Assembly: GCA_014382375.1 (NCBI GenBank)
Contig: JACNJU010000144.1
Span: forward strand, 23,030-47,029
DNA from: Rhodospirillaceae bacterium
GTDB lineage: Bacteria; Pseudomonadota; Alphaproteobacteria; Rhodospirillales; JABHCV01
Length of the DNA stretch: 24,000 bases
Direction of reading: 5' to 3'
Part shown: piece by piece, positions 1 to 24,000 of the stretch
How the letters are laid out: each line of letters starts with the position of its first letter
How positions within the stretch are numbered: the first letter of the stretch is position 1
The notes under the pieces: generated by a model
Database searches by the model: none
Told to the model about the DNA's origin: nothing
What the model saw: the letters and a program-made list of their open reading frames with translations, nothing else
Translations under genes and position numbers: made by a program

Positions 1-741
1 CCAATCCTCGGCACCATAAATTTCAGTCAGCACGTCAGATGTCAGACCGGTGGGCGGCCCATCATAAACCACCGCACCCAGTTGCAGACCGATGATCCGC
101 TGGACAAACAGCTGGGCCAGGGCGACGTCGTGAATATTAATGATCGCGGCCAGTTGGCGTTCTTCACATAGCTCGCAAATCAGCCGCATGATCTGGCGCG
201 AGGTCTTGGGATCAAGGCTCGCCGTCGGTTCGTCGACCAGCAGAATTTCCGGATCCTGTATAAGCGCCCGGGCGATACCGACGCGCTGACGCTGGCCGCC
301 GGAAAGCTCGTCGGCGCGCTTGTCAACCATATCGCTCAAGCCGACACGGTCGAGCAGGCGGAAGGCTTCATCGATAGTATCCTTGGGGAATTTACGAAAA
401 TAACTGGACCAGAAGCCGACGTAACCCAAGCGACCGGAAAGCACATTTTCCATGACGCTCAAACGTTCAACAAGGGCATATTCCTGGAAGATCATGCCCA
501 TCTTGCGCCGGGCCCGGCGCAGCGCCCCCACACCCAGACTGGTCAGTTCCTCATCAACCAGATAAACCTTGCCTGATGTCGGCTCAACCAGCCTGTTGAT
601 ACAGCGAATAAGGGTGCTTTTACCGGCCCCTGATGGACCGATCAAGGCCAGCACTTGGCCTTTGGGAACCTCAAGATCAACGTTTTTAAGCGCCAGGTCC
701 CCGGTCTTGTATTGCTTGGTTAAGCCTTCCAGACGCAGCAT
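1..741 (-). CDS. phnC: Phosphonate/phosphite-type ABC transporter ATP-binding protein (PhnC-like); C-terminus cut by the window edge
   Basis: Absent from the ORF track because it runs off the window. My reverse translation from the ATG (cat at 739-741) gives [51 protein letters not shown]... It has Walker [13 protein letters not shown] signature [15 protein letters not shown] and Walker [13 protein letters not shown], and stays in frame to base 1. It lies just downstream of the PhnD-like binding protein gene. Confidence 0.85.
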
Positions 742-812
742 TACCCACCCCACATGTTCACCGGTTACCCGGCCCGCCCCATGGGGACAGGCCGGTTCCG
801 GATTTGTTATTT

Positions 813-1823
813 TTACTTACAAGCGTAGGAAACGCCGTTCGCCTTGTCGATTTTGCGAATGACATCCCAGTGCGACTTGTAGGTAATCGGCAGGAATTGC
901 CCCTCAGGTGGCTTGGACTTGGAGAACTCAACCTTCAGGCTGGTCGGGCTTCCGTCCGGCTTGTCCCATTTAAAGCCGAAGAAGGCTTCCTTGATTTTCT
1001 CCTGCAACGCGGGTTTCAAGTTGTAGACCATGCCAAAACCGGTGGTCGGGAAGGTCTGCGAGGTGTAGATCACCTTGACCTGATCATCCTTGATGACGCC
1101 ACGCGCCAACATCCGCTGTTTGACTGAGTTGGCGATGGAGGCCGCCGGATAATCCTTGTTGGCGACACCCAGGATCGAATTGTCATGCTTGCCAGAGAAA
1201 GCTGGCGTGAAGTCACGATCTTTTTCCATGCCGAAGTCGGCTTTCAGGATCGCAGAAGGCGCCTTGAAGCCGGAGTTTGACGTTGGTGAGGTGAAGGCCA
1301 GGGTCTTGCCCTTGATGTCTTCAACCTTTTCAATACCGCTGCCCGGAAAAGTGATGATTTCCATCTCGTAGCCGAAGGCACCGCTTTCCTGCGCCATGAT
1401 GGTGAACGAGCGGAAACCGGCGCAGTTGACAGCCAGCGGGTTGGAACCGGTATTGAAACCGGCGACATGCAGGCGGCCCGAACGCATCGCTTCGATCTGG
1501 GCAGCATTGGACTGAACCGGGAAGAACAGCACTTTCTTGCCGGTCACTTTTTCCATGTTGGTCAGAAAATCAGACCAGGCGGTCTTATAGACGGCAGGGT
1601 CTTCGACCGGGGTATAGGCGAAGACCAGCGTATCAGGATCGATTTGCTGTGCCGGATCGCTCGGCGTGTCCGCCGTCAGGTCGCCATCGCGGTCACAAAA
1701 ACGCGTGTCTAGGTCGCCGCGCGGGCATTCCTCGGCTGACGCAGGCGTCACCGTCATCAAGATAAATGCGGCCACAGCGCCGCAAGCCGCGCTGACGCCA
1801 CGGCGTAGAATCATTGCTAACAT
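813..1823 (-). CDS. phnD: Phosphonate/phosphite ABC transporter periplasmic substrate-binding protein (PhnD family)
   Basis: 336-aa ORF with an N-terminal signal peptide ([13 protein letters not shown]). PhnD-like blocks by eye: [46 protein letters not shown]. Strong SD GGGAGGAG lies 8 nt upstream of the ATG at 1823. It is followed by the ABC ATPase gene. Confidence 0.8.
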
Positions 1824-1884
1824 CTGAAAAACTCCTCCCTGTATATTTTATAGTCTTGCTGGTTTTTGTTTTATGCGGGTTCCG

Positions 1885-1902
1885 CTGTCGTATCTTTGTA
1901 CG
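1885..1902. promoter_or_regulatory. Candidate Pho-box-like direct repeat in the phnD / thiE-operon divergent region
   Basis: CTGTCGT-ATCT-TTGTACG resembles the enterobacterial Pho box (two CTGTCAT-like 7-mers separated by 4 nt). It lies ~60-80 nt from the phnD start, but the repeat reads on the + strand while phnD is on the - strand. Confidence 0.2.
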
Positions 1903-2015
1903 CTTGCAACGACCGCCTGATAAAACTTGTATCATTAAAGGGGCCGCGTCAATTGTATCGACACCCTGCATATCCCCTTGGCTTTTGACTGGAACCATTC
2001 TATCTCTACGCCACC

Positions 2016-2426
2016 ATGAGCAACGCCATCATTATTCACTCGCTGGAACATGCCCAGGCTGCCCTGCAGGCGGCCCAGGCGGTCGGTGTTCAGGTCACAC
2101 TGGTAAGCCCGGCCGGGGCGGCGGCAACCCTTGGTGCGACAGTCTTTCGGGATATCGTCGCCCAGGCCGCAGAAGCTTACCCGGACGTCGATTTTCAGGC
2201 CGTGCTTGATTGTGGAGATGATCCGGGGCTGGCCCTTGGCGCGCTCAGACACGGCATCAAGGTGGTGCGTATTTCCAACGGCCCTGAATTATCTGAAAAA
2301 CTGGCCGATATCGCTGGCCAGCGCGGAGCCACGGTCTACACCGAAACAGGTGATGAGCTTGATTTGTACGACATGACCAACCCCGCTGCCGCCTGTCGCG
2401 CCTGGCTCAAGGAACTGCCGCAATGA
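2016..2426 (+). CDS. Hypothetical protein (136 aa), translationally coupled to thiE
   Basis: The ORF has coding-like composition. Its stop overlaps the thiE start in ATGA (2423-2426). I recognise no family motif and see no obvious SD. Confidence 0.55.
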   Translation: MSNAIIIHSLEHAQAALQAAQAVGVQVTLVSPAGAAATLGATVFRDIVAQAAEAYPDVDFQAVLDCGDDPGLALGALRHGIKVVRISNGPELSEKLADIAGQRGATVYTETGDELDLYDMTNPAAACRAWLKELPQ

Positions 2427-3070
2427 CCGATTTCAACCGCACCCAGTTATACCTGATCACGCCGCCGAAGCTCGACCTGTCCAGCTTCCCCGACATTCTG
2501 GCCCGCACCCTTGACGCCGGACGTGTAGGCTGCCTGCAACTGCGCCTCAAAGACACACCAGAAGAAGACATCGTCCGCACCATCGATGCCTTAAAACCCA
2601 TCGCCCAGGAACGCGGTGTCGCATTCTTGCTCAATGATGACCCGACCCTTGCCGCCAGGACCGGCTGCGACGGGGTTCATGTGGGCCAGCAGGACGCCAG
2701 CTACGAAGAAGCCCGTGAGGCCGTCGGGACGGGTGCCATAGTTGGTGTCACCTGCCATGATTCCAGACATCTGGCCATGGAAGCAGCTGAACAGGGTGCC
2801 GATTATGTTGCCTTCGGTGCCTTTTTCCCGACCGCAACGAAAACCCCGAAAGCCCACCCGGATCCGGAAATCCTTAACTGGTGGAGCAAGGACATGACCG
2901 TGCCGGTCGTTGCCATCGGCGGCATCAGTGTTGAAAACTGCCCGCCCCTGATCAGCGCCGGAGCAGATTTTCTGGCCGTCGTCGCCGGGGTCTGGGATTA
3001 CGCGGAAGGCCCGGAACAAGCGGTCATCGCCTTCAACCGGCTGTTCAAAGAAACACCCGTCGATCCTTAA
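2423..3070 (+). CDS. thiE: Thiamine-phosphate synthase
   Basis: 215 aa with ThiE-like blocks: LYLITP, GVHVGQQD, GADYVAFGAFFPTATK, VVAIGGI. Confidence 0.9.
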   Translation: MTDFNRTQLYLITPPKLDLSSFPDILARTLDAGRVGCLQLRLKDTPEEDIVRTIDALKPIAQERGVAFLLNDDPTLAARTGCDGVHVGQQDASYEEAREAVGTGAIVGVTCHDSRHLAMEAAEQGADYVAFGAFFPTATKTPKAHPDPEILNWWSKDMTVPVVAIGGISVENCPPLISAGADFLAVVAGVWDYAEGPEQAVIAFNRLFKETPVDP

Positions 3071-3145
3071 GGAACCTGTGCCATTGCTTCATACAGGGCA
3101 ACCTGATAGCTTCCGCGCCTTACAGTCAAAAAATGGTTCAAAATT

Positions 3146-3715
3146 ATGAAAATTAATGGAAATGCCGTTCGTCCCGGTATGGTGATTGAACATCAGGGAC
3201 GCCTGTGGCGGGCCGTAAAAATCCAGCACACCCAGCCCGGCAAGGGCGGCGCTTACCTGCAAGTGGAATTGCGCGGTGTCCGCGATGGCACCAAGCTCAA
3301 TGAACGATTCCGTTCCTCCGAAACCGTCGAACGGGCGCGCCTCGACCAGAAAGATTACCAATACCTGTTCGCCGATGGCGACATGTACACCTTCATGGAC
3401 AATGAAACTTACGAGCAGATCACCTTAAGTGGCGAACTGATCGGTGAGGAGCAGATCCCTTTCCTGCAGGAAAGCATGATCGTCACAGTCGAAAGTCATG
3501 AAGACGACCCCATCGGCGTCCAGCTGCCCGACCATGTCACCCTTGAAGTGACAGAGGCCGACGCCGTCGTTAAAGGCCAGACCGCCTCATCATCCTACAA
3601 GCCTGCGGTTCTTGAAAACGGCGTCAAAACCCTGGTCCCACCCCATATCGGGACAGGCACCCGCATCGTCGTCAACACCGCCGATGCCTCTTATGTCGAG
3701 CGAGCGAAAGATTAA
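3146..3715 (+). CDS. efp: Elongation factor P
   Basis: 189 aa. The N-terminus [18 protein letters not shown] and the loop [14 protein letters not shown] are typical of EF-P. Confidence 0.95.
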
Positions 3716-3721
3716 CAACTG

Positions 3722-4516
3722 ATGGCCCATCGTTCCGCTCTGATAAATGTGATGATCGCCGCAGCCCAGAAGGCGTCGCGCAAGCTTCTGCGAGATTTTG
3801 GTGAAGTTGAAAACCTGCAAGTGGCCCGCAAGGGGCCTGCAGATTTTGTCAGCTCGGCCGATAAAACCGCCGAAGATACCCTGCACTACGCCCTTAGAAA
3901 GGCGCGGCCCAACTATTCCTTCCTGATGGAAGAATCCGGCGAGATTGTCGGTTCCGACAGTTCCAACTGCTGGATCATCGACCCCCTGGACGGCACCACC
4001 AACTTCCTGCACGGATTGCCGCACTTCGCCATCTCGATCGGTTTGCAGCGCGATAACGAACCCTACGCCGGGGTCATTTACGAACCCGTCCATGATGAAA
4101 TGTTCTGGGCCGAAAAAGGCCAGGGCGCGCACCTCAATGACCGGCGCATCCGGGTTTCGGGACGCAATGCCATGGATGAAGCCCTGTTTGCCACAGGCAT
4201 TCCATTTATGGGTGCGCGTGATCATCCATTGTTCCTTAAACAACTTGAAGCGGTGATGGCAGTCTCCTGCGGGGTGCGTCGATTTGGATCGGCGGCGCTT
4301 GACCTGGCCTACGTTGCCGCCGGGCGCTATGAAGGGTTTTGGGAAACCGGCCTGAGCCCCTGGGACATGGCTGCGGGTATCGTCATTGTCCGCGAAGCCG
4401 GAGGATACGTTACCGAGATCGACGGCAATGGCAAGATGCTGGAAAGCGGTTCAATTCTGGCCGCCAACGACCAACTTCACGTCCCCTTGGGCAAATTGAT
4501 TAAAAACGCAAAGTAA
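3722..4516 (+). CDS. suhB: Inositol monophosphatase family protein (SuhB-like)
   Basis: 264 aa with IMPase motifs WIIDPLDGTTNF and WDMAAG. The N-terminus SALINVMIAAAQKASRKLLRDFGEVE is typical of alphaproteobacterial SuhB. It starts 6 nt after efp. Confidence 0.9.
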   Translation: MAHRSALINVMIAAAQKASRKLLRDFGEVENLQVARKGPADFVSSADKTAEDTLHYALRKARPNYSFLMEESGEIVGSDSSNCWIIDPLDGTTNFLHGLPHFAISIGLQRDNEPYAGVIYEPVHDEMFWAEKGQGAHLNDRRIRVSGRNAMDEALFATGIPFMGARDHPLFLKQLEAVMAVSCGVRRFGSAALDLAYVAAGRYEGFWETGLSPWDMAAGIVIVREAGGYVTEIDGNGKMLESGSILAANDQLHVPLGKLIKNAK

Positions 4517-4637
4517 AAAAGAACCCGCAAGGCATTGAGCTTACGCGGTAAAATGGTTGTGCCATGCGCCACGCTTGGTTATCTTGACAGAATCTAATTT
4601 GGGCAAAGCCATCAACGGGTGGAATATCAGACGCATC

Positions 4638-5567
4638 ATGGACTTATTTCAAAGCAATTCTCATTTTACCAACGCACGTCCCACCATCATGGGGGCGTTG
4701 GCGGCCATCTCACTGGTTCTGGCAAGTTCCGACAACGCCACCGCCCAACAAGATACCTATGTGGATTTCTCTCATCCGAATGTGACTATAGACCTGAGTG
4801 TTATCGACAATGGCGGCTACCAGCCAGCAACCGGTGCTGAGGCGACTGTCTTTGGTGGTCGATCGGGAATTAAACTGATTATGCCGGGCAGTCAGGCACC
4901 GACGTCCATGCTTCATGTTCCGACTGTCAGCGGCAAAACCCTGGTCTTGCCGAAAAAACAAAAACCCGTTCAAACCGCCGCCAAAAATCCAAAGCCAGCC
5001 CCGGTTGTTGAAAAAGCACCAGCACCTGCCCCTACGCCTGTCAAACTTGCCGCCACGGCGAAACCGACGATAACACCGGCAGCCGCCCCAGAGGTCAAAA
5101 AAGCCCCACCGGCAGCGCCTGTTGTCAATCCGGCTCCGAAAGTCGCCAAGGCCGAAGTGCCGAAAGCACCGCCCCCGCCGCCAGCCCCGAAGGCGGAAAA
5201 AACCGTTGCCACTGAGCAAGCGGCAATGCCTGCCGCATCGGCGGCAATAGGCCCCGGACAAGCCTTGCGTGTCACCTTTACAGGTGAGCAGACAAAACTT
5301 CCAGCAGCCGCAAAAGACGGTTTGACCGCTCTCGCCAATAAGATGAAGGGGCAGGAAACCGTACGCCTGCAATTGATGGCCTATGCTGGTGGCCCGTCGT
5401 TGTCATCGAGCCTGGCCCGCAGGATGTCTCTCTCCAGGGCTCTTGCCGTACGCTCTTTCCTGATTGAAAGCGGGGTCAGAAGCACCCGCATCGATGTTCG
5501 GGCGCTGGGCAACAAAACCACTGAAAAACCTATCAACCGTGTCGACCTGAACGTAACGGAACGATGA
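4638..5567 (+). CDS. OmpA-domain protein with a long Pro/Ala/Lys-rich linker
   Basis: The C-terminus VRLQLMAYAGG...RRMSLSRALAVRSFLIESGVRSTRIDVRALG is OmpA-like. The central region (~res 130-215 of the track ORF) is PAPVVEKAPAPAPTPVKL...KAPPPPPAPKAEK. The track ORF starts at a TTG at 4557. I prefer the in-frame ATG at 4638 (MDLFQSNSHFTNARPTIMGALAAISLVLASSDNATAQ, signal-peptide-like). The start remains uncertain; 4689 is also possible. Confidence 0.75.
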   Translation: MDLFQSNSHFTNARPTIMGALAAISLVLASSDNATAQQDTYVDFSHPNVTIDLSVIDNGGYQPATGAEATVFGGRSGIKLIMPGSQAPTSMLHVPTVSGKTLVLPKKQKPVQTAAKNPKPAPVVEKAPAPAPTPVKLAATAKPTITPAAAPEVKKAPPAAPVVNPAPKVAKAEVPKAPPPPPAPKAEKTVATEQAAMPAASAAIGPGQALRVTFTGEQTKLPAAAKDGLTALANKMKGQETVRLQLMAYAGGPSLSSSLARRMSLSRALAVRSFLIESGVRSTRIDVRALGNKTTEKPINRVDLNVTER

Positions 5568-5574
5568 ACGCCTT

Positions 5575-5591
5575 AAAATCGTCACGATTTT
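5575..5591. repeat. Perfect 8-1-8 palindrome AAAATCGT-C-ACGATTTT between the OmpA-domain gene and the MotA-like gene
   Basis: Read directly from the sequence. It begins 8 nt after the OmpA-domain stop and lies ~48 nt before the MotA-like ATG. It could be a weak AU-rich terminator hairpin or an operator. Confidence 0.3.
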
Positions 5592-5638
5592 TATCTCCAA
5601 ATATATCTGGTGCATAAGTTAAGGAGAGTTCTCCGGCC

Positions 5639-6787
5639 ATGACCAACCCGCGGCGTTTTCTTCTTCGAATGGTTTTGTTCCTGATAGCCGTGCTGGCTGT
5701 CGCATTCTTTCTGTTCGAGCCACTGCAAGGCGCGTTTATGGCCAACGCGCCCTTGAACGGATTGATCATCGGGGTCCTTGTGCTAGGCGTGATTTACAAT
5801 TTCCGACAGGTCATCATGCTCTATCCGGAAGTTTCGTGGATTGAAAACTTCCGTCAGAACGGCCAGGCCACTTCGCAAGGCAGCCAGCCGCGTCTGCTGG
5901 CCTCCATGGCGACAATGCTGGGAGAGCGTAACCGCGATCATTTAAGCCTGTCCGCGCTTTCCATGCGCTCCTTGCTGGATGGTATTTATTCCAGGCTTGA
6001 TGAATCCCGCGATCTGTCGCGCTATACAATCGGGCTGCTGATTTTCCTGGGCCTGCTGGGCACTTTCTGGGGATTGCTTGGCACCGTTGCTTCCATCGGC
6101 AACGTTATTGCCAATCTGAGCATCAATGCTGAAACCGCGGCCGTCTTTGCGGATTTGAAAGATGGCCTGCAAGCGCCCATGACCGGCATGGGAACGGCAT
6201 TTTCATCATCCCTATTCGGTTTGGCCGGATCACTGGTGCTGGGTTTTCTTGATCTTCAGGCCGGACAAGCCCTGAACCGCTTTTACAATGACCTTGAGGA
6301 ATGGCTGTCCAGCCTGACCCGCCTGTCCAGCGGCGCGCTCTCCGCCAGCGGCGAGGGCGACCAATCCGTTCCGGCTTATGTTCAGGCGCTTCTCGAGCAG
6401 ACGGCCGAAAGCCTTGAAAGCCTGCAGCGGACAATTGGCAAAGGTGAGGAAAGCCGGATTTCGGCGAACAACACCCTGATGGCTGTCGGCGAGAAAATGG
6501 GCACGCTGAGCGATCACATGCGCACGGAGCAGGCGCTGATGATGAAACTGGCCGAAAGCCAGCTTGAGATGAAACCGATCCTCGCCCGTTTGGCTGAAAA
6601 CAGCGGCTCATTGGGTGGCTCAAGCGGCGGTCTGGATGAGGCGACCCGCAGTCATATCCGCAACCTGGATGTCTATATGGCGCGTCTGGTCGAAGAACTG
6701 GGCAGCGGCCGGGAGGACATCATCTCGCAGATTCGCAGCGAAATCAAACTGCTCGCCCGCACCATCGCCGCGACCAAGGACGGGTAA
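5639..6787 (+). CDS. MotA/TolQ/ExbB-family proton-channel protein with a ~170-aa C-terminal coiled-coil tail
   Basis: 382 aa. I see four hydrophobic segments by eye (res ~8-27, 39-60, 129-150, 184-207). It carries the family-typical GLLGTFWGLLGTV and GMGTAFSSSLFGLAGSLVLGF. The heptad-rich tail reads QALLEQTAESLESLQRTIG...MMKLAESQLEMK. Confidence 0.8.
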   Translation: MTNPRRFLLRMVLFLIAVLAVAFFLFEPLQGAFMANAPLNGLIIGVLVLGVIYNFRQVIMLYPEVSWIENFRQNGQATSQGSQPRLLASMATMLGERNRDHLSLSALSMRSLLDGIYSRLDESRDLSRYTIGLLIFLGLLGTFWGLLGTVASIGNVIANLSINAETAAVFADLKDGLQAPMTGMGTAFSSSLFGLAGSLVLGFLDLQAGQALNRFYNDLEEWLSSLTRLSSGALSASGEGDQSVPAYVQALLEQTAESLESLQRTIGKGEESRISANNTLMAVGEKMGTLSDHMRTEQALMMKLAESQLEMKPILARLAENSGSLGGSSGGLDEATRSHIRNLDVYMARLVEELGSGREDIISQIRSEIKLLARTIAATKDG

Positions 6788-6800
6788 CGGGTAGCGTGAC

Positions 6801-7973
6801 ATGACCACCCTCGCCCGCCGCGCCCAGCGAAGCACCAACATCTGGCCCGGTTTTGTCGATGCCCTGGCAACTTTGCTGATGGTCATCATCTTTCTGCTGA
6901 TGGTCTTCGTGCTGGCCCAGTTTTTCCTGGGTGAAGCGTTATCAGGCCGTGACGCGGCCTTGCGCAAACTGCAAATCCAGATCACGGATATGAGTGATCT
7001 TCTGTCGCTGGAACGAAAGGCCAATGAAAACATGCGGCTGAATATCGCAACCATGACCGATGATCTGCAGGCATCGCTCATTAGCCGCGATAACCTTAAG
7101 TCATCCCTGTCGGCAATGACCCAGCACGCCGAAAGCCTGTCGGCAAAACTGACCGATTCCTTTGCCGTCATTGAGGCCGATAAGGAAACCATCGAAGCGA
7201 AGGTTCAGGAACTGGCCAAACTGACAAACGACATCGCCGCCCTGAAGGCCCTGCGCGAAGAAATGGAAACCAAAATTACAGACATGTCCACACAGTTAAA
7301 GGACAAGGACAATGATGTCGCAAAAGAGCGCAACATAGCCGAAAGTGCGCGCGCCCAGATCGCCCTGGCAAACCGTCAAATGGCGGCCCTGCGCGAACAA
7401 TTGGCGCGGCTTTCCGAAGCCCTTGAAGTTGCCGAACAAAAGGCCGAGGACCGGGGCGTACAGATTTCATCTCTTGGCAAGCGACTGAATTCAGCCTTGG
7501 CCACCAAGGTTCAGGAATTGTCGCGCTATCGCTCCGAATTCTTTGGCCGGTTGCGTGAAGTTCTTGGCAACCAGCCCGGAATCAGGATCGTCGGTGACCG
7601 TTTTGTTTTCCAGTCAGAGGTTCTGTTCGCTTCCGCATCAGCCGAGCTTGGTGAGGAAGGACAAAACCAGCTACGCCAGCTGGCGACAACGTTACTCGAT
7701 ATCATGACTCGCATCCCAAGCGACATCGACTGGATATTGCGTATCGATGGACATACGGACAACGTGCCTATCTCGAACTGGAAATTCCCCTCTAACTGGG
7801 AGCTATCTGCGGCCCGCGCCATATCGGTGGTCAAATTCCTGATCGCCGAGGGTATTTCTGCCGACCGCCTGGCCGCCGCCGGTTTTGGCGAATTTCGCCC
7901 CCTTGACATGGCTACAGACGAAGTCGCCAATCGTCGCAACCGCCGCATCGAAATGAAAATGACGCAACGCTAA
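6801..7973 (+). CDS. MotB-like protein: TM with conserved Asp, ~200-aa coiled coil, and an OmpA-like peptidoglycan-binding domain
   Basis: 390 aa. The N-terminus NIWPGFVDALATLLMVIIFLLMVF is a MotB-type TM with Asp. The long heptad region runs from LRKLQIQITDM to LATKVQELSRYRSEFF. The C-terminus reads RIDGHTDNVPISNWKFPSNWELSAARAISVVKFL...AGFGEFRPL...NRRNRRIEMKM. It starts 13 nt after the MotA-like gene. Confidence 0.85.
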   Translation: MTTLARRAQRSTNIWPGFVDALATLLMVIIFLLMVFVLAQFFLGEALSGRDAALRKLQIQITDMSDLLSLERKANENMRLNIATMTDDLQASLISRDNLKSSLSAMTQHAESLSAKLTDSFAVIEADKETIEAKVQELAKLTNDIAALKALREEMETKITDMSTQLKDKDNDVAKERNIAESARAQIALANRQMAALREQLARLSEALEVAEQKAEDRGVQISSLGKRLNSALATKVQELSRYRSEFFGRLREVLGNQPGIRIVGDRFVFQSEVLFASASAELGEEGQNQLRQLATTLLDIMTRIPSDIDWILRIDGHTDNVPISNWKFPSNWELSAARAISVVKFLIAEGISADRLAAAGFGEFRPLDMATDEVANRRNRRIEMKMTQR

Positions 7974-8048
7974 ATCTGATCATTGACAACCTCTCTTCTA
8001 TCCCTTCATTTAGCCCGCCGCTGAAGTTCTCAGGATTGCCTTATCCAA

Positions 8049-9233
8049 ATGCTCACATTGTTCCTTATTGTCTTTATCGATCTCGTCGGCTTCGGAATCA
8101 TCATTCCGTTGCTGCCGTTTTTTGGCGAGCATTTTAACGCCAGTCCGGCCATGATCGGCCTATTGATGGCATCCTATTCACTGGCCCAGTTTATTGCCGC
8201 CCCCTTTTGGGGCCGCACCAGTGATCGCATCGGTCGCCGCCCGGTCTTACTGATTACACTGGCCGGGACCTCGGCTTCCTATGTTCTGTTGGGATTTTCC
8301 AACTCCCTTTTGATGTTGTTTTTGGCGCGCGGACTGGGTGGCTTCATGGCTGGTAACATTTCAACCGCCTTCGCCTATGTCGCCGACATCACGACACCGG
8401 AAAACCGTACCAAGGGGATGGGCGTTATCGGCGCCGCCTTTGGTCTTGGCTTTATCGCAGGCCCTGCTATCGGCGGAATTCTTGCTGGTCCCGATCCATT
8501 AAATGCAGATTACCAGACACCCTCACTGGCCGCTGCGGGACTTTCCGCCATCGCCCTGACCATGGCCTTCTTTCTGCTTAAGGAATCCCTGTCTGACGAT
8601 ATCCGCAAAGAGATTGCCGAAATGCCTGCCAAAAACCGCCGCCAGCAATTTAAGAGCGCCCTTGGCAAACCCGGCGTCGGTCTGCTGATCGGCTTGTCCT
8701 TTCTGGCCACCTTTGTTTTTGCCGGCATGGAGACAACCTTCGCCATGTGGTCTGAACGGCGCATGGGTTGGGGACCGCAACAAAACGGTTACCTGTTCGC
8801 CTTCGTCGGCATTCTCTCCGCCCTTGTGCAGGGAGGCCTTGTCGGAAGACTGGCCCGGCGCTTCGGCGAGACCAATCTGGTGATCCAGGGCGCTACCGCT
8901 CTTGCCCTGGGCATGTTATTGATTCCGTTCACCAATTCCCTTGTCACGCTGCTTGGCGCCATGGTTATCGTGGCTTACGGTTTCAGCATCATCACGCCAT
9001 CACTGAACAGCCTTATTTCACTGCAAGTTGGCTCCGGCGAGCAAGGCGGGGTGATGGGGGTTGGCCGTTCCGCAACGACCATGGCGCGCGTCATAGGACC
9101 AGCCTGGGCCGGCTTATTGTTCTCGCTGCTGGGTATGGACTGGCCCTATTTCGGGGGTGCGGCGGTGATGTCAGTGGTCGTCCTGCTTGGCCTTCGAGGC
9201 TTGAAATCGATCCACGTTCCTAAGAAAGCTTAA
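8049..9233 (+). CDS. MFS transporter (12-TM, drug/H+ antiporter-like)
   Basis: 394 aa, hydrophobic throughout. It has MFS motif A GRTSDRIGRRPVLL and a TCR/Tet-like N-terminus FIDLVGFGIIIPLLPFF. Confidence 0.85.
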   Translation: MLTLFLIVFIDLVGFGIIIPLLPFFGEHFNASPAMIGLLMASYSLAQFIAAPFWGRTSDRIGRRPVLLITLAGTSASYVLLGFSNSLLMLFLARGLGGFMAGNISTAFAYVADITTPENRTKGMGVIGAAFGLGFIAGPAIGGILAGPDPLNADYQTPSLAAAGLSAIALTMAFFLLKESLSDDIRKEIAEMPAKNRRQQFKSALGKPGVGLLIGLSFLATFVFAGMETTFAMWSERRMGWGPQQNGYLFAFVGILSALVQGGLVGRLARRFGETNLVIQGATALALGMLLIPFTNSLVTLLGAMVIVAYGFSIITPSLNSLISLQVGSGEQGGVMGVGRSATTMARVIGPAWAGLLFSLLGMDWPYFGGAAVMSVVVLLGLRGLKSIHVPKKA

Positions 9234-9558
9234 GCGAGAACGGTGTTCCCGACACCGATGTCATCTCGTTTGACAGCAAATCATAAAGCTTTTCACCTGT
9301 CCGGGTGTCGATCCAGCTGTCTTGCTGTTCATCGAAATAGAAATGCTTGGCTCCGCTAACAGGTGATGACAGCCAGATTTCCAAATTTGGTGCCTGTTTA
9401 TTGATCACGTACTGGCTGCCATTTTCCAGCTCGATATTAACAATCCCGGCTTCAAAATCGACGTCCATGATATCACCCAGAGCGTCGTCAATTTGCTCAA
9501 ATATGTCATGCAGGGTTTTTCCGGCTTTGGTTTCAAAGGTTTTACTATCGAGTGGCAT
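9220..9558 (-). CDS. cyaY: Iron donor protein CyaY (frataxin homolog)
   Basis: 112 aa with an acidic N-terminal helix (HDIFEQIDDALGDIMDVDFE) and frataxin-like VINKQAPNLEIWLSSPVSGAKHF. Its 3' end overlaps the convergent MFS gene by 14 nt. Confidence 0.85.
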   Translation of the reverse strand: MPLDSKTFETKAGKTLHDIFEQIDDALGDIMDVDFEAGIVNIELENGSQYVINKQAPNLEIWLSSPVSGAKHFYFDEQQDSWIDTRTGEKLYDLLSNEMTSVSGTPFSLKLS

Positions 9559-9754
9559 ATTTTAGACTCTTTTTATCAGGTTTAAATTTTATCACTGAAT
9601 TATTTTGGAGAAGCGCGTTTCAACAACTTTTTTTTCTCTATAAGGTATTGTTCTCATTCATTTTCGGTTAATATTTCTCACGATATGATATCGCATTGAT
9701 TCGCAGATTAAAGGTGCACATAATGAGCCGCGCACCATATTGCAATATGACCAC

Positions 9755-9783
9755 TTGAACACACCAGGATGTCAGAGTATATA
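9755..9783 (+). promoter_or_regulatory. Predicted sigma70-type promoter of rpmE
   Basis: TTGAAC (9755-9760), a 17-nt spacer, then TATATA (9778-9783). This is ~28 nt upstream of the GTG start, and the SD CAGGAG lies in between. Confidence 0.45.
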
Positions 9784-9811
9784 GGGCGGCTTATTTTCAG
9801 GAGCACAGACC

Positions 9812-10039
9812 GTGAAGAAAGATACGCATCCAGACTACCATGAAATCACCGTCCAGATGACTGACGGCAGCACCTACGCGACCCGCTCCACCTGGGGCAG
9901 TGCCGGTGACACCATCAAGCTGGACATCGACCCGAAAACACACCCTGCCTGGACTGGTGTTCATCGCCTGCTCGACAGTGGTGGACAGTTGGCCAAGTTC
10001 AATAAGAAGTTCAAAGATTTCGGATTGAAGCACGATTAA
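9812..10039 (+). CDS. rpmE: 50S ribosomal protein L31
   Basis: 75 aa: [20 protein letters not shown]...HPAWTG...[11 protein letters not shown]. It has a GTG start with an SD upstream. Confidence 0.95.
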
Positions 10040-10097
10040 TAAATTCTGGCTAAGGATTAGCCTGGATAAGTTCTCACGGGGGGGGTGGGAGTAACTG

Positions 10098-10637
10098 ATG
10101 GCTCATCAGACGCATTACGAAGTTCACGTTAAGCAGAACGGTCGCTGGGAAATCCACGGGCGCCATTCGCAGGCGGAAAAAGAACAGGCCATCGAGGAAG
10201 CCAAGTCCCTGGACGGGCAAAAGCACATCCAGGCTGTCAAGGTGATCCAGGAAATTTACGATCCTGAAGAGGGATCGTCCAAGGAGTATAACGTCTATGC
10301 TCCTGGCCAGAAAAAATACCAGCCGCCCCGCAAAAAAACCAAGAAAGACATCGCCAGGGAAGAAGAAGAAGCAGCGAGCACGGCGGCCAGAAGTATCAGG
10401 AAACCCCAAAAAAGCGGTCGTTCCCTTGTCAGCATTCTGATGAGTATCGCCCTGATTTCAGCCTTCTCGACCATCGTTGGCGCGCTGTTTACATGGTTTA
10501 CCGGAATGTTCCTGGCCGATTCAGGCGTCAGTGGCAACGCCCAGACAAATATCCTTTTTATCGTCTTCCTGTCGGTCTTCGTAATCGCCGCCATTCCCAT
10601 GGCCATCGTCTTCCTTGGCAAAAACGACGACGATTAG
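10098..10637 (+). CDS. Membrane protein (179 aa): unassigned N-terminal module plus a 2-TM hairpin; short paralog of the cyclase N-terminus
   Basis: SD GGGAG lies 6 nt upstream. The N-terminal ~67 aa and the 2-TM region align by eye with residues 1-210 of the next ORF (EVHV.QNGRWEI.GRH, AK.LD, VKVI.E.YD.E.G, QTNI.F). A basic linker (KKYQPPRKKTKKD) precedes TM1. Confidence 0.65.
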   Translation: MAHQTHYEVHVKQNGRWEIHGRHSQAEKEQAIEEAKSLDGQKHIQAVKVIQEIYDPEEGSSKEYNVYAPGQKKYQPPRKKTKKDIAREEEEAASTAARSIRKPQKSGRSLVSILMSIALISAFSTIVGALFTWFTGMFLADSGVSGNAQTNILFIVFLSVFVIAAIPMAIVFLGKNDDD

Positions 10638-10745
10638 AGTCACCCTTTCCAAGATTCCCATTCAGGATGTCAAAAACAACCCGCTTGACTTATAGTTTCC
10701 ATAATTGTTTTCAAGGACAAGCAAAGTTCTGCTGTAGGAAACGCA

Positions 10746-12605
10746 ATGGCTAAGCAGATTATTTTTGAGGTGCATGTCTTTCAGAACGGCCGATGGGAAA
10801 TCCAGGGCCGCCATGAATCTTCTGAGATGAAGGCAGCCATTGCCGATGCCAAGGGGCTGGACCAACTCCCAAACATCGACATGGTCAAGGTCATCCTTGA
10901 AGAATATGACGATGAAACAGGCCACACCACAGAAAACATTGTCTACCGCTCGGCTGGCATGGCAGACAGCGAAGGTGGCCCAATCTCCATGGCTTCCAAG
11001 GTCAGAGCCGAAAAAAAATCCAACTCCTCATTTGGCGGGTCATCGGCATCTTCAGCGGGCTCGTCATTTTTTGATGACGACGATGATGATGATTTTGATG
11101 ATGACTTTTCGTCAGCCCGGGCAAGGAAATCGGCACGGGCAAGGCGTCCTGGCGGGCCCAGAAAAACCACCTTCGTCGGTGTCCTCGTTAAAATTCTCCT
11201 GATTATCCTGTTCTCTGTAACCATCGCGGCCTTAATGGCGGGTGGCGCGATCATGTTCCTGCGCGATACCTCCCTTAGCAGCAACGTGCAGACAAATATC
11301 GTGTTTGTCATGTTTATTGTTATTTTCCTGCTCAGCGCCGTTGTCATGTCCATGAATTTCATGCGCAAGGATGAAATCAGCACCCCCAACATACATGCAC
11401 CAAGTAGACGACAACGCCCCAAAAAGGCGCCCAAAAAAGCCCCAAGGCCTGAAAAAACGAAAAGCGAAAAAGAAGAGAGGCCAACCAAAAAGAAAATTGA
11501 AAAAGATGAAGATCTTGATCCAAGCGAAGAAGGCCTCGCTTCCAAGGCCGGGGAAGAATTGAAAGAGCAACTCAGTAAAGAAAAATCCAAGGAAGAAGAA
11601 AAAGAAGAGAAAAATGCGACCCCCGACCCTGAAGAAGAGCAGGAGGATGAGACACCCGAACCGGAACCCGAAGTACCCGCAAGCCTGTCTGCCCACGCCG
11701 AGAAGCAGCGCGTCTACCTGATGACGTTTTTAAGCGAGGGTCTGGAGAGATGTGAAGCCGACACAAAGAAACTCGACAGTTTCAACAAGTTCGGCCTCAA
11801 CCTGTATTTGGCCGGGGCCAGTGAGATTATGGGACAGGCGCGCAACCTGGATCATTATTCCCTGACCAAGATTCTCGCTGAAACCGTCTCATTGATGGGC
11901 TTTAAAGATGCGGACGCCGCCAAGTTCGCGGAAAAGTACGAAGACTACCTGCTCGCCGATGCCAGGTACATGCAGATGTTCCAGGCCGGCCGCAACGCCA
12001 TGAATTCCTACATGGAGAAAAACCCCGAGGCCATGAAATATCTGGGCCAGGCCCTGACCGACTGGAACAAGCCAACACAAAAGGAGGAAAGCACAGGCCC
12101 GGTCACTGTGCTGTTCACCGATATCGCCGGTTCCACGGCAATGACCCAGAACCTGGGCGACGCCGTTGCCCAACAAATCGTGCGCGCCCACAACCGTATT
12201 GTCCGCGAAGCGCTCACGCAATTTGCCGGCAAGGAAATCAAACACACCGGCGATGGCATCATGGCGTCGTTTTCGACCACCTCAAACGGAGTCGAAGGCT
12301 CTATCAAAATCCAGATTGATACGGCCAAACACAACGAAAACAACCCGGACCTTCCCCTGCACATCAAGATCGGTCTCAACGCCGGGGAACCCATATCCGA
12401 AGACAATGACCTGTTCGGTTCGACCGTGCAGATGGCGGCGCGCATTGTCGACAAGGCAAAGGCCGACGAGATTTTTGTTTCTGAAATCGTTCGCGGTATC
12501 TGTGCCGGCAAGGAAACCACCTTCAAAAACCGAGGTCCCTTCGCCATGAAGGGCTTCGATGAAGACCCAATCCTCTATGAAGTTGTGTGGAAAAAAGAAG
12601 AATAG
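10746..12605 (+). CDS. Membrane-anchored class III adenylate/guanylate cyclase carrying the same N-terminal module, a 2-TM hairpin, a K/E-rich linker and a helical domain
   Basis: 619 aa. The C-terminal domain (nt ~12096-12590) has VLFTDIAGSTAMT, EIKHTGDGIMASF, KIGLNAGEP and LFGSTVQMAARI, a class III cyclase pattern. It also contains a poly-Asp run FFDDDDDDDFDDDF and a K/E-rich segment at nt ~11400-11650. Confidence 0.85.
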   Translation: MAKQIIFEVHVFQNGRWEIQGRHESSEMKAAIADAKGLDQLPNIDMVKVILEEYDDETGHTTENIVYRSAGMADSEGGPISMASKVRAEKKSNSSFGGSSASSAGSSFFDDDDDDDFDDDFSSARARKSARARRPGGPRKTTFVGVLVKILLIILFSVTIAALMAGGAIMFLRDTSLSSNVQTNIVFVMFIVIFLLSAVVMSMNFMRKDEISTPNIHAPSRRQRPKKAPKKAPRPEKTKSEKEERPTKKKIEKDEDLDPSEEGLASKAGEELKEQLSKEKSKEEEKEEKNATPDPEEEQEDETPEPEPEVPASLSAHAEKQRVYLMTFLSEGLERCEADTKKLDSFNKFGLNLYLAGASEIMGQARNLDHYSLTKILAETVSLMGFKDADAAKFAEKYEDYLLADARYMQMFQAGRNAMNSYMEKNPEAMKYLGQALTDWNKPTQKEESTGPVTVLFTDIAGSTAMTQNLGDAVAQQIVRAHNRIVREALTQFAGKEIKHTGDGIMASFSTTSNGVEGSIKIQIDTAKHNENNPDLPLHIKIGLNAGEPISEDNDLFGSTVQMAARIVDKAKADEIFVSEIVRGICAGKETTFKNRGPFAMKGFDEDPILYEVVWKKEE

Positions 12606-12614
12606 CGCCCTCCC

Positions 12615-12643
12615 CTTGCGCCCAACATTTGACGACCATATAT
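12615..12643 (+). promoter_or_regulatory. Candidate RpoH (sigma32)-type promoter of hsp20
   Basis: CTTG (12615-12618), an 18-nt spacer, then CATATAT (12637-12643). This is close to the alphaproteobacterial CTTG-N17/18-CYTATNT consensus, with one mismatch in the -10. Confidence 0.3.
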
Positions 12644-12649
12644 CCACGT

Positions 12650-12761
12650 TAACGACGGATGCCGACACGAAAGGGTCCGCCGTAAGACAACACCAGGGGT
12701 CCGACCATGATGGTGGGCACCGATTAACCAGTCTCGCTTGATAAAAGGAGAAAACGCTATG
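12650..12761 (+). promoter_or_regulatory. ROSE-like RNA thermometer in the hsp20 5' leader
   Basis: The predicted leader is ~110 nt. The final hairpin pairs TCTC-G-CTT (12732-12739) with AAGGAGA (12745-12751), masking the SD, with a bulged G opposite it. The 5' arm contains UCGCU, matching the ROSE U(U/C)GCU signature. An additional upstream hairpin is ACGACGGA...TCCGCCGT. The downstream gene is an IbpA-class sHSP. Confidence 0.45.
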
Positions 12762-13229
12762 CGTACAATTGATTTCACCCCCCTTCACCGTTTTGCCGTC
12801 GGCTTTGATCGCATGCAACGCCAATTCGACCACGCCATGCAAGTGGATGACGCCCAGTCGTCCTATCCGCCCTACAACATCGAGGCATTAAGGGCCGAGG
12901 ATGGTGCCGATAAATATCGCATCACCATGGCGGTCGCCGGTTTTGGCGAAGAAGACCTGGCTATTGAGCTTAAGGAAGACACCCTGTTCGTTTCAGGCAA
13001 GGCCGATAAACCAGAGCAGGAAGTTCAATACCTGCATCATGGTATTGCCGGTCGTGCGTTCGAACGCCGTTTTGAACTCGCCGATCACATCAAGGTTCTT
13101 TCCGCAAGCCTGGAAAACGGCATGTTACATATCGAACTGGCCCGCGAAGTGCCCGAAGAAAAGAAACCGCGCCGGATCAACATTGAACCCGCAAGCAAAG
13201 CCAAAGGGATTGAAAACAAGGCCGCCTGA
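12759..13229 (+). CDS. Small heat shock protein, Hsp20/alpha-crystallin family (IbpA-like)
   Basis: The alpha-crystallin domain reads YPPYNIE...YRITMAVAGFGEEDLAIELKEDTLFVSGK...GIAGRAFERRFELAD...NGMLHIEL. I prefer the ATG at 12759 (AAGGAG 8 nt upstream) over the track's TTG at 12738. Confidence 0.9.
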   Translation: MRTIDFTPLHRFAVGFDRMQRQFDHAMQVDDAQSSYPPYNIEALRAEDGADKYRITMAVAGFGEEDLAIELKEDTLFVSGKADKPEQEVQYLHHGIAGRAFERRFELADHIKVLSASLENGMLHIELAREVPEEKKPRRINIEPASKAKGIENKAA

Positions 13230-13253
13230 CTATCTCCAGAGGCTTGATCATCA

Positions 13254-13294
13254 GGGGTGCGCTTACGTCAATGTGGCGCACCCCTTTTGCTTTT
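13254..13294 (+). terminator. Rho-independent terminator of hsp20
   Basis: Stem GGGGTGCGC (13254-13262) pairs with GCGCACCCC (13276-13284) and is followed by TTTTGCTTTT. Confidence 0.7.
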
Positions 13295-13350
13295 ACACAC
13301 AATGATGCTAGGGTAATTTGATTATGATCGGCATTTAGGAGAGAACCGCG

Positions 13351-13569
13351 ATGGAAAGGCTTGGCACGACTTTCATGTTCGTCATGAAACTGCTTCCGGC
13401 GGTCGTCATTTTCACGTTGTTTCTTTCATTTGAGGGCAACCTGCGCTGGCTCGCGCTCCTCGGCTTTATCCCCCTTGTCCTGGTCTTCTGCAAAGGCTGC
13501 ACAGCCTGCATGAGAGAGCCCGATCAAAACCAGAAAGAAAGCGCCTGGCATCCGGGCACCGGTAACTGA
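13351..13569 (+). CDS. Small membrane protein (72 aa, two hydrophobic helices, CKGCTAC motif)
   Basis: SD AGGAG lies 9 nt upstream of the ATG. The hydrophobic segments are FMFVMKLLPAVVIFTLFLSF and WLALLGFIPLVLVF. The Cys cluster follows helix 2. I cannot assign a family; the resemblance to DUF2892-type small proteins is weak. Confidence 0.5.
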   Translation: MERLGTTFMFVMKLLPAVVIFTLFLSFEGNLRWLALLGFIPLVLVFCKGCTACMREPDQNQKESAWHPGTGN

Positions 13570-13577
13570 TTTTCACT

Positions 13578-13844
13578 TAGAGCATATCCGGGTTATTTTA
13601 AACCATTCTGACCATGTTATTTGCTTCGTGAATAGGAACGCGCCGCAACGCGATGCCATCGCATCGGGTAAGGTGGGTGACGACGTCACGAAGCAAAAGA
13701 ACATGGCCTTCGGTGGGGCATATCGGCCTGTCGGGGTCGTTGCGACCCTTGCCCGATGCGATAGCATCGCGCGGCGGACCGCGCCTACCCGAGCAAACCG
13801 ATCTGCCCCACCAGAATGGTTCAAAATAACCCGGACATGCTCTA
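13578..13844. mobile_element. MITE-like, non-coding palindromic mosaic element (267 bp)
   Basis: 33-bp terminal inverted repeats TAGAGCATATCCGGGTTATTTTAAACCATTCTG (13578-13610) and the reverse complement of 13812-13844 match at 31/33. The arm similarity continues inward, e.g. CGCGATGCCATCGCATCGGGTAAGG against the reverse complement of CCTTGCCCGATGCGATAGCATCGCG. A TA dinucleotide sits at both ends. No transposase ORF is present. Confidence 0.6.
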
Positions 13845-14275
13845 GCTATAACGCTTGAACATTTCCCGAATAGAGTCCGGAATTGGCGCCGGGCGGTCGC
13901 TTTGCTTGTCGACAAACACGTGCACGAAATGGCCCAGGGCGGCCGGGCTTTCCGCGCCTTCGGTAAACAGGCCGATAGCGTAGGTAACGCTTGAGGTTCC
14001 CAGTTTCGCGACTCTTAAACCGGCCTCGACAATATCGGGATAGGAAAGTGGGCGGCGAAATTTGCATAAGGTTTCAACCGCCAGGGGCGCAACCTGATCG
14101 TCGGTCCAGTGCAGGCCGCCTTCTTTCATTAAAAAGCGCACGACGATGGCTTCGAAATAGCTGTAGTACATAACGTTATTAACGTGACCCAGCATGTCGT
14201 TGTCGTTCCAGCGGGTCGGCACGTCGAGCATATAGCGGCAGTCTTCGCGGCAGGTGATATCGGCAATTTCGCTCA

Positions 14276-14276
<1 letters not shown>
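13842..14276 (-). CDS. Acyl-CoA thioesterase, 4HBT/YbgC-like hotdog fold
   Basis: 144 aa with VPTRWNDNDMLGHVNNVMYYSYFE typical of the 4HBT family. Its stop codon TAG (13842-13844) lies inside the right TIR of the MITE-like element. Confidence 0.85.
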
Positions 14277-14716
<440 letters not shown>

Positions 14717-14740
14717 CGGGGTATTGGTTACCGGATAAAC

Positions 14741-14783
14741 AAAAGTTTAAAAAGCGAAGGGCCGCCGAAACCCGGCAGCCCTT
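14741..14783 (-). terminator. Hairpin plus T-tract on the minus strand, ~40 nt upstream of the thioesterase operon
   Basis: AAGGGC-c-GCCG / CGGC-a-GCCCTT (14757-14783). On the minus strand it is followed by CGCTTTTTAAACTTTT. Its position suggests a leader or attenuator structure, or the end of an unannotated short transcript. Confidence 0.35.
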
Positions 14784-14928
14784 TTAGCCTCAACCTGTCA
14801 AACTCGCCATTGATTTTTTTTATTGGCTGGCAGGGACTCTAGACAAGCTAGGGGGCACTGGTCAAGGGGGATTTTTTGACCTTCGGCGCTCTATTTTCTT
14901 GACACGGTTTTGCAATATCTCCGATTAC

Positions 14929-14959
14929 AAAAAAAGAGCCGCCCCAAAAAAGGGGCGGC
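14929..14959 (-). terminator. Rho-independent terminator downstream of the DUF1192 gene
   Basis: GCCGCCCC (14938-14945), an A6 loop, then GGGGCGGC (14952-14959). On the minus strand a T7 run follows (14929-14935). Confidence 0.7.
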
Positions 14960-15051
14960 GAGTTTTACAGGGAGGCGTCAGGATGAATGTTTTAGGATAG
15001 GCCTGAAAAAGGCCCACATCCATCCGACGATAAAGCATAGCCAAATCATCC

Positions 15052-15067
15052 TTAACATCAGGTTAAC
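15052..15067. promoter_or_regulatory. Sequence matching the CtrA-box consensus TTAA-N7-TTAAC
   Basis: TTAA CATCAGG TTAAC at 15052-15067, abutting the DUF1192 stop codon. A 9-specified-base motif could occur by chance in 48 kb of two-strand sequence. Confidence 0.2.
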
Positions 15068-15250
15068 TTAGCTTTTGAAAACGCTTTCGGCGCCACTTCT
15101 GGCCTCATTTTTTAGGGAAATAGCAGTCCGGGCGCGGGCAATTTCCGCCTCCAGTTCCGCGATATAACCGCCCAAGGCTTCAATCGACATGACCTCAAGG
15201 TTCTTTTGCTCGGCTTTTTTCTTTTCCGGTTCCAGATCATCCGTATCCAT
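15068..15250 (-). CDS. DUF1192 family protein
   Basis: 60 aa: LEVMSIEALGGYIAELEAEIARARTAISLKNEARSGAESVFK. This matches my memory of the alphaproteobacterial DUF1192 pattern. Confidence 0.75.
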   Translation of the reverse strand: MDTDDLEPEKKKAEQKNLEVMSIEALGGYIAELEAEIARARTAISLKNEARSGAESVFKS

Positions 15251-15335
15251 GGCCCATCCCTTCGTTTGTCTCTTGTCAGTTAGGTAACAACATATTACTG
15301 GATAGAGACCTTCCTTTCAAAGTCGGAGACGATCA

Positions 15336-16328
15336 ATGAGCCAGCAATTGCCCGATACCATGACCTGTGTCGAGATCACCCCCGAAGGAGGCCTGAAAAC
15401 CGCCAGTCGCGCCCTGCCGCAGCCGGCCACCGGGGAAGTGCTGGTCGAAGTCGCCGCCGCCGGTATCAATCGCCCCGACGTCCTGCAACGCCAGGGCGGC
15501 TATCCACCACCACCGGGGGCATCGGACATTCCGGGCCTGGAAATCGCTGGCATCATTGTCGCCCTTGGCGATGGGGTGACGGAGCGGGCCATCGGTGATG
15601 ACGTTCTGGCGCTGGTCACAGGCGGCGGCTACGCCCAGTACTGCACAGCCCCCGCGCCGCAATGCCTTGATATCCCCGGAGACCTGGAAATGGACGCGGC
15701 AGCGGCCATACCGGAAACCTTTTTCACCGTCTGGTCGAACGTTTTTCAGCGCGCCGCCCTTAAACCCGGCGAAAGCTTGCTCGTTCACGGCGGTTCCAGC
15801 GGCATCGGCACCACCGCTATCCAGATCGCCTACGCTTTGGGTTCACCGGTTATCGCGACGGCCGGAAGCGAAGAGAAGTGCGGCGCCTGTGAAGTTCTCG
15901 GCGCTGACCTTGCGATCAACTATCGGGAGCAGGATTTCGTCGAGGCGGTCAAGGAATTCACCGATGGCCGCGGTGTTGATGTCATCCTCGACATGGTTGG
16001 CGGCGACTACGTGCAGCGCAACCTGAAGGCCCTGGCGACAGATGGACGGCTGGTCAATATCGCCTTCCTGAACGGCAGCAAGGTCGAGGTTGATCTGATG
16101 GCCATGATGTTAAAGCGCCTGACATTAAGCGGCTCGACCCTGCGCGCCCGTTCCGTCGAATTCAAGGCAGCCATTGCCGCCCAGTTAAAGGAACACGTCT
16201 GGCCGTTAATTGAAGACGGTAAGATCGAGCCCTTTATTCACGCCACATTTACCCTCGATGAAGCCGCCCAGGCCCACGCCTTGATGGAAAGCTCCGAACA
16301 TATTGGCAAAATCGTGCTGCTAACATGA
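15336..16328 (+). CDS. NAD(P)H:quinone oxidoreductase (MDR/zeta-crystallin, PIG3-like)
   Basis: 330 aa with GEVLVEVAAAGINRPD, PGLEIAG and the dinucleotide motif VHGGSSGIGTTAIQIA, ending in GKIVL. SD GGAGA lies 6 nt upstream. Confidence 0.9.
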   Translation: MSQQLPDTMTCVEITPEGGLKTASRALPQPATGEVLVEVAAAGINRPDVLQRQGGYPPPPGASDIPGLEIAGIIVALGDGVTERAIGDDVLALVTGGGYAQYCTAPAPQCLDIPGDLEMDAAAAIPETFFTVWSNVFQRAALKPGESLLVHGGSSGIGTTAIQIAYALGSPVIATAGSEEKCGACEVLGADLAINYREQDFVEAVKEFTDGRGVDVILDMVGGDYVQRNLKALATDGRLVNIAFLNGSKVEVDLMAMMLKRLTLSGSTLRARSVEFKAAIAAQLKEHVWPLIEDGKIEPFIHATFTLDEAAQAHALMESSEHIGKIVLLT

Positions 16329-16425
16329 ATTTGAAAGGTTTACGGGACCGGAAAAATACACTAAACGTTCTTCAAACACGTGCCTTACAGGCTCATTCCA
16401 GTCATCAACAATAGGAAAACAAGCG

Positions 16426-17154
16426 ATGACGCATCCGCTGATGCCAAAAGCCACTGCCGTGTGGCTGGTTGAAAACACCGCTCTTTCATTTGAGCAGATT
16501 GCCGATTTTTGTGGCCTGCATTCCCTTGAGGTTCAGGCCATCGCCGACGACGAAGTCGCCATCGGTATGCAGGGCCTTGACCCGATCACCGCAGGCGAGC
16601 TGACGATGGAAGAAATCGAGCGCTGCCAGGCCGATCCGGGAACCCGCCTTAACCCCGCCGAAAACCGGACCCCGGTGGCCAAGAAAAAAGGTGCCCGCTA
16701 TACCCCGGTGTCAAAACGCCAGGACCGCCCCGACGCCATCGCCTGGTTGATCAAGAATTACCCGGAAATGAGCGACGCTCAGATTTCAAAATTGATCGGC
16801 ACGACCAAGCCGACAATCAATTCGATCCGCGAGCGCAGCCACTGGAATATCGCCAACATCAAGGCGCAAAACCCGGTCGCCCTCGGCCTGTGTTCGGCTG
16901 AAAATCTGGAAAAATCCGTGGCCATCTCCAGGGCCCGCGCCGGGACAACCCACGCCCCGAACAGGGGACCAAAGGAAGATGGCCCGGCCCCGTCCATTCC
17001 GACCACACCTGCGCCCAAACCCGAGCCCGTACCAACTGCGGAAACCGTATTCGTCGAACAGCTACCGGCCCCGCAAGAAGAGACTCTGGCGATCGAGCAA
17101 AACACGGACAGTGATCCCATCGCCATGCCAGCCCCGGAAGAAGTGAAAGAGTAA
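16426..17154 (+). CDS. DUF1013 family protein (TrcR-like cell-cycle regulator family)
   Basis: 242 aa. The N-terminus MPKATAVWLVENTALSFEQIADFCGLH and the block RQDRPDAIAWLIKNYPEMSDAQISKLIGTTKPTINSIRERSHWN are typical of DUF1013. It has a Pro/Ala-rich acidic tail. Confidence 0.8.
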   Translation: MTHPLMPKATAVWLVENTALSFEQIADFCGLHSLEVQAIADDEVAIGMQGLDPITAGELTMEEIERCQADPGTRLNPAENRTPVAKKKGARYTPVSKRQDRPDAIAWLIKNYPEMSDAQISKLIGTTKPTINSIRERSHWNIANIKAQNPVALGLCSAENLEKSVAISRARAGTTHAPNRGPKEDGPAPSIPTTPAPKPEPVPTAETVFVEQLPAPQEETLAIEQNTDSDPIAMPAPEEVKE

Positions 17155-17180
17155 GTTTAGGATTCAAGGTTCACGCCCCT

Positions 17181-17397
17181 CATTCTAAATTGCCCCTCAA
17201 GCGCCGGGCGGGGTCTCCGACCCCTTGGCTCGCCGCATAAGCGGCGGCCCGCAGTCGCGGGCTTAAGAAGAAAGTGTTTGAACCAAGTTTCGCGACAATT
17301 GGATATCGCTCCCGTCACCATTTGAAACTTGACTTCCAGAGGCCCAGCCAAGCGAACGGAGTGAGCGCCCGGCGCTTGCGGGGCAATAACTTAAATG
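17181..17397. repeat. Second, unrelated palindromic mosaic element (~217 bp) between convergent genes
   Basis: The arm core ATTGCCCCTCAAGCGCCGGGCG (17189-17210) matches the reverse complement of 17366-17387 at 21/22. Further arm matches are CTCCG/CGGAG and CTTGGCT/AGCCAAG. Three small GC hairpins lie at 17210-17224, 17232-17245 and 17247-17262. Confidence 0.5.
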
Positions 17398-17405
17398 GGT
17401 TGCCG

Positions 17406-18182
17406 TCACTCTTCCACCGGCACCGTATAGCCCAGCGCCAGTCTGCCGCCATCGGCATAGATGGTTTGGCCTGTGATGTAGCTTGACTCGTCACTGGCCA
17501 GAAAGACCGCGACGGAGGCCATTTCTTCTGGCTCTCCGCACCGTCCCATGGGTGTGCGTGACAGGATCATCTTACGCGCCGCCTCGTCAGCCATCACCTT
17601 TTTGGCCATGTCTGTCAGGATCGTGCCCGGTCCGATAGCATTGACCCTGATCCCCTTGTCGGCCAGTGACAAAGCCATCACCTTGGTCAGCTGGTTCACG
17701 CCACCCTTACAAATAACGTATGGAGACGCCTTGGGGATGGCGGTAACGGCGTTGATTGAGGACATGTTGATCACGACACCGCCCTTGCCCATCGCCACCA
17801 TATGACGCGCTGCCGCCTGACCGGTCAGGAAAAACCCCTTCAGATTGATCGATAACGTCATGTCCAGTTCGTCCTCGGTGATGTCGAGGAAATCTCCGGT
17901 AAACAGAACCGCCGCGTTGGACAACATGATATCAAGGCCGCCGAACGTCTCTACGGTGTCCGCAATCAGATTATCGACCTGGGTTTTGTCAGAAACATCG
18001 CAGTGCAGGTAATGAGCTTGTCCGCCTGTTTCCCTGATGCTTGCCGCAGCGGCTTCCCCCAGATCATCGTTGATATCCGAGATCATAACCCGCGCCCCTT
18101 CACGGGCGAAGGCCTGGGCACAGGCCAGGCCGATGCCCCCGGCTGAACCTGTGATGATCGCGGTTTTATTTTCGAGACGCAT
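17406..18182 (-). CDS. SDR family oxidoreductase
   Basis: 258 aa with TGSAGGIGLA (TGxxxGxG), NAA, and the catalytic S...YxxxK (SPYVICKGG). Confidence 0.9.
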   Translation of the reverse strand: MRLENKTAIITGSAGGIGLACAQAFAREGARVMISDINDDLGEAAAASIRETGGQAHYLHCDVSDKTQVDNLIADTVETFGGLDIMLSNAAVLFTGDFLDITEDELDMTLSINLKGFFLTGQAAARHMVAMGKGGVVINMSSINAVTAIPKASPYVICKGGVNQLTKVMALSLADKGIRVNAIGPGTILTDMAKKVMADEAARKMILSRTPMGRCGEPEEMASVAVFLASDESSYITGQTIYADGGRLALGYTVPVEE

Positions 18183-18193
18183 TTTTTAATTCC

Positions 18194-20104
18194 TTATTTT
18201 CTCGCTCTTGCCAGACCGATTCTTTCCAAAGCCGTTTCAATCTCATCCAGAATGGCCGGGTCATCAATGGTCGCAGGCATTTTGTAATCTTCGTTGTCGG
18301 CGATTTTCTGGATGGTGCCGCGCAGAATTTTACCGGAGCGGGTTTTCGGTAATCGCTGGATAACGGCGGCCAGTTTAAAAGCGGCGACCGGGCCGATTTT
18401 CTCACGCACCATGGCGACAACTTCTTTGACAATGTCGGCGTCATTGCGCTCAACACCCGATTTCAACACCAGAAAGCCTACCGGCAACTGGCCTTTTAGA
18501 TCATCGGCAACGCCCAGCACGGCGCATTCGGCGACGTCCGGGTGGGACGCCAGCACTTCTTCCATGCCGCCTGTCGACAGCCTGTGACCGGCGACATTGA
18601 TGATGTCGTCGGTACGGGCCATGATGTACAGGTAGCCTTCCTCATCGATATAACCTGCGTCAGCAGTTTTGTAGAAGCCGGGGTATTCCTCCAGGTACGC
18701 CTGCTTGTAGCGCTCATCGGCATTCCACAAGGTCGGCAAGGTGCCCGGCGGCAGTGGCAGTTTGCAACAAATCGCCCCAATATCACCGGTCGCAACCGGA
18801 TTACAGTCATCATCAAGAACCTGCACGTCCCAGCCCGGCACGGCCTTGGTTGGCGAGCCCGGTTTGACCGGGAATTGCGTCAGCCCCATGCAGTTTGATG
18901 CAATGGCCCAGCCGGTTTCGGTTTGCCACCAGTGATCAATAACCGGCACGCCCAAATGATCCTCGGCCCAGTGCAGGGTATCGGGGTCTGTGCGCTCACC
19001 TGCCAGGAACAGGGTCTCGAAGGCCGACAGGTCGTATTTTTTAAGTAATTCGGCGTTTGGATCGTCACGCTTGATGGCGCGGAACGCCGTCGGCGCGGTG
19101 AACATGGCCCTGACCTTGTGCTCGGAAATGACTCGCCAGAAGGCTCCGGGATCGGGTGTGCCGACAGGTTTTCCCTCATACAAAATCGTCGTGCAACCAT
19201 TAAGCAGTGGCGCGTAGACGATATAGGAATGACCAACGACCCAGCCAACGTCAGAGGCAGACCAGAAGACATCACCGGGCTCCATCCCGTAAACCGCCTT
19301 CATGGTCCAGTTCAGGGCGACCGCGTGACCGCCGTTGTCGCGGACCACGCCCTTGGGCTCACCGGTGGTGCCTGATGTATAGAGAATATACAATGGATCG
19401 GTGGCGGCGACGGGGACGCAGTCATGGGGGGTGGCGGTTTTCATCGCCTCGGCCCAGTCGATGTCGCGCCCTTCCTGCAAGCTCCCATCGGCCTCGGGCC
19501 GTTTCAAAATGATACAGGCATCCGGCTTGTGGCTGGCAAGGTCGATGGCTTCGTTGAGCAGCGGCAAGTATTCGATGACCCGGTTAATTTCGATACCACA
19601 GGTGGCGCTGACGATGGCAGTCGGTTTGGCATCATCAATTCGGACCGCCAATTCGTTAGCGGCAAAGCCACCGAAAACAACGGAATGAATAGCGCCCAGG
19701 CGGGCACAGGCAAGCATGGCGATGGCCGCTTCGGGGACCATCGGCATATAGATAATGACCCGGTCACCCTTGGCCACCCCGGCAGCAGCCAGGACACCAG
19801 CGAATGTCGCAACCTCGTCCAGCAGTTGGGAATAACTGTAGGTTTTGACTGTACCGCCACCGGTGACAGGACTGTCATAAATCAATGCCGCCTGATCGCC
19901 GCGGCCACCTTCCACATGACGGTCGAGCGCGTTGTAACAGGTATTAAGTTCACCGCCCGTAAACCAGCGGTAAAACGGCGCGCCGGAACTATCGAGAACC
20001 TTGTCCCATTTTTTGCTCCAGGAAATACCTTCGGCAACTTCGCCCCAAAATCCCTCGGGATCATTAAGTGAACGGCTATGAGTTTCTGAGTACAGGTCTG
20101 TCAT
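18194..20104 (-). CDS. prpE: Propionate--CoA ligase / acyl-CoA synthetase (PrpE-like)
   Basis: 636 aa with AMP-binding motif YTSGTTGEPKG and a PrpE-like N-terminus (SLNDPEGFWGE...FYRWFTGGELNTCYNALDRH). It ends 11 nt before the SDR start. Confidence 0.8.
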   Translation of the reverse strand: MTDLYSETHSRSLNDPEGFWGEVAEGISWSKKWDKVLDSSGAPFYRWFTGGELNTCYNALDRHVEGGRGDQAALIYDSPVTGGGTVKTYSYSQLLDEVATFAGVLAAAGVAKGDRVIIYMPMVPEAAIAMLACARLGAIHSVVFGGFAANELAVRIDDAKPTAIVSATCGIEINRVIEYLPLLNEAIDLASHKPDACIILKRPEADGSLQEGRDIDWAEAMKTATPHDCVPVAATDPLYILYTSGTTGEPKGVVRDNGGHAVALNWTMKAVYGMEPGDVFWSASDVGWVVGHSYIVYAPLLNGCTTILYEGKPVGTPDPGAFWRVISEHKVRAMFTAPTAFRAIKRDDPNAELLKKYDLSAFETLFLAGERTDPDTLHWAEDHLGVPVIDHWWQTETGWAIASNCMGLTQFPVKPGSPTKAVPGWDVQVLDDDCNPVATGDIGAICCKLPLPPGTLPTLWNADERYKQAYLEEYPGFYKTADAGYIDEEGYLYIMARTDDIINVAGHRLSTGGMEEVLASHPDVAECAVLGVADDLKGQLPVGFLVLKSGVERNDADIVKEVVAMVREKIGPVAAFKLAAVIQRLPKTRSGKILRGTIQKIADNEDYKMPATIDDPAILDEIETALERIGLARARK

Positions 20105-20108
20105 ATCA

Positions 20109-20134
20109 CTCCCCTGATGGCTTGATCAGGGGAG
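20109..20134 (-). promoter_or_regulatory. Perfect 10-bp hairpin that includes the prpE Shine-Dalgarno sequence
   Basis: CTCCCCTGAT (20109-20118), loop GGCTTG, ATCAGGGGAG (20125-20134). On the minus strand the 3' arm carries GGGGAG 4 nt upstream of the prpE ATG (20104). Confidence 0.4.
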
Positions 20135-20162
20135 ATTGTGAGGCAATTCACGCCGATATGCA

Positions 20163-21011
20163 CTAGAAATTCAGGGCACCGAGATCGAGTTTTCCACCCA
20201 GCACCGGCGGACACCAGAAATAGCTGCCGGAAATCGGTTTGCTAAACCGGAACAAGCCGTCAATGATCCGATCTTCCTGGCCGGTCATCCGGGCAAGTTG
20301 CGCCTCAAAGGCGGCAAAGGAGCTGCCGAAAGCGACAAACATCAATCCCTCTCCTGTGGCATCGGACCAGGGCATCGAACGACGAACAAGAAAAGCCTCT
20401 GGATCAAAGGTTTCCTGCGCCGTTCGTTTGACGTGGGCCGAAAGGGGTGCGTCATCAAGTTCTTCATTATCACTCAATCGGCGACCGATAATGTTGTCAC
20501 AATCGTCCTGGGACAGGGTCTCGAAATAATCCAGATCATGGACCCATTGCTGGACCGCAACAAAACTGGAGCCATCGTTGATCGCCGCGTCCACGGCCGC
20601 CTCACCGACAGGATTTTCGGTGCCATCCTCATAACCACTGAGGTCGCGGCCGCTGTCATATTTAAACCCGTTTATCAGGCGAACGCGGTGAAAGGCGGAG
20701 GCAAGATGCCGGTTGAGGGAACGGCTCTGACGAACAATAGGGTCGCACTCGCTGCCCCTGATCCAACACCATAGATCAGCTTGCGTCGAAGGAACGTCAC
20801 AGCCCTGCCCACTGACAGGAGGGAAAGGCCGAAGCGCTTCAAGCGAACCAGCCAGCGAAGGACCTATTCCGACAACGATATCAGCGTCAATCTCTACCCC
20901 GGCAAGCACATCAAGTGCAGCCGCAGGCTCGACATCGGCAAGCAGGTCGAATTCCAGATAACGAGAGAAATTCGGAACGGGTTCAAGAATTCCCGTCTGT
21001 GGTATGTTCAT
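20163..21011 (-). CDS. Dyp-type peroxidase
   Basis: 282 aa starting from the ATG at 21011 (MNIPQTGILEP...), with SD GGAGG ~8 nt upstream. It has the Dyp GXXDG motif (SGYEDGTENP) and the C-terminus MFVAFGSS...FSKPISGSYFWCPP. The 518-aa track ORF extends spuriously into rhlE out of frame. Confidence 0.85.
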   Translation of the reverse strand: MNIPQTGILEPVPNFSRYLEFDLLADVEPAAALDVLAGVEIDADIVVGIGPSLAGSLEALRPFPPVSGQGCDVPSTQADLWCWIRGSECDPIVRQSRSLNRHLASAFHRVRLINGFKYDSGRDLSGYEDGTENPVGEAAVDAAINDGSSFVAVQQWVHDLDYFETLSQDDCDNIIGRRLSDNEELDDAPLSAHVKRTAQETFDPEAFLVRRSMPWSDATGEGLMFVAFGSSFAAFEAQLARMTGQEDRIIDGLFRFSKPISGSYFWCPPVLGGKLDLGALNF

Positions 21012-21063
21012 TGCAAAGCCTCCACCCTGTCCTGCAACGAATATCATAGTTTCGCAATGCAGG

Positions 21064-22314
21064 CTATGCAGCCCTTTTTGTCGAGTTTCCTGAACGACCG
21101 CGGTGACGGCGTCGCGGGCCAGAACTGTTCCTGCGCTGTTGGGGACGCTTGGCCGGCCTGGTGTCGTTGGCGATCTCGGCAGCGTGGAATGAATGATCCT
21201 CGAAAACCGGTACGCTCTGGCGAATGATTTTTTCGATATCACGCAGGTAGCCGCGTTCCTCGACATCACAAAACGAAATTGCAATACCCGACGCCCCGGC
21301 ACGCGCTGTGCGGCCAATGCGATGGACGTAACTTTCAGGCTCGTTGGGAAGGTCGAAGTTGATAACATGGGTGACGCCGTCAACATCAATACCACGGGCC
21401 GCGATGTCGGTAGCCACCAGGGCCCGGATTTTACCCGAACGGAAGCTGTTAAGCGCCCGCTGGCGGGCGTTCTGGGTCTTGTTGCCGTGAATGGCGTCGG
21501 ATTGAATACCGTTTTGATGCAGGTGCCTTGAGACACGGTCGGCACCGTGTTTGGTGCGGGTGAAAATAAGCACCCGGGAAATATCCCTGTCGTCCAGCAA
21601 TTCGCCAAGCAAGGCGCGTTTATTGTCTTTTCGAACAAACAGTACCCGTTGCTCGATTTTCTCGACAGTGGTCGCCGCCGGGGCAACCTCAACCCTAATC
21701 GGGTCACGAAGCAGGCCATCGGCCAGCCCCTGAATCGTTCCCGGCATGGTCGCCGAGAACATCACTGTCTGACGTTTGTTCGGCAGGGCGGCGGTGATTT
21801 TCTTAACATCGGGGATAAAGCCCATGTCGAGCATACGATCAGCCTCATCAAGGATAAAGATTTCCACATCATCAAGATAAAGGTGTCGCTGGTTCATCAG
21901 ATCGATTAGCCGACCCGGTGTCGCGACCAGGATATGGACGCCCTGGGCCAGAGTCTTGATTTGCGGACGAATGGAAGCACCGCCGTAAACCACGGTCGAG
22001 CGCAAATGCATATGACGTCCGTAAGCCCGGATGCTGTCATTGATCTGACCGGCAAGTTCGCGGGTCGGGGCCAATATCAAGGCACGCGGTTTGCGGCTTT
22101 GCGGACGGGTGCCATTTGATGCCAGACGATTTAGCAGCGGCAACGCGAAGGATGCCGTCTTGCCGGTACCGGTCTGGGCGACGCCCAACAGGTCGTGCCC
22201 TTCAAGCAGTGCCGGAATCGACTTTTGCTGGATCGGCGTCGGGGTGGAATAGCCTTCATCGGCAATAGCGCGAAGGATGGGTTGGGCTAAATCAAAGCCC
22301 GTAAAATCAGTCAT
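21064..22314 (-). CDS. rhlE: DEAD-box ATP-dependent RNA helicase (RhlE-like)
   Basis: 416 aa with motifs AQTGTGKT, PTRELA, DEAD, SAT and HRIGRTARAG, plus a basic C-terminal tail RRNSSGPRRRHRGRSG. Confidence 0.9.
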   Translation of the reverse strand: MTDFTGFDLAQPILRAIADEGYSTPTPIQQKSIPALLEGHDLLGVAQTGTGKTASFALPLLNRLASNGTRPQSRKPRALILAPTRELAGQINDSIRAYGRHMHLRSTVVYGGASIRPQIKTLAQGVHILVATPGRLIDLMNQRHLYLDDVEIFILDEADRMLDMGFIPDVKKITAALPNKRQTVMFSATMPGTIQGLADGLLRDPIRVEVAPAATTVEKIEQRVLFVRKDNKRALLGELLDDRDISRVLIFTRTKHGADRVSRHLHQNGIQSDAIHGNKTQNARQRALNSFRSGKIRALVATDIAARGIDVDGVTHVINFDLPNEPESYVHRIGRTARAGASGIAISFCDVEERGYLRDIEKIIRQSVPVFEDHSFHAAEIANDTRPAKRPQQRRNSSGPRRRHRGRSGNSTKRAA

Positions 22315-22584
22315 AAAATTTTCTTTCTTAAATCAATAACAAGTAACCCGCCGCCTCCCTAAATCGGGACGGTGGGTGCGCAAGCATTATGCAAGCATGA
22401 CGAACACGACGTGTTCAAAGCTGATGCAATGACAGAGGTCTGCCTAACGAAACGCCCACTTGAGATATCTAAAAGAAACTTGAGCCAACTTGTAATTTTA
22501 AAGTCGGCGAGGATCGAAATTCGATCTGGAAAGGAGTGTCGCTGGACCGGATATGCCTACCGGTGGCGACAAAGTCAAGACAAT

Positions 22585-23139
22585 TCAGCCATTTAAAAGG
22601 GCTTCGACTTCCTCTTGAGACAGTTCAGCATCCTCGCCACCGCCTCCTTCGGCGGCTTTGCGACGCTCACCGCCCATATAGGCCGGGTTGTTGCGACGAC
22701 GCCGATCAGGGCCAAAATAAACACCGGCACGAACAAACGGACGCGGACGTTCGATGATGGAGCGAATGCGGGAATAAAGCCCCTTGACGGAAATCGGTTT
22801 GGCCAGAAATTCATGGACACCGGCGTCGCGGGCTTCAACAACGCGGTTCATTTCGGTATGACCCGTCAGCATGATGATGGGAACAAAAGGATTGGGGCTG
22901 TCACTTGCGGTGCGCACCATTTTTGTAAAATCGATGCCGTCCAGCGGTTCCATGTTCCAGTCACAAATAATGATGTCGGCGTTATAGTGACGCAGTTCCT
23001 TGAACGCATCGGCGCCATCAGCCGCATCGACAACGTTTTTAACGCCAAGCGCATTCAGGATGCCCTTGACCAGCGCGCACATGTGGCTGTTGTCATCAAC
23101 AACCAGGAAATTCAACCGCTCAAGATTATATTCGTCCAT
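22585..23139 (-). CDS. Single-domain CheY-like response regulator with an Arg-rich C-terminal extension
   Basis: 184 aa. Receiver residues are present: VVDDN, ICDWNMEPLDG (phospho-acceptor Asp), MLTGH, AKP. It continues with a ~55-aa tail: FGPDRRRRNNPAYMGGERRKAAEGGGGEDAELSQEEVEALL. Confidence 0.9.
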   Translation of the reverse strand: MDEYNLERLNFLVVDDNSHMCALVKGILNALGVKNVVDAADGADAFKELRHYNADIIICDWNMEPLDGIDFTKMVRTASDSPNPFVPIIMLTGHTEMNRVVEARDAGVHEFLAKPISVKGLYSRIRSIIERPRPFVRAGVYFGPDRRRRNNPAYMGGERRKAAEGGGGEDAELSQEEVEALLNG

Positions 23140-23298
23140 CTAGCAGATCCTGAGTTTTTCCATCTTCTTATTCTAACCGTCAGCGCCAAACTAAAGGACA
23201 TTCAACTGCAAGACCAACACTGTTTCACCCCGCTAGACGCTTGCGGGGGGAAAACCTTTCATCCCGGTACCTATGGTGCCCTTTTGAGCATTGCCACG

Positions 23299-23547
23299 TC
23301 AATGCAGACGCGCACCGACGATGAATGCCTGAATGCTTTCATCACCGAGCGCCTTGTGCGCTTCCAGGCGGTGGATACCCTTGACGAGGACGTAGCGGCC
23401 CTTGCCCTGACGCACCTGAATGGGGTTTTCCTCGACCTCTTCCATGATCGTTTCGGCAACCTGATCAAGTTTTGACGCATCCAGTTCCTTGCGGCGCTCG
23501 GCGGGCACGTACACATCTTCGATTTTTATAGAAACAGCCTTAAGCAA
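23299..23547 (-). CDS. Small ParB/Sulfiredoxin N-terminal-domain protein (82 aa)
   Basis: PIQVRQGKGRYVLVKGIHRLEAHKALG resembles the ParB-N core (xDGhHRleAak.lG). It has a TTG start at 23547 with a G-rich SD 4 nt upstream and no in-frame ATG near the N-terminus. Confidence 0.6.
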   Translation of the reverse strand: MLKAVSIKIEDVYVPAERRKELDASKLDQVAETIMEEVEENPIQVRQGKGRYVLVKGIHRLEAHKALGDESIQAFIVGARLH

Positions 23548-23619
23548 AACGCCCCCTGGTACTTTTCAATGAATCAACCACAGTATACTTTTAATATCAC
23601 CCTTAAGGAGCCTGTTTAA

Positions 23620-24000
23620 ATGATTTATACCAAACACGGTCGAAGCGGCATGATATCCGCCCCGCACCATCTTGCGGCAGAAGCCGGGGCCAACATTTTA
23701 CGGGCCGGCGGCAATGCGGTCGAGGCGATGGTCGCCGCCGCCGCAACCATTGCAGTGGTCTATCCGCACATGAATTCTATTGGCGGCGATGGCTTTTGGA
23801 TCATTTCTGAACCCGGCCAAGAACCCATTGGCATTGATGCCTGTGGACCCGCCGCCGCCCTGGCCCACGCTGGTGGCCACATCGGAACAGGCGCGTGGAG
23901 GGGCGGAATGGAGAACTCGGGGGACTCCTTCGACGGAACAGAAACAGGAGGAGAAATGGGCGGAGGGGGGGCAGTCCAGGTGAATGGCAGAGTGGCGGGT
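23620..24000 (+). CDS. Gamma-glutamyltransferase family protein, N-terminal part (runs off the window)
   Basis: Absent from the ORF track because it is open-ended. AAGGAG lies 9 nt upstream of the ATG at 23620. My translation is MIYTKHGRSGMISAPHHLAAEAGANILRAGGNAVEAMVAAAATIAVVYPHMNSIGGDGFWII..GIDACGPAAALA, which is GGT-like. After ~23870 the translation no longer looks GGT-like. Confidence 0.7.
   Translation, partial: MIYTKHGRSGMISAPHHLAAEAGANILRAGGNAVEAMVAAAATIAVVYPHMNSIGGDGFWIISEPGQEPIGIDACGPAAALAHAGGHIGTGAWRGGMENSGDSFDGTETGGEMGGGGAVQVNGRVAG

What the first reader, a model, noticed from the sequence alone, without database searches (positions are those of the whole stretch)
4638..7973. Orphan MotA/MotB-like stator pair with long coiled coils, preceded by a Pro/Ala-rich OmpA-domain protein
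A three-gene same-strand block sits between suhB and an MFS gene, with no flagellar, Tol-Pal, TonB or Zorya (ZorC/ZorD-like) genes in the window. Gene 1 is a secreted OmpA-domain protein with an ~85-aa PAPK-type linker. Gene 2 is a 4-TM MotA/TolQ/ExbB-family channel with an extra ~170-aa heptad-rich cytoplasmic tail. Gene 3 is a MotB-like protein with the conserved TM Asp (GFVDAL) but ~200 aa of predicted coiled coil between the TM and the OmpA-like peptidoglycan-binding domain, much longer than the canonical MotB linker. Known ion-driven 5:2 motors (MotAB, ExbBD, TolQR, ZorAB, AglRQS) each couple to a dedicated partner; here the partner is not evident. This could be an uncharacterised envelope-spanning, proton-powered machine, with two peptidoglycan anchors encoded side by side.
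Basis: partly seen in the sequence, partly recalled or inferred. Interest (0 to 1): 0.65.

Follow-up and report, generated by a model that had tools for sequence, protein, structure and literature searches.

The report
Conserved non-flagellar MotAB-like envelope motor
Three adjacent genes encode what looks like an ion-driven membrane motor anchored to the cell wall by an unusually long rigid stalk; it is a conserved housekeeping module of Alphaproteobacteria, is neither a flagellar motor nor a phage-defence system, and its job is still unknown.

Summary
Gene 1 (4638-5567) is a secreted protein with a Pro/Ala-rich spacer and an OmpA-like end. Gene 2 (5639-6787) is a 4-TM MotA/ExbB-fold protein with a 176-aa helical cytoplasmic tail. 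Gene 3 (6801-7973) is MotB-like, with an invariant TM Asp20, about 200 aa of continuous coiled coil and a canonical OmpA-like domain.

It is not a peculiarity of this genome. The block thiE-efp-suhB-g1-g2-g3 is syntenic across alphaproteobacterial species loci, with the trio together in 79 of 80. Gene 2 is as conserved as suhB. Gene 3 passes a curated but function-less NCBIfam equivalog (PRK09039).

It is not a flagellar stator. It lacks the torque-generating domain, S. meliloti carries an ortholog alongside its real motABC, and flagellum-less Komagataeibacter carries the family. It is not Zorya either, because there are no effector genes and no island context, although ZorAB is the nearest profile match.

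Partial prior art exists. K. hansenii "motA/motB", linked here to this family, alter cell length, colony spreading and cellulose texture, and their partner is unknown.

New findings: the coil varies in whole heptads (127 of 137 indels), gene 1 carries a conserved N-terminal motif, and gene 1's OmpA-like domain lacks the canonical peptidoglycan-binding Asp.

Verdict: a real, uncharacterised variant of the 5:2 motor kind.

The parts
4638..5567 (+). Gene 1: secreted accessory protein (309 aa) made of a signal peptide, a conserved N-terminal motif, a Pro/Ala/Lys-rich spacer and a variant OmpA-like domain
   Evidence: ORF. Product P0391 is identical. Pfam OmpA 33.2 bits. Present upstream of gene 2 in 79 of 80 loci, in Acetobacter L086 and in L088.
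4638..4745 (+). Predicted Sec signal peptide of gene 1 (about aa 1-36, ending ...ATA|QQ). There is no lipobox.
   Evidence: Read from the sequence. Homologs all end the hydrophobic stretch with ...A-Q. Cleavage is inferred, not tested.
4782..4805 (+). Conserved motif V-T-I-D-L-S-V-I (aa 49-56), about 12 residues after the predicted cleavage site; a candidate docking strand
   Evidence: The pattern [VIL]x[VI][DN][LWM]x[VAT][ILVF] is present in 62 of 72 homologs at the same relative position.
4935..5228 (+). Pro/Ala/Lys-rich spacer of gene 1 (about aa 100-197)
   Evidence: 25 % Pro and 82 % P/A/K/E/V in the window protein; 21-30 % Pro in the homologs examined.
5274..5537 (+). Variant OmpA-like domain of gene 1 (aa 213-300): AYAGG replaces GHTD, and only the Arg of LS-x-x-RA is kept
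   Evidence: Pfam match at 213-300. Family consensus RLQLxAYAGG..LS.SKARRLSLSRALSVRSFLIE.GVRSTRIDVRALGNKT. Alignment to the gene 3 domain.
5639..6256 (+). Gene 2 membrane core (aa 1-206): 4 TM, ExbB/TolQ/ZorA-like fold, invariant T142 in G-L-L-G-T-F-W-G (TM3) and F188/S189/S191 in TM4
   Evidence: AF2 model. Foldseek: ExbB 5sv0/5sv1 E about 1e-3, TolQ, ZorA 8vvn_D 3.6e-3, MotA 8ucs 4e-2. Invariant columns. TM3 and TM4 are the most conserved segments, at 0.84 and 0.88.
6257..6787 (+). Gene 2 cytoplasmic tail (aa 207-382): TM4 extension to 232, Gly/Ser hinge, helix 246-324, Gly/Ser hinge, helix 334-381, with a conserved end ...E-I-K/R-L-L-A-R-T-I-A
   Evidence: AF2 secondary structure. Conservation and periodicity. 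Profile match to the ZorA 8vvn_C tail region over 131-376. The same C-terminal motif is present in Acetobacter but absent in S. meliloti.
6801..7973 (+). Gene 3: MotB-like B subunit (390 aa), member of NCBIfam NF006543 (PRK09039.1-2)
   Evidence: 465 bits against a cut-off of 305. It starts 13 nt after the gene 2 stop. Present in 79 of 80 loci.
6843..6926 (+). Gene 3 TM helix (about aa 15-42) with invariant Asp20 (codon 6858-6860), the presumed ion-binding residue
   Evidence: W15 P16 G17 F18 V19 D20 are invariant in 29 homologs. Arg6, Arg7 and Arg10 before the TM give an N-in topology (read from the sequence).
6927..7565 (+). Gene 3 periplasmic coiled-coil stalk (aa 43-255)
   Evidence: Single heptad register from about 43 to 238. 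AF2 continuous helix 21-218 plus helix 224-255.
7116..7325 (+). Variable-length middle of the stalk (aa about 106-175), where homologs gain or lose whole heptads
   Evidence: 127 of 137 internal indels are multiples of 7 (7, 14, 21, 49, 63, 105 aa), and those heptad-multiple indels all fall at positions 107-175. Lengths are 390 mod 7 in 114 of 120 homologs and in 40 of 54 species loci.
7581..7973 (+). Gene 3 canonical OmpA/MotB-type peptidoglycan-binding domain (aa 261-390) with G-H-T-D, N-W-E-L-S, R339 and N-R-R-I-E all invariant
   Evidence: Pfam OmpA 57.9 bits. Invariant columns. Foldseek: H. pylori MotB-C 3s03 E 4e-10, PomB, MotS.

Best explanation
Genes 2 and 3 encode a proton- (or ion-) driven inner-membrane motor of the 5:2 MotAB/ExbBD/ZorAB kind. 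It is a housekeeping component of the alphaproteobacterial envelope, not a flagellar stator and not an anti-phage system.

Proposed working. Two gene 3 TM helices, each carrying Asp20, sit inside a ring of five gene 2 subunits, with Thr142 and Ser189/Ser191 lining the ion path. The gene 3 helices continue without a break into a parallel coiled-coil stalk of about 175-200 residues, up to about 26 nm if straight. The stalk ends in a canonical peptidoglycan-binding domain that fixes this axle to the cell wall. Ion flow then turns the gene 2 ring around the fixed axle. The ring's 176-residue cytoplasmic helical tail is the likely output or signalling arm, as in ZorA but much shorter. The middle of the stalk is a spacer whose length evolves in whole heptads, so the register and the phase between the TM helices and the wall-binding domain are preserved.

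Gene 1 is a co-inherited periplasmic accessory. It may dock through its conserved N-terminal strand, and it spans distance with a Pro-rich spacer.

The most likely physiological role is in envelope organisation or cell-length-related processes.

What is shown: the domain anatomy, the fold, the invariant residues, the conservation, the synteny, the heptad quantisation, and the exclusion of flagellar and Zorya membership. What is inferred: the 5:2 stoichiometry, rotation, which part is the output, gene 1 docking, and the physiological role.
For: Fold and residues. The gene 2 AF2 model (pLDDT 83.8) matches ExbB, TolQ, ZorA and, more weakly, MotA. 39 of 49 family members hit Pfam MotA_ExbB. T142 and the TM4 Ser residues are invariant or nearly so. 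They parallel ZorA Thr147/Ser184 and ZorB Asp26, which are required for Zorya function (PMC11946911). Gene 3 Asp20 and all canonical OmpA-type residues are invariant.

Coupling. The genes are adjacent (13 nt apart here, 2 nt or overlapping elsewhere) and together in 79 of 80 loci. The trio moves as a unit into a different neighbourhood in Acetobacter.

Housekeeping status. Median identity of gene 2 is 68 %, against suhB 66 %, thiE 62 % and efp 75 %. The family has about 590 clusters at 50 % identity with E below 1e-30. It is absent from 72,556 plasmids apart from mislabelled chromosomes. GC content is unremarkable.

Not flagellar. The cytoplasmic loop 57-128 holds one short helix, whereas flagellar stators have a 4-5-helix torque-generating interface (PMC12505986). 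No NCBIfam MotA, PomA, TolQ or ExbB model hit at E up to 0.1. S. meliloti has an ortholog pair in addition to its flagellar motA/motB/motC (PMC9541039). Flagellum-less K. hansenii has the family.

Stalk. The register is continuous, AF2 gives a single helix, and indels are heptad-quantised.

Phenotypes in K. hansenii. Overexpression gives longer cells, threefold colony spreading and looser cellulose. Disruption mutants are viable and make denser cellulose (PMC6570709; PMC7347698).
Against: No multimer model or experiment supports the 5:2 stoichiometry or rotation for this family.

The window's gene 2 scores below the Pfam gathering threshold, and Foldseek E-values are modest (about 1e-3, TM-score about 0.5 on the target).

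A straight stalk of about 26 nm is, by my own recollection of published periplasm widths, as long as or longer than the whole periplasm. The geometry is therefore unresolved: it could be tilted, folded or lying flat.

The tail's C-terminal motif is missing in S. meliloti, which weakens a universal 'tail-tip partner' idea.

Some divergent lineages have gene 2 with no gene 3 within 6 kb.

The K. hansenii data come mostly from overexpression. The polar MotB-GFP signal comes from a C-terminal, hence periplasmic, GFP fusion. By my reading of established knowledge on Sec-exported GFP, such a fusion should not fluoresce if correctly exported, so the polar foci may be aggregates.

The link from K. hansenii to this family is transitive, through WP_086640501, and not a direct alignment.
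Confidence: 0.6

Rival explanations
1. A Tol-Pal/Ton-like force transducer whose output is periplasmic. The motor pulls or turns the long gene 3 stalk, and with it gene 1, to act on the peptidoglycan or outer membrane, for example in outer-membrane tethering, constriction or setting envelope spacing. On this reading the cytoplasmic tail is regulatory.
For: Gene 2's membrane core is closest in fold to ExbB and TolQ. The stalk is long enough to cross the periplasm. Gene 1 has a TonB-like Pro-rich spacer and a conserved N-terminal strand close to its mature N-terminus. By my recollection, that resembles the TonB box and the TolB N-terminus that dock by strand addition. The trio is co-inherited. 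Cell-length phenotypes in K. hansenii resemble the effects of tolQ/tolR overexpression that the authors themselves cite.
Against: Gene 3 ends in a canonical wall-binding domain, which in MotB and ZorB makes the B subunit the fixed part. Gene 1 is missing in S. meliloti and in L089. Gene 1 spacer length does not covary with stalk length (rho -0.18, p 0.2). No outer-membrane partner has been identified.
Confidence: 0.2
2. A mainly structural inner-membrane-to-wall tether or ruler. The coiled coil sets or senses the distance from inner membrane to peptidoglycan, and the MotA-like ring serves as a membrane anchor or gated channel without sustained rotation.
For: Indels in the middle of the stalk are heptad-quantised and its ends are fixed. 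Long variants arose by tandem duplication of coil modules. The wall-binding domain is canonical.
Against: The strongest conservation lies in the ion-path helices TM3 and TM4 and in Asp20. That is hard to explain for a passive anchor.
Confidence: 0.1
3. A degenerate or minimal Zorya-like anti-phage sensor (ZorAB without adjacent effectors).
For: The best profile matches are ZorA1 (47 bits) and ZorB3 (94 bits) in PADLOC. The only PDB motor hit by sequence profile is ZorA 8vvn_C. The A subunit has a cytoplasmic helical tail.
Against: There is no ZorC, ZorD, ZorE, ZorF or ZorG in the window or in 80 loci. The matches cover only about 180 of 683 ZorA profile positions, and NCBIfam ZorA_4 gives 21 bits against a cut-off of 500. 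The tail is 176 aa, against the roughly 70 nm ZorA tail. Synteny with efp-suhB is stable and conservation is at housekeeping level. The family is absent from plasmids.
Confidence: 0.05
4. An accessory or alternative flagellar stator.
For: Public annotation calls many members 'flagellar motor protein MotA' or 'chemotaxis protein MotB'. The topology is 4 TM. The gene 3 C-terminal domain is most similar to MotB, PomB and MotS.
Against: There is no torque-generating interface (PMC12505986). No flagellar genes are nearby. The family is present in flagellum-less Komagataeibacter. It is additional to motABC in S. meliloti.
Confidence: 0.05

Closest known systems
ZorAB core of the Zorya anti-phage system (PDB 8vvn, 8qyd)
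   Same: The A subunit has a MotA/ExbB-type core and a C-terminal cytoplasmic helical tail. The B subunit has a TM Asp and an OmpA-like wall-binding domain. The Thr/Ser ion-path residues are equivalent. These are the best sequence-profile matches.
   Different: There are no ZorC-G effectors and no island context. The tail is about 176 aa against several hundred (about 70 nm). The model is all-helical, with no beta-hairpin. Gene 3 has a roughly 200-aa periplasmic coiled coil; the ZorAB paper read here describes no such stalk in ZorB. The module is vertically inherited and housekeeping.
Komagataeibacter hansenii 'MotA/MotB' (Jacek et al., PMC6570709; review PMC7347698)
   Same: Probably the same family. 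K. hansenii MotA is 63 % identical to WP_086640501 (paper's Table 1). That accession is P0534, which is 45 % identical to window gene 2 with E 5e-82 and is flanked by gene 1-like and gene 3-like genes. The genes are adjacent, with 4 TM plus an OmpA-like architecture, in an organism without flagella.
   Different: The K. hansenii proteins are shorter (348 and 321 aa). They were studied for cellulose engineering, and mechanism, stalk, tail and gene 1 were not analysed. No direct alignment to K. hansenii was possible here.
Flagellar stator MotAB/PomAB
   Same: 4-TM A subunit, B subunit with TM Asp, and an OmpA-like C-terminal domain whose fold is closest to MotB-C.
   Different: There is no torque-generating cytoplasmic domain. 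There is an extra tail. The TM-to-wall-domain linker is about four times longer. There is no flagellar context, and the family coexists with true motAB or occurs without flagella.
ExbBD / TolQR
   Same: Closest fold for the membrane core. The G-L-L-G-T-x-W-G motif resembles the ExbB/TolQ TM2 motif as I recall it. The role is non-flagellar.
   Different: The A subunit has 4 TM instead of 3. The B subunit carries an OmpA-like domain. No TonB or TolA gene is adjacent.
GldLM/PorLM gliding and type IX secretion motor
   Same: By analogy only: the A subunit has a cytoplasmic helical extension and the B subunit has a long periplasm-spanning extension.
   Different: No detectable homology beyond the superfamily. 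By my recollection, GldM has no wall-binding domain and is itself the rotating part.
Neisseria RmpM (comparison for gene 1 only)
   Same: The same layout as I recall it: a short N-terminal interaction segment, a Pro-rich hinge and a C-terminal OmpA-like domain in a periplasmic protein.
   Different: No specific sequence relationship was shown. Gene 1's OmpA-like domain lacks the canonical Asp.

Membership tests
Flagellar stator MotAB/PomAB | A subunit with a large TM2-TM3 cytoplasmic domain forming the torque-generating interface (4-5 short helices) | tested here: not met
   AF2 shows loop 57-128 with one short helix at 88-96. Foldseek ranks MotA (4e-2) and PomA (0.2) below ExbB, TolQ and ZorA. 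No NCBIfam MotA or PomA hit. The feature definition comes from PMC12505986.
Flagellar stator MotAB/PomAB | B subunit with a conserved TM Asp and a C-terminal OmpA-like peptidoglycan-binding domain | tested here: met
   Asp20 invariant; GHTD, NWELS, R339 and NRRIE invariant; Foldseek to MotB-C E 4e-10.
Flagellar stator MotAB/PomAB | Short plug and linker between the TM and the wall-binding domain | tested here: not met
   About 215 residues of continuous helix lie between the TM and the OmpA-like domain.
Flagellar stator MotAB/PomAB | Flagellar gene context, or requirement for swimming | tested here: not met
   No flagellar genes in the window. An ortholog coexists with motABC in S. meliloti. 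The family is present in flagellum-less Komagataeibacter. A swimming phenotype in the source organism cannot be tested here.
Zorya ZorAB | Adjacent effector genes (ZorC/D, ZorE or ZorF/G) | tested here: not met
   None found in the window. The gene following gene 3 is an MFS-transporter homolog in 58 of the 80 loci.
Zorya ZorAB | Full-length match to ZorA/ZorB models, with a very long ZorA tail | tested here: not met
   PADLOC ZorA1 gives 47 bits over profile positions 107-286 of 683. NCBIfam ZorA_4 gives 21 bits against a cut-off of 500. The tail is 176 aa, against the roughly 70 nm ZorA tail.
Zorya ZorAB | Variable, island-like or mobile genomic context | tested here: not met
   Stable efp-suhB synteny. 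Housekeeping-level conservation. Plasmid hits come only from mislabelled chromosomes.
ExbBD / TolQR | 3-TM A subunit, B subunit with a small periplasmic domain and no OmpA fold, and a TonB or TolA partner | tested here: not met
   4 TM predicted. Gene 3 has an OmpA domain. There is no TonB or TolA in the window.
5:2 ion-driven motor superfamily (MotA_ExbB, PF01618) | MotA/ExbB-type membrane core | tested here: met
   The window protein scores 18 bits, below the 22.9 cut-off. However, 39 of 49 family members hit the model, best E 1.1e-8, and the fold matches ExbB, TolQ, ZorA and MotA with probability about 1.0.
5:2 ion-driven motor superfamily (MotA_ExbB, PF01618) | A5B2 stoichiometry and ion-driven rotation | not testable with these tools
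   Only monomer structure prediction was available. This needs AF-Multimer, cryo-EM or biophysics.
NCBIfam PRK09039 'peptidoglycan-binding protein' (NF006543) | Whole-protein score above the curated equivalog cut-off | tested here: met
   465.3 bits against 305. The S. meliloti ortholog fits the sister model NF006544 at 692 bits against 362. The family name carries no tested function.
OmpA-like peptidoglycan-binding domain (gene 1) | Pfam OmpA match plus the canonical binding residues (Asp of TD, Arg of LS-x-x-RA) | tested here: inconclusive
   Pfam gives 33.2 bits against 27.2. But GHTD is replaced by AYAGG and Asn by Arg, with only the Arg retained, across 72 homologs. Binding was not tested.

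The most novel reading that the evidence does not exclude
This is a distinct, vertically inherited class of 5:2 rotary motor, a housekeeping relative of ZorAB. Its B subunit carries a heptad-quantised periplasmic coiled-coil 'ruler' and works with a dedicated periplasmic partner (gene 1). Together they measure or set inner-membrane-to-wall spacing, or drive an envelope or pole-associated process, and they report to the cytoplasm through the rotating tail. It could also be the kind of cellular machine from which the Zorya sensor was recruited.
Probability: 0.25. Interest if true: 0.8.

Novelty: new variant of a known kind. Interest (0 to 1): 0.6.

Why it matters
Every 5:2 ion-driven motor understood so far (MotAB, ExbBD, TolQR, GldLM, ZorAB) turned out to power a major envelope function. 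This family is conserved at housekeeping level, and its members were found in Rhodospirillales- and Acetobacteraceae-type genomes, in Sinorhizobium and Shinella, and in further unclassified alphaproteobacterial lineages. It is routinely mis-annotated as 'flagellar motor protein MotA' or 'chemotaxis protein MotB', and it has no assigned function or partner.

Establishing its role would add a new output to this class of motors and correct a widespread annotation error. It would also give a cellular reference point for how ZorAB senses envelope perturbation.

The stalk varies naturally in heptad steps, and that provides a ready experimental handle: add or remove heptads and measure envelope geometry and phenotype. 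The family also has an applied side, because manipulating it changes the texture and yield of bacterial cellulose in Komagataeibacter.

Tried and rejected
1. S. meliloti Rgs polar-growth proteins as the identity of the pair. Rejected: RgsA-H and RgsS are other proteins, and none is described there as MotA-, MotB- or OmpA-like.

2. Covariation of stalk length with gene 1 spacer length as evidence that they span the same gap. No correlation: rho -0.18, p 0.2, 54 loci.

3. Single-sequence PDB search with gene 2 found no motor, only spurious hits. A family profile was needed.

4. Promoter and terminator scan of 4300-8300 was uninformative. By eye, there is no CtrA-type TTAA-N7-TTAA box in the two upstream regions. 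The window has no tRNA or Rfam elements.

5. Literature searches for PRK09039, for surveys of 5:2 motors, for ZorAB homologs in Alphaproteobacteria, for MotA-like/MotB-like proteins and for 'proton channel family protein' found no paper on this family other than the Komagataeibacter work. The alpha-proteobacterial signature-protein paper does not mention it. The mBio 2025 stator phylogeny does not single it out.

6. Cluster look-ups of the most divergent representatives gave no organism names.

8. A gene 1 relative near the S. meliloti pair or near the solo gene 2 loci: none found with a gene 1 profile.

Full report
**1. The observation**

The + strand carries thiE (2423-3070), efp (3146-3715) and a suhB-like inositol monophosphatase (3722-4516). 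Three ORFs follow at 4638-5567, 5639-6787 and 6801-7973, then an MFS transporter (8049-9233), with cyaY on the opposite strand. The rest of the window encodes ordinary metabolic and regulatory proteins. No flagellar, Tol-Pal, TonB or Zorya components were found, and there are no tRNAs or Rfam elements. GC content across the trio (0.54-0.58) matches the window.

- **Gene 1** has a signal-peptide-like N-terminus and a spacer that is 25 % proline. Its OmpA match is above Pfam's cut-off.
- **Gene 2** has four TM helices and a 176-residue helical tail.
- **Gene 3** has the motif W-P-G-F-V-D20 in its single TM helix. Its heptad register is nearly unbroken from about residue 43 to 238. AlphaFold renders this as one helix from 21 to 218 plus a second from 224 to 255. 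A canonical OmpA/MotB-type domain follows.

**2. How widespread and how conserved**

Gene 2 has more than 8000 relatives in the large protein collection. The exhaustive representative search found about 590 clusters at 50 % identity with E below 1e-30, and almost all match end to end, tail included.

A scan of one genome per species returned 580 confirmed relatives. In the best 80 loci, all alphaproteobacterial by their record titles apart from one MAG labelled Gammaproteobacteria (L028), gene 3 follows gene 2 in 79 and a gene 1 relative precedes it in 79. The flanking thiE-efp-suhB and MFS genes are mostly retained.

Median identity to the window across these loci is efp 75 %, gene 2 68 %, suhB 66 %, thiE 62 %, gene 3 57 % and gene 1 about 40 %. 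So the motor core is under housekeeping-level constraint, while gene 1 evolves fast.

Among 72,556 plasmids, the only matches are Sinorhizobium and Shinella chromosomes deposited under plasmid labels. In S. meliloti the pair sits after thiE, a Sel1-repeat gene and the suhB-like gene, without gene 1. Its gene 3 is 45 % identical over its full length and fits the sister NCBIfam model NF006544.

More distant members behave as follows:
- L088 keeps efp-suhB-g1-g2-g3 with overlapping stop and start codons.
- L089 has g2-g3 in another context without gene 1.
- Acetobacter has g1-g2-g3 between an NAD kinase gene and a TraB/GumN gene.

The three genes therefore move as a unit. Gene 2 plus gene 3 is the core, and gene 1 is a frequent but dispensable accessory.

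**3. What the proteins are**

*Gene 3.* It passes the curated cut-off of NCBIfam NF006543 (PRK09039.1-2, 'peptidoglycan-binding protein') with 465 bits against 305. That family is recognised but carries no functional name.

*Gene 2.* It matches no curated NCBIfam model. Its best profile hits are partial matches to ZorA models: PADLOC ZorA1 at 47 bits, covering 180 of 683 positions, and NCBIfam ZorA_4 at 21 bits against a cut-off of 500. A profile of 49 diverse members finds only one real motor in the PDB, the Shewanella type I ZorA 8vvn_C, with E 2.5e-3 across TM3-TM4 and the tail. The AlphaFold model (pLDDT 83.8) superposes best on ExbB, TolQ and ZorA, and less well on MotA and PomA.

*Conserved residues.* Invariant or nearly invariant residues cluster in TM3 (G-L-L-G-T142-F-W-G-L) and TM4 (G-T-A-F188-S-S-S-L-F-G-L). 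Together with gene 3 Asp20 they mirror the ZorA Thr147/Ser184 and ZorB Asp26 ion path, whose mutation abolishes Zorya function (PMC11946911).

**4. What it is not**

*Not a flagellar stator.*
- The TM2-TM3 cytoplasmic loop holds a single short helix, not the 4-5-helix torque-generating interface that defines flagellar stators (PMC12505986).
- The linker from the TM helix to the wall-binding domain is about four times the usual length.
- No flagellar genes are nearby.
- S. meliloti has the pair in addition to its flagellar motA/motB/motC (PMC9541039).
- The family is present in Komagataeibacter, which has no flagella (PMC6570709).

*Not Zorya.*
- There are no effector genes.
- The context is stable core-genome synteny.
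- The tail is far shorter than ZorA's roughly 70 nm.
- The model matches are only partial.

*Not ExbBD or TolQR.*
- The A subunit has four TM helices.
- The B subunit has an OmpA-type domain.
- No TonB or TolA gene is adjacent.

**5. Prior experimental work**

Jacek and co-workers studied the adjacent 'motA' (348 aa, 4 TM) and 'motB' (321 aa, OmpA-like) genes of K. hansenii. They describe these as the only motility-gene homologs in a flagellum-less organism.

Their Table 1 lists Acetobacter tropicalis WP_086640501 as 63 % identical over 98 % of K. hansenii MotA. P0534 is 45 % identical to the window's gene 2 (E 5e-82), shares the C-terminal L-A-R-T-I-A motif, and is flanked by a gene 1 relative and a gene 3 relative. 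The K. hansenii genes are therefore very probably members of this family, although I could not align them directly.

Reported effects:
- Overexpression lengthens cells, triples colony spreading on soft agar, and loosens and increases cellulose.
- Disruption mutants are viable and make denser cellulose (PMC7347698).
- C-terminal GFP fusions of both proteins were polar.

The authors state that the energy-receiving partner remains to be found. One caution of my own: the C-terminus of the MotB-like protein is periplasmic, and GFP exported by Sec normally does not fluoresce. The polar foci may therefore be aggregates.

**6. New observations**

*(a) The stalk length is quantised in heptads.*
- 114 of 120 homologs have lengths equal to 390 plus a multiple of 7.
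- 40 of 54 species-level loci do, against about 8 expected by chance.
- 127 of 137 internal indels relative to the window protein are 7, 14, 21, 49, 63 or 105 residues, and those heptad-multiple indels all lie between residues 107 and 175.
- The juxtamembrane third and the wall-proximal third of the stalk are fixed in length and highly conserved: A46, G49 and R50 are invariant, and about 40 of the 45 positions between 232 and 276 are invariant.
- The longest variants (534-657 aa) arose by tandem duplication of coil modules.

*(b) Gene 1 homologs share a short motif.* The motif V-x-V-D-L-S-V-[IL] lies about 10-15 residues after the predicted cleavage site in 62 of 72 homologs. A second conserved patch, L-L-x-P-P...S-R-L-x-V, follows before the Pro-rich spacer.

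*(c) Gene 1's OmpA-like domain is strongly conserved within its family but is non-canonical.* AYAGG stands in for GHTD and Arg for the Asn of N-x-x-LS. Peptidoglycan binding by gene 1 should therefore not be assumed.

**7. Mechanism**

The best-supported reading is a peptidoglycan-anchored, ion-driven 5:2 motor. A gene 3 dimer forms a fixed axle whose TM helices continue directly into a rigid coiled-coil stalk. A gene 2 pentamer turns around it, and its cytoplasmic helical tail is the likely output or signalling arm.

The anatomy, the conserved ion-path residues and the exclusion of known families are shown. Stoichiometry, rotation, the direction of output and the role of gene 1 are inferred.

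The main rival keeps the same motor but puts the output in the periplasm, in a Tol/Ton-like arrangement that uses the stalk and gene 1. A passive-ruler reading is weakened by the extreme conservation of the ion path. One unresolved point is that a straight 26-nm stalk rivals the width of the periplasm, so the stalk may be tilted or folded, or may lie along the wall.

**8. Verdict**

The feature is real and ordinary in distribution, but it is functionally unexplained and widely mis-annotated. It is best filed as a new variant within the 5:2 motor kind. It is recognised as a sequence family and has been touched experimentally in one applied study, but it has no mechanism, no partner and no physiological role assigned.

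Noticed in passing
window 7116-7325 (gene 3 aa 106-175) and homologs P0121-P0240: Coiled-coil length varies almost only in whole heptads: 127 of 137 indels are multiples of 7, and there are at least 12 length classes equal to 390 mod 7. The two ends of the stalk are fixed.
   Followed up: yes
P0157 (657 aa), P0185 (534 aa), P0187 (555 aa); alignment A3 columns 127-470: Very long gene 3 variants contain two or three tandem copies of a roughly 120-aa coil module. In P0157 and P0185 the repeated copy even includes the juxtamembrane sequence FLGEALSGRDAAL, so they arose by internal duplication.
   Followed up: partly
L082 1111-2259; L084 and L085 1741-2880: Divergent gene 2 homologs (36-39 % identity, GC about 47 %) stand alone next to hrcA or efp-suhB, with no gene 3 relative within about 6 kb. 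The B subunit is either encoded elsewhere or absent. L085 also carries a 481-aa ORF with no Pfam hit.
   Followed up: partly
L081 (CP090106.1, 3.72 Mb, labelled 'plasmid pSymB'): This PLSDB record, and the Shinella and Sinorhizobium records of 3.5-4.6 Mb, carry core chromosomal genes (purE, rpmE, rpmJ, thiE). They look like chromosomes deposited or catalogued as plasmids.
   Followed up: no
L028 (PBRP01000003.1): This MAG is titled 'Gammaproteobacteria bacterium' but has the full alphaproteobacterial efp-suhB-g1-g2-g3-MFS synteny at 69 % gene 2 identity. It is probably misclassified.
   Followed up: no
window 10098-10637 and 10746-12605: A 179-aa ORF with no family match and a 619-aa protein with a C-terminal adenylate/guanylate cyclase domain lie downstream. 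They are co-retained with the trio in 30 and 37 of the 80 loci respectively. This may simply be conserved synteny.
   Followed up: no
window 16426-17154: A TrcR-family transcriptional cell-cycle regulator (Pfam PF06242, E 2e-61) is encoded here. No link to the trio was found.
   Followed up: no
window 20163-21719 and 21064-22314 (both on the - strand): Two long ORFs overlap by about 650 bp in different frames. The Dyp-peroxidase domain lies only in the last 150 residues of the first ORF, so its listed N-terminal extension is probably not coding and the DEAD-box helicase ORF is the real gene in the overlap.
   Followed up: no
(public annotations): Public records name many members of this family 'flagellar motor protein MotA' or 'chemotaxis protein MotB'. 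This is probably a systematic mis-annotation, given the absence of flagellar features.
   Followed up: partly
L081 6932-8038 (S. meliloti gene 2): The S. meliloti ortholog has a 23-aa N-terminal extension, lacks the conserved C-terminal ...RLLARTIA tail tip, and has no gene 1 nearby. The tail tip and gene 1 may have been lost together in that lineage.
   Followed up: no

What the first reader, a model, noticed from the sequence alone, without database searches (positions are those of the whole stretch)
10098..12605. Tandem paralogous membrane proteins with an unassigned N-terminal module, one fused to a class III nucleotidyl cyclase
Two adjacent same-strand genes share an architecture. The ~67-aa N-terminal module reads MAHQTHYEVHVKQNGRWEIHGRH..AIEEAKSLD..VKVIQEIYDPEEG..YNVY in one and MAKQIIFEVHVFQNGRWEIQGRH..AIADAKGLD..VKVILEEYDDETG..NIVY in the other, roughly 45% identical by eye. 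Both then have a charged linker and a 2-TM hairpin with a conserved short loop (N[AV]QTNI[LV]F). The 179-aa protein stops there. The 619-aa protein continues with a poly-Asp run, a ~90-aa K/E-rich linker, a ~130-aa helical domain and a cyclase domain. Positive-inside logic places both the N-module and the cyclase in the cytoplasm. I cannot assign the N-module to a named family; its beta-beta-alpha-like pattern only loosely recalls DUF2188. A stand-alone sensor-plus-anchor copy next to a cyclase-fused copy suggests a heteromeric regulatory pair (decoy or partner controlling cAMP or cGMP output). To my knowledge this has not been described.
Basis: partly seen in the sequence, partly recalled or inferred. 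Interest (0 to 1): 0.7.

Follow-up and report, generated by a model that had tools for sequence, protein, structure and literature searches.

The report
Adenylate cyclase with truncated partner paralog
A marine Rhodospirillaceae genome carries a membrane-anchored adenylate cyclase with two uncharacterised domains, next to a conserved short copy that keeps only the N-terminal domain and membrane hairpin; related genomes suggest this short copy is a non-catalytic partner of the enzyme.

Summary
Genes at 10098-10637 (179 aa) and 10746-12605 (619 aa) are paralogs (BLASTP E=4e-29). They share a 68-aa N-terminal module and a two-helix membrane hairpin.

The module has no Pfam, NCBIfam or PDB match. 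It is predicted confidently as a beta-beta-alpha-beta-beta fold. The long protein adds a six-helix domain, also unmatched, and a class III cyclase domain with an ATP-type Lys/Asp pair.

The long gene belongs to a family found mainly in Rhodospirillales. It almost always lies between rpmE and hsp20.

The short gene arose once, in one marine clade. It is under purifying selection and was co-inherited with the long gene. It lies next to the cyclase in 5 of 8 lineages checked.

Two other variants exist in relatives:
- Some genes are split inside the periplasmic loop, into module+TM1 and TM2+cyclase.
- An independent clade has a full-length but catalytically dead upstream paralog in the same position.

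I infer that the short protein is a non-catalytic partner that tunes cAMP output. This is not shown. It is a new variant of a known kind, of moderate interest.

The parts
9812..10039 (+). rpmE (ribosomal protein L31). It is the conserved upstream neighbour of this cyclase family.
   Evidence: PF01197, E=3e-24. rpmE lies directly upstream of the family's cyclase gene in most related loci. No T-run terminator was found on the + strand before the short gene.
10098..10637 (+). Short paralog, 179 aa: N-module, charged linker, 2-TM hairpin, then stop. It has no catalytic domain.
   Evidence: ORF. A GGGAG sequence lies 8 nt before the ATG. 52 homolog clusters of 173-203 aa when complete. dN/dS is 0.11-0.26.
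10098..10301 (+). N-module of the short protein (aa 1-68).
   Evidence: Alignment A1. The AF2 model of the family module has pLDDT 90.8 and a beta-beta-alpha-beta-beta fold. Mean pairwise identity across 19 genomes is 79%. It is closer to the family consensus than the neighbouring long copy in 19 of 19 genomes.
10422..10622 (+). TM hairpin of the short protein: TM1 about aa 109-139, loop 140-150, TM2 about 151-173.
   Evidence: Hydrophobic segments in the translation. They align with the long protein's hairpin. Mean identity across genomes is 63%.
10638..10745 (+). Intergenic spacer of 108 bp between the two paralogs.
   Evidence: No terminator-like site on the + strand. One weak promoter-like match at 10667-10696 and an AGGAAA sequence before the ATG.
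10746..12605 (+). Long paralog, 619 aa: a membrane-anchored class III adenylate cyclase.
   Evidence: ORF. PF00211. More than 237 homolog clusters with the same architecture.
10746..10949 (+). N-module of the long protein (aa 1-68).
   Evidence: Mean identity across genomes is 65%.
10950..11165 (+). Variable linker with a poly-Asp run followed by an Arg/Lys-rich stretch (aa 69-140).
   Evidence: Sequence. Only 27% mean identity across genomes.
11166..11366 (+). TM hairpin of the long protein: TM1 about aa 142-172, loop 173-183, TM2 about 184-205.
   Evidence: Mean identity across genomes is 68%. In some relatives the gene is split within this loop.
11367..11681 (+). K/E-rich, low-complexity linker (aa 208-312).
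   Evidence: Sequence. 38% mean identity across genomes and no conserved columns.
11682..12080 (+). Conserved six-helix domain of unknown family (aa 313-445).
   Evidence: AF2 pLDDT 87.4, pTM 0.83, six helices. No Pfam, PDB-profile or Foldseek match. 73% mean identity across genomes. Invariant motifs include FNKFG and YLLxDxRYMQMFQAGRN.
12084..12590 (+). Class III cyclase homology domain (aa 447-615).
   Evidence: PF00211. Best PDB matches are Ma1120 (E=2.5e-21) and Rv1900c/LipJ. D459, K499, D503, D555, R566 and K602 are invariant. Q562 replaces the canonical Asn in 118 of 119 homologs; the other has a gap.
12738..13229 (+). hsp20 (small heat-shock protein), the conserved downstream neighbour.
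   Evidence: PF00011, E=1e-20. hsp20 lies downstream of the cyclase in many related loci.

Best explanation
What the long gene is (shown). It encodes a membrane-anchored class III adenylate cyclase of a family found mainly in Rhodospirillales. From N- to C-terminus: a cytoplasmic beta-beta-alpha-beta-beta N-module, a variable acidic/basic linker, a 2-TM hairpin with a short periplasmic loop, a roughly 100-aa low-complexity linker, a six-helix domain and the catalytic domain. The gene ancestrally lies between rpmE and hsp20.

What the short gene is (shown). It is a paralog that has lost everything after TM2. It arose once in one marine clade, is under purifying selection, and was co-inherited with the long gene.

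How it most likely works (inferred). The N-module and the catalytic half are both tied to the same TM hairpin by long flexible linkers. That suits regulation by contact between tethered domains, or by control of dimerisation. It does not suit a rigid signal passing through the membrane.

Class III cyclases work only as dimers, and each active site uses residues from both subunits. I therefore propose that the short protein joins the long protein's oligomer through the shared hairpin and/or N-module. As a subunit without a catalytic domain, it would most simply reduce or re-tune cAMP synthesis according to the short:long ratio. The direction of the effect is not known.
For: Identity and likely activity of the cyclase:
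- PF00211 is above its cut-off. All metal-binding, ATP-specifying and phosphate-binding residues are invariant in 119 homologs.
- Gln562 replaces the canonical Asn in 118 of 119 homologs; the other has a gap. The closest solved relative, Ma1120, has Ala at that position and is an active adenylate cyclase. Changing that Ala to Asn drastically reduced its AC activity.

The short copy is functional, not a remnant:
- 52 clusters with intact ORFs.
- dN/dS is 0.11-0.26.
- Its N-module is more conserved than the long copy's in the same 19 genomes, 79% against 65%.
- Its N-module scores closer to an outgroup profile in 19 of 19 genomes.

Co-inheritance with the cyclase:
- rpmE-short-long-hsp20 is seen in the window and in four further lineages, down to 52% identity.
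- The short proteins form one clade in 100 of 100 bootstrap replicates. The branching within that clade mirrors that of the neighbouring long proteins.

The module+TM unit can work on a separate polypeptide:
- In six loci the gene is split inside the periplasmic loop. ORF1 is N-module + linker + TM1. ORF2 starts 20-50 bp later and is TM2 + linker + six-helix domain + intact cyclase domain.
- At least 16 cluster representatives have the ORF1 architecture.

A non-catalytic partner evolved twice:
- In a separate clade the gene between rpmE and the active cyclase is a full-length paralog. It keeps the N-module and hairpin, but the metal-binding, Asp555, Gln562-position, Arg566 and Lys602 positions are replaced; Lys499 is retained in 39 of 45. 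It has no PF00211 hit.
- That paralog defines a conserved family of about 50 clusters.
- The short clade and the dead clade never group together (0 of 100 replicates).
Against: - No interaction was tested. No multimer prediction or experiment was available.
- In 3 of 8 lineages the short gene is not near a cyclase. Two have cytochrome c - short - hemerythrin, and one has tRNA methyltransferase - short - TPP enzyme. Linkage is therefore not obligatory, and the short protein may have a role of its own.
- Short and long hairpins in the same genome share only 27-39% identity. That could fit co-assembly or independent assembly equally well.
- What the N-module binds is unknown, so the input signal is unknown.
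- The Gln for Asn replacement has not been tested in any enzyme. Activity is inferred.
Confidence: 0.42

Rival explanations
1. The short protein acts in parallel with the cyclase rather than on it. It would be a membrane-tethered copy of the N-module that binds the same unknown ligand or partner. It could work as a sponge or decoy, or as an anchor for another process, without touching the cyclase.
For: The short gene lies away from any cyclase in 3 of 8 lineages, twice beside hemerythrin and cytochrome c genes. Its N-module keeps the ancestral sequence better than the long copy's does. The two hairpins have diverged to 27-39% identity.
Against: The split genes show that the module+TM1 unit normally works together with the TM2-cyclase half. 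Adjacency and matching tree topology hold in 5 of 8 lineages. In the profile hits I could inspect, the N-module was found only in this cyclase family and its derivatives.
Confidence: 0.3
2. The short protein is a positive, required subunit. It would supply an ancestral-type N-module in trans, to activate or correctly localise a long protein whose own N-module has drifted.
For: The long copy's N-module is less conserved (65% against 79%) and further from the family consensus in 19 of 19 genomes. In split genes the N-module is always supplied in trans.
Against: The long copy's N-module is still well conserved, with all invariant residues (E8, Q13, W17, V49) intact. Relatives with a single long gene work without any short partner. 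In the dead-paralog clade the upstream copy has lost catalysis, which fits a modulator better than an essential activator.
Confidence: 0.15
3. The short ORF is a decaying remnant of a tandem duplication and has no function.
For: It looks like a truncated copy. Tandem full-length duplicates exist in relatives (L001).
Against: Intact ORFs in 52 clusters down to 52% identity. dN/dS is 0.11-0.26. Its N-module is more conserved than that of the functional neighbour. It has its own ribosome-binding site. It also persists after moving to other loci.
Confidence: 0.03
4. The pair is a Pycsar-like anti-phage system, with a cyclase and a membrane effector.
For: PADLOC PycC models match the cyclase domain weakly (best 30 bits). 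A small 2-TM protein lies next to a cyclase.
Against: The PycC score is far below the generic PF00211 score (60 bits) and the LipJ score (95 bits). The short protein matches no PADLOC model. It is a paralog of the cyclase's own N-terminus, not a cNMP-binding effector. The locus is a conserved housekeeping neighbourhood (rpmE, cyaY, hsp20) in many Rhodospirillales, not a variable defence island.
Confidence: 0.01

Closest known systems
Ma1120 (M. avium) and Rv1900c/LipJ (M. tuberculosis) class III cyclase domains
   Same: They are the best solved-structure matches to residues 447-615 (E=2.5e-21 and 2.8e-16). They share the Lys/Asp ATP-specifying pair, both metal-binding Asp residues and the Arg. 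They also have a non-Asn residue at the transition-state position: Ala in Ma1120, His in Rv1900c, Gln here.
   Different: Those proteins have no N-module, no 2-TM hairpin and no six-helix domain. Rv1900c is fused to an alpha/beta-hydrolase domain. Identity is confined to the catalytic domain.
Cyclases that pair a degenerate paralog with a catalytic one: soluble guanylate cyclase alpha/beta, the C1/C2 halves of mammalian membrane adenylate cyclases, and chytrid rhodopsin-cyclase heterodimers (PMC8815786, listed)
   Same: A paralog with degenerate catalytic residues pairs with another subunit. This resembles the dead-paralog clade found here.
   Different: In those systems the two halves complement each other to build one active site. 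Here the dead paralog lacks residues of both half-sites. The window's short paralog has no catalytic domain at all. The comparison rests on my general knowledge of those systems.
MicroProteins / small interfering peptides (e.g. LITTLE ZIPPER against HD-ZIPIII, Id against bHLH factors)
   Same: A truncated paralog keeps only the interaction domain of a protein that must dimerise. It titrates that protein into non-productive complexes. This is the logic I propose for the short protein.
   Different: Those are eukaryotic transcription-factor systems. No interaction has been shown here. The analogy is from my own knowledge and is a model, not a membership claim.
Rv1264-type cyclases with an autoinhibitory N-terminal helical domain
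   Same: A helical regulatory domain lies directly upstream of a class III catalytic domain.
   Different: There is no detectable sequence or fold similarity. The PDB entry 1y10 aligns only with the catalytic domain (452-587), and Foldseek with the six-helix model found nothing.

Membership tests
Class III nucleotidyl cyclase (PF00211) | Match to the family profile above the curated cut-off | tested here: met
   60 bits against a 21.9-bit cut-off, residues 447-605. PDB homologs Ma1120 and Rv1900c.
Class III nucleotidyl cyclase (PF00211) | Two metal-binding Asp residues | tested here: met
   D459 and D503 are invariant in 119 of 119 homologs.
Class III nucleotidyl cyclase (PF00211) | Substrate-specifying pair (Lys/Asp for ATP; Glu/Cys-type for GTP) | tested here: met
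   K499 in 119 of 119 and D555 in 117 of 119 homologs, which is the adenylate cyclase type. Ma1120 has the same K101/D157 pair.
Class III nucleotidyl cyclase (PF00211) | Transition-state Asn-Arg pair | tested here: inconclusive
   The Arg (R566) is present. The Asn is replaced by Gln562 in 118 of 119 homologs; the other has a gap. Ma1120 has Ala at this position and is active, so the replacement does not exclude activity.
Class III nucleotidyl cyclase (PF00211) | Catalytic activity and dimerisation | not testable with these tools
   Needs an enzyme assay. No multimer prediction was available.
Pycsar anti-phage system | PycC-type cyclase, a cNMP-sensing effector, and a variable defence-island context | tested here: not met
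   Only weak generic PycC hits of 30 bits or less. The short protein has no PADLOC hit. The neighbourhood is conserved and housekeeping.
Membrane cyclases coupled through HAMP or a rigid transducer helix (e.g. 6-TM Rv1625c type, HAMP cyclases) | Six-TM or HAMP module joined to the catalytic domain by a continuous helical transducer | tested here: not met
   There are only two TM segments and no HAMP hit. TM2 is separated from the rest by a poorly conserved low-complexity linker of about 100 aa.
Rv1264-type autoinhibited cyclase | Homologous N-terminal helical regulatory domain | tested here: not met
   1y10 aligns only to 452-587. No Pfam hit for 306-448. Foldseek best E=1.1.

The most novel reading that the evidence does not exclude
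The N-module plus TM hairpin is a previously undescribed, self-contained regulatory unit of a class III adenylate cyclase, tethered to the membrane and able to act in trans. Evolution has used it at least three ways: fused to the enzyme, split from it inside the periplasmic loop, and as an extra non-catalytic subunit. The extra subunit arose twice, once truncated (this window) and once full-length but catalytically dead. That would give bacteria a microProtein-like, dosage-based control of cAMP synthesis, in a locus tied to rpmE and hsp20.
Probability: 0.33. Interest if true: 0.7.

Novelty: new variant of a known kind. Interest (0 to 1): 0.55.

Why it matters
Most bacterial class III cyclases have N-terminal domains whose inputs are unknown. 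How membrane anchors control these enzymes is a long-standing question.

This family offers a natural set of comparisons: fused, split, truncated-partner and dead-partner versions of the same enzyme at the same conserved locus. Members occur in cultured genera, including Paramagnetospirillum, Magnetovibrio, Caenispirillum and Roseospirillum.

If the short protein does co-assemble with the cyclase, it would be a clear bacterial example of a truncated paralog regulating an enzyme that must dimerise. It would also define two new domain families: the N-module and the six-helix domain.

If it does not, the finding is still a well-delimited family of uncharacterised cyclases with unusually stable gene order.

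Tried and rejected
Searches that found nothing:
- Pfam and NCBIfam on both proteins, and Pfam on 27 N-modules and 23 six-helix domains. Only PF00211 was found.
- PDB sequence-profile searches with the N-module and six-helix alignments. Nothing below E=0.06.
- Foldseek against PDB. Best E was 0.07 for the N-module and 1.1 for the six-helix domain.
- Foldseek against BFVD. Only marginal matches to small uncharacterised phage proteins, best E=3e-3.
- PHROGs gave nothing useful.
- Rfam and tRNA scans of the window were empty.
- Three literature searches found no paper on this family.

- The search for related loci with the N-module alignment failed because it has no conserved 7-10 column stretch. 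I used the full-length alignment instead.
- The first tree script timed out and the second crashed. I reran it with smaller sets.

Ideas rejected:
- Pycsar defence system (and the synteny data).
- Pseudogene remnant.
- Apparent short 2-TM proteins outside the window's clade (P0175, P0231). They lie on a contig end or a 1.1-kb contig and look like frameshift or assembly artefacts, so I did not count them.
- A common origin of the short paralog and the dead paralog (0 of 100 bootstrap replicates).
Full report
**1.

The window has two adjacent + strand ORFs at 10098..10637 (179 aa) and 10746..12605 (619 aa). BLASTP between them gives E=4e-29 over the first ~210 residues of the long protein. The N-terminal 68 residues are 53% identical.

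Each protein then has a charged linker and two hydrophobic segments joined by an 11-residue loop with the shared motif N[AV]QTNI[LV]F. Lys/Arg clusters flank the hairpin on both sides in the long protein and before TM1 in the short one; the loop has almost none.

The long protein continues with a K/E-rich linker, a helical region and a class III cyclase domain (PF00211, 60 bits). The source organism is a marine Rhodospirillaceae MAG, going by the names attached to the identical database proteins.

**2. The domains**

*N-module.*
- It matches nothing in Pfam or NCBIfam, in PDB sequence profiles, or at a significant level in Foldseek against PDB or BFVD.
- AlphaFold2 with a 27-sequence alignment gives a confident model (pLDDT 90.8). 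It has two beta-hairpins around one helix.
- Invariant residues E8, Q13, W17 and V49, with near-invariant G15 and R16, place the most conserved motif (Q-x-G-R-W) at the tip of the first hairpin.

*Residues 313-445.*
- This region is predicted as a six-helix domain (pLDDT 87.4, pTM 0.83).
- It has no Pfam, PDB-profile or Foldseek match either.
- It is strongly conserved, with motifs FNKFG and YLLxDxRYMQMFQAGRN.

*Cyclase domain.*
- It is closest to Ma1120 and Rv1900c.
- In 119 homologs the two metal-binding Asp (D459, D503), the ATP-specifying Lys (K499), and R566 and K602 are invariant. The ATP-specifying Asp (D555) is present in 117 of 119. Gln562 replaces the canonical transition-state Asn in 118 of 119; the other has a gap.
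- Ma1120 has Ala at that position and is an active adenylate cyclase. Restoring Asn drastically reduced its AC activity (PMC4215837).
- The enzyme is therefore most likely an active adenylate cyclase, not a guanylate cyclase. This is inferred, not assayed.

**3. The family and its locus**

A profile of the N-module finds 903 cluster representatives (E<=1e-3) among 1.84 billion proteins. In the 150 best that I could inspect, complete proteins fall into three classes:
- cyclase-fused proteins of about 600-750 aa;
- short N-module + 2-TM proteins;
- N-module + linker + a single C-terminal TM helix.

A scan of one genome per species recovered about 50 family loci. Nearly all are labelled Rhodospirillales or Alphaproteobacteria. 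They include Magnetovibrio blakemorei, Paramagnetospirillum caucaseum, Caenispirillum bisanense, Roseospirillum parvum, Oleispirillum naphthae and Marivibrio halodurans.

In most of these loci the cyclase gene lies directly downstream of rpmE, often with cyaY and an MFS transporter further upstream and hsp20 downstream. The rest of the window is housekeeping and contains no cNMP-binding protein. The cyclase-fused gene is therefore the ancestral state, and most species have it alone.

**4. The short paralog**

- It has 52 homolog clusters, all about 175-200 aa when complete.
- In a neighbour-joining tree of N-module + hairpin the short proteins form one clade in 100 of 100 replicates. Their sister group is unresolved. 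Their internal branching mirrors that of the neighbouring long proteins. This indicates one old duplication-plus-truncation event followed by co-inheritance.
- The order rpmE-short-long-hsp20 was confirmed directly in four more lineages, down to 52% identity.
- Twenty short/long cluster pairs share the same longest-contig length. This is a weaker indication of co-occurrence.
- Selection is purifying, with dN/dS of 0.11-0.26 and saturated dS.
- Across 19 genome pairs the short protein's N-module is more conserved than the long protein's (79% against 65%). It is also closer to a profile built only from outgroup cyclases in 19 of 19 genomes.
- The short gene is therefore not a remnant. It appears to preserve the ancestral N-module while the neighbour's has drifted.
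- Against obligate linkage: in three lineages the short gene is elsewhere. Two have cytochrome c - short - hemerythrin, and one has tRNA methyltransferase - short - TPP enzyme. I could not tell whether those genomes keep another copy at the rpmE locus.

**5. Two further variants in relatives**

*Split genes.* The single-TM class is the first half of a split cyclase. This holds in L025, L030, L031, L033, L092 and L093.
- ORF1 is N-module + acidic/Gly-rich linker + TM1, then a stop codon.
- ORF2 starts 20-50 bp later with TM2, followed by the linker, the six-helix domain and an intact cyclase domain.
- The break falls in the periplasmic loop. The N-module+TM1 unit must therefore work with the TM2-cyclase half as a separate polypeptide, presumably held by TM1-TM2 packing.

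*Dead paralogs.* In a different clade (L037, L094) the gene between rpmE and the active cyclase is a full-length paralog.
- It keeps the N-module and hairpin but has no PF00211 hit.
- In 45 full-length members, D459 is Glu; D503 is Lys, Thr or Ser; D555 is Leu or Ile; Gln562 is Arg, His or Leu; and R566 is Ala or Thr.
- This dead paralog defines a conserved family of about 50 clusters.
- It groups with its own active partners in 70 of 100 replicates and never with the window's short proteins (0 of 100). It is therefore an independent origin.
- A third locus (L001) has two tandem copies that both keep all catalytic residues.

A non-catalytic paralog retaining N-module + hairpin has thus arisen at least twice, immediately upstream of the active enzyme.

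**6. Most likely mechanism**

Shown:
- The domain architecture and its conservation.
- The single origin of the short gene, and purifying selection on it.
- That the module+TM unit can exist on a separate chain.
- That non-catalytic partners recur.

Inferred:
- The N-module and the catalytic half both hang from the same hairpin on long, poorly conserved linkers (27-38% identity). A rigid transmembrane relay is unlikely. Regulation by contact between tethered domains, or by control of dimerisation, is more plausible.
- Class III cyclases are obligate dimers whose active sites combine residues from both subunits (established knowledge). A partner without a catalytic domain, or with a dead one, would yield complexes with no complete active site if it enters the oligomer through the hairpin or N-module.
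- I therefore favour the short protein as a non-catalytic subunit that tunes cAMP output by dosage (confidence about 0.4).

The rivals are a decoy or independent role for the shared N-module ligand (about 0.3) and an activating subunit (about 0.15). The input signal is unknown. The stable rpmE and hsp20 neighbours hint at growth or stress coupling, but that is speculation.

**7. Comparison with known systems and novelty**

- The catalytic domain is an ordinary class III adenylate cyclase domain of the Ma1120/Rv1900c type.
- Pairing of a degenerate paralog with another subunit is known in soluble guanylate cyclase, in mammalian membrane cyclases and in chytrid rhodopsin-cyclases. In those systems the halves complement each other to form one site.
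- The truncated-partner logic resembles eukaryotic microProteins.
- I found no description of this family, of either new domain, or of a cyclase partner lacking the catalytic domain.
- The Pycsar reading is rejected (and the synteny data).

I rate it a new variant of a known kind, with interest 0.55.

**8. Limits**

- There was no multimer prediction and no experiment.
- Only the top 150 of 903 profile hits could be inspected.
- The trees are neighbour-joining on 135 columns.
- Most genomes are MAGs, so some taxonomic labels are probably binning errors, for example L014 labelled Patescibacteria.

Noticed in passing
window 9812-13229; loci L002-L042, L081-L083, L088, L089, L094: The order rpmE - cyclase - hsp20 is kept in many Rhodospirillales, even where the cyclases share only about 30-45% identity. 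cyaY and an MFS transporter often lie upstream. This is unusually stable for a signalling gene and suggests co-expression or a functional link with rpmE or hsp20.
   Followed up: partly
L031 5980-7825; also L025, L030, L033, L092, L093: The cyclase gene is naturally split inside the periplasmic loop. ORF1 is N-module + TM1. ORF2 is TM2 + six-helix domain + cyclase domain. These loci are not next to rpmE.
   Followed up: yes
L037 3783-5738 and L094 4501-6471: A conserved family of about 50 clusters of full-length pseudo-cyclase paralogs. They have an N-module and 2 TM helices, a degenerate helical and cyclase region, and most catalytic residues replaced. Each lies between rpmE and an active paralog.
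   Followed up: yes
L001 5977-10041: Two tandem full-length paralogs downstream of rpmE, both with all catalytic residues intact. Their cyclase domains are 86% identical but their N-modules only 43%.
   Followed up: partly
L084/L085 and L091 (P0018, P0020); L090 (P0026): Short-paralog homologs lie away from any cyclase. Two sit between a cytochrome c gene and a hemerythrin gene, and one is beside a TPP-enzyme gene. It is unknown whether these genomes keep a second copy at the rpmE locus.
   Followed up: partly
window 12429-12431 (codon for Gln562 of the long protein): Gln replaces the canonical transition-state Asn in 118 of 119 family members; the other has a gap. The closest solved relatives have Ala (Ma1120) or His (Rv1900c) at this position.
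   Followed up: partly
window 10048-10062: A 6-bp-stem hairpin (GGCTAA-GGA-TTAGCC) lies just after the rpmE stop codon. It has no T-run on the + strand, so it is not a classical terminator. rpmE and the two paralogs may be co-transcribed.
   Followed up: no
window 20163-21719 and 21064-22314 (both - strand): Two long ORFs overlap by about 650 nt in different frames. The Dyp-peroxidase match covers only residues 357-505 of the first ORF, so its N-terminal part is probably an over-extended ORF running into the DEAD-box helicase gene.
   Followed up: no
window 5639-6787: A 382-aa ORF with no Pfam match lies between two OmpA-family genes. An equivalent unannotated gene holds the same position in related contigs (L081 369-1514, L083 639-1766).
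   Followed up: no
L014 (labelled Patescibacteria), L006 (Hyphomicrobiales), L062 (Rhodobacterales): These family loci carry unexpected taxonomic labels. L014 and L006 have the typical cyaY-rpmE-cyclase synteny, so their labels are probably MAG binning errors. L062 has a diverged N-module (E=4e-6) and no rpmE match, so it may mark the edge of the family.
   Followed up: no
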